Below are positions 1 to 64,000 of a DNA stretch of 64,000 nt, piece by piece. Source of the stretch: Cyanophora paradoxa CCMP329 (Eukaryota > Plantae > Glaucophyta); contig QPMI01000295.1 of NCBI GenBank assembly GCA_004431415.1, positions 1-64,000 on the forward strand, written 5' to 3'. The translations under genes and the position numbers were made by a program. Below the pieces are notes generated by a model. The model saw nothing but the letters and a program-made list of their open reading frames with translations, searched no databases and was not told where the DNA came from. Each line of letters begins with the position of its first letter. The first letter of the stretch is position 1.

Positions 1-2512
1 GAAGAACGACGCGCTGGTGGGCCTCCAGGAGATGCTCGTGTACGGCATCAAGGGCATCTGCGCCTACGCCGACCACGCCCTCATGAACAAGGCCCGCCCC
101 CACGCCCCCCCGCCCGCCCGGCCCCGCTGAGGCGGCTGCGGGCGGCAGTTCGAGAGCGCACACGTGTACGCCTTCGTGCACCGCGGCCTCGCCTTCCTCC
201 TCGAGAAGGAGGCCCGCGACATGGGCAAGGCGCGCGCGCCCCGCCCGCCCGCCCCCCGCCCTCCGGCGCGCCCCTGACCGCGCCGCGGGCCGCGCGCAGG
301 TGCTGGACATGCTGCTCGACTGCGGCGAGGCGAACCTGGTGACGATGGACATCCTGCACAAGGCCAACACCACCTACGGGCCCCAGGTCCCCCTCGCGGG
401 CCCCCGCCCCTCCCCCTCCCCCTCTGACCCCGCCGGGGGCGGCAGACGCCCTACGTGGTCCCCGTCAAGCCCGTCCCCGGTCCGCTCTGCCCTCCTCGGG
501 GCGGCAAGCCCGGGGCTGACCGCCAGGCGCGCAGGGAAGTGCATCCTGGTTTCGGGGCACGAGATGAGCCACATTGAGGCCATCCTCAAGCAGGCCCGGC
601 CCCGCCCCCCGCCCGCCCCGCCCCGGCCGCCACCTCACCGCGGCCGCCCCCCCAGACGGAGGGCAAGGGCGTCAACGTCTACACGCACGTGCGGCGGCCC
701 CGGCTCCGCCGCGCCTGCGCCGGCGACGGGGCGGGCAGGGGGAGATGCTGCCGGCGCACGGGTACCCGAAGCTGCGCGAGTTCAAGCACCTCGTGGGGCA
801 CTTCGGGCAGGCCTGGCAGCGCCAGTCCGTCGAGTTCGGTGCCCCCGCCCGCCCCGGTCCCTTCACGGCCCCGCCCCTCACCGCTCCGCGCCGCCCCGCA
901 GGCTGGTTCCCGGGGGCCATCGTGATGACGACCAACTGCCTGACGGCGCCCCGCGAGGGCTACCTCGACCGCATCTTCACCAGCGGCGCCGTCGGCTGGC
1001 CCGGCGTGCCCCACATCGACGGCAACGACTACACCGCCGTCATCAAGCGGTGCGCCGCCCCCAGCCCCGGCCCCGGCCCGGCCCGGCGCGACCTCGAGGG
1101 GCAGGGCGCTGGAGCTGCCGGGCTTCCTCGAGGCCGACTCCGAGTTCAAGGCCCGCCCCGCCCCGTCCCGCCCTCTCTATCCCCCCTGAGCCCGCCGCAG
1201 TACCCCTCCATCGCCGCCATGCCCCGCGTCCCGGAGTTCACCGTCGTCCGCTCCCGCCCTCCTCCCCGCGGCGCGCCCCTCCCCACGCCCCCCGCAGGGG
1301 TACGGCTCCGAGACCGTCATCGCGAACGCGGATAAGGTTTCTGCGCCCTCTCGCGCCTGTGCCCCGGGCCGAGCCGTTGGCAGGTGATCGACGGGATCAA
1401 GAACGGCGCCATCACGCGCTTCTACGTCATCGGTGCCCTCGCCTGCCCCACCGCCCGCCCGCCCCTTCGCCGACTCCCGCGGCAGGCGGCTGCGACGGCT
1501 TCGCCGGGGAGCGCTCCTACTACACGGGTGCCCCCTTTGCGTCCCTCCCGCGGGGCCCCTCGGCGCTCAGCGGTGCGGGGCAGACTTCACGCGCATGCTC
1601 CCGGAGACCTCCGTCGTCCTCACCGCCGGTACCCCCCCCCCCCCTCGGGGCCCGGGGCGGGGGCGGCGCGTGAGACGGGGGCGGCAGGGTGCGGGAAGTA
1701 CCGGGTGAACCACCTGGAGTACAAGACGATCGGGGCGACGGGCATCCCCCGCCTCCTCGACATGGGTGCGCGGCCTACCCCAGGCCCCCGCGCCCCCTCC
1801 TCAGCCTCTCCCCCCCGGCAGGCCAGTGCAACGACTCCTACAGCGCCATCCAGGCGCCGCGCACCCCCCGCCCCCTCCCCCCGGGCCTGACGGCGGCCTC
1901 AGATCGCGGTGGCGCTGGCGGGGGCCCTCAACTGCTCCATCCACGACCTGCCCCTCTCCATCGTCCTCTCCTGGTGCCCCCCCCCCCCCCCCCCCCCCCC
2001 CACCCCACCCCCCACCCCCCTCCCTCCCCTCCCCTCCGGCCCGAGCGGGGCGGGGCGGCAGGTTCGAGCAGAAGGCGGTGGCCGTCCTCCTCACCCTCCT
2101 CCACCTCGGCCTCAAGGCGCCGCCCGGCCCCCGGCCCCCGGCCTCCGGCCCCGCCGAGCGCCGCCGCAGAACATGCGCGTGGGGCCGACCCTGCCGGCCT
2201 TCCTGCGCCCCTCCGTCATCAAGGTCCTCAACGAGAAGGCGCGCGCCGGCCGATGCCGAGCCCCCTCCCACGCCGCCCGGCCGCGGGGCTCACGGGGCAC
2301 GCCGGGGCGGCAGTTCGGGCTGAAGCTCGTGGGGGACCCCGTGAGCGACCTCACCGACATCCTCGGCTTCAAGCCCGACGTGCGCCCCCGCCCCGCCCCT
2401 GGGGCCCCCCGCCCCGCGCCCCCCGCCCCCGCTCCCTGACCCCGCGCCCGCCCCGGCGCATGTGCAGCCGGAGGCCCCGACGGTGGCCACCATGCGGGCC
2501 CCCAACCCGTGA
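1..2512 (+). CDS. hcp: Hybrid cluster protein / hydroxylamine reductase (prismane); 5' end outside window, 20 short introns
   Basis: Spliced reconstruction gives [87 protein letters not shown]; stop TGA 2510-2512. Confidence 0.93.
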
Positions 2513-3081
2513 GCGCCCGGCGCGATCCCCGAGCGCCCGGCGGCCCCACGGCCGGCGTCGGCGTCCCCCTGTACAGCTCGAGCTCCAGCGAGGCCACACT
2601 GCGATCGGTAGATCTAGATTTGTAGATCCATCGTTATCTACTCTTCTTCTGTAAATAGCGGAGTTTGTGTGTGCTCTGAAAACCGTAATAGCGCGTACGC
2701 GTTGGCGTACGTACGCGCGCGTTGACCGCGAACGAGAGCGAACGAGAGCGCGCGGGGCGACGCACAAGTTTAGCTATAGGTTCATGCTCAAAGCGCATCT
2801 CCGGTTTGGCTCCATCGGTCTCGATCTGCGAGCGGCGGCGTGGGGCCGTCAGGGAGGGCAAGCGATCGCTCCCGGCGAGTTAGAGCCGGGGGGCGTGGAC
2901 TGCTGTTGCGCTGCTGTCGATGCGCGCCGCTGCGATGCCGCGAGCTCCTGCTCGCGCGTAAGCCGGCCAGTTGCAACACGCGCCGGGTACAGGTCTTCAT
3001 CAAGGTTGGCGGGAACCGGGGCTCATGAGCTAGTTCTGCGGCACGGCGTTCGGCTACACGCACCCAGCTACAGCCAGCGAC

Positions 3082-6000
3082 ATGAAAGCGATTGCGTTCG
3101 CCGCGCGCCTGGCCGTGGTGCGGCCCCGCCAGCTGCTCGTTCACCGGGGCGCTTACATTGCCTTCCTGCAGTTGGCATTGGTCGCTGCGATCGTAGCTTG
3201 CCAAGAGACGCCAGGAACTGCACTGGATGGCTCGGGCCCGAGCACCTCGCGCAGCTTGCTGGCCGTCGTGCCGAACAGCGACGCCCAGTACTCGCTGAAC
3301 TGGAACAGCGTGAGCTCTCTTCGTAGCTAAGCGAGTCTGGCCGCCCTTGATGGCCCGGCAGGTGCCTGGCTCGTCCTCGCCGCGCAACTTGAACAACGTC
3401 GGTGCGGCTGCCGCCCGGATCGCGACGCCGCCCGCGCGCTGAGCTGCGGAGGCGCAGACCTGGCGACATGCACGTGTGACCTCACGGTGAACCAGTGCGA
3501 CACCTTCTGCTGCTGCGACCCGGACTGCTCGGACCGGGAGCGCAACTCCGTCTTCCCCCCACGCTGCGTCGCGGACGGGACGGCGCCGAGCCCCGTCCCG
3601 AAGTGCGCGGAGCTCGACCGGGTGCCTTCTTCCGCCGCCGCCGCCGCCGCCGCTGCCGGGGGCCGGGGGCCGGGGGCTGAGAGCGGGGGCGGCAGGTGAA
3701 TTCGCGGGACCCGAACCTGCGGATCGTGCCCAACCCCTCCTTCCTGGACCGCCAGCTCTGCGTCGCCTACGACAACAGTCCGCCCCGCCCCGCCCCGCCC
3801 CGCCCCGCCCCGCCGGGCGCCGCGTGCCGAGGGGGCGGGGCGGGGCGGCAGACCCCTCGCGGGGCGAGTTCTACTCCTCCTCGGTCCCCCTGCCGACGAC
3901 CGACGACGAGTTCAAGTGAGCGAGCCGGCGCCTGCGAGGCGGCCCCGCGCGGGGGCGCGAGCGGGCGGGGGCGCAGGAACCTGATCGCGGCGCGGGCGCC
4001 CTTCAACTTCATCCCCAAGGCGGTCGCCAAGGCGGCCTCCTTCGTGGACGACCAGCCCTACAAGGCCGGCGAGCGCGTCGGCGCCCTCTACGGCTCCCAG
4101 ACCGCCTCCGCCACCGGCCTCGCCTCCTGGTACCAGGTCCGAGCCCCGCCCCCGCCCTCCTCCCCTCCTCCCGCCGCCCCGCGCCCACGGGCGGCGCGCA
4201 GGTGGGCAGCGGCGGCTTCCCCGTCTTCGCGCCCGGCCCCGACGGCCTCTGCACCTGGGGCAACGACGTCGGTGCGGCCGGCGCCGCCTCTTCGCCCTAT
4301 TCGCAGCCCGCGCCCACCCGCTCCCCCCTCCAGGGTACATGGTGGACGTCCCCCTCGCCTCCTGCACCGTCCGCCTGCCGAACTACCTCACGGTACCCCT
4401 CCCCCGCGCCCCCGCGCCGCGTCCGGCCCGAGCGGGGCGCGCCAGTCGTGCAAGACGGACCCGTGGCTGCGCTGGGACATGTACGCCTCGCGCACCGCCA
4501 CGGACAAGTGCGCTCTGCGCTGCCCCGCGCCCTGCGCCGGCCTCGGGGCCTCACGCTCCGCGCCCCAGGACCGACACGTGGGCCGGGCTCTACCTCGAGC
4601 TGGTGCCGCCCGCCCGCCCGCCCTGCTCGCCGCCCCCTCGCCTCACGGGCCGGCACGCACGCAGGTGTCGAACCCGGACCCGCGCAACTGGGCGCTGGCG
4701 GGGGTGAGCGCCGGGGGCATCACGGCGACGGACACCGTCATCCCCGTCGCCCTCGCCCAGGTGCGCCGACCGCCTCGCCCGCGCCCCCGCGCCCCCGCGC
4801 CCCGCGCTCGCCGAGCCGGGGCGGGGCGGGCAGAGCACGCTGCCCCTGCCCAGCGTCTCGGTCGCCACGAGCAACGCGAGCTCCGCCTGCCGCAACGCCG
4901 TCGTCTCCGTGCGGCCCGGCACCCGCGCAGCGCCACCCGCCGCCCGCCTCACCGCCGCGCCGCCCCAGGTCGCGTGGACGATCACGACGAACGGCCAGGG
5001 GCGCATCTCCGCCGCCTCCGCCGACGTCAAGCTCGCGTGCGCCCCGCCCCTCCCGCCACCCCGCCCGCCCCGCCCGCCCCCCGACCCGGCCCCGCCCCGC
5101 CAGGGCCCTCACCTCGAACACCTTCGTGCGCAACATGAGCGTCACCTGGGTCCGGGTGCGCCCCGCCCCGCCTCCCCGCCCCGCCCCGCCCCGGAGCTGG
5201 AGCGTCGGCGCAGGACGCGGCGGCCGAGCGGCGGCCGCGCTCGGGTCGCCCGGGGTACGTGGCGGGGAAGCCGGTCCTCGCGGGCATCCTCCAGACCCTC
5301 GACACGAGATACGCCGCCCCCGCCGCCGCCCGCCGCGCGCTCGCCCCGACGCTTGGGGCACGCGGGCGATCTCGCAGCTGGTGAACGGGCTGACGGTGCT
5401 GGCCCCCGGGCCTGGCTCCCTCGCCGGCGACTGCACCACCGCCGTCCGCACCCAGGCGCGCCCCGCCCCCGCGCCCTTCCCTCCTCTGGTGCCGCCCCCC
5501 GACGGCGGGGAGCAGGCGCTGTTCGGGAACAACATGCGGACGGCGTGCCGGGTGAGCTACACGCTGAAGGAGCTGGCGGCGAAGTGCAACGGGAGGCAGT
5601 TGGACCCGGTGCTGCAGCTCCCCGCGGGGGCGCTCTACGTGGGGGCCTGGGGCGACGCGGACGACCGCTACGCCTCCGACTGGGTGCCCCTCGAGCTCCT
5701 CGACCAGGCCGTCTCCGACATGCAGGCCCGCCCCCCCGCCCGCCCCCCGCCCCGCCCCTGCGCGGCTTACCAGGGCGGGGCGGGGCGCAGAGCGGGGCGG
5801 TGCAGACGCAGTTCGTCGACGCCGACTCGCGCTGCGTCAACTACGTCAACCGCCTCTCCATCGAGGCCCGCCGGGGCCCCTCCTCTCATGCGGGGCCGCC
5901 CCTGAGCCGCCGCCGGCGGCGCGCAGATCCTCACGGCGCGCGCCGGGTCGGTGCGGGCGCCCCAGCGCCGCATCGTCGCCGCCAAGGCCCGCTACTACAG

Positions 6001-6472
6001 GTCGGCCCCTCGCCTCCCCCCGCCGCCCCTCCGCAGCGCCCTTCCCCCGCGCTGACGCGGGGGCCGGGCAGCGTGGACTGGACCTTCCGGCGGCCCTCCC
6101 CGCGGGTCGCCGACGCGGTGCCGGCGGGCGGCGTGGAGCCGCGCGAGGCCCGCCCCGCGCCGGCGCGGCCGCGCCTCCCCTGCTGACCCCGCGCCCCCCG
6201 CAGGCCTTCTTCTTCGAGACGAGCGTGACGTTCGTGGACGTGCAGGACACGCCCCAGGTCCCGCCCCCGTGTCCCCCCGCCCCCCCCCCCTCGAGCCGGG
6301 GGCGCAGATCTTCCACCCGCCGGCCCCGCCGCTGCTGCCGACGGTGCCCCAGGACGTCTTCTACCCCTTCATCCTCACCAACGCCGCCCCGGCCCCCGCC
6401 CCCGCCCCGCTCCTCCTCCCCCTCCTCGCCGCCGCCCTCGCCCTCGCCCTCGCCCGCGCCCTCCCCCGCTGA
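3082..6472 (+). CDS. Tectonic family ciliary transition-zone protein (multi-exon)
   Basis: Hydrophobic N-terminus; Cys motif CTCDLTVNQCDTFCCCDPDC (about 3468-3530); LFGNNMRTAC; C-terminal DVFYPF followed by a hydrophobic GPI/TM-like tail. Confidence 0.85.
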
Positions 6473-6999
6473 GCGCCCCGCAGCGCCGCGGCACCCTCCC
6501 CGTAGTCAGTCGAGTAGAGCACGCAAACGCAATCTTCATCGGTCCGTAGGCTGCTCGTCGTGAGCATCGGGGAGCGCTGGGGCAAGGGGGAACTTCGGAG
6601 TGTGGGTCGAAGGCTGTGTGTGAGCGCCCCTCCGAACTTCGGATCGCTGAACTCTCGCGAGCTCGACTCGGTCATTCTCAGCGAGCAGCCGAGTTTGAGG
6701 GTCCACCGTGGCACGGTAACGCTGCGGCTCGTGCTAGACTCTGAGACCCTGCTAGCGCTGCGAGCGCTCGATCCTGACCAACTTGTGGTAAGTCCCGGGT
6801 CCTTTCATGTCAAGCATGTGTTGAACTTGCGAGTCGCTGAGCCCTGCAGCTGTTCAACGCTCACCGTGGCACCCGCGTTTGACTCTACTGCGAGGCACTG
6901 CGGCACCCGACGCATCGAGCCCATTGATTAAAAGAAAGAAGCTTGAAAGAAGCGCGACACAAGGAAGCCGGCAGGGGCGCCACCGGCAGGGCAGGCGGG

Positions 7000-9662
7000 C
7001 TACTCGGAGGGGAGGACGGCGCAGCGGCGGGCCCAGGGGGAGGCGTACAGGCACACGACCTTCCCGCAGCAGTACGCCTCGCAGCAGGTCCCCCCCAGCA
7101 CGTGCAGCCGCCGGCACGCCGGGCAGTTGCGCCGGAGGTCGGGGCCGGGCTGCGGGTCGGGCGGCGGGACGGGGGAGCGGGGCGGGGGCGAGCGCGAGGG
7201 CCCCACGCCGACGGAGCGGGTGCCGGGGGCGAAGGGCCCCTCCTCCCTCGCCCCCGGCCCGGCCTCGTCCTCTTCCTCGGAGGAGGAGGCCTCGATCTGG
7301 TCCTGCTCCACCCCGTCCCCGATCTCGTCCTCGTCACCCTCGTCCCCCTCCTCCTCCCTGCCCCCCGGCCTCACCCTCGTGCTTCCTTCGCGGGCCGGCG
7401 CGCGCACCCGTCGAAGGCGTCGGCGGGGCTCGGCGGCCGCTCCGCAACCGAATCGGCGCGCCGGAGCCGGGCGGGGATGCGGACGCGCTGCAGGGCCCTG
7501 CGCGGCGGCGGCTCGGAGGCGGGAGCGCTCGGGGAGGGGGGCGGGCGGGCCTGTGGCCGCCGCCGGGGGGCAGGAGGAGGCGGGCGGCGAAGGTGAGCGG
7601 GGCGCCCGAGAGGCGGTGCCCGACGAAGAGGACCTGCCCGCCTTCCTGAGCGGAAGGGGGCGGGAGGGAGGAGAGGGGGCGGGGGCACCTCGAGGGAGCG
7701 GGAGGCGCCGGCGGGGGCGGAGCAGAGGGGCGGGCTCGGGCTCTCGATCCCCGCCCCGGCCTGCAGCGCCGCCCCGAAGAGCTGCCGCCGGCGTCACGCG
7801 GGGCCCTGTTTTTGACCCGGCGGGGGGTGCCGCACGGAGAGGGAGATGAGGGAGGGGCACGCCTGCGCGATGGACACCACCGACTCCCGCCAGCTGCCCC
7901 GGCGCCCTCCGCTTCAGCTCCACGCCGGCGCGGGGGGCGGGGGGCTGGGGGCGGCGCGCCTGACGGCCCCCGCGGACTCGGCGGAGAGGGCGAGGTGGCG
8001 GAGGGCGCGGGGCGGGGCGGAGCGCAGCGAGTCGCGCAGGGGCGCCAGCGGGCAGCCCGCCGCCGGGGCCGCGTGGACGAGGTCGAGGCAGGCGATCTCG
8101 AGGGCGGGGCAGGCCGCCCAGAGCGCCCCGAGGTGCCCCGCCGAGACGCTCCCCGCGTCCAGCCGGCACGCCAGGCCGCTGCCCAGGGCGTGAGGGCACG
8201 GAGGGGGGGGAGGGAGGGGCGGGGCGCGCCGGAGGCCGGAGCCGAGGCGGCAGAGGGAGGCGACGCCGGCCGGGGAGAGGGACGGGATGCGCGTCGTGTG
8301 CAGCACCTGCCGGCGGGAGAGGAGCTCAGGCCGCCGAGCGAGGACGGCGGGGCGGGGCGGGGCGGGCACGTGGTGGTCGAGGACGCGCATGCCGATGCGC
8401 TGGTGCGGCGAGAGGTACACCACCTGCCCCGCGGTACGTCGTTCGGAAGGGGGGCGGGGCGGGGGCGGGGCGGGGCGGACGGCGAGGCGCGGGGCGGCGG
8501 CGACGAGGCGCGCGAGCTCCTCGTCCGAGAGGCACTGCCCCGCCCCTCAGCCCGCGCCCGCGCGCCGGCGGGAGTACCCCCACCTCGAGGAAGGCGGCGC
8601 GGAGCGAGGGGAGGGGGCCCTTCACCGCCTCCAGCACCGCGCCGGGCTGCCCGGGGGCACGCGGTCGGCGCCTGTCGCAGGGGAGGGGCGGGGCGGCGCA
8701 CGGAGCGGCCCGGGGAGGGGAAGAGGGCGAGGGTGCGGAGGGTGTCGGCGCAGGCGTCGAGGGCGGCGGCGACGGCGGGGGCGCCGACGTGCAGGCAGAA
8801 GAGCAGCGAGAGCGCCTGCGGGGGCGCGGGCTCAGAGGGCCCCCCGGGGGGAGCGGTGCGCGGCGCGCCTCGAGGGAGCGGTGGGCGGCGAGGGCGGCCA
8901 GGCCGGCCTGCCGCGCCGTGAGGGAAGGAGGGCGGGGACGAAGGCGGGGGCACGGACGTCTGTGAGGGCGCTGGTGAGGCAGGCGCGGCGGACGGCGGCG
9001 GCCTCCTCGAGGACGGCGTGGAGGGCGGCCGCGCAGGCCCCCGCGGGGAAGCGGGCGCGCAGGCAGAGCGACGTGAGGCGCCGGACGCCCCCGGCGGCGG
9101 CGAAGGACTGCAGCGCCGCGCCCGTCTCCTCCGTGAAGGTCAGCCGCGCGTGGCGGAGCGCCGGGAAGGCGCGCCCCGCGTGGCCCGCGCTCTCCGCCTC
9201 CGCGAACGCTGCCGCCAGCGCTGAGGGGCGCGCGCGAGGGCAGCGAGCGGCGCTGCGCACCGGCCTCGAGGGCGCGCACGCTGCGCCAGCGCCTCTGCGC
9301 GATGAAGCGCTCAACCCTCGCCCGCCGCTCATCGGACGGCTCCGCTTCCGTAAGGAGGAGTCTCAAAAAGGGCCACATCACCGCGTCCTGACGGCCGGCG
9401 TGAACCCAACGTGGACGCCCGTCAGAGCGAGCATGGCGAACTCTGAGAATGTCGCGTATGCGCCGGCACGTCGCGGCGCACGAACTCCTGTCCCGCTCGC
9501 TCAGGCGGAGGAGGATCTGCGCGGGTCTCACCGATCGCTTCGAAAGCGTTAGCTAGAGCGGAGGCGCACTTGCTGCAAGATCGCGTCGGGGAGCTGGAGT
9601 ATCGGGGAGCTCGACGAAACGAGTTGGGCCGGGTCCGGGGACTCCGTGCTGCTCGCCGACAT
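7000..9662 (-). CDS. F-box protein with probable LRR-like region, acidic tract and Cys-rich C-terminus (multi-exon)
   Basis: ATG 9662; spliced ILQLPDAILQQ|ILLRLSERDRSSCAATCRR is an F-box motif; segments FPALRHARL and CPALEIACL; C-terminus CPACRRLHVLGGTCCEAYCCGKVVC. Confidence 0.65.
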
Positions 9663-10027
9663 GGCGGGCGTCGCCGCAGGATTTCCATCGTGCATCGATC
9701 AGCTAGCGAGCTCGCGTCCCTCGCGTTCGCGGGCAGGCAAGTTCGTGCAAGGGGTACGCGACAAGGGGCGGGGGTGGGTGGGGGGTAGCAATTAACCAGT
9801 AAACCCAAACGTCGCAGCCTTAGCCCGCCCGGACGCGGACGAGAGCGAGGCACCGAATCGCGTCATTGTACGGTCTACGCACCCGCTCCTTTGGCCCTTC
9901 GACCAGCTTTCGTGCTGCCGGTTTCCGACCGCGTTAACGTTCGCGGCATCAGCTGCGTCCGTCGACTCGGGTCCGACTTCAGAGCAGCTAAGACACCGGC
10001 TCGAGTGCGGCTCGCCGCGCCGCTTCG

Positions 10028-12628
10028 ATGGAACATGTGCGGGCGGTGCTCTCGGGGGAGAAGGGCGGCGGCCTGGCGGCGGCCGTCGGGGCGCTGGGGG
10101 CGCTCTGGGGCCTGCGGGCCGTGCTGCGAGGCCGGCGCCTGGACCTCGACGACATGCCCCAGGCGCGCGGCGAGTGGCCCTGGCCCGTCGGCTGCGTCCC
10201 CCGTGCGCCTCCGCCGCCCCTGGCCGCCGCGCCGACGTCGCGCCGGCTCAGACGGCATCGCGCAGGCCTGCTGAAGCTGGACAACCACGAGTTCCTGCGC
10301 ACGATCCACGAGGAGTCCGGGCCCGTCGTCCACATGAACCTCGGCGCCAGTGCGCCGCCGCCGAGACCGCCGAGGCCGCCGGGGCCGGCCGCGCGCGGGG
10401 CTCGACAACCGCCCTGACCCACCTTTCTTGCGCGCCTGCAGTGGACGTGGTCAGCGTGGCGGACTTCGAGCTCGTGAAGACGGTGCGAGCGGCGGCGCCC
10501 GATCGCGGGCCTGCGCGCCCGCGCGCCCGCGCGCCGGCGAGCCGCGCCCGCCCCGCAGATCCTGAGCAAGCCGAACGTCTTCGTACCCGGGGAGCGCCTC
10601 GTCTGGCAGTACTTTCGCCCCCTCGCCGAAGGCCTCATCAGTGCGCCGCGTACCCCCGATCCCTCCCCCCCCGCCGATCCTGTACCCCAGTGCTGTGGGG
10701 CGAGCAGTGGCGGCGGGAGCGGAACGTCCTCTCCCCCGCCTTCGGCGTCGAGGCCCTCGCCGCCATGGAGGCACCCCCCTCCCGTCCGCCCCTACCCCCC
10801 CTCTTTCCGATCGCCGTACCCCCGCAGCACATCTTCGCCCGGCACACGGCGACGGCGCTCGACATGTGGACGCGCGCCCCCGGCCTCGTCGACTTCAGCC
10901 GGGGTAGGCCCCTACCCCCACGACGCCGTACCCCCGCCGCCCGTCACCCCCCGGGGTGGCCGCAGGGTTCGGCAAGCTGACGCTGGACATCATCTGCCAC
11001 GCCGCCCTCGGGCAGCCCGCCGGCGCCCTCGCCGGCGGTGCCCGCGTGCCCCGCGCGGTCCCCGTGCCCCCGCTCAGGCGGGTGCGCCAGACTCGGACTT
11101 CCCCGAGGCGCTGGACGGCATCATGGAGGAGGTCCAGCTCCGCACCACCGAGCCGGTGCCCCCGTCCAGCGCCCCCCGCCGGGCCGCGCCTGACAGCGGG
11201 GCGGGGCGCAGGTGCAGGTGTGGCGGGTTGTGGAGACGGCGCGGGCGAGGCGCTTCCGGAGGAACGTCGCACGCATCCAGCAGCACGCCGACAGGCCCGC
11301 CCGCCCCCGCCCCCGCCCCCGCCCCCCTCCCGCCGAGCCCCTGCCCCCAGGCTGCTCGAGCAGCGGCTGGGCCAGGCGGAGCAGCCGCCGGACATGCTGG
11401 GTCTGCACCGGCGCCCCCGCGCCCCGCCGTGGCCGACGCGGGGGCGGGGCCGGGGGCAGGGGCGATGATCGGGGCGCACCGGCGGGGGGAGCTCTCGCGG
11501 GAGGCCCTCCGCCACGAGGCCATCATGGTCATGGTCGCCGGCGCGCCCCCTACACCCCCGCCCCGGCCCCCCGGGCGAGCCGGCCGGCAGGGAACGACAC
11601 GAGCGCGATCTCGATGAGCTTCGCCGCCCGCCTCCTCGCCGCCTTCCCCGACGCCCAGCACCGCGCCCGAAGCGTCCGCTTCCCCGCCCCGCGCCCCCCG
11701 CTCCCCGCTCGGGCGGGGCTGAGGGGGCTGGCAGGAGGTGCGGGGGGCGGTGGCGGGGGCGCTGCCGACCCTCGCCGAGCTCGACCGCATGCCCTTCCTC
11801 ACCGCCGTCGTCAAGGCCCGCCCCCTCCCGCGCCTCCGGGGGCCCCCGCCCCGCCCGAGCCCCCGCGCAGGAGGCCCTCCGCCTGTACCCCTCCGGCTAC
11901 GTCGTCTTCCGCGCCCTCGAGCAGGACGCCGACGTCGGGGGGTACGCTCTCCCCAAGGGCACCCAGCTCTTCATCAGCGTCTACGCCATGCACCGCGATC
12001 CGAAGCGCGCCCGAGTCCCCCGCCGCCGCCCCGCGCCGCCCGCCGTCGGCTGAGTGCCCCCTCCCGCAGGGTCTGGGGCCCGGACGTGCACAAGTTCCGC
12101 CCCGAGCGCTTCCTCCCGGGTGCGAGGCTCCCAGGCGAGCGCCTCGCCCAACGCCTTCCCCCCTGAGGCGGGGGCAGGGGGCGGCGGGGACGAGGTGAAG
12201 GCGTTCATGCCCTTCTCGTGGGGCACCAAGGTGCGGGGGCGAGCCCGCCTCCCCCGGGGGCCGCCCCCGCCGACGCCCCGCCAGATGTGCCCCGGGCGGC
12301 ACCTCTCCATGGCCGAGATCCGCTACGCCCTCGCCTCCCTCCTCCTGGCGCCCGCCCCGCACCCCCCGCTCCGCATCCCCCGCCCCCGTCCCTGAGGCGC
12401 CGCGCTCGGGCGCCGCGCAGAGGTGCCGCCTGGAGCTGCCCGAAGGGACGCCGCTGGGGAGCCTCCCCGACGCCCGCATCGCATTCGCCCTCCGGCGCGC
12501 CCTTGCCCCCGCACGCGCACGCGCACGCGCGCGCCGCTGAGCGCCGGGGGGGGAGCAGGCCGCGGGAGAACGTCCTGCTGCGTGTCACGCCCCTGGACCC
12601 CGCAGCGCCCGAGGGACGCCCCGCCTGA
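10028..12628 (+). CDS. Cytochrome P450 (multi-exon)
   Basis: N-terminal anchor and WPWPVG; WRRER; I-helix AGNDTS; K-helix EALRLYP; KFRPERF; heme motif FMPFSWGTK|MCPG. Confidence 0.93.
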
Positions 12629-12809
12629 GCTCGACACAAGGGAGCCCTCCCCGCAGCGCCACCGGCCCCCGCGCATTATGCCCACCAAGCGTTGTCCCCT
12701 TCGAACTCCAGCTTAAATTCGAACGATTATTTTCCGCTTTGGTTATGATCAAACAGGCCACTAGGTTCAGCCGGGCGCCTGGCAGACTAAAGAAATTGCT
12801 ATCTGAAGT

Positions 12810-12870
12810 GTATGGCTGCCACGGCAGCCTTGCTTACAGCAAGCTAAGCACAACATGTCTTGTCATGAAG
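12810..12870 (-). repeat. Terminal repeat B (3' end of element 1)
   Basis: gtatggctgccacggcagccttgcttacagcaagctaagcacaacatgtcttgtcatgaag is identical at 12810, 19958 and 21997. Confidence 0.95.
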
Positions 12871-13963
12871 TGAAGGTCTAGATTCGCGCTTGCCAAAGCC
12901 GCGAAGCTAAGATCATGACTCGCTCGCTCACAAGAAGGGCAAGCTGCAACTGCGCTCGAGGACATCAGCTAGCGCACGCTGCAGAGTGAGTCTTGCGGAC
13001 GTAGAATGATTGAACATTAGTGATCAATTGTTGATCAATTATTCATCAAAAGATATCAATGGTTGGCACTAACAATAGCTTAAAGATGACTGAAGGCATA
13101 GTAAACAATGGGCATTGCTAACACACATTGAAAGCGGCTAAGCAAAGCCGCTCGAGCGGCTAGGGAACAAGCCGCTCAGCAAGTTACACAGCTTGCCCTC
13201 GCTTGTGAGCGAGGGAGACAAGCGCCGACAGCACAGCAAAGGCGCACAACTGCGAAGCAAGACTCTAAGACTAGACAATCAACTACTGCGCCGAGTACGC
13301 GCGAGTTGCTGCCGACATGACTGCAGCGAAGCTGACGGGCCAGCGTAACGAGCACCAGGCCTAGCCATGAGCGCAGCCAAGGGCGGGCGCTCAGCAGAAT
13401 CGATATAGCGTCGGTAGACCGCTGACAACAAGGACCAGCGACCAACCGCTTGAACAAGCTCTTCAGGCACGCCCGCCGCAGCCAGAGCAGTAGCTCCACC
13501 GCGACGCAAGCCATGAGGTGTGATACCAGTGGCGTCCAAGCCCGCCGCGTCAAATGCGAACCGGAGAACATAGGCCACGGTCTGAGCTGACAGAGAACGA
13601 GCTGCGTCCCGAAGCTGCCCAAAAAGAGGTGCGCCCGGATCCGCGAGCGCTACAGTCCGCAAGTAGGTTCGAAACCAGAACACCGGACAGATGACCGACT
13701 CTGGGACAGCGCCCAAGACAACTTGCGCGCCTTGGCGACGACGATCGGTCTTGGAACCGGCAATGAAGAGCACGACGCGATCCGCGCGGATGGACACATC
13801 TTGCCGCCGGAGTGCCACGATTTCGCCACGCCGCAACAGGCCAAAGAAACCGGTAAGCAACATCACAAGGGCGCGAAGGAGCTTGTTTGAGGGGGAACGA
13901 GCGTAGGTACGAGCAATCGCCTCCAGGTGGACGGACGTGACCAATGCAGATTGCTTTGCTGGT

Positions 13964-16900
13964 TGTGCCGCCCACTTTCCGACTCCCAGCTAGCCCTGGT
14001 CGTCGGCTCTAAGCCGGCAGCTTGCCTTGCCTTGTACCCTTTGTAGCCTGCTATTCCTGGTGCCACGTTGTTGCCAACTGGCCCGCTTATTTTAGCCCTG
14101 GGCCCTCGCTTGCCCTGCGCGGCGCTCGCTTGCTGTCTGTCGACGTCCTTGTTCTCTTGTTCTCTCTGTCTTACGCTGGCTCTGCGCCTGCTGTGTACGT
14201 AATGGCACCCGCTTGCCGCCGCCCTACGGTGCCGTACGGGCCTGTCCCTCTCTGCTTGGGGCGCCTCTGGGCCTAGCCAACTGCTTAGCGCATCCCGCCC
14301 AGCGCATGGGGGCTGCTGCGTTGGGCTTCGACTTTTTAGCTCGTATGCCTGGGGACGAACGCTGCGCTCTTGCCCGAACCCCTGGACAAGCACGCCATCG
14401 TTTGCCTTGGCTTGCGCGTACGGCCTCCACTTTCTTGTAGTGGGAAGCGCCTATGCGGCAGAGCTTAGCAATACGAACCGCATGGTTCATGCCTTTCCAC
14501 CCGCCACTGCGCCTTTCTTGCTTACGGACCTGGCGCACCACTCTTTCTGTAGTGGGAAGCGTCCGCCAACCCGTCTATTGAGCCGCATGCGCTCACAGTC
14601 ATCTAAACGTGCCGTGGCTGCGCTCAAGAGCAAATGCTGATGCAGCCCGCGCGCATGTCGAGTGAAACTGTATTGCATTGTATCGGGGACGACACCACAA
14701 CGTACTACTAAATGTATTGTATGTGGAGCAACACCCTCTACATCTACACACGTCGTCATTACGATCGAATTGCGTGTTGACGCCGATCGAATGATGATCT
14801 TGTTGTCGTCGTGGCATGTCGTTTCTTCCCTGGTCCACGTGCAGTGAGACGTATGATGATTAAAGCTGTCTGACTGAGTATTCTTCACAAACATACCTTC
14901 TTTTCGTCGTCGTCTTGTTTTGTCGAGTTGCCCGCATGCTCGTGACATGCCAGGCTCGCAAGGCAGCTATGAAGCGCCAGTCAACCAATCTTTGCTCTCT
15001 GCAGAAAGTACAGAGTCAGCCCGCCAAGACGTGAATGCCCTGGGATAACATGGCCCCAGTCCGCGCCCGAGGTCTCACCTACGACGGCTGCGATGGCACC
15101 TCCGGCTAGCCCGAGGCACGCTCAATGGTGGCGAGTGTATCTGAAGAACGCATGGAGTCAAACCGCTGCGACGTGAAAGCCCCTGGGATAACAAGGCCCA
15201 GTACGCGCCCGAGGTCTCACCTACGACGGCTGCAGTGGCGCCTGCGGACCTCCCGAGGCACGCTCAGCGGCGGCGAGTGGCATCCCTCGTGAGGATCACT
15301 CCACTTGACTCCACCCTGCATCCAGAGGACGTGCGGCTCCGCGTCTCTCTCGGCTCTGCGGGTTGCGTACGCGTCAGTGGAAGCCGGCGCAGCTCCACTT
15401 GACAGCGATCTCTATGCGAGGAAGCGCATCTATCTGTTGTCAAGCCTACCGGGCGCACTGTCGCACCTAGTCGGCAGACAAGATGCCAAGACCTTGCCCT
15501 GGCTCCGACGACGTAGCTGCCCTTCTCCGGGACGTCCAGCTCGTCAAGCCAGATGTCAGTCGCTTCACGCACATCTCAAGCGTGTGCGAACTGTCGTTTT
15601 CTTCCTGTCGTGGGCGTTTGATCAGCGACCGAGGCCTGTTCAGCGGGCGGAGGTCTGACCGAGGCCTGTCCGGCGGGCGGAGGTCAACAGAAGCGTAAAG
15701 GATGCGCTCTGGAACGTCCTACGACGACGTGAGCAGCCATAGCTAAAGTTGGACGGCGGACAGCGGACCTGTCTGTTGAGGAGCGTCAGCAAGCAGCACT
15801 GGGTGATGCCCCGCGACCAGTCTTCACGTTCGCGCGTCGACTGCGTCGGCCCGTCGGGTGATTCCCGTGCATCGGTTGAACCTGGCAGCTGGGTGATGCC
15901 AGCTGGACGCCAGCGCTGTTTCGGTCTGCTTAGCTGTGGGTGATTCCACGCTGACCAAGCCAGCACGCACCGGCGCTCTAGTCCGGGTGATTCCGACCAA
16001 GCCTCCGCTTGCGACTCTCCGCTGCTGAGAGGTCCATACGTCTTGCCTACGACTATCACGCGAGCACCGATGATCATTCCGGGCCGCGCTGATGCTGTCT
16101 CCTGTCCCGCGATGGTGGCCTGCCTAAGCCCCGGCTACGCGCTGCATCTGCGTACGCTGGCGGACTCGATGGCTGTCCCGTCCGATCGTGGAGGATCCTT
16201 GGCGATGGGTCTGTATGATGCAACCAGTGGCCTGCTGCTGCTGCGGAGCCTGACCCCGTACGACTGGCTCGCCGCCTCTACTCTTCATGGCTTGCCTGCT
16301 CTACGCGTACGCGGCTGCACACTCTACTGTGCTGACCGATCGCCCCGCCTTGTGACTCCGCCGGCCGAGTCACTTGGCAACGCAATGCGGCAAGCTGCGC
16401 CGAGCTTGGCCCGCAACGCGTACTCTGCCGCTGCGGCTCTGCTGATCGAGCCTGCGGTCCTACACTCCTACATTCTACATCAAGTACCTTCTACACTGTG
16501 GAACTTTCGACCCGGCGCCGCCGCAGCCCGGCGGCTTGCGGCGCGGCGCCGGTTTCGAATTCGAGCTTAGTGCTAGCGCTAGCACTCGTTTTCCCCTCCG
16601 GCGGGATTTAGAGGGTTTGCCCCGGTTGGCTGGCGGCGCTCCGCGCGCTCTGGCGTCAGGTCGTGGGTCCCTCACCCAACTTCCCTTGTTGGGCCCAGTT
16701 CCTCATACTGGTGCCGACGGCCTGATGGATTTTAATTTGCCCCTCTGGCCCGCCCGCTGTGGCGCCGAGGACGGCTTTCTGTGCAGGGACGGTAGCCGGC
16801 TTTTGGCTCGTAGTCCGTTCAGCCTCGCCTACGCAGCTTTAGTTCAGCCTTTAGCTCGTAGCGCCGAGGACGGCTTTTTGTAGCGGGAAGCGTGTGCCGC

Positions 16901-17291
16901 CCACTTTCCGACTCCCAGCTAGCCCTGGTCGTCGGCTCTAAGCCGGCAGCTTGCCTTGCCTTGTACCCTTTGTAGCCTGCTATTCCTGGTGCCACGTTGT
17001 TGCCAACTGGCCCGCTTATTTTAGCCCTGGGCCCTCGCTTGCCCTGCGCGGCGCTCGCTTGCTGTCTGTCGACGTCCTTGTTCTCTTGTTCTCTCTGTCT
17101 TACGCTGGCTCTGCGCCTGCTGTGTACGTAATGGCACCCGCTTGCCGCCGCCCTACGGTGCCGTACGGGCCTGTCCCTCTCTGCTTGGGGCGCCTCTGGG
17201 CCTAGCCAACTGCTTAGCGCATCCCGCCCAGCGCAAGCCGGCTTAGAGCCGACGACCAGGGCTAGCTGGGAGTCGGAAAGTGGGCGGCACA
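13964..17291 (+). mobile_element. Non-autonomous LTR retroelement (LARD/TRIM-like) with 343-bp LTRs and an extra inverted 55-bp terminal segment
   Basis: Apparently identical TG..CA LTRs at 13964-14306 and 16893-17235. TGGGGGCT follows the 5' LTR (start of a tRNA-Pro-type PBS). Purine-rich AGCGGGAAGCG precedes the 3' LTR. 4-bp TSD TGGT at 13960-13963 and 17292-17295. No recognisable gag/pol. Confidence 0.85.
15028..15279 (+). repeat. Two diverged copies of a unit with about 142-bp period inside the LTR element
   Basis: gacgtgaa..ccctgggataaca..cgcgcccgaggtctcacctacgacggctgc..cccgaggcacgctca at 15028 and 15170. Confidence 0.8.
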
Positions 17292-17765
17292 TGGTTTTCC
17301 ACAAAGTCGGGCGATTCCTTGCAATGTTTGCAGCACAAGGGGGTGAGCAAATGCAGTAGTAGGCAACATCCTCTGCCTTGTCTGATGTAGCAGAGCAGAG
17401 TGACACTGGTCAATTGCTGAGAGACCGTACTCTTCATCAGCAAGAGCCACCAGCAGTGTTGCGACGCCAGAAGCTGTTGGTGGCCAGGCTGGAATGCAGT
17501 GAACCGCGCAATGGCCTTCATAGAGGACGACCCAGCGGGCGTAGAGGCTTTGGGTTCGCTCGCTCACAGAGTTTGTTCTGTAGAAAGTGACCCGGTTGAG
17601 CAGATCAGCCATACGAGCACCTGCATCACCAGTCAAGGGTATGTCAGACTACATTTCTTCTTCTTCTTTTTAAAGCCCCCACTCAAGCTTTCTATCCCTG
17701 TTGCTGGACAAAGTAAGCTGAGCAGAGATGAGCAGGAGTTGAATTCTGCAGCAAGAGCCTTCAAT

Positions 17766-19729
17766 CTACTCCCACGACGCATAAAGAGCAACAAGAATCC
17801 AGGAAGGTAACTGTGCCGAGCGAGGCCCGCGATAGCACACGTCATATGCTGGGCCGAGCACCATTGCAGGTGCACGCAAGGCAAGCTGCAACTGTGGCCA
17901 CCATGGAGCTGAGGGCCACTGAGGGACAATAAAAACTGCCGAGGCCCTACACTGGCGGACATGTGACACAAGGTGCAAGAGGAAATTTGGGTCTGGAAAG
18001 ACGTAATTACGAGCACCACGCCAGGTTGCTGTAAAGCAATCATATCCTTCAGCATGTCGATCATTCAAATCAATGGAAAAGTATCGATTTAGGTGAGTGT
18101 TGGCTGATGAGGCCATACGATCAATATCAAAAGGTCCAAATGTCCGACTGACCATGGCAAAATATCCAGGTTTCAAAGAGTAGTCGGCGGGGTAAAAGTA
18201 GCGACTCAAAGCATCGGACCACTCATTGTCAACACCAGGAATGTGTTCTGCTTCAATGCTGATGCAGTTGAGCAGAGCAATATCCCAAATTGCTGCTGCA
18301 ACTCGGCAAAGGTATTCATGTCTTCCGCCACCATTGTTGATGTAGGCCACAGTCACTGTGTTGTCCGAGCGAACTAAGATGTTCTGATTGCGCAATAAAC
18401 CTTGATAGTGCTGCATAGCGCGAAGCACTGCCATTAACTCGCGCCACGACGAAATTTGCTGAGCTTCTTCTTGGTTCCACAGGCACTGGAATGGGGCAGG
18501 CTCAAGCTCCCAAGCCACAGGTTGAGCATCACCAATTCGGGTAGTGATCCAGGCTCCTGCACCAACATGGCTTGCATCCGTAGTCAACACAAGGAGCCTT
18601 TCAGGCCGAATAGGGCAGCGGCCATTGTATCGGTGGATGTTGGCCAGCCACCACTCAAGTTCCCGACGAGTCTCATTGGTGAGCTCCACTGGATGATTCC
18701 AATGCCATTCTCTTGCCACAACATTGATGTATCGAAAGAGGGACCTGGTCTTGATGCGAGCTGGAGCCAAGCCCGTGCCATGGACACAAGGGTGCCGGCG
18801 ACCTTGGCCATTTCACGTGCAGATGCTGATTTCTTTTTCTTCAGAAGCCCTTTGATCAAAGCAAGCAGACGACCAAGCTTGTCTTGGGGTACTTCAAACA
18901 ACATGCGGGCGGAGTCCACTATGAAGCCCAAGAAAGCCACCGACTGTGCTGGGGTGAGCTCAGATTTGCTGTTGACCACAAGCTTGAGGGCAGCAAATGT
19001 TTTGAGGACGAAATCCCGCAATTCACAGGCCTTCTCGTAGGTTGGAGCAGCAAACCACCAGTCGTCAACATAGTTCACCACGAAGATGCCAAAGCGGCGG
19101 AAGTAGTTGACCACTTGTCGCATGATCTTGACGAATGCAAACGGTGAGTGCTTGAGGCCGAAGGGCAAAACTGTGTACACATAGAATTTGCTGTCAAACT
19201 CAAAGCCCATGTTCCGCCAGTCTTGCGGGGAGACTGGCACGTGGTGGTATCCAGATTCAAGGTCAATAGTGAACATGTACCAGCCTTGGCGCAGCATGGC
19301 TGCAACATGCTCAAGAGTCTCATACTTGAAGGGGATGTCCGGAAGGCCTTTATTGGTAGGCCGGCCATCCCAGATGAGCCGCAACTTGGATCCAGTCTTC
19401 TTGGGCACCACAGACAGTGAGCAGACAATGTTCACTTGAGCTTCTTCAACTTCTCTGATCGCTCCCGTGCGCAAAAGCTTCTGAATTTCGGTTCTCACAA
19501 AGTCCTGATGGTCCACAGCCGCAGACTTGTGGTTGGCCCGGCGCTCTGCTGGCAGCCGCCTCGCTCCTGACAAAGGGAAACCACGCAAGATCCAGTTGAG
19601 CACGACATCATTGGCTCCAATCGCTCTCCACTGTTGGACTGCAGCTTGAATGCAGGATGCAACAAAGCCTCCTGCAAAGTGAGGTGAGGCCTTGCATTGG
19701 CAGACATGCCCAATTATCGCGGTGCCCAT
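17766..19729 (-). CDS. Pol of element 1: RT + RNase H + Dam-like methyltransferase domain (1-nt frameshift near 18772)
   Basis: KLRLIWDGR, FTIDLESGYHHV, LPFGL, YVDD; RNase H TTDAS, RELMA, RSDN, DALSR; MT-like FDIDRMAS, YVFPDP, PQWPSAPWWP. Confidence 0.93.
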
Positions 19730-20744
19730 CTAGCACTGCTACAGCTGATGGTCCATGCAGCCGCTGGCTTGAAGATGGTGACACGCGAACGGGAAGAAGC
19801 TTAGAGGCCTTGGCTGCGAAGCAAGACTGAGGCTTGTACCCAGGGGCGCACTTATAACTTGTAAGTGCGCCCCTTGTACATATGTGCGTAAGCAAGGCTG
19901 CCTTTATTTGGCAGCCATACACTGCCCTATGCTACGCTGACGCTCACATAGGTTCGAGTATGGCTGCCACGGCAGCCTTGCTTACAGCAAGCTAAGCACA
20001 ACATGTCTTGTCATGAAGAATATAAGAGTGAGCGTGTCAATGTGCTTGTTGGTTCAAGTCTTGAGCTCACATGCACACACAGTGCCACAATGCACCCACA
20101 GTGCCACAACACATTTGCACAGGCATGGACTTTCTGGATGAATGCGCCAACCTGCGATATCAGCGGGAACAGTTGGCATCATGGAATCTTCGTACCCTTG
20201 TGTACTCCTCACCTGCAAAATGCACTAGGTTAATTTCAGAGCGCCCAGTATGCGATAGCGACACACGGGAAGGCCGGAGGGGGCCAGGAGCTCGACAGCC
20301 ATCAGCACTCCTGACCTGTGCTGGAAACAGGTCAGTTGCCGGGAGTCAGCTGGGGCTCTGCCAGGTTGGAGTCATCCAGACGGCAATATATGCCACTAGC
20401 ATTGAAAAGAAAAGTAGACTACACTCACAGTCACACTTCACAGTGTTAACACATGCAAATGCACACAGGACCAATGCATAAAGCCACAGCACGCCGGCGC
20501 CACCACGGCTGGTAATGACTATGCCGCACCCGGCCACAATGCCGCACCCGGCCACACCATCACATGAAATGGAAGCATAATACATGTATTGCATGTTTAG
20601 GGAAGCATACACGCACACTCTAGATCTTCTGAAGACTGCACTTGCATATGCTAGCAATACTTATGCTTGCAAGAACACACCGAAACACTAGTATCTAGCG
20701 AAATGCGAAACGAAAACTGCGCGTCCACACAAGGGCGCGCACGT

Positions 20745-21829
20745 CTACTTGGGGGGGTCGCGCCAGCCGGGGCGCGGCTCGTTCGGGCAATCCTTCACGA
20801 CATGCCCGGGCTTGTTGCAGCGGAAACACATCCGCTGTTGCGCTGCGACGGCGGGCGATCGCGGCCCTGGTGCTGGGGCCGCGGGTTGGCGTGCTGCACA
20901 TACGGGCGCCCGCCGGCGGCCTCCGGGCCAGCAATGTTGAGCGCGTGCGCCAGCGCCGCAGCCGTGCCCCGATACTCCTCTGGCACACCTGCCAGCCGCT
21001 CGGCAAGCTTGTCGCCGCCCTTGTCGCGAATGTCGATCCGCTTCCGGAGCTCGTCGAGGATTTTGAGGCTCTGCTTTACGTGATCGTAGCACGCAGTGCA
21101 CGAAGAGCATCTCTTGAGCTGAAACTTAAGCTGCGATAGCTGCAGGGCAAGCTCACGAAGCCACGGGTTTTTGAGCTGCATAGCCTCATGGTTGTCTTTC
21201 TGCTGCTCGCCGAGCTGCTGCTGCTGCTGCTCTTGAAGCTTGATGACCGCGCTATCTATCCCACGCTGAAGTAGCTCAGCCCACGCTGGCGGAAGCGCAC
21301 CCGCTGCCGGTTTGGTCGACGTTGGGGCAGTCGAGTTGCCAGCGGGTACAGCATAAGGGCCTTGAAGGTGACGGGTGAAGCCGGTTGACGGGCCAGCCGC
21401 GCCGGATCACTTGCGCCAAGTTCGGAAAGTTGCGCGCAGCCACTTGCTCTTCCTCGTCGTAGGCGCCACCGAACTGCTCACGCTGTGCCAGTCTAACGGC
21501 AACGTCGTCCTCAGGTTCATCTTCTGGGTCGGACTGCTGCTGGTCCGGATCCGGCGACACGGCTTTCTCCTTGCCTTTGCGAGATCGCGTCGGCGGAGGT
21601 GCAGGCTGCTCCTCCTCCGCACTGTCGTTGGCCGGAGCTTGAAGACGAGATGACGACCTCCGGGCCTGGGGCGCGGGGTCGTCGCCGTCTTGGGTTTGGC
21701 CGACTTGCGCGCACCAGTGGCCGTTGACTTGCGTTTCTGCGCCGCCTCGGCACAGGCGACGAGCAGAATGATGGTCAAGACGACTACGAACAGAGGGGCC
21801 CACGATGGGCTCCTCCGCGAGCGAGCCAT
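20745..21829 (-). pseudogene. Second gag copy of element 1 (frameshifted, possibly by consensus errors)
   Basis: Same sequence as 22784-23872 with single-base losses in C/G runs near 20832, 21402-21410 and 21676. Confidence 0.8.
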
Positions 21830-22783
21830 GACCTCAGCTTAGAGGCCTTGGCTGCGAAGCAAGACTGAGGCTTGTACCCCAGGGGCGCACTTATAACTTG
21901 TAAGTGCGCCCCTTGTACATATGTGCGTAAGCAAGGCTGCCTTTATTTGGCAGCCATACACTGCCCTATGCTACGCTGACGCTCACATAGGTTCGAGTAT
22001 GGCTGCCACGGCAGCCTTGCTTACAGCAAGCTAAGCACAACATGTCTTGTCATGAAGAATATAAGAGTGAGCGTGTCAATGTGCTTGTTGGTTCAAGTCT
22101 TGAGCTCACATGCACACACAGTGCCACAATGCACCCACAGTGCCACAACACATTTGCACAGGCATGGACTTTCTGGATGAATGCGCCAACCTGCGATATC
22201 AGCGGGAACAGTTGGCATCATGGAATCTTCGTACCCTTGTGTACTCCTCACCTGCAAAATGCACTAGGTTAATTTCAGAGCGCCCAGTATGCGATAGCGA
22301 CACACGGGAAGGCCGGAGGGGGCCAGGAGCTCGACAGCCATCAGCACTCCTGACCTGTGCTGGAAACAGGTCAGTTGCCGGGAGTCAGCTGGGGCTCTGC
22401 CAGGTTGGAGTCATCCAGACGGCAATATATGCCACTAGCATTGAAAAGAAAAGTAGACTACACTCACAGTCACACTTCACAGTGTTAACACATGCAAATG
22501 CACACAGGACCAATGCATAAAGCCACAGCACGCCGGCGCCACCACGGCTGGTAATGACTATGCCGCACCCGGCCACAATGCCGCACCCGGCCACACCATC
22601 ACATGAAATGGAAGCATAATACATGTATTGCATGTTTAGGGAAGCATACACGCACACTCTAGATCTTCTGAAGACTGCACTTGCATATGCTAGCAATACT
22701 TATGCTTGCAAGAACACACCGAAACACTAGTATCTAGCGAAATGCGAAACGAAAACTGCGCGTCCACACAAGGGCGCGCACGT

Positions 22784-23872
22784 CTACTTGGGGGGGTCGC
22801 GCCAGCCGGGGCGCGGCTCGTTCGGGCAATCCTTCACGACATGCCCGGGCTTGTTGCAGCGGAAACACATCCCGCTGTTGCGCTGCGACGGCGGGCGATC
22901 GCGGCCCTGGTGCTGGGGCCGCGGGTTGGCGTGCTGCACATACGGGCGCCCGCCGGCGGCCTCCGGGCCAGCAATGTTGAGCGCGTGCGCCAGCGCCGCA
23001 GCCGTGCCCCGATACTCCTCTGGCACACCTGCCAGCCGCTCGGCAAGCTTGTCGCCGCCCTTGTTGCGAATGTCGATCCGCTTCCGGAGCTCGTCGAGGA
23101 TTTTGAGGCTCTGCTTTACGTGATCGTAGCACGCAGTGCACGAAGAGCATCTCTTGAGCTGAAACTTAAGCTGCGATAGCTGCAGGGCAAGCTCACGAAG
23201 CCACGGGTTTTTGAGCTGCATAGCCTCATGGTTGTCTTTCTGCTGCTCGCCGAGCTGCTGCTGCTGCTGCTCTTGAAGCTTGATGACCGCGCTATCTATC
23301 CCACGCTGAAGTAGCTCAGCCCACGCTGGCGGAAGCGCACCCGCTGCCGGTTTGGTCGACGTTGGGGCAGTCGAGTTGCCAGCGGGTACAGCATAAGGGC
23401 CTTGAAGGTGACGGGTGAAGCCGGTTGACGGGCCAGCCGCGCCCGGATCCACTTGCGCCAAGTTCGGAAAGTTGCGCGCAGCCACTTGCTCTTCCTCGTC
23501 GTAGGCGCCACCGAACTGCTCACGCTGTGCCAGTCTAACGGCAACGTCGTCCTCAGGTTCATCTTCTGGGTCGGACTGCTGCTGGTCCGGATCCGGCGAC
23601 ACGGCTTTCTCCTTGCCTTTGCGAGATCGCGTCGGCGGAGGTGCAGGCTGCTCCTCCTCCGCACTGTCGTTGGCCGGAGCTTGAAGACGAGATGACGACC
23701 TCCGGGCCTGGGGCGCGGGGGTCGTCGCCGTCTTGGGTTTGGCCGACTTGCGCGCACCAGTGGCCGTTGACTTGCGTTTCTGCGCCGCCTCGGCACAGGC
23801 GACGAGCAGAATGATGGTCAAGACGACTACGAACAGAGGGGCCCACGATGGGCTCCTCCGCGAGCGAGCCAT
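22784..23872 (-). CDS. Gag-like protein of element 1 (362 aa) with signal-peptide-like N-terminus and CCHC knuckle
   Basis: Intact ORF; CFRCNKPGHVVKDC; homologous along its length to 59384-60520. Confidence 0.9.
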   Translation of the reverse strand: MARSRRSPSWAPLFVVVLTIILLVACAEAAQKRKSTATGARKSAKPKTATTPAPQARRSSSRLQAPANDSAEEEQPAPPPTRSRKGKEKAVSPDPDQQQSDPEDEPEDDVAVRLAQREQFGGAYDEEEQVAARNFPNLAQVDPGAAGPSTGFTRHLQGPYAVPAGNSTAPTSTKPAAGALPPAWAELLQRGIDSAVIKLQEQQQQQLGEQQKDNHEAMQLKNPWLRELALQLSQLKFQLKRCSSCTACYDHVKQSLKILDELRKRIDIRNKGGDKLAERLAGVPEEYRGTAAALAHALNIAGPEAAGGRPYVQHANPRPQHQGRDRPPSQRNSGMCFRCNKPGHVVKDCPNEPRPGWRDPPK

Positions 23873-23878
23873 GACCTC

Positions 23879-24039
23879 AGCTTAGAGGCCTTGGCTGCGA
23901 AGCAAGACTGAGGCTTGTACCCCAGGGGCGCACTTATAACTTGTAAGTGCGCCCCTTGTACATATGTGCGTAAGCAAGGCTGCCTTTATTTGGCAGCCAT
24001 ACACTGCCCTATGCTACGCTGACGCTCACATAGGTTCGA
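23879..24039 (-). repeat. Terminal repeat A (5' end of element 1)
   Basis: Also at 21836-21996 and 19798-19957. Contains a 13-bp perfect stem aggggcgcactta/taagtgcgcccct and ends 6 nt before the gag ATG. Confidence 0.95.
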
Positions 24040-24547
24040 CTAAAGAGAAAGTATTACACATACATTGCGTTGCCTCTCGTCATGTAGAAACGGGGCAACG
24101 CAGCGAATCGAGCACGGGGGGCCTGGGCGCCCCCACAGCCCTCTCCTCATCTACTGCTGCTCAGCAGCATCTAGCAGCATCCAGCAGCATCTATCATAGT
24201 AGTGTAGCTAGATGCCGCGATAGGTAAAACAGTAGCGAATAGCTATCTCAAAGTGTTATACATGTGGTGCGAGCACGGGCCAGGGTCGGGTCCGGCTCGG
24301 CGAGGCATGAAAAGGGGTGTCTAGGACGAATAATGATGGAGGGCCGGAAAGCAACGCGCTTAACTAGCGCGGGGGTGCCACGGCGATCTAATTGCGCCGC
24401 CGTGGAATACTCTGATGGAGATACGGACGGGAAAGGCCCGACCTGGGGCGCGCGCCCGGCCCCGGGCCCTGGGTGAATAAGGCTGCATAGAAGAGCGCTC
24501 AACTAGCGCTGGACCGGAGGTGACGGTGCCCCCGGGGGTCCGGGGCC

Positions 24548-27500
24548 TCACTGGGAGGCGGTGCCGCGGCTCAAGTCCGAGTGGACGGAGGCGGACGGGG
24601 AGAGGGCGGAGGCGGAGGCGGCGGGGGCGTGGGCGAGGTCCGAGTGGAGGGAGTGGGAGCGGGCGGGGCCGGCGCGCCCCGCGGCGCTGGCGAGGGCGAT
24701 GTGCTGCGAGGCGGAGCGGGCGAGGTGCTCGGGGACGGACTGCGAGTGGGCGACGCCGCCGGCGCGCGCCGCGAGGCCGGTGTAGAGCGAGGGGGAGGGG
24801 GAGATGGCGAGGCCCGAGAGCACCGAGGGGGAGCGCGAGGGGCCCTCGGGCACCGGCGTGAGCGCGGGGCCCGCTCCCGCCCCGGCGCCTCGTCCACGAC
24901 CTGCCGGGGGGCGCGGCGTGAGGCGGCGGCGGCGCGGCGCGGCGGGGGCGGCGTGGAGGGGAACTGGATGTCGCGGTCGATGTCGAGGGAGGCGCCGCGG
25001 GAGATGGAGGCGGCGCGCCGCAGCGACTCCGCCGCCGCGCCGTGCATGGAGATCGACGAGGCGCGCGGCAGGTGCTCCCGCTTCGGCCCTGCGCCCGGCG
25101 CCCTCAGCCCGGGCCGGCACGAGCTCGGGGGCGGGGCGGGGGCGGACCGATGGCGTCGCGGAGGGCGGCGGCGCCGAGGCCGGTCTCCTCGACGAGGCGG
25201 GCGAAGTGGGAGGCGGGGTTGTCGAGGAGCGCCGCGGGGGCATCGAACTCGATGGGGAGGCCGGCGTCCATGAAGAGAATCTTATCGGAGGACACGATGG
25301 TGTCCAGCCTGTGGGCGATCTGGATGATGGTCGCCCCCTGGAAGACGGTCTCGATGGTGGAGACGAAGAGGGACTCCGTCTTCGGGTCCACCGACGCGGT
25401 CGCCTCGTCGAGGACGAGGATGGAGGAGCGCTTGAGGACGACGCGGCAGAGGCAGCAGAGCTGCCGCATCCCCAGCGACCAGTTCGAGCCGCCCTCCGCC
25501 ACCTCCGCCTCGAGCTTGCCCGGGAGCGCCTCGACGTACTCCTTGAGGTGGGAGGTGCGGAGGGCCTCCCAGATCTCGGCGTCCGAGTAGGCCCCGAAGG
25601 GGTCCAGGTTGCTCCGCACCGTCCCCCGGAACATGATGGGCTCCTGGGGGATGATGGCGATGCGGGAGCGGAGCTCCTCGAGGGGCATGCGGCCCGTGTC
25701 CACCCCGTCGATGAAGATGCTCCCCGACTTGGCCTCCACCAGCCGGAACAGCGCGATGATCAGCGTCGACTTCCCCTGCCCGCCCCCGCCCCCGTCAGCC
25801 CCGTCAGCGCCACCCTCGGGCCCCGGCCGGGCGCGCGCACCGAGCCCGTGCGGCCGACGACGCCGACCTTCTCCCCAGCCTGGATCGTCAGCGTCACCCC
25901 CTTGAGCGCCGCCGGCTGCCCCCCAGCGCTCAGCGTCGGCCCCGGGGCGGGCGCGGGCGAGTTGGCGAGGGGGCGGCGCGCTGGGGGGGACCTGGTGGGG
26001 GAGGTAGTGGAGAACGACCTTGTCGAACTTGATCTCGCCGCGCGCCGGCCAGCTCGCCTCCACCTTCGGAGCGTCCGGGCCCGCCTCGGGCTCCTGCCCC
26101 ACCGCCTCCGACCCGTAGCTGCCGGGGCGGGGCCGCGTGGGTGCGGGGAGGGGGCGGCGGGGCGGCGGGGGCACGCACTACTCGATGGCGGTGACGGAGG
26201 AGACCTGCGAGTCGATGTCGGCGTAGCCGCGCACCACCCACGTGAAGAAGACCAGCGCCTGGCCCCGGCCCGGGGTCAGCGCCGGCGCGTCGGGGACGAG
26301 GGCGGGGGCGGGAGGGCGCCTGGAGGGAGTTGGAGATGGTGAGGCCGAGGGTGCGGGGCGGGTAGTCGTCCCGCATCCCCACGCACAGCAGCGCGTTGCC
26401 CAGGATGATCAGCGCCCCGACGAAGTCGAGGCGGAACTGGGGTCGCGTCGGCGCGGGGCGGGTGCTGCAAGGGGGCCGGGGCGTGGGCGGGGGCGCACCG
26501 CGAGCCAGATGGAGGCGGCGTCCTGGTTGAAGACGCAGCGGTGGTTCCCGTCGACAAGCGCCGCGCTCTCCGCCGTGAAGCGGCCCTCCTCACCGAACGC
26601 CCGGATGACCGGCAGGCCCAGGATCGCCTCGTTCAGGTGCGAGAGCACCTGCCCCGCGGGATCAGGCGGGGAGGGGGGAGGCGGGGGCGCGGGGCGTCGG
26701 ACCTTGCCGTTGGTGGCGCCGGAGAGGCGCTTGAGGGCGCGGCCGGCGCCGAGGTAGAGGCGCAGGTAGAGGAAGAAGGCGGCGAAGAGCCCCGCCGTCA
26801 CGATCGCGAAGAGCGGCTGCCCGCCCCGCCTCGGCGCGCGCGGCGCCCGGCCATGGGCGGGGGCGGCGGGGGCGCACGAGGACGGCGGAGGAGAGGGAGA
26901 CGGTGGTGAGGAGGATGCAGAAGTAGACGAGGGTGATGTGGAAGACGTCCGGCAGGCTCTCGTCCACCTGCGGGGCGCGCCTCGCGATCAGCCCGCCGCC
27001 CCCCCGCCCTCGCGAGCGCGACCGCGGCGCGCCTGGTCCAGGGCCCCCGCGAAGCAGTTGAGCACGCGGCCGAGCGGCGTGACGACGAAGAAGGCGAAGG
27101 GGGCCCGCAGCACCCGCCCGAACGTGTTGTTGTGCAGCGCCAGCGAGGCCTGCGCCGGCCGGGGCGGCTCGGGGGCGGCTCGAGGGAGGGGCGGGGCGGG
27201 GGCGGGCGGACGCGGCGGGCGATGCGGTAGAAGGAGAGGCCGCGGATCATGAGCCAAATGCCGAACCCGACCACGAACCCGAACCTGCGGCGGCCAGCGC
27301 GCTCGGGCCGGGCCCCCGGCACGGCGCCCGCGGCGGCGGCGGCGCTGGGCGCATGCGCACTGCACGAAGGCGTAGAAGCTGTTGTCCGCCTTGACGAGGA
27401 TGGGGCGCCCCGGCACCTGTGCCCCCGTCCACACGTTCAGCCAGCTGCGCGCGCCACGTCGCCCGTCAGCGCCCGATGAGAGGGGCGCGGGATCCGGAGG

Positions 27501-30500
27501 GGCGAGGGCCGGTGCAGCGCACTAGTCGTTGCCGATGCGGACGCATTGCGCGAAGACGTGGATGGCGATCGAGATGAGCGCGAGGGTCGTCCCCGCCCGC
27601 CGCGCCCACACCTGCAGCCCGCAAAGGATCGCGCCCGATATTGGACCCAGCGACTCCGAGGAGCGAAGCGGACCCGGTAGGACTCGAAGCCGGTCTTCTT
27701 CATGGACTCGTCCTCGACGATCATCTTGGGGGCCGCCTTGGCCTTCTTGCCCTTGGCGGGGGCCGGGGCGAGCTTGGCGCGGGCGAGGGCGGCGGTCCCG
27801 TCGTCGTCGAAGTCGAACGAGGAGCGCGTCTGCGGGCGGCTCGGGATGAGCGCAGGGCGGGCGGCGGCGGGGAGAGTGCGAGGGGATGGGGACCTGGACG
27901 GGGAGGGGCAGCTGCTGGGGGGGCAGGTCGTCGGCGGCCCCCACCAGCAGGTCCGTCACGTGCGGCTTGATCAGCTCCTGCCCGCCCCGCCCCGCGCCCC
28001 CGCTCAGCCGCGCTCCAGCCGGCGCCGGGCGCCGCCTCGCCCCGCCCTCGCCGCGCGCACCCGGTTGTACGCGCCGTAGTAGACGAGGCGGCCGTGGGAG
28101 AAGACGCCGCACAGGTCCGACTGCGCCAGCAGGTGCACCTTGTGCGTCGACATCTGCCGCGGCGCCGGCGCGCGTCGGGGGCAGGGGCGGCTCGGGGCGC
28201 GGGGTGCTGGTGCTGGGGCGCACGAGGATGGTCTTGCCGGCGAGGAGGCCGCGGATGCAGTACTGGAAGATGTGGTTCGCCGTGTGCTGGTCCACCGCGC
28301 TGCCCCGCCCGGGCCGCCTCAGGCCCCGCCCCACCCGACCCCACATCGGTGTCGATGCGGCCGGACCTGAGGGGCGCGTCCAGGAAGAAGACGTCGGCGT
28401 CGGAGTAGACGGCGCGGGCGAGGCTGATGCGCTGCCGCTGGCCCCCGGAGAGGTTCGCCCCGCGCTCCCCCAGCTCCGTCAGGTCCCCGTTCGCCATCAT
28501 CCTGCGCCGCGTCAGAGCGCGAGGGGCTCGGGGGCGGGGGCGGGGCGGGGGAGATGCGCACCGGAAGTCGGCCTCGAGGGCGCAGGCGTGGACGACGCGG
28601 GCGTACTTGACGGGGTCGAAGGGCCGCCCGAAGAGGATGTTGTCGCGCACGCTCAGGTTCTGGATCCAGGCCCACTGGGGCACGTACGCCACGCGGCCGC
28701 CGAGCGCGCACTCGCCGCGGGTGACGGAGGCGAGGCCGAGGAGGGCGGCGAAGGCGGAGGTCTTGCCGGAGCCGACGACGCCGGTGACGGTGAGGAGCTT
28801 GCCGGCGGGGAGCTCGAAGGAGACGTCGTGGAGCACGGGGGGCGTCAGCTTCCCGTCCACCACGTACGCCACGTCGCAGTTCCGCTGCCCCGCCCCCGCC
28901 ACTCAGCCCCGCCAGCCCGCCCGGCCGGCGGCGGGGCGGGCGGCGCACCATGAAGCACGTGGGGGCGGCGAGGCGGGAGGAGCCCTTGGTCTCGGGGCGG
29001 AGGAGGTACGCCTGCAGGCGCTGCACCGCCGAGAGGGACTCTACACCCGGCGTGAGGCGCAGGCGGCTCGGGCTGGAGGCCCCGCGGCGGGGCCGGCGCC
29101 CGTGCGCACCGGTGAAGTTCTTGAGGGCCTTGGGGAGCACGACGAGGGGGAAGCGGAGCGTGTTCTGCCCCCCGCCGCCCCTCAGCGCTGGAGGGGGCCG
29201 GGGGGTGCGGGGCGGGGGCGGACGAAGAGGCTGAGCGTGGTGAAGGCGATGCTGGCGTTGAGGATCATCGCGTCCGGCACGCCCACGTTCACCGGGTCCG
29301 TCAGCCTGCCCCCCGTCCTCATCAGCCCGGGGCGCGGCCGGGCCGGGGCCGGGGGCGGGGCCGGGGGCGGGGGCGGACATGGAGAACATGGTGATGGCCA
29401 TGGCGGGGGGGATGATGAAGACGATCATCAGGGAGACGCTGCGGGGGGCCGGGTGAGGCGCAGGCCCGCGCCGAGGCCGGGGCGGGGGCCGGGGCGGGGC
29501 GCGCCTCTTGAGGATGGCGGCCTTCCAAGCGAGGTCCATCTCCTGCGAGCGGTACTCCTGCACCTTCTTCTCGAACTGCTTCTCCCAGCAGCTGCGCACC
29601 CCCGCGCGCTCAGCCAGGGCCCCCTCGCGATGGCGACGGGGATCGGGGCGCCGGCGCACTAGAACTTGACGACTTTGATGGCCATGAGGATCTCGTTCAT
29701 CATCTGCACGCTGCGCGCGCGTGAGGCCTCCTGGATGCGGCCCGACGGAGCGGGCGCGGCGGCGTGCGGGGCCGCCGGGGCGGCGCGCACCGCAGGTCCG
29801 TGAAGGCGACCGTCTTCTTGCGGAGGTAGGCCGTCTTCTTGCCTGCGCGCCCCGTGATCATGAGCCCCGCCCCCGCCCCCGCCCTCCCGATCCCGCTCGC
29901 GCTGGCCCGGGCCCCGCACCGATGAAGAATTGCGTGGGGACGACGACGAGGAGGATGCCGACACCCGGAAGCACCGAGATTTTCAGCTGGGTGGCAAGGA
30001 GGATGCAGATCGCTGCGCGCGCCGGCCCCGCGGCTCGCGGTCGGCCCTTGCACAATTGCAACAGAGCTGGGGCGGATTTGATCGCACCGACGGCCTCCAC
30101 GGGGCCCGACCAGAGGTAGTGCAGCGTCGTGCAGGCCTGTTGCACGTCGCGAGCGCGCGGTCATTGCCGTGGTCAGGCTCGAATGACCTCGGGATCAGAT
30201 TCGGGAGGGGCGGCGGGCGCGCCTCCTGGAGCTTCTGGCAGTCTACGGCGGCGAGGGAGACGACGTCGCCCGTCGAGACGGTCACGTCCTCCAGCTTCAT
30301 CGACTTGCGGAACACCGCCGACAGCAGCGCCGCCCGCACCTGCCCACCCCCACCCGCCGCCCGGTCACGCGCCGCCGCGCGGGGCGGGGCGGCTGTGCAG
30401 CGGGCCGGCCGGACCTTCACGCCCAGAGCAGCCGACCGTGCGGTCATCTGCTGCATGGCCATGGAGAGGAACCTTCGAGGGCTCAGCAGCGCTCACGAAT

Positions 30501-31654
30501 TTGATCCTCAAATATTTGCAATTGGCACACCAGCAATCTAGGAAGAAGAATATAGCAAGGATCCACCCTTTGGATGCGCCGGGCATGCGACCCGCCTTCT
30601 TGTCATTGTTGTAGCCTGCGCGCACGCGAATCATTTCGCGATCGCAAGAACAAATCTAGCTGGGCTCGAGCTGCACAGACGCGTACGCGTACGCGTACGG
30701 AGCATTTGAATACGCGAAACGCACCCTCAGCCCACAGCAGAAGCTCGCGAACAAAGAAGAATGCGGCGAGAATAATAAGAATGCCCCAAATAGCTTTCCA
30801 AACCTGGGCGATCGACCGTACGCGTTAGCGCCCGGCGCGGTTTCTGAGGAGCGGCCACGGAGACATCGCGCATATACATGCGCCTGCGCACCCCCGCCTT
30901 GAAGAATTCGCGAGCGAATACGCGCTGCAGCGTGCCGCGGAGGTTTGGCTCTCGGCCCTCCTTCTCCGCGGCCGCCTTTTCCGCTGCCCACTCCGCCTCG
31001 AATCGCGAAGAGCAAACGCCGGACGTCATTCCCTTGGGGAGCGACAAATCGTCCTCCGTGAGCTGGCCAGTCCTCCCCTTTCGCACAAGCGGGTTCATCC
31101 TGCCGCGATCAAATTCGCATGAGCTCAAGACGCGCTCGATAGCGCGCGCCCGGGCATGCATATGGTTCTAGATCATTCCAGATGGCTGCGGCCTATTACT
31201 GCACTTCGCGCATTGATCGAAGCGCGTTTTAGAATGCTCGCGAATATGCGACCGTGCCGTTGCAGGACCGGGTGCGAAATGACCCCGCGCGCGCAGGCAT
31301 GCGCAGGTGAGGAAAGCGTGCGCACCACCAGAATGAGACTCGCGAGAGCCATCCCGCGGACTCGTAGCTGGTTGATGGCTGCGTCTTCACATCGTCCGAG
31401 TCGGTCTCACCAGATTCAGCCACCGACGCCTTTTCCAGCGCCGCTTGTTGCGGTGTCGCCGAAGGAGTCGGAGTGTTTACTGGCAAGACTTTCAGCGGGT
31501 TCGCAGCGGCGGCAGCGGTGTTGGGCGCTGCATGATTCGTGGCGGACAGCACGACATCCGAAAGAGAGGCGGTTTCCGCCGCGGGGCGGAACTGCACGGC
31601 CGGCAGCTGCGTTGGTGATGGGCATGGAGCCGCACCGCCTGCGGCTGCCGACAT
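24548..31654 (-). CDS. ABCC/MRP-family full ABC transporter (multi-exon)
   Basis: SAGWLSRVSFWW; NBD1 GVVGSGKT, ELGERGANLSGGQRQRISLARAVY, FFLDAPL; NBD2 GRTGSGKST, IIPQEP, WSLGMRQL, LVLDEATA, IAHRL. Confidence 0.93.
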
Positions 31655-31970
31655 GAAGGCCGTTCCTTCAAGGAAGGAAAGTTTCTCGCCGGATGCGGAA
31701 AACGGGGGCGGGCGACTACAGTGCTGCTGCTAAGTTTCACGTGCACGCTGCCTCCGCTGCTGCTGCGCGCGCTCGGGCTCCTTCTCGCGGCGGCGACACG
31801 CGGCGCGTCGCTCCGTGGAGTTGTTGGGCACGACTGTGTTATCGCAAGAGGAGCGCGCGCGGAGTCTAATTAATCCTCTGTAAGCTTTTTTTTACTTTTC
31901 CCGTCTTACTAAAATGTCTTTCCCCCCCTCTTTCTCCTTATTAAAATCCTTTAAGTTAAAGTTCGGTACC

Positions 31971-32144
31971 CGCGCTTTAGCGCAGTGGTATAAGGTCGTG
32001 CTACGACCTCCCGGATTCCCGGGTTCGGTTCCTGCTGTTTCCGCTACGTTGTACTTCGAATCCCTGTGATTCCCGATACCGTGACTTGTATCCTCGTTGT
32101 GTACTACGAGTGGGCACGCCCACCGTAGATCTTTAAAAAAAAAA
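31971..32144 (+). mobile_element. tRNA-derived SINE with poly(A) tail
   Basis: A-box TAGCGCAGTGG, B-box-like GGTTCGGTTCC, 3' hairpin ctacgagtgggcacgcccaccgtag, A-tail, and 13-bp TSD aaagttcggtacc at 31958-31970 and 32145-32157. Confidence 0.85.
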
Positions 32145-32323
32145 AAAGTTCGGTACCAGTTACATAATTTATATAATTAACGGTTTTCTCCTCTTCGTAT
32201 GACCCAGCTAGTCGCGATCGCGAACGAAGTGCGTCTCTACCCAGCGCATCGACTTGAACCAACCGCGGCCAGACGCACCCAGCTAGCGACACGTCCGGGG
32301 GCGGATCAGAACATTAGGGCGCG

Positions 32324-35291
32324 ATGGGCAGCGCCAGTGCCGGCTCCGGCGCACGCCGGCTGCCGTACGTCGCCGGTCTCGTGGCGGACACGATCAGCGG
32401 CTTCTTCTTCTGGACCTGGCTCAACCGCTGCGGCGACACGATCTTCTTCTTTCCCTTAGTCAAGGTCCGAACGCTCCCTCCCGCCGCCGTAGCCGCCGGC
32501 GGTTAGCCGCAGCGACGCCCGGCGCGCTCGGGCGCGCTCCGACGCGTGGTGCCGCGGCATTGCGAGCGGCGCTGACGCCGGCGGACGCCGGGCGCGGGGT
32601 CGCGCAGCTGGCGGTGTCGGGCTACGAGGTCTTCACGCTCGTCGTGCCGGCGGCGTGCGCGTTCGGCGTCGGCTGGACGCGCCGCGCCGTCTACCGCCGC
32701 TTCGCATTCATCCCCCTCGCCGTGCGCCCCCCCGGGCCCGCCGCCAGCCGCGTCGGCGCCGGCGCCGACGCCGCGGGGGCCGGCAGGACCTGACGGGGCT
32801 GGCGGCCTTCTTCTACCCCCACGAGAACGCGACGTACGCCCAGCTCCTCATCGTCGCTAACATAAACTCCCTCTTCTACCGGTGCCCCCGCGCCCTCTGG
32901 CCCCGGCCGCCCTTCCGCCCGCGCCCGCGCCGGCGCCGGCGCCGAGGCTCGGGGCGGCAGGCTGCTGGGGGTGGCGGCGGCGGTGTGGACGCCGGAGCGG
33001 GGGCGGCGGGAGCGGGCGGTGCTGGGGCTGCTGGCGGGCCTCGCGGCGCACCAGAGCCTCCGCCTCGCCTGGGCCTCGTTCCTCCCCATGTGGGTCCGCC
33101 CGGGGCACAACCTCGCCGCCTGCGGCCTCTCCCTCCTCTGCGCCCTCCTCTACTCCCGCGAGGACCTCGCCCCGCCCGACTTCGCCCCCGAGAAGGAGAA
33201 GGCCGCCTTCCGCGCCCGCCCCTGGCTCGCCACCGCCCTCGGGTTCGGCTCCGCCCAGGCCCTCCTCCTCTGGCTCGTCTCCGAGCGCGGCGTCATCCCC
33301 CGGTGCCGTGCCCTGCACCCCCTCCCCGAGCGCCCTGCTCCCTCTCACCGCCCCCCGCCAGCTACGTGGGGGCCGACCCCCTCTGGGGCGGCCTCGGCGT
33401 CATCGCCGCCTCGGCCCTCGGGGGCGCCTTCGGGCGGCACCCCCTCTCCGCCTCCCGCGCATGGACCTGGGTACCCCCCTCCCTCTCGCGCGTGCACCCG
33501 CCTTCCGACGGGCCCCGGGCTATCAGGCGGGGCTCCTGGGAGCGCTGGCGATGCACTATTTCCGCCCCACGGGCCACCCGGGAGAGGCGTACCCCCTCCC
33601 CGAGCTCAGGCGCGCCCTGTTCTCCCCCACCCATCTCCCCCTCTCGCCCTCGCCCCGAGCGAGGCGGCACGGCCGGCAGCGCGGGCGGGGGCCTGCTGCT
33701 GGCGGCGTGGCTCGCCTCGCTGCTTCCGCGCTACGCCGACGCTCTCGCCGCCACCAACACCCCGGGCCGCGTCCTCGCCGTGCCCCACCCGCCCCCGCGC
33801 CCTCCTCCGCCCGCCCCCCTCACCCCGCCCCGCAGGTCTCCGGCATGCTCTCCACGCTGACGCTCGTGGGGAGCTGCTGGTGCGCGGGGCCGGCGGGGCC
33901 CGCGGGGCCGGGGGGCCTGAGGGCGGGGCCCAGGTGCGTGAACTACAAGTTCGTGCCCGGGGGCGCCTACACGCGGGAGAGGGGCCACTGGCTCATCCTC
34001 GCCATGGCCGCCCTCGCCGCCCTCGGCTACCGCAACTGGGTCCGCCTCCCCTCCTCCCTTCCCCGCCCCCCGAGGGAGCGGCCCCGCAGGTCGGCAAGGC
34101 GGCGCACCGCTCGCAGGGGGCCGGCAGCGCGGGGCGCGCCCTCGCCGTCGCCGCCGCCTCCCTCCTCCTCCTCGCCGCCCCCGCCGCCTACTCCCGCCTC
34201 CAGGCCCGCCCCGCCCCGCCCCGCCCCGCCTTGCCCCTCCGCCCGCCCCCTGGCGCCCAACGGCGCGGGCAGTTCGAGGCGAGCGTAGAGCCGCCCCAGT
34301 TCCGCACGGAGGACTTCGGGAACGCCACAAACGGTGCGGCCGGCGCCCTCTCCGAGCCCCGCCGGCCCCTCCCGCGCTCCAGCCGCCGGCGGCAGAAGTC
34401 GCGACCTTCCTCGTCTGGACGATCCACTTCGGCTACGACAACTTCGGAGGCTTCAACGTGCGCGCCCGCGCCCCCGGCGAGGCGAGGCGAACGCCCCCGC
34501 GCGGACTCGAGCCGGCGGGCGCGCAGCTGGACGAGGTGGCGGCGGCGATCCGGGGCGAGGGGCGCAGGCGCGGGCCCCGCGAGCTGCGCGCCGCATCGGG
34601 CCGGGGCGGCCCCCGACGGGGCGCGGCGGCGCAGGTGGTGGGCATCATCGAGAGCGACGGAATGCGGCCCTACTCGGGCAACCGCGACGTCATCGAGTAC
34701 CTCGCCATGGTCCTCGGTGCGCCCCGGAGCCGCGGGGCGGGGCGGGGCCGGGGGCGTGAGGGCGGGGGCGTGAGGGCGGGGCGCGGGGGGGCAGGGATGA
34801 AGGCGCACTTCGGGCTCTCGTCGGGGGACCACTCCCTCGGCTGCGGCATCATGTCCTCCCTGCCCCTCCTGCGCGCCGCCCCGCACGCCCTCCCCTCCCC
34901 CCAGGGCGAGGTCGTGCGTGCTCCCCCGCCCCCTCCCCCGCCACGCCCCGCGCCGCCGCGCGCCGCCCCAGAGCGCCCGCGCAGGCGCCCCTCGTGCACG
35001 CCACCTTCGCCGTCCGCCCCGCCCCTCGTCGCCCTTGTCGTCGCGTCTCAGGGGCGCCGCAGTTCGCGGGGAGGGAGCTCGACGTCTTCGTCACGCACTT
35101 CGGCAACACCGGTGCGGCGCTCCCGGCCGTGCACCCCCGGCCGCCCCCCCGCCGACGCGAGCGCGCGCCGCGCCTCAGAGGACACGCTCGACCTCAAGCT
35201 CCAGTCCGAGTGGTCCGCCTCGCCCCCCGGCCCTCGTCGGCGCTGCGCCCCTCACCCCCCCCCCCCGCCCCCCCCCCCCCCCACCCACCCC

Positions 35292-35326
<35 letters not shown>

Positions 35327-35811
35327 CCCCAGGTTCGCGGAGCACGCGGCGCCCCTGAAGACCTTCGTGGGCCTGGTGCGGCCCCCGGCCCCCCTGGCGG
35401 GCCCCGCCGGCGAGCGGGGCGCAGGGGTACTTCACGACGTGGCCGTACATGAACCACTACCTGACGCTGCACCGCTCGGGCCTCCACGACGCCCAGCAGG
35501 AGGTCGACTACGACCGGCGCGCCCCCGCCCCGCCCGCCCCGCCCCGCCCCGCCCCGCCCCGCCCCGCCCCGCCCCGCCGCCTCACGCGGCGGCGCGCGTG
35601 CAGGTACTGCCAGTACATCTGGCTGAAGGGGGGCGACCCCCTGGAGTACCGCCGCGTCCCCGCCGGCCGCCTCTCGGACACCGAGTACCAGGCGAGCGGC
35701 CGCACGCGGCGCCGTCGCCCCGCTGACGAGCGGGGGGCGCAGGTGGCGACGGTCGACTTCATGGCGCCCGAGCCCGAGCACGCCCTCGCCGTCGCCCCCC
35801 GCTCCGCCTAG
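32324..35811 (+). CDS. CWH43: CWH43 / PGAP2-interacting protein (GPI lipid remodelling), multi-exon
   Basis: Multi-TM N-terminal half; C-terminal WTIHFGYDN, GIIESDGMRPYSGNRDVIEYLA, VTHFGN, RYCQYIW, LSDTEYQ. Confidence 0.85.
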
Positions 35812-36530
35812 CCGCCCCGCCCCCGCCCGGGGGGCCCTGCCGCACTGCAATTGAAAGGCCATGGCCAGCGCTCCGAGCGCGCCTCGAGCTCAGCCTCAGT
35901 CAGGGTGAGCGTCGAGAGAGGGCGGAGCGGAAAGGGGCAGAAGACTAGAAGTCACACTGAGTGGCGCCGGCTGCCAAGCGAGGCAGGCTGCGTGCACTGC
36001 CACGTGCACGCGGGCAGCTGCACGCCACGTGAACTCAGTAAGCCAGTAAGCTTAAACTGATCATGAACTGCCAGGCTGGTTGCTATTCAATGATTTCAAG
36101 TTTCGAAATATCTGCCACAGTGCAGCTGCCGTGGCCGTCGGACACTGTCACCGTGACAGTCTGAACCTTAAATCCGAACTCGGAAGTTCGTGATCTAAAC
36201 GTCACTCTCGAGTCCATTAAGCAAGACATCGATGCGGGAAGGTGAGCGCGCAGGCACTTCGGCAGGCAACTTGGAACTGCCGCCGCTGAGCTGCAGGCTG
36301 ATCATGAGAAGCCGGGTGGTTCAGATCACCAGAGCCCAAAAATCGCCGGGCGGTTTGAATGTTTGGGATCTTCATGCACAGTTGCATCGTGGCATTTATG
36401 ATTTATGGACTGCCGGCCCCACATCTGGTCATCTGGCATGGTGCTCACAGCGGGCCCCCCTGCAGCCCGCCGGCGCCCGCGATCGGCCGGCCCGTGATCT
36501 GAGCCACTGTGCAGCGCGAGCGGGTCGGCG

Positions 36531-39500
36531 TCAGCGCCGAAAGGGCCTCCACGGGGCGCGCTGGGGGACGGCAAGCGGGCCGGCGCGCGCACCGCGGCTC
36601 AGAATCCCCTCCACACGCTGCGCGAAGGGCGGGCGGCCCTCTGCTACCGGCCCCGGCGCAGCCCCCGGCGCCGCTCCCGCCGGCGGAGGGGGCGGCAGGC
36701 CGACGACCCAGCGGGCAGCGGGGGCCGGGCCGGGGCCGGGGCCGGGGCCGGAGCGTGCTGGGGCCGCGGGAGCGCTCGGAGAGGACCGCGAGCTCGCTCG
36801 CCTCCGTCGTCTCCTCGTCGTCGTCGCTCGAGGGGTACTCCGCCCGCTCCCGCCCCCGCTCCCGCCCCGCCCCCGGCTCGGGGCCTGCGCGCCCGTCAGG
36901 GAGGCGAGGGGAAGGGAGGGGGGGAGGGGGCGGGCCCTCGAGGGTGCGGGAGGAGTGGGAGGGAGAGGCGCGCGGGGCGGCCCCGCGCCTTCCCCCGGCC
37001 CCTCCCCGGCCACGCTGCTCGCCCCGCTCGGCTGCGCCGCCGTCACGCGCCCCGCCCCGCCCACGAGAAGGGCGAGCGGGGAGCCCCGGCACCGCCTCGC
37101 TGTCGAGGAGCCAGGCCCAGGGTTCGCGCCCCGGCGGGCGCGCGTGGCGATCGGGCACCGCTGCCCCGTGCGCGTGAGAAGGCGCGGCGCGGCGCAGCGC
37201 GGGGCGGTGGGGGCGAACGGGCGCAGAGAAGACGGGACCGGAGGGGAGGGAGTGCGGGGCGGGGCTGACGGGGCCCGAGGAGGAGAAGCTGCGGGAGGCG
37301 GGCGTGAGGGGGTCGGGGCGGAGGAGGGAGGGGGCGGGCCTCGGGGCCGGGGCGGCCCGGGTCGTCGGCGAGGGAGGAGGCGGAGGAGGCGGTGGCGGTG
37401 GGGGAGACCTCCGCCTGCGCGCCCCTCGCTCCGCGAGCGGAGCAAGCTGCCGTCGCGCCAGAGCGGCGCACCCGCGGCGAGGCCGCCCGCACGCGGCTGA
37501 GGGCGTTCTGGAAGGCGCTCGCGAGCCCGTGCCGCACCCCCTGCCGGCCCCGGTCGGGCGGGGCGGGAGGTGAGGGGCGGGGCGCAGGGCTCGGGGCGGG
37601 GGTACCGGGGCGAGGTTGGAGAGGTCGGGACGGCCTCGCGGGGGGTGCGGCGCGCCTCGGAGCTCAGCGAGCGGCGCCCCGGCGGGGGCGACGGCGGCTC
37701 CCGCCCGGGCCCCGGGCGGGGGCCGCGCCGGCCCCTCCGCCTCCTCCTCGTCCCGCCAGGGACCCGAGAGGGCATCGAGGGGCCCGCGCGCCTGCCACGG
37801 GGGCCTCAGCGGGGGCCGAGCGCGGGCGGGCGCCTCCCCTCCGAAGCAGCGCACCGGCTCCTCGCGCCAGGCGGGGCCCTCCACCTCCTCCGCCGGGGCC
37901 CGCCGCCGCCCGAACCCGAAGAAGCGCCGCCGCCGGCCCTGCGCCGCGTCGGACGGCGGGGCGGGCGGGGCGGGGCGGGGCGCGCCTTCTTGCCGGTGGT
38001 GGCGGCCGCCGGGGGCGCGCCGCGGGGAATCGAGGGGGCGGCGAGAGCGAGGAGGTGCCCTGCGCGCGGGGGCCCTCCTGCGGGGCCACCGGCATGCCGG
38101 CCGCCCACGCGAGGGGCCCCGGGGCCGCCGGCAGCGCCCCGCCCCCGGTCCCCGAGCGCCGGGTGAGGAATGCGGCGGGGGCCCCTCCGGCCGGGGCGGC
38201 GCTGCGGCGGGGCGGGGCTCAGGGCGGGGCGCGGGCGCGGGCTCGGGGCGGGGCGGGGCGGGACCTGGCGCGGCTGGCACTGGAGCCGGCGCTGGCGCTC
38301 CGGGCCCCCTCCCCGCCCTCCGCCCCCGGCGAGCCCGAGGCGCCCGCCCCCGGCCCCGGCCCCGCCCCGGGCCCCGGCCCCGCCTCCGCTTCGCCTCCTC
38401 CGCCTGCTTCTCCTGCCGCTGCGTCAGAGGCGGGCGGGGCAAGGTGGCGGGCAGCGTGGGGCGGGCCTGGAGGGCGCGCTGCTGCTTCTGGTGCTCGACG
38501 AGGGCCTGGTACTGCTGCCCGTACGAGACGTGCTGCGCCCCGCGCCGTCAGAGGCCGGCCTGCGGCGCCCGTGGCGCCCGCCCCGGCGACCTTGGCGCCG
38601 AGCTCGGCGTCCTTGCGGCCGCGGAACCTGCGCGGGCGGGGCGGGGCGTGAGGGGCCGGCGTGGGGGCGGGGCGGGGCGGGGCGGGCGCGCTTGAGCCTC
38701 GTGTAGACCTCGTCGAGCGCCGACGCCGACGCCGGCTTCCCGGCGCCCCCGCCCCCCGCCTCGGGCGCCGCCTCCTGGGGAGGGGGCACGGGGCCCGGGG
38801 CCGGCGGGGGCACCGGGGGCGGCACAGGGGCGCGCGCGTGCGCGTGCGCGGCCTCCTCGGGGTGCTCCCAGGGGGCCGCCTCGTCCCCGCTGAAGACGTG
38901 CCCCGCCGCGTGCCCCTCGTGCCCCTCGTAGCCCCCGTCGCCGGGCGGCGGCTTGGGCTCCGACCAGGGCAGCCGCGTGTCGCCGCCCTGCCCCCGCGGC
39001 GGGCTCCCGTACTCCCCGGGCACCAGCTGCCCCTCAGGGGGCACACCCGGGTCTGCCGCCCGGCGAGCCTCAGCGCCGAGGCGCGCGAAAGGAGCAAGGG
39101 GGATCGGGAAAGCGGACTTGGGGCGAAGATGATGTCACGGAGGGCGCTCACGTGAGCGTCCTGCGGCGCGGGCGTCGGGCCCTGGAGCCGCGGCGCCTCC
39201 GTTCCGGGGTACTGCATCGTCGGCGCCGGGTGGGGGTATAGGCCCAGGAGCTCCGCGGCCCGGCGGCGTTCCTCGTCGGCGTCTGGGTAAACGTCGTGAA
39301 CGGGGTACCCCGCCTCGTCCACGGGAGGGTACGGGTCGTAGGGGTAGGTGGGCCACTGGGGTTGGGGGGGCGATGTCTGGTGGGGCTGGCCCCGGGCTGC
39401 CAGTGGGGCGCGGGAGAGGGCGTGGGGGCCGGGGGCTGGCGGCGGGCGGGGCGCGAGGCCCGAAGAGGGCGGCGGAGGCGCGCGGGCCCTCCCGTCCTCG

Positions 39501-40313
39501 CTGCCCGCCCCCGCTCCCGCCTCGCCCTCCGCCCCGCCCCGCCCTCCGCGTCCAGGTCCAGCCTCCGCCGCGCCGTCGGGCGGGCCCCCTCCGCCCCGCC
39601 CCCGCCTCCGCTGCCGCCCCGCCTCCTCGGGGCCACGCCACATGTCCAGCCAGCCGGGCGCGTCGCTCGGGGTCTGCCCCACCGCCTCCCCCGCCCCGCC
39701 CCCGCCCCGCCCCGCCCCCGCCTCCTCCTCGGCCCCGCCGCGTGCGGCACGTGCGCCTCCGCCTCCGCCCCGCCTCCGCCTCCGCCGGGGCCGCCGCTTC
39801 GGCGGGGCGCTCGTGCTCGGGCGAGGCCTCCGGGGCGCGGGGCGGCCCGCGGGGCGCCCTCCGCCTGGACGGGGCGCGCGGGCTGCTGAAGGCCGAGGCG
39901 TGCGGGTGGGCGGCGGCGTGGGGCGCCCCGGCGAGCACCCCGCCGCTCATCGCCTCCAGCCGCTGCACCCGCCCCTTCACCTGCCCGCCCCGCCCCTCAC
40001 CCCGCGCCCTCTCGGCGGAGCGGGGCACCGCACCGTCCCCAGCGGCCGCCCGTCGATTCGCTCCTCGGGCGCAGCCGGCGACGCGCGCGTCGCGGGGGCC
40101 ACCGCCGCCGCCGTGGCCGCCAGCGTCTCCGCAGCGACCGCCTCCGCCCTGAGCGGCCTCAGCGAAGGGCTCCGAGGGCGCGCGAGGGACGCACTGCGGG
40201 GCGGCGAGCTCGGCTGCCGCCGGCGCCGGCCCCTGCGCGGCCGGCGCCAGCGGCGGCGCCGGCGCCGGAGCCGGCGTAGCGATCTGAGACGCGGCTGCAG
40301 TGGAGGCGGCGGA

Positions 40314-40345
<32 letters not shown>

Positions 40346-41380
40346 GCGTCTCGAGGGCGGAGGCGGCGGCGGCGGCGGCGGCGGCTGACGCGGCCTCGCG
40401 CGCCGCCTTGAGCTCGCTCGCGTCCCGCGCGAGCAGCGCCCGGTCGCGCCTGCGGGCGGCGTCAGCGGGGGCGGCGGGGGCTCGCGGGGGCGCCCGCGCG
40501 CACTCTACGCGCTCCCGGAGGGCCGCCAGCGCGCCCCGCTCCGCCTCCACCCCGGCCCCCTCGCCGGCCCCGGCCCCGCCCCCGCCCCGCCCTTCCCCGG
40601 GGGTACAGCCCCGCCAGCACGCCCAGGAGCGCCACCTGAGGGGCGCGGCCGGCCGGCCGGTCGGCGTGCGCAGGGGGCGCGACGGGCGCTGCGGGCGGGC
40701 GGGCGCACGGCGAGACAGCACTGCGTGCAGACGAGGGCAACGAGGACCTGGTAAGACCCGCCCTCCAGCTCCCGCCTCTGCACGCGCCGCCGCCGCCGCC
40801 TCAGCCCCGCCTCAGCGCCCGGGCCCCGGGCGCCGCACCTCGGCCGGCGTGAGCAGCGGGGCGAGGCTGACGTCGGGGGAGGGGCTCCCGCCGGGCTCGC
40901 CGGCGCCGCGCGCGTTCCGGACGCTGGCGAACTGGATGGCCGCGCCCACGTGGCTCACCGCCAGCGCGCAGGCCACCATGCCCAGCGCCAGACTCTGCAC
41001 ACACGCCAGCGCTCAGCGAGCGCCCCTAGGCTGCGGGACCTGGGTAGCCGATCGGACCGTTTCGCGGCGTCGGACATTGTCCTTGAAGAAGGATAACTCG
41101 ACCAGAGCGTGTATCGCTGCGCCTGCAGGTGAGCGACCGGCACAACGCGCGGTTCGGCCCCGGACAAGCCAGGGCAAGGCCAGCCGAAGACAAAGCGGAA
41201 TCGCTAACCAAACACGCCGCAAAGGGGCGCCGAGACGAAAACGAGGCTCAGGCCGGGAAGATGACCGGCGAACGCAACGTAGTCGAACTTGGAGCCGTAC
41301 ACGCCGACGAGCGCTGCCGATATCCCTAACAGAGACAGTGCCAGCAGAAGCTGGCCGATGCGGGCCGCGGTCGCTGGCAT
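36531..41380 (-). CDS. Hypothetical protein with several N-terminal TM helices, coiled-coil and low-complexity tail
   Basis: ATG 41380, MPATAARIGQLLLALSLLGISAALVGVYG; further hydrophobic exons (SLALGMVACALAV, VLVALVCTQCCLA); host-type introns throughout. The 3' end is uncertain. Confidence 0.5.
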
Positions 41381-41538
41381 AGCTACGCGGCCGCCTTCGC
41401 GCTGGCGGTCCCGACGAGCTGGCCTAGCTAGCCACAGAGATTGAAAGCGCTCGAAAGAGCGCTGGACCGAGTTGTGGGCCAACCGTGGTACGGTGGCAGT
41501 TACGAGGGAGTACAGCTGACTTCGTTCGCAACTAAAAA

Positions 41539-44397
41539 ATGATCCGCCGCATCGGCCGCATCGCGCGCGTGGCCGCCAGCTCGGCGATCAGCGCGGCCTC
41601 TGTTCAGAGCCGCCAGCTGATCCGAGCCGCGAGCGCCGCATCCTCCCTGTCGTCACCCTTCGCCCGGCGCAGTGCGTCCGCCGCGATCCCACTCGCCAGC
41701 CCGCCTGACGCCCTCCAGCGTACCGCGCGGGCAGCGAGGGGTCCGCGTCCGGCTCTGCCGGGGCGGCAGCGGGCGCGAGCTCCGAGTGGATTCTCTTCGC
41801 GGTCGCCGGAGCTGGCTTCGTTGCAGTAGGTCCGCCACAAATTCTACTTTCAATGCAATCTCTGCACCCAGCAAAGCCCTGTGAGAGCCAGGCAGGCTGA
41901 ACGCGGATCCCGCCCTTCGCAGTCATGACGGCCGGCGATCCGCACAAGGCCTACGCGGAGAAGCTGGCAGAGAAGCAGGCGGGAGGGAAGGCGGTGCAGG
42001 CGGGCAGCTCGGACGGCTCGCCGGCGCCGATCTACCGCATCGTGCTCACGGGCGGGCCCTGCGCGGGGAAGACCACGGTCCGCAAAGCGCTCGCGAGCCC
42101 GCGCGCCGTGCCCACGGGGCACTGATAGTACGCCTCGTTCCAGGCTCTCGCGATGGTCCACGGTACGCGCCCCGCGGTGCCGGCCTCGTGAGCGGGGCGG
42201 CGGGAGGCGCTGAGGCGGGGTGCGGGGCTGGGGGCGGGGCGGGGCAGACAAGCTGGCGGACGCCGGCTTCAAGGTCTTCATGGTGCCGGAGGCGGCCACG
42301 CTGATGCTCATGGGCGGCGCCCTCGAGAACAGCCACTTCAGCATGGAGCACATCGTCCGCTTCCAGGCGCCCGCGCCCGGCGTCCCGCCCCTCGCGCGCG
42401 CTGACGGCGTCGGGCGGGGGCCGCAGAGCAACATCGTGAAGGTGCAGATGGCGATCGAGGACGCGTTCACGGACCTCGCGCGCGGCTGCGGCGCCCCCGC
42501 CGTCGTCGTCTGCGACCGCGGTGCCCCCGCCCCGCTCCTCTGCGCCCCCGCCCCTCACCGCCCCGCCCCCTCACCCGCCCGCAGGCGTGATGGACGGGGC
42601 AGCATACATGTGAGACGCCCCCTCCTCCGCCCCCTTCCCCTCATCTGTGGGGTGCGCAGGCCGCCGGAGATGTGGGACGCCCTCCTCGACGAGAACGGCT
42701 GGAACGTCGTGCGCTGCACCCCCCCTTCCCCCTTCCCCGCCCCTCTCCGCCTCATCGCGCTCAGGTGAGCCTGCGGGACCGGCGCTACGAGGGGGTCATC
42801 CACATGGTCACGGCCGCCATCGGTGCGCCGTGGGGCCGGCGCGCCGCGGGGGCCCCGCGGGAGGCGGCGGGGCGACGGCGGTGCGCAGGGGCCTCGAATC
42901 ACTACTCCAAGGAGACGAATGCCGCGCGCATGGAGGGCGCCGACGAGGGTCCGCCCCCGCGGCCCGCGCGAGGGGGAAGGGGCGAGCGGGGGCGGGGGGG
43001 CAGCGCGGAAGCTGGACCTGCGGCTGCGGGAGGCGTGGACGGGCCACCCGCGGCTGCGGATCGTGGACAACAGCACCTCCTTCCAGGAGAAGTGCACCCG
43101 CGTGGCGCGCCCCCGCGCCCCGCCCCGCCCGCCCCCCGCCCCCCGCCCCCCTGCTCCCCCCCCGCTGAAGCTGCCTGGCGCAGGTCTCGGCGGTGCTGGC
43201 GATGTGCGGCCTGCCCATGCCCACGGCCCTCACCCGCAAGTTCCTCGTCCTCCCCCTCGACTCCTCCCAGGCCCGCCCCGCCCCCCGCCGGCCCCCGCCC
43301 CGCCTCACCGTCGCGGTAGGTGGCGGCGCTGACGGGGGGCGGGCGGGTGGAGGAGTTCGACATCGAGGACCGCTACCTCAAGACCACCGACGGCTCCGAG
43401 TCCAAGGCCCGCACCCGCCCCCGCCCCCCCGCCCCGCCCCGAGCGAGCCGCGCCCCCCTCTGAAGGCCCCCCAGCTCCGCCGCCGCGGCCAGAGCGGCAG
43501 CTGGGTCTACATGCACACCGTGCGCCCCCGCGCCCCCGCCTCGCCCCTCGCCGCCGGCCGCGGCCGCCTCACGCGCCTCCCCCGCAGGTGCTCACGCGGG
43601 CGCCCGACGGGCAGCTCGTCGAGTCCAAGCGCCAGATCTCGTCCGCCCGCCCCCCGCCCCGCCCCCTCCACCATCGAGAGAACCTGCATAGGACGCCACA
43701 GGCGAATGGGAGGGGGCCCACAGGGGAATCGTTCTCTGAACGCTAGTGCCGGCGCGACGGCTGCGAGGGGGCCAGGCGGGGGCTCTGCTGAGGCGGGCGC
43801 GCAGCGGGCGCGAGTACATGAACCTGCTCTCCATGGCCGACCCCACCCGCCCCGTCGTCAAGCGCCGCCGCGTACCCCGCCCCGCCCCCGGCCCCCGCCC
43901 CCTCCCGCCCCGCCTCACCCACGCGCAGGCGTGCTTCTTGTACCAAGACCACCCGTTCCTCCTCGTGCGTGCTCTTCCCGTGCTAGCGCACCGCGGGGCT
44001 GACTCGAGGGGCAGGACCACTTCGTGGACCCGCCGGCCGGTGCGGGGGCCTCTCGGGGGCAGGGGGGCGGGGGCGGGGCGGGGCGAGCGGGGGCGGGGCG
44101 GGCAGTGCTCGGCGTGCTGCGCGTCGACTGCGAGACGGGGGAGAAGGACGTGAGGATGCCCGCCCGCATCCAGGCACGCGCCCCCCTCCGCCCGCCCCCC
44201 TGCCCGCCCGACCCCCGCGCCCAGGTCGTCAAGGAGGTCACAGGCAAGGACACGTACGCGGCGGAGCAGGTACCCCCCTCGGGCTCCCCCGCTCGGGAGC
44301 CTCGCCGCCCGGGGCTTTAATCTCCCTCCGGTACCCCGCGCGCGCCCCCTGACGTGGAGCCGCTCGCCGCGCTCAGGTCGGCACGCTTCTGAAGTGA
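41539..44397 (+). CDS. Ttd14-like P-loop NTPase (AAA_28) + CYTH-like domain protein with predicted mitochondrial presequence
   Basis: IVLTGGPCAGKTT, VPEAAT, CDRG, YEGVIHMVTAA, AWTGHPRLRIVDN, EEFDIEDRYL, RRRGQSG, ESKRQIS, VVKEVTG. The upstream Arg/Ser/Ala-rich leader splices in frame. Confidence 0.8.
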
Positions 44398-45292
44398 GCT
44401 GCCGAGCCGCACCGGGTATAGGGCTGTCGGGCCGAGCCGCACCGGGTTGCTTCCCGCCCGCCATCATGGCATTGTAGTGTATTCCAACACGGTTTCGTCA
44501 CGAGTCGTGTGGGATTCATGATTCAAGTCAACTATCGATTCTATCGTCTTCCGAAAAGTTCTAGCAAGCCTGAAGCTCTAGCATGCGTTCTGGAACTTGG
44601 AATGCGAGCATCAAGTATCGGTCAGACACTCGTCTACTAGGCTAAGTAGCCTCGTAGCTGGGGACCGTCGGACGATGCGAGATTCCAGTCCGTTCTGGGT
44701 TCCGAAGTTCATGACAACGAACTCTCTAATCCGAGGCTCGATAGATGCTGAGATCTCGAAAGGGCCCGACGGTCCCGAAATTCAATGCAATGATTCGAAA
44801 GCAAAATGTCACCAGCTCGAAAGAAGGCCTCCTTACCCTACTAGGCTAATCATGAATTCATACGCATGCATGAACACGAATGATGCACTATGCTGTAGAA
44901 GAATTATGACCATATCAACAGAAACTACATGGATTAACATATCGATATCTGTAAATTACTGGCATGTAGAATTCTAACACAAGAGGCAAAAACTGATATG
45001 AAGGCAAATGCAAAAGGAAGCCTACGTAAACAAAACTGTACTCTAAGCAAAAGTCAAGTACTGATTGTGAGTCGCACGCATCAAACGTATCGATCACGCA
45101 TGCGTGAAGAGGGACGTCTGCAGCAGCAGAGCTTGAAGGCCTCGGGAGGAAGGTGGCGCGGGTCGGGTGGCGTGGCTAGCAAGTCAAGGCCTGCAGCAGC
45201 CCTCGGCGATGAGACCTGGGGCCCGCCGCGTCAGGCGCCGCCCTCCCGGTGCCAGCGCCGCCCCCGGCCGGGCGGCGGGCGGTTTCGAATTC

Positions 45293-47381
45293 TTAAAGAT
45301 TTAAAGCACTCCTGGCGACGGGAGTTGACGAGGGGGGCCCCGGGCGCCGGGCGGCGGGGCGGGGTGCCTCGGGGGCGGGAGGGGGCGGACCCTGGCGGAT
45401 GCCGACGCAGCGGAGGAGGGCGGGGCGGAGGTGCGGCTCGCGGGCCCCCGCCTCGAAGACGTCCCCCACCGCCGCCACCGACCCCAGCGGCACCAGCACC
45501 CTGCCCCCGCCCCCGCCCCCGTCGGCCCCGGCGCAGCCGCTGTGCGGGGGCGGCGGGGCGGACGGCTCGGGGGCGGGGCGGCGGGGTCGACGGGGAGGAC
45601 GAGGGCCCCCGGGCCGCGCTCCGTGCAGGGCGCGTGCAGGAAGAGGCCCACCTGCGCGCCCGCCGCCCCGCTCAGCCCCGCCGCCGCCCGGCCCGAGCGA
45701 GCGGCTCGCTGGCGCGCACCCCCTTGGAGGGCCCCGCGCCGCCCCCCAGGGCGCCGCGGGGGAGATGAGGACGACGGAGCAGAAGGCGGGGCCGGCCTCC
45801 GCGCCCCCGGCCGGCGGCGGCAGCGAGAGCCACGTGACGCCCTCCTTCGGGGCCGGCGGGCGCGCGGCAGCGACGGGCGTCTCGCCTGCGCGCGGGACGC
45901 CGCGTGAGGCGGGGGGGGGGGGGCAGGGCGCGGGCTGGCCCGGGGGCGGGGCCGGGGCACCGCGGGGGCTCGCGCCGGGCTCGTCGTTGGAGGGGCGGCG
46001 GGAGAGGGAGGCGGGCCCCAGACGCCGGCGTGCGCCGCGCGGGCGCCCTCAGAGGAGAGCGGGCCCGGCGCCGGCGGCGAGGGCGGGCCCGGCAGGCGGA
46101 TGGGGGCAGGCACGAGCCCGCCCCTCCCGCTCCCCGCTGGGCTCCCGCTTGACGAGCGGGCCCGGGGCGGGGGCGGCAGGATGGCGGGCGAGGCCGAGGC
46201 TCCCTCGCCCGGCGGGAGCATGGGGCGCTGCTGCGGGGTCTGCGCCTGCGCGTGCGGCCGGCGTCGGCGGGGCCGCGCGGTGCGGGCGGGGGGCGCGGGG
46301 GACCTGCGCGAGCAGCTGGAGGGCGCTGACGGCCGCCTCGCGAGAGCCCTCCTGGCCGCCCCCCGCCGCCCCCGCACCGCCCTCGCCAGCCCCGCCCACC
46401 GGCTGCCGCGGGGTCAGCCTGGGCCAGCGGGGCGCGTGCAGCGGGAGCGGGCACGTTCAAGAGCTTGACGGCGGCGGCGAGGGTGGCGGCGTTGAGTCCG
46501 GCCTGCGCGGCGAGCAGGCGCGCCCGCAGCTCCTCGTTCTCCTCCCGCAGCGCCTGCGCCCGCCGCGCCGCCCCCTCCGCCTCGTGCTTCAGCCGCTCCG
46601 CCGCCTCCGTCAGCAGGCTCAGGTGCTCCACCGTCCGCGCCAGGATCGTCTCCTGCTCCTCCGCTCAGCGCCGGCGGCCTCGAGCGGGGCGGGGCGCGAG
46701 GGGCGCCACCTTGTTGGGGGCGCCCCCCGAGGCGCGCAGGGCGGGGACGAGGGCCTTGAGCTCGCAGAGGCGCGTGTTCATCTTGTCCCGCCGCCTCTTC
46801 TCCCTGCGCGCCGCCCCGCCTCAGAGGGGGCGGCAGGGGGCGCGCGGGCGCGCGGGGGCCCCACTTGTCGTTGTGCTCCTCCCTGCGGCGCTTGCGGGAG
46901 GAGGACTCGTCCTCGGAGCCCTGGAGGGACTGCGTCCCGCTCGAGCCCGGGCCCCCGTGCGAGTCGGCCCCCGAGCGCGGCGACTGCAGCTGGCCCCCGG
47001 CGGCCGCGGCGAGGGGCCCCAGCACGTGCGCGAGGTGCACGTGGCTCGAGTGCGATCCGGAGGAGGGGGACGGGAGGGGGGGCGACCCCGCCGGGCAGGC
47101 CTCCGGCGCGTGGGACGACCCCGACAAAATGAACGAGCTGCGGTTGCATCAGAGCGAGAATTCGAACCCGAAAGAATTCGCGGGCTGTCGGCGCATGCGT
47201 ACAGGTCGTGCCGGGAGGAGGACGGGTCGGGCGGCTGCGGCGGGGTTTCGTGGAGAGGGCCGCTGGCTGAGCGGCGCCGCCCGAGCCGTTTGCCGCGCAA
47301 CTCCTCAGCCGACTCCAGCGGGAGGTCGGCCAGCGGGCCGAGGGACGCCAGTGGGAAGCGCTGCTCCTTCATCTTGTCCAT
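45293..47381 (-). CDS. bHLH-leucine-zipper transcription factor (multi-exon)
   Basis: RKRRREEHNDK|EKRRRDKMNTRLCELKALVP...NK|ETILARTVEHL followed by the heptad region LREENEELRARL. The 3' end is approximate. Confidence 0.8.
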
Positions 47382-48369
47382 TAACGCGCCTGGCGAGCAC
47401 AGGGCAAATCCAGTTAGAAAGGTGCAGGAAAAAGAGAGCGAGCTCCGAGAGAGAAATTGGGAGGAGCGTGCACGTTTTTTGCTGGCGCCGTCAATGTCAA
47501 CTATCGGAAACGCCTGTTACGCCGGGAGCCAGGAATGCGCGCGCGTGTGCCCACGGCAAGAACACTTCCAGCACGGCAATTGCAGCAAAAAGAGCTGCTT
47601 TGCGTGCTTTAATTCGCGCAGTCGATGGCGGGTCGTGCGTCGCGGCGGCGAGCTGCCCAACTCGCGCCTTCGGTCGGACAAAGAACGCTCCCGCTAATCC
47701 GCTCGGGGCCGGGGCTTTTGCTAATCTCGGACTCCGGGAGTCTGTGCGTAGTGTGCGTTATTCGGAAACGACGAGCTGGCCAGCGGAGCGTGGCGCGGAA
47801 GCCTCTCTGTGCGGAGAACGAGTCCAAGCTACCAGCATGCTGAGTAGGCTGAGAAGAGCGTCCGCAGCATGTGCCGCGCGTGTTGCTGAGCTGCAGGTCG
47901 CCGCGTTCGCCGGCCACTGTACACTATGCAGTAACTGAGTACTACGGCATGCCTTACTAGGCTACTATGCCGCCGTTTGCGTCAACGCATTGCCACTGCA
48001 ATTTGCCAGTTGTTCGGAGACGACGAGCTGCTGCATGCGCAGCCGGACTCCGGGAGCCGCTGCTGGAGCGTGCACCGGCGCTGCACTGGCGCATGGCGCG
48101 CAAGCGGCGCAACTTAAAGCTTAGCAAGCTTTCAAGTTTGAAGGTCCGCGGCGCGGTCCGACGCCGGGACTCCGGGACCGACGGTCACCGTGGGTCACGC
48201 CGTCACTGAGTCACGCTCATGACAGTGATCACGTGCACGCCGTCACGGCCGCGGGCCGCGGGCTCCGGGGATCCCGCGCGGCGGCGCGGCCCGGCCGCGG
48301 CGGCCGCGGCCGGGCGGCGGGGCCCGGCCCCGCCGGGCCGGCCCGGGGGCCGGGGCCGCGGGCCGCGGC

Positions 48370-48975
48370 TAGGGTTGCCGTTTTAGCTCAAGTTTTAGCA
48401 AATCCACTAAAACTAAAAGCCCTTGAAGTACGCTCAATTAAACTTGAGCGTTTTAGCCTAAAACTTGAATCCATACAAAGAGCGCCCATCCGGATCCAAC
48501 TTGAGAGCTCGAGAGGGGCGCTGCCTGCGAGTCTTCGAACCTAGCTATGTCTCAGCTACGTATATATGCCTTTCCTACCGGGTTTTCGCTCTAGACACAC
48601 GATTTTCGGATAATTATAATTATATAAAGAAGTGCGGTCCTAATATAAGCCCCTGAGGGGGGGTATATATACGTAGGCCTTCCAAGGGCACCCTGGCCTC
48701 AGAAAAGCTTAAGGTGCTTTACTGGTAGGTTTTCAATGCAGAAGGGCTTTATATCCGATGGAAGTACGATTAACATCCCGAATGGGGCGGTTCTGCGCCC
48801 AGAATAGGGCAATTCTGCCACCGGAAGTTCCGGAACCCCCCTCGATCGAGCCGCCGGCCGCGGCGCCGTCACGGCGTTTTCAAGTTTAGCTCAAGTCACT
48901 TGAAACTATGGAAACTTCCTATCAGTTTCCGTTTCCATGGGGGCGTAGGAAACTTCCTAGGAAGCGGCAACCCTA
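48370..48975. mobile_element. hAT-like MITE (TAGGGTTGCCG termini), TSD not preserved
   Basis: 11-bp TIR tagggttgccg / cggcaacccta; AT-richer interior. Confidence 0.6.
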
Positions 48976-49047
48976 CTCCGAGGCTCCCGAGTCCGCGGCG
49001 TCCGCCGCGCGCCGATCGCGAGTCCGCGCCGACGCGACTCCCAGAGT

Positions 49048-50281
49048 ACTACTGTAGAACGGGTAATATTTAGTATACTGGATCTTTTTAGTACCAAAGT
49101 TTTGAGGGCTGAGTACTAAATATTTACCGTATATTAAACCTGAACCGCGTGGGGGGGGGTACATAGCACTGTCGCGTCGGCGCAGCCGGCGCCGTACGTA
49201 GTTGCAGCGCGGGAGATCTAGAAGCATGCCGCCGAAGGGAGTGCAGAAGCGTGCGGCGTCGCCGCTGAGTTCGAGCGACGAGCGTCCATATGCATCCAGC
49301 CGCCCGGCCACGCCTAGGCCTTCACAGCGGAACGGCGTTGTATGGCGCCCTATACGCTGACGAAAAAAAGTCTTCTATGTAAATCGTTAACTTAAATCGC
49401 GTGTTCGCGTTACTGCAGAACTGGGCGAACTCGACTTGAACAATTACGTACCCCCCTTTTGGACTTTGTCGCGGCGTCGCGCGGCGCAACGAGCTCGCTC
49501 AAAATGCACCAACCAGCGCCACCATGCACACAGATTGAAGATCAATCATGGAACGCATCATAGACGCGCTGGCCGGCGATTCCGTCTGTCCGTTTTCGAT
49601 TCGCTCTGTGGCGAAGTTCGAACGCTTTTTTTGCCAACGGCTTCCGACTTCACCCCCCACTTAATTTTTCAAGTTGAATATGTTTCGAATATATATTAAG
49701 CTCTAATAGACTTGACTTGAAAAATTAAACTTGAGCGTATAGGGCGCCATACAACACCGTTCCGCTGTGCTTGGCCTGATGCGCATGCGTCCGCCAACGA
49801 CCGTCGGACCCCGCGCACGGCGCTGCGCGGCCTGCCCGACCCCGCTGCGCCCCCGCCCACCCCCGCCCGCCGGCGCCCCCGCCCGCCTGCGCGCCCGCCC
49901 CCGCCCGCCCCCGCCCCGGCCCCGCCCCGCCCCCGCCCCGCCCGCCCCGCCCCCCCTCCCCCGTGGTATCCCCTCCGAGGCTCTGGAACGAGGACCGTCG
50001 GACGAGATCTAGATCGATATCTAGATCTGAGCTGCAGCTAGCGCTAGTGCTAGCGCTAGCTATAGTGCTAGTGCTGTTTCTTGAAGTGCATACGAGCTGT
50101 GCGAAGTGCGGGGGGCCGGGGCGCACCAGCAGACCCCCCCCGCGCGCGCCGCGCCCACCCCCTACTAAAGCTCCCTACTAAAGCGCTCCGCGGCCAAGTC
50201 TTAAATATTTTCAGGCTACTGGGGTCTAATACTAAATACTAAATATTTTGGGGTCTTAAATATTACCCGTTCTTCAGTAGT
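49048..50281. mobile_element. Non-autonomous TIR element containing a nested MITE
   Basis: 25-bp TIR actactg(t/a)agaacgggtaatattta with one mismatch; subterminal taaatattt repeats at both ends. Superfamily unresolved. Confidence 0.75.
49323..49769. mobile_element. CMC/CACTA-like MITE (CACAG termini)
   Basis: 36-bp TIR cacagcggaacgg(c/t)gttgtatggcgccctatacgct; 3-bp TSD CTT at 49320-49322 and 49770-49772. Confidence 0.85.
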
Positions 50282-50380
50282 CCGCGCCGAGCCTCGGAGT
50301 CCGCGGCCGGGCCCGGCCGCAGGGACTCCGGGATCCGGCCCCATCTCCGGGTCCGGGACTCTGGACCGGGAGTCCCGGAG

Positions 50381-50850
50381 TAGGGCTGGGTTCAGTCACT
50401 GTCAGTCAAAGTCAGAGGGTCTGACTGACCCGACTGAGTCACCAAATTGGCCGACTGAGGTTCTCTCAGTCCCATACAAAATACTGTTGGGAGCGTGCCC
50501 CCCTGTGGGCTTTTTCCATCTGAAGCTCGACGTAGATCGACCTAAAAAGGATCTTCTGTCGTCTTACCTCCAGAAAAACAACGAAATCTGAACGAAACCG
50601 CCCGCGCTAACGAGGCTAACGGGGGCCGAATTCCTTTCACCAGTGTTCTTAAGCTTTGCTCGCATAATCACTCCCTACTGCCCGCGCACTGTGCTTGGCA
50701 ACTTAGATGGATCGCATCTGGGTCATTTCCGGGTCATTTTCCTCAGTTTTTGCACGGTAGCCTGACTGAACCTCGGGTTGACTGATTCAGTCACAGTCAG
50801 GGGGGCTGAGCGACTGGGTCAGGGGTGGACCCTGACTGAACCCAGCACTA
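50381..50850. mobile_element. hAT MITE
   Basis: TIR tag(g/t)gctgggttcagtca; 8-bp TSD tcccggag at 50373-50380 and 50851-50858; many subterminal TGACTGA/TCAGTCA motifs. Confidence 0.9.
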
Positions 50851-51366
50851 TCCCGGAGTCCGGCACTGTCCGGGAGTCCGACGGTCGCGCGCGCGCCGCG
50901 CGCGGAATCTGATCGATATCATGAGCCTACTACCCGGTGACCGTACCAGGCCTAGCCTGCGGCCGGCGGCGGGCCTGCGCAATGCGCATGCCTAGGCCGG
51001 GCTAGTAAGGTGCTAATTATAACAGGCTATAGCTAGTATAGCTAGTGACTGGCACACTGACTGCCACAATCCGATGATCTGCCAGGCCCCGTCGCCGCCG
51101 GGCCGTGACGTCGGCCCACCGCGCCGCCCACGTGCGCACTGCGCAGCGCTAGCTATAGGTATAGCCGCCGGCGCCGGCGCGCCACATGCAGGCTCCACAT
51201 ATGCATGTACAGCAGCAGATCTTGATTGCGCGTGTACATGCCATGCCCGGCATGCCACGATGGTGCCGGCGCCTCGGTGAGCGCGCGTTGCGCATGCAGG
51301 CTTGAGGACCCGCGGGCCGCCGCCGCGGCCTCCACACGTGACATCTCGAGTCTCGGTGGGCGGGTG

Positions 51367-53910
51367 CTACGGCTGCCAGTACCAGAGGGGGATGTCGAGG
51401 GAGACGGCGTGGACGGAGCCGCGCGCGAACTTGAGCTCGTAGGCGAACTGCGCGCCCGCGCCGGGTGAGGCCCCGGGAGGGGGGGGGGGGGGGGGGGGGG
51501 GGGATGGCGGCCGGGCCGGGCGGGGGGCGGGGCGCGTGGGGGCGGGGCGGGGGCGCGGGCCTTGGAGAACCAGGAGGTGAAGGTGCCGACGAGGGCGTCG
51601 CACTCGGAGAGGAGGGCGAGGTTCTTCGCCGCCGTCACGATCTCCCGCTGCACCTGCGCCCCGCCCTCGGCCCCGCGCTGCGCTGCGCGGCGCTGCGCGG
51701 GGCGGGGCGGGGCGGACGGCCTCGTCGCGGAGGACGCCCTGACGGATCTTGAGGCCCGCCCCGTCCGCCCGCTCCTCCGCCTCGTCGTACAGCAGCCGCA
51801 TCCCCGCTGCGCCCCCGCCCCCTCACCCTCCCGCCGGCCCGCGCGGCGCCGGCGGGGGCGGACGGGGCAGGAGGGGCCGGAGCTCGGCGATGGCCCCGGG
51901 GTCGTCCGTCGCCACGAAGACCGAGCGCGCCCCGAACCACTGGCCCGGGGCGGCCCTCAGCAGCGCCGCGCGCCGCGGGGGCGCCGGCGAGGGCACCTCG
52001 GCGACCTCGGCGATCTTCTTCGCGTACGTCTCCAGCGAGAGCTGCCGGCGGGGCGCTCGGGCGGGGGCCCCTCGGGGGCACAGCCGGCGGAGCCGGCGCG
52101 GCGCGCACCACCTCGAGGGCCTCCGCGATGGGGCCCTTGATCTTGTCCCCGCGCCGCACGTGCACGCATATCTGCGCGAGCAGGCTGGGATGGCAGGTGG
52201 AGGGGGCGGCTCCCGGCCCCGCGTCCCCGGCCCGCTCCCACGCACCCTCGGGCTGTACCCGAGCTCCCACTGCACCGCCGTCTTCGTCGCCTGTATCGCC
52301 TGGGGGTACGGCATCGAGCCTCATGGGGGGAGGTATGGGATGCGAAAGAAGAGAGCGGGGTACCTGCAGCACGCGGGGCAGGGGCTTGAAGAGGTACCTG
52401 GGGGGTGGCGGGGGCGTGAGCGTCTCGCGTCTCGTGCCCCTGGCCCCCGCCCACCGCGCGATCTGGGCCTTCCACCAGAGCACGCCCCGGTCCCGGAAGT
52501 GGTCGGGCACCATGTACCAGTACCTGCGGCATGCGTGCTCGCACTGAGGCGTCGGGCTGCGAGGGCGGCGGGGGTACGGAGGCGCACCGGCACCAGGCGT
52601 ACGGGATGAAGTGCCTGCAGGCTCGGATCTCGTTTAGGGTGTAGTCAGGGAAGTTCCAGTCATACTGGCGGGTACGGGCACCGATCGGCGCGAGTGCAAT
52701 GGGGGGGGGGGGGGGGGCGAGGGGGAGGGGGAGGGGGTTGCAGTACCTGGCTGGGGTTCATGTAGACGACGCGGTCCCCCTCCGTGAGGGACGAGAGAAG
52801 CACCTCCTGCGCCGCCGCATCAGGAGGGGGGCGGGGGGCAGGAGTGCGGGGCGGAGTGCACACGGAGCGGGAGGGCCAGACGTCGGCCTCGGAGCAGGTG
52901 GAGACGGGCTGCGGCGGGGCGTCGGCCGGCCGCGGGGCGGGGCCTGCGCCGCGATGGCACCTCGAAGTAGCACTCGAAGGTCTTGCCGGCGCAGCCGGGG
53001 GCCCACATCCACTCGTCCGGGCTCGCCACGACCAGCGTCCGCCCGTGCACCGCCGCGTACGTGAACGCCCCCACCAGCCACTGCGCGGCAGGCGTCGCAA
53101 GCGGCGCCGTGCTGCCGCGCGGGCGCGGGGGCCCGGGGGCAGGGGCCCACCTGGAGCATGGCTGCGGCGGGGCGTGAGTGAGCGGGGGGGCGGAGGCGAG
53201 GGGGCGGGCGGGGGCCGGGGGCGCGCCGGCGAGGCCGTTGTCGAACTTGGAGAACTTGACGACGAGGGCGCGCGCCTTGGAGCAGTCCGGCGGCCTCTGC
53301 CGCTCCCGCATCTCCCCCAGGAACCGCTTCTCGGGCTCCCAGTCGTACACCTGCGGCCGGTCGGCCACGCGGGCGCCAGCGAGGGGCGGTGCGGGGCGCG
53401 CACCTGCTGCGCGCGCTCCTTGGCGATGTACTTGGCGGTCATGCTCTCGAGGGTCTCGGCCTGGTCGACGCGGGGGACCTTCGTGCGCTTGTGCCAGCGC
53501 AGGTTCTCCTGCCGCATCCCCTCGCTGATGAAGTACGGCGTGAGGAAGCTCGCCAGCACGAAGACGCCCAGGACGGCAAGCTTGGCCCACGTCGGGAGGC
53601 GGTGGATCCGCAAGAGCAGGCGTCGAACGTGCATGCCGAGGCGCTGCACCTTCGCACGCCCCGCCGCCGCTGGCGTCGTGCGCTTGCCGCGAACGCCGTG
53701 GCTGTCCTCCTCGAGCGAAATCGGCAGCAGGTCGTCGGCTGCCGCGGGAGAGCGCAGCGGGCCGCGGAAGGGCGACTTGCTGGGCGCGGCGAAGGACGGC
53801 ATGTCCACTTCGACGACGGAGGGGTGCCTGTGCGTGGTGCTCGACGTCGCGCGCCCCAGCAGCTTGACCGGCTCCTCCCCGCGCTGGGCATTGAGCTGAC
53901 CCGCAGTCAT
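51367..53910 (-). CDS. Alpha-1,6-fucosyltransferase-like (GT23/FUT8-like) type II membrane glycosyltransferase
   Basis: Single TM (WAKLAVLGVFVLASFL); ECYFEPVSTC; CVHVRRGDK; VFVATDDP; LSECDALVGTFTSWFS. Confidence 0.85.
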
Positions 53911-54247
53911 CGCCGCCGCGGAGCGCCGCGAGACTCCGCGCGCCGGCCCGCCTGCGACTTTTTTACCGCTCGGTACGTGGACCAGTTTTGGGCTGGCGCA
54001 GCTGGCCGCGCCGTGTAGCGCGCGCGACCGCTCACGCAGTCGGCTCGCCCAGGATGCTGTTCCAGTCGTGGATTCTACGCCCGCTAGCTTTGGGTCGAAC
54101 AGCTTCAGCCTGGGCCTGCCGGGTCGTCGGGCCGGGCCGAGGTCGCTTGAAAGCCACTCCCAGGGATCGAACCCGCGCAGCTATGAATTCCGGAGACCCC
54201 AGCGCTGCATGCGCAGATCTAGATAACATACGATGCGCGGGGTTTAG

Positions 54248-56721
54248 CTACGCGGGGGGGAGGGCGGCGGCGAGGACGCCGAGGAGGCGGCCCAGCTCCG
54301 ACTCCGTGTTGTAGTGCAGCATCGAGACCCGCACCTGCATGTGCCCACCCTCAGCGCATGCGCGCGCACGTGCACGTGCAGGATCCTGATGCCCCGGCCA
54401 GGACCGGGCCCAAAGCGCGTGCGCGCCCCGGCGGATCCAGAGCTAGCGCTCCAGGCGGCGGCGCCGGCCTAGCTATAGGCCTAGGGCCTAGGGGTCGACT
54501 CGGCGACGTCTATGGCCCCCGGGCCGCAGGGGGCAGCAGCGCTGGCGCTGGCGAACCACGCCGCCGCTGCCGTTCTGCGCAGCGGTGAGGCCAGGGTGGA
54601 CGTCAGGGGCGGGGCCGGGGGCGGAGGCGGGGCCGGGGGCGCCGGCGCGGGCGGGCTGCGCTGGGGCTGGAGGGGTGGGTGCGGGGCGGCGCACGACGGG
54701 GAGGCGGAGGGCCTCCTCGACGAGGCGCTGGGCGTAGAAGTGGCCGCTGCGCACCCCCACCCCCGCCGCCTCCGCTGCCCCCACCACCTCCTCCCCCCGC
54801 CTCCCCTCCACCACGAAGCTTCACGCCCCCGGGCGTCACTTCCGGGGTCCGGCGCCGGCGGGCGGAGATCCAGGCGGCACCTGACGGTGGAGACTCGGGA
54901 GTCGCGGGAGGCATCGGCCGGGCCCACGATGCGGACGCCGCGCCGGCCCTGCACGCCCCGCCGCCTCACGCGGAGCCTCGCAGCGCGCCGGCCAGCGGGG
55001 TGCGCTCGGGGCACCTGCAGGAAGGAGAGGAGGCGGGATGCGAGGCGCTCCTCGTACCCCGCGATGGCTGCGAAGGCCTGCGCCGGCCCCGTCGTCACGG
55101 GCCGCGCCCCGGCGGAGGGGGCGGGGCGGCGGCCTGCTGGATGCGGGCGTGGCGCGCGGGGGCGAGCGGCACGCCGGCGAGCTCGCAGCAGCGCGCGGCG
55201 AGGGCCTGCAGGGGGAGACCCCCGCGGCCTCAGCCGAGCCGCACTTCGGACGCGGGGCGCGGGCGCGGGGGCGCGCGCCTCGAGGTACTCGATGAGGCCC
55301 ACGGCGCCGTAGCTGAGCTCGTAGTTGGGGCCCCCCGGCTGCGAGCAGGGGCCAGTGAGGGGAGGCGGGGGCGGGGCCGGCGCGGGGCGGGCCTGGAGGC
55401 GGTAGGGGAGGTCGGAGGCGGGGACGAAGCGGTGGTTGAGGCTCGCGAGCGCCTCCAGCAGCGCCCGCCGCCCGTACAGCACCGCCCCGTGCGGCCCGAA
55501 GACCTGCCGCCCTCCCCTCCTGATCGGGGCGAGCGGGGCCGCGGGGCGGGGCGGGGCGGGGCGGGCCTTGTAGGTGGAGAAGCAGTAGAAGTCGGCGCCG
55601 AGGGCGCGCACGTCCGTCGCCCGGTGCGGCGCGTGCCCCACGCCGTCCACCACCCTGCGCGCACCTCCGGCCTCTGCAGGGAGCCCCGGGCCCGGCACCA
55701 GGCGCCGCGGCGCACGAGAGGGCGCCGTGCCGGCGGGCGACCGCCGCTGCCTCGGCTGCCTCCTGCGGGGCGCCTGCAAGTGAGTGCAAGGGCGGGCGGG
55801 GCGGGGCCGAGGGGGGCGAGGGCTCGGGCAGAGGCGCACGGGCTTCAGGGAGCCCAGGATGTTGCTGCAGTGCGTGAAGCAGACCAGGCGCGTCCGTCGA
55901 TTCGCCCCCGGTCCTGCACATGCGCGAGCGATGCGCTCGGCGCCGGCGGCCGGCGGCGCCCTGCGCGCGCCTAGTGGCGCACCGCCCGCCGAGAGGAGAC
56001 TTTCCAGATCCTCGACCCGAAGCGATTGCGAGGGCTCGTGCAGCTTCCTGCCGGCAGGCGCGCCCGTCGACGTCGACCGTCTCGCCCGGGAGCGACGGCG
56101 GCCGCTGCCGGGCTGGGGCCCCCGCACCACCACCGGAGGACGACGCGGCCGCCGCTGCGCTGCGCGAGGCGCTCCCAGCATCCGACGTTCGCCTGCACGC
56201 TGCGCCTGAGCGGGATGGGCCGCGCGGCGCTACGGCCGCACCTCGTGATCCACATTTGTGCAAACGATGTCGTGCTGGAGGCCCGGCGGCGGGTCCGCCG
56301 CGAAGATCGAATGCTCCATGGCCAGGGCGAGGGAATTGAAGAGCTGCGTCGTGGAGGGCCCATAGACGATCTCATCGGGGTCCGCAGCGTTGATGAACTC
56401 GGCGAACGCCGCTGTTGACGCGGCCCGTCGCCTTCACGGACCGCGCGTACGTGGCCCCGAGCTGCACGTTCGAGGAAGTAAGATAGTCCACAGTACGCTC
56501 AACGCACTGAGTCGCTATCTGACTACCGCCCGCGTTGTCTGCGCATGCATGCGCATGCGCAGTGAGCGGGGTCGCGTGCCGCGTACGCGTGCGCGCGGCG
56601 CACCCAGAAGCACTTCATCACAGCCGCGCAGGGAACGGAACTGGGAGCGGGCGAAGGAGACGGGGAAGCGGGCGCCGAGCTGCCCGAGCGCTTCAAGCGA
56701 GGCGACGATGTCCTGCTCCAT
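54248..56721 (-). CDS. Class-V PLP aminotransferase / cysteine-desulfurase-like protein (multi-exon)
   Basis: ARSQFP, CFTHCSNILG, VDGVGHAPH, ADFYCFSTYK|VFGPH, GGPNYE, VRSGHFYA, VRVSMLHYNT. Confidence 0.88.
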
Positions 56722-56881
56722 TTAGATCTCCGCTGCTGGCTGGGTGGGGTGGCTGCAGTCGCTGGCTCGCTGCGAGTCGCTGGCACTCGCTGCTGGATTT
56801 GGGGTACGGCACAATACCGTCGACCTGAGCGCGACCAGCAGCAAGTCGGTCGTTGCTAAGGCGCAAAAACGTGCTAGCTGT

Positions 56882-59226
56882 ATGGAGGAGGAGGAGGCAC
56901 ACGGCCCCGCGTGGGTACGCCCGGACAGCTCGCTCGTCCTCTGCGCCGCCAAAGCTTGCGATAGCTGAGAGATCTCTAATTTCATCGCATGCTTTAATTG
57001 CCTCTGCCTTCGCAGGTGGTGCGGCTTCAAAAGGCGCGGGCGGTCGTCTACAACACCTTAGACGAGCCAAGCACATCCAGCCTTGCATTTGCAGCAGCTA
57101 TTCTCATCTTCGCTGCGATTCTGTGCGCCAGACTCTAGCTAGCTATGCGCCGCCGCTGATCCGCCGCAGGCTGTCTGCCGTGAGCTTTTGCCTCGAGACA
57201 GTTCCGGAGCTGAGGGACTGGCACGGCTGGCCCGCTATCGAGATTCTCTGCATCGTAATCTTCACTGCCGGTTGCGCCCCGGCTTAGCTTGGCACTGCGG
57301 CTTAGCCGCCCAGAGTTTATGCTCTTTACACGGTAGCTACACGCCCACATGCTACGCCCACAGAGTTTATGGGGCGACTTGTTACCTGCCCGAACCTGTG
57401 GGCCTTCGTGAAGAGTGCGCCTCTGCTTCTCCGCCCTGAGCGTTGCAGCGCCCGCTGACGAGCGCCGCGCAGCGCCCATGAACATAATTGGTCTGCGCCC
57501 CGACCCGCCGCGGGCGCCCCGGCCCGCTAGCTAATCGCGTGCACGCCGCGTGGTAGACGCCATCGCAATATTGCCGTGCGCCCTCCCACGCTGGTCTCGT
57601 CTTTCGACTGCCTCCTGAATCCTTTGCTTTCCCGCAGGTGGTACATTGAGATAGGGCTCGACGCCGACAGCAACATCGGTGCCCTGCGCTGCGGCCGTGC
57701 CGCGCCGCGCCCTCCGCTCCGGCTGATCGATCCCTGGCGCCTCCAGGCTCGAACCTCATCCTCTTCCGGCTGGCGCGGCTCACGCGGGTGGTGCGCGCGC
57801 CCGCTCCGCCCCGGGCGCCGGCGCCGCCTGCTCGCCGGGGCGGGGCGCGGGGCCGAGCGGACGGGGGCGCAGTTCCGGGTGATGAAGCTCACGAGGTACA
57901 GTGTCTCGCTGCGGCTCGTCGGCCGCGCCCTCCGCTCGAGCGTCGACGCCCTGGTACCCCCCACTCGCCCCGCCGCGTGCGGCAGCTCGGGGTGAGCCGG
58001 GGACAGGTGCTGCTTGCGTTCTTCATCCTGATCGCGTTGGTCATCTTCTCCTCGGGGGTCTACTACGCGGAGAAGATGGGCGAGACGTGGAGCCCCGAGC
58101 TCAGGTGCCCCGTCCGCGACGACGGCCTCTGGTGCCCCGCCCCCCGCCCGCCGCTATCCCCTCTCCGCCCACGCCCCGCTCTCCTCAGCAACCCCTTCAC
58201 GAGCATACCGCACACCTTCTGGTGGTGGTGCGCCCCGCGCTTGGGCCCCGTCGCCGCCCTCCCCCGCCGGACGGCAACGACGCTGACGCCAGGGCGTACG
58301 CAGCATCACTACCCTGACCACCGTCGGATATGGTCAGGCTTGCGCTCAAGTCTACCCCCGAAAGCACTGCAAACGCATTCCGAGCAGGGGACGAAGTGCC
58401 GCGGACGGTGGCGGGCCGCATCATCGCGGGCATTTGCATGCTGACGGGCCTCCTGATCCTGGCCCTCCCGACCTCCATCCTCGGCACCTCTTTCATGCAG
58501 GAGCGCCAGGCCGTCCGCGAGGTCCCCGCCCCGCCCCCCGCGCCCCGGCCTCCGCGCCCCGCGCCCAGGCGCCGGGCGCTGACGCCGGCGCAGCAAGCGA
58601 TGATGCGCATGAACGCTGTGCAGAGCGACGCGCTGCTGGGGCGCAAGACGGCGCGCAAGTGGGTGCCCCGCGGGGCCGGCGAGGACCCGGCCTCGCCGAA
58701 GACGCGGGCGGGGGCGGCGACGGCGCGGCGCGCGGAGGGCGTCACTACGCGCGCCAGCGAGCTCGTCGGCGTCGACTCCCCGACGCCCAAGTCCAAGGAG
58801 GGGGCGCAGACGGCGCGGTCGCGCGTGTACGTGACGGGGCGGCACGTCTTCGGGCGCGTGGCGTCGAGCCCGTCGCCTCCGCCCGGGACGGGGGCCGGGG
58901 GCGGCGTGGCGGACGTGGAGCGCACGCTGCAGGCGCTCGAGGGCTACGCGGGGACCCTCGCCTCGCAGCTCCAGGCGATGGAGTCCGCCCTGCAGGTCCC
59001 CTCCCCGGCCCCCGCCTGCCCGCCCCACCGACGCCCCGCCGCGGGCCCCGCGCAGGCCGGCCGGGAGCGGCACCAGTACATATCGGACCTGGTGGCAATC
59101 CTGAGGAAACAGATCGTCGCGGCGCCGCCGCCCAAGGACGGCGGGCGCGAGGCGGAGGGCGATGGCGGCGGCGGCGGCGGGGCTCTATCCTCCCCGGAGG
59201 ACCCCGATGGGGCCCTCTTTCCATAG
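56882..59226 (+). CDS. Voltage-gated K+ channel (Kv-like 6-TM, no T1 domain visible)
   Basis: FCLETVP, S4-like RLTRV|FRVMKLTRYS, FTSIPHTFWWC|ITTLTTVGYG|DEVPRT, LALPTSILGTSF, C-terminal coiled coil. Confidence 0.9.
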
Positions 59227-59383
59227 CAGCGCTTGGGTCTTTTGCGGCGCTTTTCCTATTGAATATGCGAGCGAACGCGTAGCATATGACTTTGTATGCC
59301 TGCCACTCCGTAAGCAGCCTTGATTCTATACAATGATTGTTAGGGGTACAACCTTCAGTCTTCTTTCGCGCGAAGCAGTGAAG

Positions 59384-60520
59384 ATGTGTCGCGTGGCTCG
59401 TCGTGGGAGGGGCCCTAGCTGGGCCCCTCTGGTGGTCACACTTGTTCTCGTCGTCGTCGTTTTCAGCCTCTTGGCGGCCTGCGCGGAGGCGGGGTCGAAA
59501 AAGAAGGGCAAGTCTTCCGCAACGGGCTCCCGCAAGACAGCCCGTCCGCGGCCGACCGCATCCGCCCAGCCACGAGCTCGCCGTTCCACGCGTGTGACCG
59601 AGGCGGCGGACTCCGGCGGCGAGGACAACGGTTCGGCGCCTACTCCAACGCCAAGTGGCCGTCAGTCAACCAGCAACAAGCGCAAGGCGCCAGCCGCCCC
59701 GGCAGTCGAAAACCGCACCAGTGACGGCGTTCCGGATCCGGAGCCATTTTCCGAGGACGAGGAGGATGTGATTGCCGGCGTGCAGCGTCGTGAGCAGTTC
59801 GGCGGTGCAGCCACACGAGAGGAAGCTCTTGCCGCACAGATGTTCCCGAATCTCGAGATGCCGGTTCCCGACCAGCCAGGACCCAGCCGGCACACTCGGC
59901 ACCGCCACGGCCCGGTTCCCGTCGTCAATGCCACAACAGCCCCTGCCGGTGAGCTTAATGAGTACATTAAGAAGCAGATTCAGCAAGGCATAGACCGAGG
60001 GGTAGAGTCCATCCGTGAGCACCAGCATCAAATCGCTCAGGAGCAGCAGCGCGAACAGCATGAAGCAATGCAGCTTAAGAATACCTGGCTTCGGGAGTTT
60101 GCGTTCCAGCTGATACAGCTGCGTTTCCAGCTCAAGGGGCTCCTCTCGTGTGTCGCCTGTGCAGCAACCCTCAAAGCGTCTTTGAAGCAGCTCGAGGAGC
60201 TTAAGAAGAAGATAGATATCCGCGACAAAGGCGGCGATAAGACAGCCGAGGCGCTTGCAGCTGTGCCGGAGGAGCACCGCGCACAGACCGCGTCGATGGC
60301 GTACGCGCTTCGTGTGGCTGGCGTCGGCGCCGGTAATTCGTATGCACCAGCTGAGCGCCAGCCGTCTAGCTATCGGCCCCCGCAGCGGCAGCGTGTCGAA
60401 CGCGAGCAGGCGCCCACCGCCCAGCGGAATGGCGGCGCTTGCTTTAGGTGCAACCAGCACGGCCACCATGTGAAGGATTGCACCAACCCGCCGCGCCCGG
60501 ATTGGCGCGAGAAGAAGTAG
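59384..60520 (+). CDS. Gag-like protein of element 2 with signal-peptide-like N-terminus and CCHC knuckle
   Basis: First ATG at 59384; PSWAPL-hydrophobic-ACAEA; REQFGGA; HEAMQLKN; IDIRDKGGDK; CFRCNQHGHHVKDC. Confidence 0.9.
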   Translation: MCRVARRGRGPSWAPLVVTLVLVVVVFSLLAACAEAGSKKKGKSSATGSRKTARPRPTASAQPRARRSTRVTEAADSGGEDNGSAPTPTPSGRQSTSNKRKAPAAPAVENRTSDGVPDPEPFSEDEEDVIAGVQRREQFGGAATREEALAAQMFPNLEMPVPDQPGPSRHTRHRHGPVPVVNATTAPAGELNEYIKKQIQQGIDRGVESIREHQHQIAQEQQREQHEAMQLKNTWLREFAFQLIQLRFQLKGLLSCVACAATLKASLKQLEELKKKIDIRDKGGDKTAEALAAVPEEHRAQTASMAYALRVAGVGAGNSYAPAERQPSSYRPPQRQRVEREQAPTAQRNGGACFRCNQHGHHVKDCTNPPRPDWREKK

Positions 60521-61593
60521 GCGGCTTCCTGTGCCCAGCCTTTCGGGCGCAGCTGTAGAGTGCTAGGTTTTTTTCGTTTTCGTGTGGCCCCCGACTTGGC
60601 ATGTGCATGTGCTCGTAGCTGTGCTGTGCTGTGTGTGTGCCATGAAGGAATAAATCTGGGCTTTCTTATGTGTGTTTGAGCTTGCATTGCATTCGTGGTG
60701 ATGGGTCTGTGGTGAACACTAGCTTGGCAATTGCAATGTGCATGACCTTGTGATCGTTTCAAATTTGCCATAGTCTACAAGGCCTTGTAACTACGAATTT
60801 TGCATAAGCTTTGAGCATCACAACTTTGTGGGCCATAAGTGCCACCTGGATGACTCCAACCTGGTGCGAGCCCCAGCCAATCCCCAACAGCCTGACCTCT
60901 TCTCGTCCCAGGTCACATCAGGCTGCGGTCGAGTTGCCGAGTTCCTGGCCAGCAACGGCCATCTCGTGTGTCGCCATCGCGCGCTGGGTGCTCAGATCTA
61001 ATCATTTGGTATCGCAGGTGTGGAGGAAATCATCTCTTGGTATTCAGGTGTGTCTCCCAATTTTCTATTCTGTTCCGCAGGTTGGCGCATTCATCCAGAG
61101 GTGTGCATGCTGGACAAGTTTTGAAGCATTCAAGAGAACAAGTTGTGTACTTGCATGAGTCCATATGTGTGTGCTGTGCATGCTGTGATGTGCCTTCATT
61201 CAAGAACTTCGCGCATCCACCGTGGAGGTGAACGTCAGGTGTTGTGACAAGTTCGTACCTGTGACACGCTCACTATTAAAGACTTCATGATCGGACTTGG
61301 CTTAGAATTGCTTAGAAGCAAGGCTGCTTGTGGCAGACATACTATTGAATATGCGAGCGAACGCGTAGCATATGACTTTGTATGCCTGCCACTCCGTAAG
61401 CAGCCTTGATTCTATACAATGATTGTTAGGGGTACAACCTTCAGTCTTCTTTCGAGCGAAGCAGTGAAGATTCCTCACGTTTGCGTGTCACAGCCGCCCT
61501 CCAGCGTACCAGCTCCAGCTCCAACTCAGCTCCAGCTGCAGCTGGAGCCAGACTCAACTGCAGCTCAGCCTGTCAGCTTGTGTCGTTGATAAG

Positions 61594-63570
61594 ATGTGGC
61601 GACAATTTAAGGCCTCAAGCCCAATTCCTGTGCGCTTGTGACTTTTAGCCACCAGGTTCTTTTGTGGCGTCCTGCATCCGTGAGGCCTGGTCCCAGTGGA
61701 AGGAGATTGGTGCCAACTATGTGGTGTTGTCATGGATACGTGACGGTTTCCCGCTGACTGGGGCCCGCAACCTGCCACCGGAGCATCGGCATATATATAA
61801 TCACAAGTCTGCAGCCGAGGATCACAGGGATTTTGTGCAGACGGAAATTCAGAAACTCTTGCGCACCGGGGCCATTCGTGAAGTCCAACAGCACGAAGTG
61901 AACATTGTGTGCTCCTTGTCCGTGGTCCCAAAGAAGACCGGCTCCAAACTTCGTCTGATCTGGGACGGTCGACCCACCAATCAAGGTCTACCAGATCGGA
62001 AATTTCGATTTGAGACTCTTGAGCATGTGGCGGCAATGCTCCGTCAAGGGTGGTACATGTTCACCATTGACCTAGAGTCTGGCTATCACCACGTGCCAGT
62101 GGCGGAGCAAGATTGGCGCAACATGGGCTTCTCTTTTGACAGCAAGTATTATGTCTATACGGTTTTGCCCTTCGGCCTTCGACACTCGCCTTTTGCATTC
62201 GTCAAAATTATGCGGCAAGTGGTCAACTATTTCAGGAAACTGGGCATCTTTGTTGTCAACTATGTGGACGATTGGTGGTTTGCGGCTCCTACTTTCTTGG
62301 AGGCCTGTAAGCTGCGAGACTTTAATTTGTGCTGGCTACATTTAAACGGCTTAAGTTGGTGGTCAACAGCAAGTCAGCGCTTACCCCATCTCAGTCAGTG
62401 GCTTTCCTGGGCTTCATTGTGGACTCGGCTCGCATGTTGTTTGAGGTTCCTGGCGACAAGCTGAGCAGACTACTTCAGCTGATCCGCAAGCTCCTACGCA
62501 AACACTCAGCGTCTGCCCGTGATATGGCAAAGGTGGCAGGCACCTTGGTATCCATGGCTCGAGGGCTTGCTCCAGCTCGCATCCAGACTTGTGCTTTGTT
62601 CCGTTACATCAATGTGGCGGCCCGGGAGTGGCACTGGAACCATCCTGTGCAGATTACTGATGAGACTCGGTCTGAGCTCCAGTGGTGGCTGGCCAACATA
62701 CACAAGTACAATGGGCGCTGTCCGATTCGTCCTGAGCGGCTACTTGTGCTCACCACTGATGCTAGTCATCTTGGTGCTGGAGCTTGGATTACCACGCGGA
62801 TCGGTGATGTACCTCCTGTGCTCTGTGCTCCTGGCCCGCCTCCATTCCAGTGCCTGTGGAACAGTGAGGAATCTCAGCGAATCTCTTCTTGGAGGGAGCT
62901 GCAAGCTGTGCTACGGGCTATGCAACACTATCAGTCTGTGCTTCAGAATCAGAACATCTTGGTTCGATCGGACAACTCTGTGACAGTTGCTTATATCAAC
63001 AATGGTGGCGGTCGTCATGCTTATTTGACGGAGATCGCTCGTCAGATTTGGGACATTGCCTTGACAGGTTGTGTTAGCATTGAGGCCGAGCATATTCCAG
63101 GCATAGATAACGAGTGGTCAGATGCTCTTAGCAGGTACTTTTTTCCAGCAGACTACTCCCTTAAGCCGGTATATTTTGCTATGGTCAGCCGCATTTTAGG
63201 CCCTTTTGACGTGGACAGGATGGCCACAGCTGCCAATGCCCACCTTCCTCGATATTTCTCTGTAGATTTGCGTGATGCCCGTGCCGAAGGGCATGATTGC
63301 TTCACTGTGTCATGGCTTGGTGCTCGCAACTACGTGTTTCCGGATCCCAATGTGATCCTGCATGTGGTCTCTCATGTTAGACAGTGCAGAGCAGCTGCAG
63401 TCTTTGTCGTACCTGATTGGCCCTCCGCCCCATGGTGGCCCCAGCTTGAGCAGGCAAGGCAGGCTCCTGTGTTGTACTTGGGGCCTGCTTCAACCGTCTG
63501 CTTGCCAGGCCCTCGTTCTCCTGTTCTTCCGTCTTGGTCTCTTGTGGCTATTTCCGCAGCCTGGCAGTAG
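61594..63570 (+). pseudogene. Pol of element 2 (RT-RNase H-MT), frameshifted by a 5-nt insertion at 62324-62328
   Basis: YVDD, TTDAS, RSDN, DALSR, YVFPDP. RDF-[aattt]-VLATF aligns with RDFVLKTF of element 1. The start is inferred. Confidence 0.88.
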
Positions 63571-64000
63571 CACACAAATTAGCCATCTGCAAATATAACG
63601 ATTTCGCATCCGGGGCCCCTTCTTAGTCCTCGTACGCAGCTTGCCTGACATTGCATTTGCTGCAGATGTGCGGCGTCGGCTGGGTTCTTGTGCTCTTTCG
63701 CCCCCAGAGAGCTTGCGCAAAGCTTGGAAAAGCTCTCAAATGAATACTGTACGGATGGGCATGCGTGAGGATGCGAGGGCGCGCGGAAAGATGGGCAGGT
63801 TTGTCAAGGATCGAATTCTTGCATGGGGTCGGCTGGGTCCTCGCGGCCCGGCGCATCTGCAAAGCGCGCGGAAGGATTTGTCTACATCTCAAATGCTTAT
63901 ACTATTGTTCCGCGCATGCGCCGCGGCGTGGGCGCGCGGAAAGATGTCCGGGCCTGTGCAGGATCGAATTTTCCGAAGTTCGCCGCCGGGTGCCTTCCTG
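63571..64000. repeat. Unrelated repeat-rich sequence, possibly the end of another transposon interrupting element 2
   Basis: Homology to element 1 stops at the pol stop codon. Recurrent gcgcgcggaa(a/g)gat (about 63779, 63864, 63932), aggatcgaatt (2 copies) and catctgcaaa (2 copies). Confidence 0.45.

What the first reader, a model, noticed from the sequence alone, without database searches (positions are those of the whole stretch)
23786..23872. Retrotransposon Gag with a conserved secretory-signal-like leader (also 59384-59491)
Seen: both Gags begin with a basic n-region, a long hydrophobic core and an A-x-A-type cleavage motif: MARSRRSPSWAPLFVVVLTIILLVACAEA|AQKRK and MCRVARRGRGPSWAPLVVTLVLVVVVFSLLAACAEA|GSKKK. 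PSWAPL and ACAEA are kept while the following linker diverges. No nearby downstream Met offers a leaderless form, yet the CCHC knuckle is retained. Known: DIRS-order Gags are regarded as cytosolic and the elements lack Env. Inference: ER entry or membrane anchoring, possibly membrane-associated or exported RNP particles and a route between cells.
Basis: partly seen in the sequence, partly recalled or inferred. Interest (0 to 1): 0.82.

Follow-up and report, generated by a model that had tools for sequence, protein, structure and literature searches.

The report
Membrane-targeting leader on DIRS retrotransposon Gag
Two related jumping genes in a single-celled alga start their RNA-packaging protein with a conserved hydrophobic stretch shaped like a secretion signal, which likely tethers particle assembly to an internal membrane rather than exporting the element to other cells.

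Summary
Observation confirmed. Both ORF1/Gag proteins (47% identical) of two split-direct-repeat DIRS retrotransposons (RT-RNaseH, weak Dam, tyrosine recombinase), in Cyanophora paradoxa by database labels, open with a basic n-region, a hydrophobic core and ACAEA, and end in a CCHC knuckle. Three subfamilies keep the leader, all 5 within-family core changes stay hydrophobic, leader dN/dS is 0.26, and contigs of likely RNA runs cross it unspliced. Corrections: PSWAPL sits on a conserved RNA hairpin (ACAEA on a weaker one), so those motifs are not independent proof of a signal peptide. A polybasic tract follows the cleavage motif. ER-targeted Gag/capsid proteins are known (IAP, Ty1, HEV ORF2, HBV precore), and in IAP, ER addressing goes with a strictly intracellular cycle. 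Best reading (0.5): SRP/ER targeting with the Gag body left cytosolic, nucleating RNPs on membranes. Cell-to-cell export has no support (0.08). No homologue was found outside this species, no capsid fold was found, and my paper searches and this scan's notes gave no DIRS precedent. SignalP-type predictors could not be run. New variant of a known kind.

The parts
23786..23872 (-). Element 1 Gag leader: n-region (+3), hydrophobic core 23801-23836, ACAEA 23786-23800
23834..23861 (-). Predicted RNA hairpin over the R-R-S-P-S-W-A-P-L codons, shared with element 2
23693..23779 (-). Polybasic, disordered tract directly after the cleavage motif (net +9 within 40 aa of the core)
22784..23872 (-). Element 1 ORF1/Gag, 362 aa: leader, disordered linker, helical domain 22970-23329, CCHC knuckle 22826-22867
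20745..21829 (-). Second, tandem gag copy with the same leader; four single-base losses and one substitution against copy 1
23879..24039 (-). Split direct repeat A1 (5' end, likely promoter); A recurs at about 21836-21996 and 19798-19957
21997..22057 (-). Split direct repeat B abutting A (B-A junction); again at 19958-20018
17766..19729 (-). pol: RT, RNase H, weak Dam-type methyltransferase; one frameshift near 18760 in this copy
13279..17648 (-). Tyrosine recombinase ORF, interrupted by a 3.3-kb insertion (13964-17291)
12810..12870 (-). Terminal repeat B2 (3' end of element 1)
59384..59491 (+). Element 2 Gag leader: n-region (+4), hydrophobic core 59429-59473, ACAEA 59477-59491
59406..59430 (+). 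Predicted RNA hairpin over the G-R-G-P-S-W-A-P-L codons
59384..60520 (+). Element 2 ORF1/Gag, 378 aa, knuckle 60440-60481
59256..59385 (+). Element 2 repeat A1; A2 at 61342-61471 before pol
61650..63570 (+). Element 2 pol (RT by translation and 73% DNA identity to element 1; RNase H, weak Dam); frameshift near 62321; the element's 3' part is not in the window
23471..23798 (+). Antisense GT-AG introns 23471-23556 and 23641-23798 across element 1 gag, seen in run X10

Best explanation
The leader is likely an SRP-recognised ER-targeting sequence whose downstream basic cluster likely keeps most of the Gag body in the cytosol, so that Gag would gather element RNA into replication particles on the ER face inside the same cell. 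Shown: the leader exists, is in frame at the first ATG after the repeat-A motif, is kept in three subfamilies, and is followed by a polybasic, disordered tract and a CCHC knuckle. Inferred: SRP binding; head-on (N-out/C-in) anchoring or signal cleavage with aborted translocation; RNP assembly at the membrane. A minority may be fully translocated (dual topology). The same nucleotides carry an RNA hairpin that may serve as a packaging or initiation signal.
For: Hydrophobicity far beyond shuffles. T at codon position 2 in 11 of 12 and 13 of 15 core codons, and the core is unstructured as RNA. All 5 within-family core substitutions are hydrophobic, P about 0.06-0.10 on its own. Leader 73% identical with dN/dS 0.26, against 0.21 for the helical domain, 0.13 for the knuckle and 0.33-0.61 for linkers. 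In-register antisense identity is only 9 of 22 against 16 of 22 in sense. Unspliced contigs cross the leader in X2 and X8 (element 1) and in X2 and X10 (element 2). Net +9 to +11 within 40 aa after the core; positive residues after a signal favour N-out/C-in insertion (PMC9309488 passages). The knuckle is the most constrained part and needs access to RNA (established knowledge). Precedents: HEV ORF2 signal plus Arg motif gives a cytosolic reverse-anchored capsid (PMC9451086); HBV precore is 70-80% released to the cytosol after cleavage (PMC2114996 abstract); IAP Gag is brought to the ER membrane by SRP without translocation in vitro (as cited in PMC3945221).
Against: No localisation data and no trained predictor run. 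The 15-residue charge difference is -2 to -3, which favours N-in/C-out, i.e. ordinary translocation. The conserved A-x-A fits a cleaved signal, and the element-1 core (12 aa; 21 uncharged) is short for a stable anchor. PSWAPL conservation is partly explained by RNA structure. dS is near saturation and the core alone has dN/dS 0.33, like the linkers. Contigs give no strand and the runs are only guessed to be RNA. In X10 element 1 appears mainly as a spliced antisense RNA. Translation of the leader is not shown.
Confidence: 0.5

Rival explanations
1. Ordinary cleaved signal peptide: most Gag enters the ER lumen and is either returned to the cytosol (Ty1-like maturation detour) or secreted as a non-packaging form.
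For: Textbook n/h/c layout with two overlapping (-3,-1) sites kept in all subfamilies and charge difference -2 to -3. Ty1 Gag transits the lumen (PMC3945221 abstract and passages). Sequons are present in the linker.
Against: Sequon counts are at chance (2 vs 1.0 expected, P 0.27; 3 vs 1.2, P 0.11) and one is lost in P0021. Polybasic tract right after the site. No conserved nearby leaderless start to supply cytosolic Gag.
Confidence: 0.2
2. The region is kept mainly as a cis-acting RNA element (5' hairpins for packaging, initiation or reverse transcription), and the hydrophobic peptide is a tolerated by-product of a (GTC)n-like spacer with no membrane role.
For: The 5' 140-150 nt fold at z -5.0 and -2.3. 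Nine identical pairs in the PSWAPL stem and four over ACAEA. The PSWAPL stem beats synonymous recodings (2 and 4 of 500).
Against: The core is unstructured (414 and 425 of 500 recodings fold as well) yet stays hydrophobic. Loop changes are synonymous (Ser TCG/AGC, Cys, Ala). The ACAEA stem is weak (21 and 61 of 500). The main stem shows no compensatory change. A core this hydrophobic would be expected to engage SRP regardless (inference).
Confidence: 0.13
3. Uncleaved anchor for another membrane (mitochondrial or plastid outer membrane, or nuclear envelope) with the body cytosolic.
For: A short N-terminal hydrophobic segment followed by basic residues is the layout of outer-membrane signal anchors (recalled). 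Conserved juxtamembrane Cys.
Against: Very high core hydrophobicity (KD about 3.3) usually favours SRP/ER (recalled). No positive evidence for an organelle.
Confidence: 0.09
4. Membrane-anchored Gag drives budding of RNA-containing particles into the secretory pathway or vesicles and release, giving Env-independent spread between cells.
For: The layout would allow budding. Env-less Drosophila MDG1-group elements spread between cells using a small transmembrane protein with a juxtamembrane polybasic region (10.1101/2025.03.14.642691 passages).
Against: That protein is a separate ORF with an ectodomain bearing an amphipathic motif and often a myristoylation motif; here the N-terminal side is 12-15 basic residues and Gly2 is not conserved. 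ER-addressed IAP is strictly intracellular. No entry mechanism is evident, and no homologue was found in other species.
Confidence: 0.08

Closest known systems
PAT-like DIRS retrotransposons (PAT, TOC, kangaroo) (PMC3266345, PMC6681497, 10.1101/2021.08.05.455354; passages)
   Same: Gag-like ORF1, RT/RNase H with methyltransferase-like tail, tyrosine recombinase, split direct repeats.
   Different: ORF1 starts with a signal-like leader. The B-A junction lies between gag and pol, so each has its own copy of A, instead of B1-A2-B2 at the 3' end. The one distant relative whose ORF1 I could read (L001, 29% pol identity) has no leader.
Mouse IAP Gag (PMC2791754 passages; PMC3945221 passage citing Fehrmann 2003, which was not held)
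   Same: Env-less retroelement whose Gag N-terminus addresses it to the ER membrane by SRP, with the body not translocated.
   Different: IAP is a retroviral ERV with a true capsid and derives from an infectious ancestor. No sequence relation is shown; here no capsid fold was found and no infectious ancestor is known.
Yeast Ty1 Gag (PMC3945221 abstract and passages)
   Same: SRP/ER step proposed to nucleate particle assembly sites.
   Different: Ty1 Gag has no discernible signal sequence and passes through the lumen; LTR/copia order.
HEV ORF2 capsid (PMC9451086) and HBV precore (PMC2114996)
   Same: Nucleic-acid-binding structural protein with an N-terminal signal; a basic motif after the signal (HEV) or aborted translocation (HBV) yields a cytosolic pool.
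   Different: These are viruses with an extracellular phase; the analogy is architectural only.

Membership tests
Order DIRS (YR retrotransposons) | Tyrosine recombinase instead of integrase | tested here: met
   PF00589 E 1e-12 at 13279-13989; interrupted in this copy; element 2's YR region is not in the window
Order DIRS (YR retrotransposons) | RT and RNase H | tested here: met
   PF00078 E 5e-19; PF17917 E 3e-5
Order DIRS (YR retrotransposons) | Gag-like ORF1 upstream (defined by position; CCHC in some) | tested here: met
   First ORF after A1, with CCHC
PAT-like superfamily | Split direct repeats (A...B-A...B) | tested here: met
   A about 160 nt 98.8% alike, B 61 nt identical
PAT-like superfamily | Methyltransferase domain after RNase H | tested here: inconclusive
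   Dam PF05869 E 0.004 and 0.07, at the expected place but below the curated cut-off
PAT-like superfamily | RT/RH tree position as sister to DIRS1-like | not tested
   No named reference elements were available; filed as DIRS order, PAT-like in make-up only
Canonical SDR layout (Ngaro/PAT/VIPER as drawn in PMC6681497) | B1-A2-B2 all at the 3' end | tested here: not met
   B-A lies between gag and pol in both elements
DIRS1-like superfamily | Inverted terminal repeats plus internal complementary region | tested here: not met
   Termini are split direct repeats
Ngaro-like superfamily | No methyltransferase domain | tested here: inconclusive
   The weak Dam match argues against Ngaro
Cleavable ER signal peptide | Basic n-region, hydrophobic h-region, small residues at -3/-1 | tested here: met
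   (own script, not a trained predictor)
Cleavable ER signal peptide | At the translated N-terminus of an unspliced sense mRNA | tested here: inconclusive
   First ATG after TCAGT; unspliced contigs but no strand or start information
Cleavable ER signal peptide | SRP-dependent targeting, cleavage and translocation | not testable with these tools
   Needs SignalP/DeepTMHMM and microsome assays
Retroviral/LTR capsid Gag | CA-type capsid fold | tested here: inconclusive
   Low-confidence models (pLDDT 45 and 60); only generic helical-bundle matches
Env or sORF2/FAST fusogen | Separate ORF with ectodomain and transmembrane anchor | tested here: not met
   Single hydrophobic segment at the Gag N-terminus; best other 19-mer KD 0.67 and 1.28

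The most novel reading that the evidence does not exclude
A DIRS-order element with a membrane anchor built into Gag that buds RNA/cDNA-containing particles into the secretory pathway and releases them, i.e. an Env-independent extracellular phase for a tyrosine-recombinase retrotransposon in a unicellular alga.
Probability: 0.08. Interest if true: 0.9.

Novelty: new variant of a known kind. Interest (0 to 1): 0.6.

Why it matters
DIRS 'Gag' is defined largely by position (PMC6681497 passage), and I found no paper on where it acts. A conserved targeting leader gives a direct, mutable handle on where DIRS replication particles form. It would show ER addressing of Gag arising independently in a third retroelement lineage after Ty1 and IAP, here with an explicit signal and an RNA hairpin written in the same codons. 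If particles were released, it would offer a route for horizontal transfer of DIRS elements.

Tried and rejected
No whole genome is held, so copy number and leader DNA of other copies could not be examined. Homologue searches: P0001 gave 1 hit among 7,998 candidates; the P0002 helical region gave 1 among 437; the profile search gave 45 hits, of which 2 are these families and the other 43 match over the knuckle end (I read 6 of those 43). ESM Atlas gave leads under 0.9 only: unnamed zf-CCHC clusters of 179-279 aa, mollusc/nematode. RT-based locus searches: nothing in viral contigs and one metagenome locus, L001. Closer pol relatives P0065 (75%) and P0066 (54%) lie on 2-3 kb contigs whose gag I could not reach. 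Folds: no PDB or viral match at E<=0.001; best VIA Z 8.3 (rmsd 3.0, 77 aligned) to a designed helical protein, not meaningful for a helical bundle. Rejected: leader as an intron (possible sense GT-AG pairs exist, but no sense joint in the runs laid). Rejected: leader as the shadow of an antisense ORF. Rejected: ACAEA kept as a shared antisense splice acceptor (used in element 1 in X10, no such joint in element 2 in 4 runs). Rejected: bacterial lipobox reading of L-V/A-A-C (motif recalled; no route for a nuclear gene). No run is on record as RNA; contig depths were not used to rank genes. Paper searches with no DIRS precedent: 1 irrelevant listing; 0 'transmembrane' hits in 4 listed; 0 papers. 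The C. paradoxa genome paper PMC6704402 has 0 occurrences of DIRS, retrotranspos- or signal peptide in its main text (supplements not read). Repbase and subscription reviews (Poulter and Goodwin) could not be searched. Scan notes: none on this feature. No complex prediction was run.

Full report
Observation. Each has one strongly hydrophobic segment, at the N-terminus (19-mer KD 2.5 and 3.0; best elsewhere 0.67 and 1.28). Shuffles of the same residues reach the observed 15-mer value in 0 and 1 of 20,000 trials. A third copy of the element-1 leader lies at 21829 in a 99.7% tandem duplicate with four single-base losses, three of them in short base runs, possibly assembly errors (inference). The next in-frame Met is residue 218 in P0001; P0002's Met153 and Met159 are absent in subfamily P0021, leaving only the MQLKN Met conserved.

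Element. Element 1 reads A1-gag-B-A-gag'-B-A-pol-YR-B2 on the minus strand (24039 to 12810). It has RT, RNase H, a weak Dam match and a tyrosine recombinase that is interrupted by a 3.3-kb insertion. Element 2 shows A1-gag-B-A2-pol, and its 3' part is not in the window. Split direct repeats plus a methyltransferase-like tail are the PAT-like make-up (PMC3266345 and 10.1101/2021.08.05.455354, passages). The B-A junction between gag and pol departs from the drawn layout (PMC6681497 passages). No RT tree with references was made, so I file it as DIRS order, PAT-like in make-up. Database labels place the proteins in Cyanophora paradoxa; an earlier scan note on this genome names the same genus.

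Is the leader selected as protein? Of 21 cluster members I dropped 3 unrelated 40-48 aa peptides. Of the remaining 18, 14 carry the leader and 4 start at an internal Met; these are gene predictions from one species, not independent observations. Between the two families the leader (residues 8-29) is 73% identical with dN/dS 0.26 (NG86, 22 codons). The helical domain gives 0.21, the knuckle 0.13 and three linkers 0.33-0.61; the core alone gives 0.33 and dS is near saturation. Read in register on the antisense strand, identity falls to 9 of 22 against 16 of 22. Within family 2, all 5 core substitutions (4 in P0021, 1 in P0020) are hydrophobic, P about 0.06-0.10. T occupies codon position 2 in 11 of 12 and 13 of 15 core codons, which is partly circular for a stretch chosen as hydrophobic.

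A second code. The first 140-150 nt after the conserved TCAGT fold at z -5.0 and -2.3. Both families share a nine-pair stem over the R-x-P-S-W-A-P-L codons and a four-pair stem over ACAEA, neither with compensatory changes. The first beats synonymous recodings (2 and 4 of 500), the second is weak (21 and 61 of 500), and the hydrophobic core is unstructured. The case for a membrane signal rests on the core and on the synonymous loop changes (Ser TCG/AGC).

Expression. No run is on record as RNA, but X1, X2 and X10 show GT-AG joints over element 2 that X19 lacks, so they behave as RNA. Unspliced contigs cross the leader in X2 and X8 for element 1 (22122-23908) and in X2 (59356-61258) and X10 (59359-60252) for element 2. 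No sense-strand joint was listed in either gag. Against this: contigs give no strand, and X10 shows element 1 mostly as an antisense RNA with introns 23471-23556 and 23641-23798. Element 2 has seven antisense introns over pol and the B-A junction; the six exons I joined give no long ORF. Translation is not shown.

Structure and relatives. AlphaFold gives a leader helix, about 150 disordered residues, a helical domain and the knuckle, at low confidence (pLDDT 45; domain alone 60). No capsid fold was matched (inconclusive). No Gag homologue was found outside these families. The one distant DIRS locus obtained (L001, 29% pol identity) has an ORF1 without a leader. This suggests a lineage-restricted gain, on n=1.

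Mechanism. The n/h/c layout and a 15-residue charge difference of -2 to -3 look like a cleavable signal, but net +9 to +11 follows within 40 residues. Positive residues after a signal favour N-out/C-in insertion (PMC9309488 passages). The knuckle is the most constrained part and must meet RNA, and no nearby leaderless start exists, so a large cytosolic pool is the economical reading (inference). HEV ORF2 does this with a signal plus Arg motif (PMC9451086 abstract and passages). HBV precore does it by aborted translocation after cleavage (PMC2114996 abstract). SRP brings IAP Gag to the ER membrane without translocation in vitro, and Ty1 Gag uses SRP without a discernible signal (PMC3945221 abstract and passages). 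The Env-less spread of Drosophila MDG1-group elements uses a separate small fusogen-like ORF (10.1101/2025.03.14.642691 passages), which has no counterpart found here. Sequon counts are at chance. Odds: ER targeting with a cytosolic body 0.5; full translocation 0.2; RNA element with incidental peptide 0.13; other membrane 0.09; export between cells 0.08.

Novelty. Searches gave no DIRS Gag with a signal or transmembrane leader. PMC7192593 passages say nothing on Gag localisation. The library omits most subscription reviews and Repbase, and no supplements were read. The scan's notes hold no earlier instance. The phenomenon (ER-addressed Gag/capsid) is known, and its occurrence in a DIRS element appears new: new variant of a known kind, interest 0.6.

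Noticed in passing
window 21997-22057/21836-21996, 19958-20018/19798-19957, 61262-61471: The B-A junction of the split direct repeats lies between gag and pol in both families, giving pol its own copy of the promoter-like A repeat; A-A recombination would explain the tandem gag unit in element 1.
   Followed up: partly
window 61259-63563 (- strand): Heavily spliced antisense RNA over element 2 pol and the B-A junction: seven GT-AG introns in runs X1, X2 and/or X10, absent from X19; no long ORF in the joined exons. Possibly regulatory.
   Followed up: partly
window 12875-12927 (+): Inverted, degenerate copy of the end of repeat A plus the gag start codon region just inside terminal repeat B2; could be an antisense promoter or pair with the 5' end of the RNA.
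   Followed up: partly
window 13964-17291: 3.3-kb insertion in the tyrosine recombinase ORF with 55-nt terminal inverted repeats, an internal 350-nt direct repeat (13964-14314 and 16893-17243) and 140-nt tandem units; four ORFs tested have no Pfam match.
   Followed up: partly
window 22275-22424 (-) and 60840-60996 (+): Non-coding stretch between gag and B kept at 71% between families, with intron-like GT...CTGAC...CAG patterns on the sense strand but no joint in the runs laid.
   Followed up: partly
window 24010-24300: Contigs from the host side (downstream of an ABC-transporter-like gene on the - strand) run into repeat A1 of element 1, suggesting read-through.
   Followed up: no
window 59393-59395: In element 2 the position of element 1's ATG is GTG and the ATG lies 9 nt upstream; a further in-frame ATG at 59333 lies inside repeat A, before the putative start motif.
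   Followed up: no
window 63671-64000: Run X19 departs from the window near 63671, so this copy of element 2 may be truncated or interrupted before its recombinase ORF.
   Followed up: no
P0066 (Logan contig, 2786 nt): A further pol family at 54% identity, closer than any other database relative apart from P0065; its gag could not be reached.
   Followed up: no
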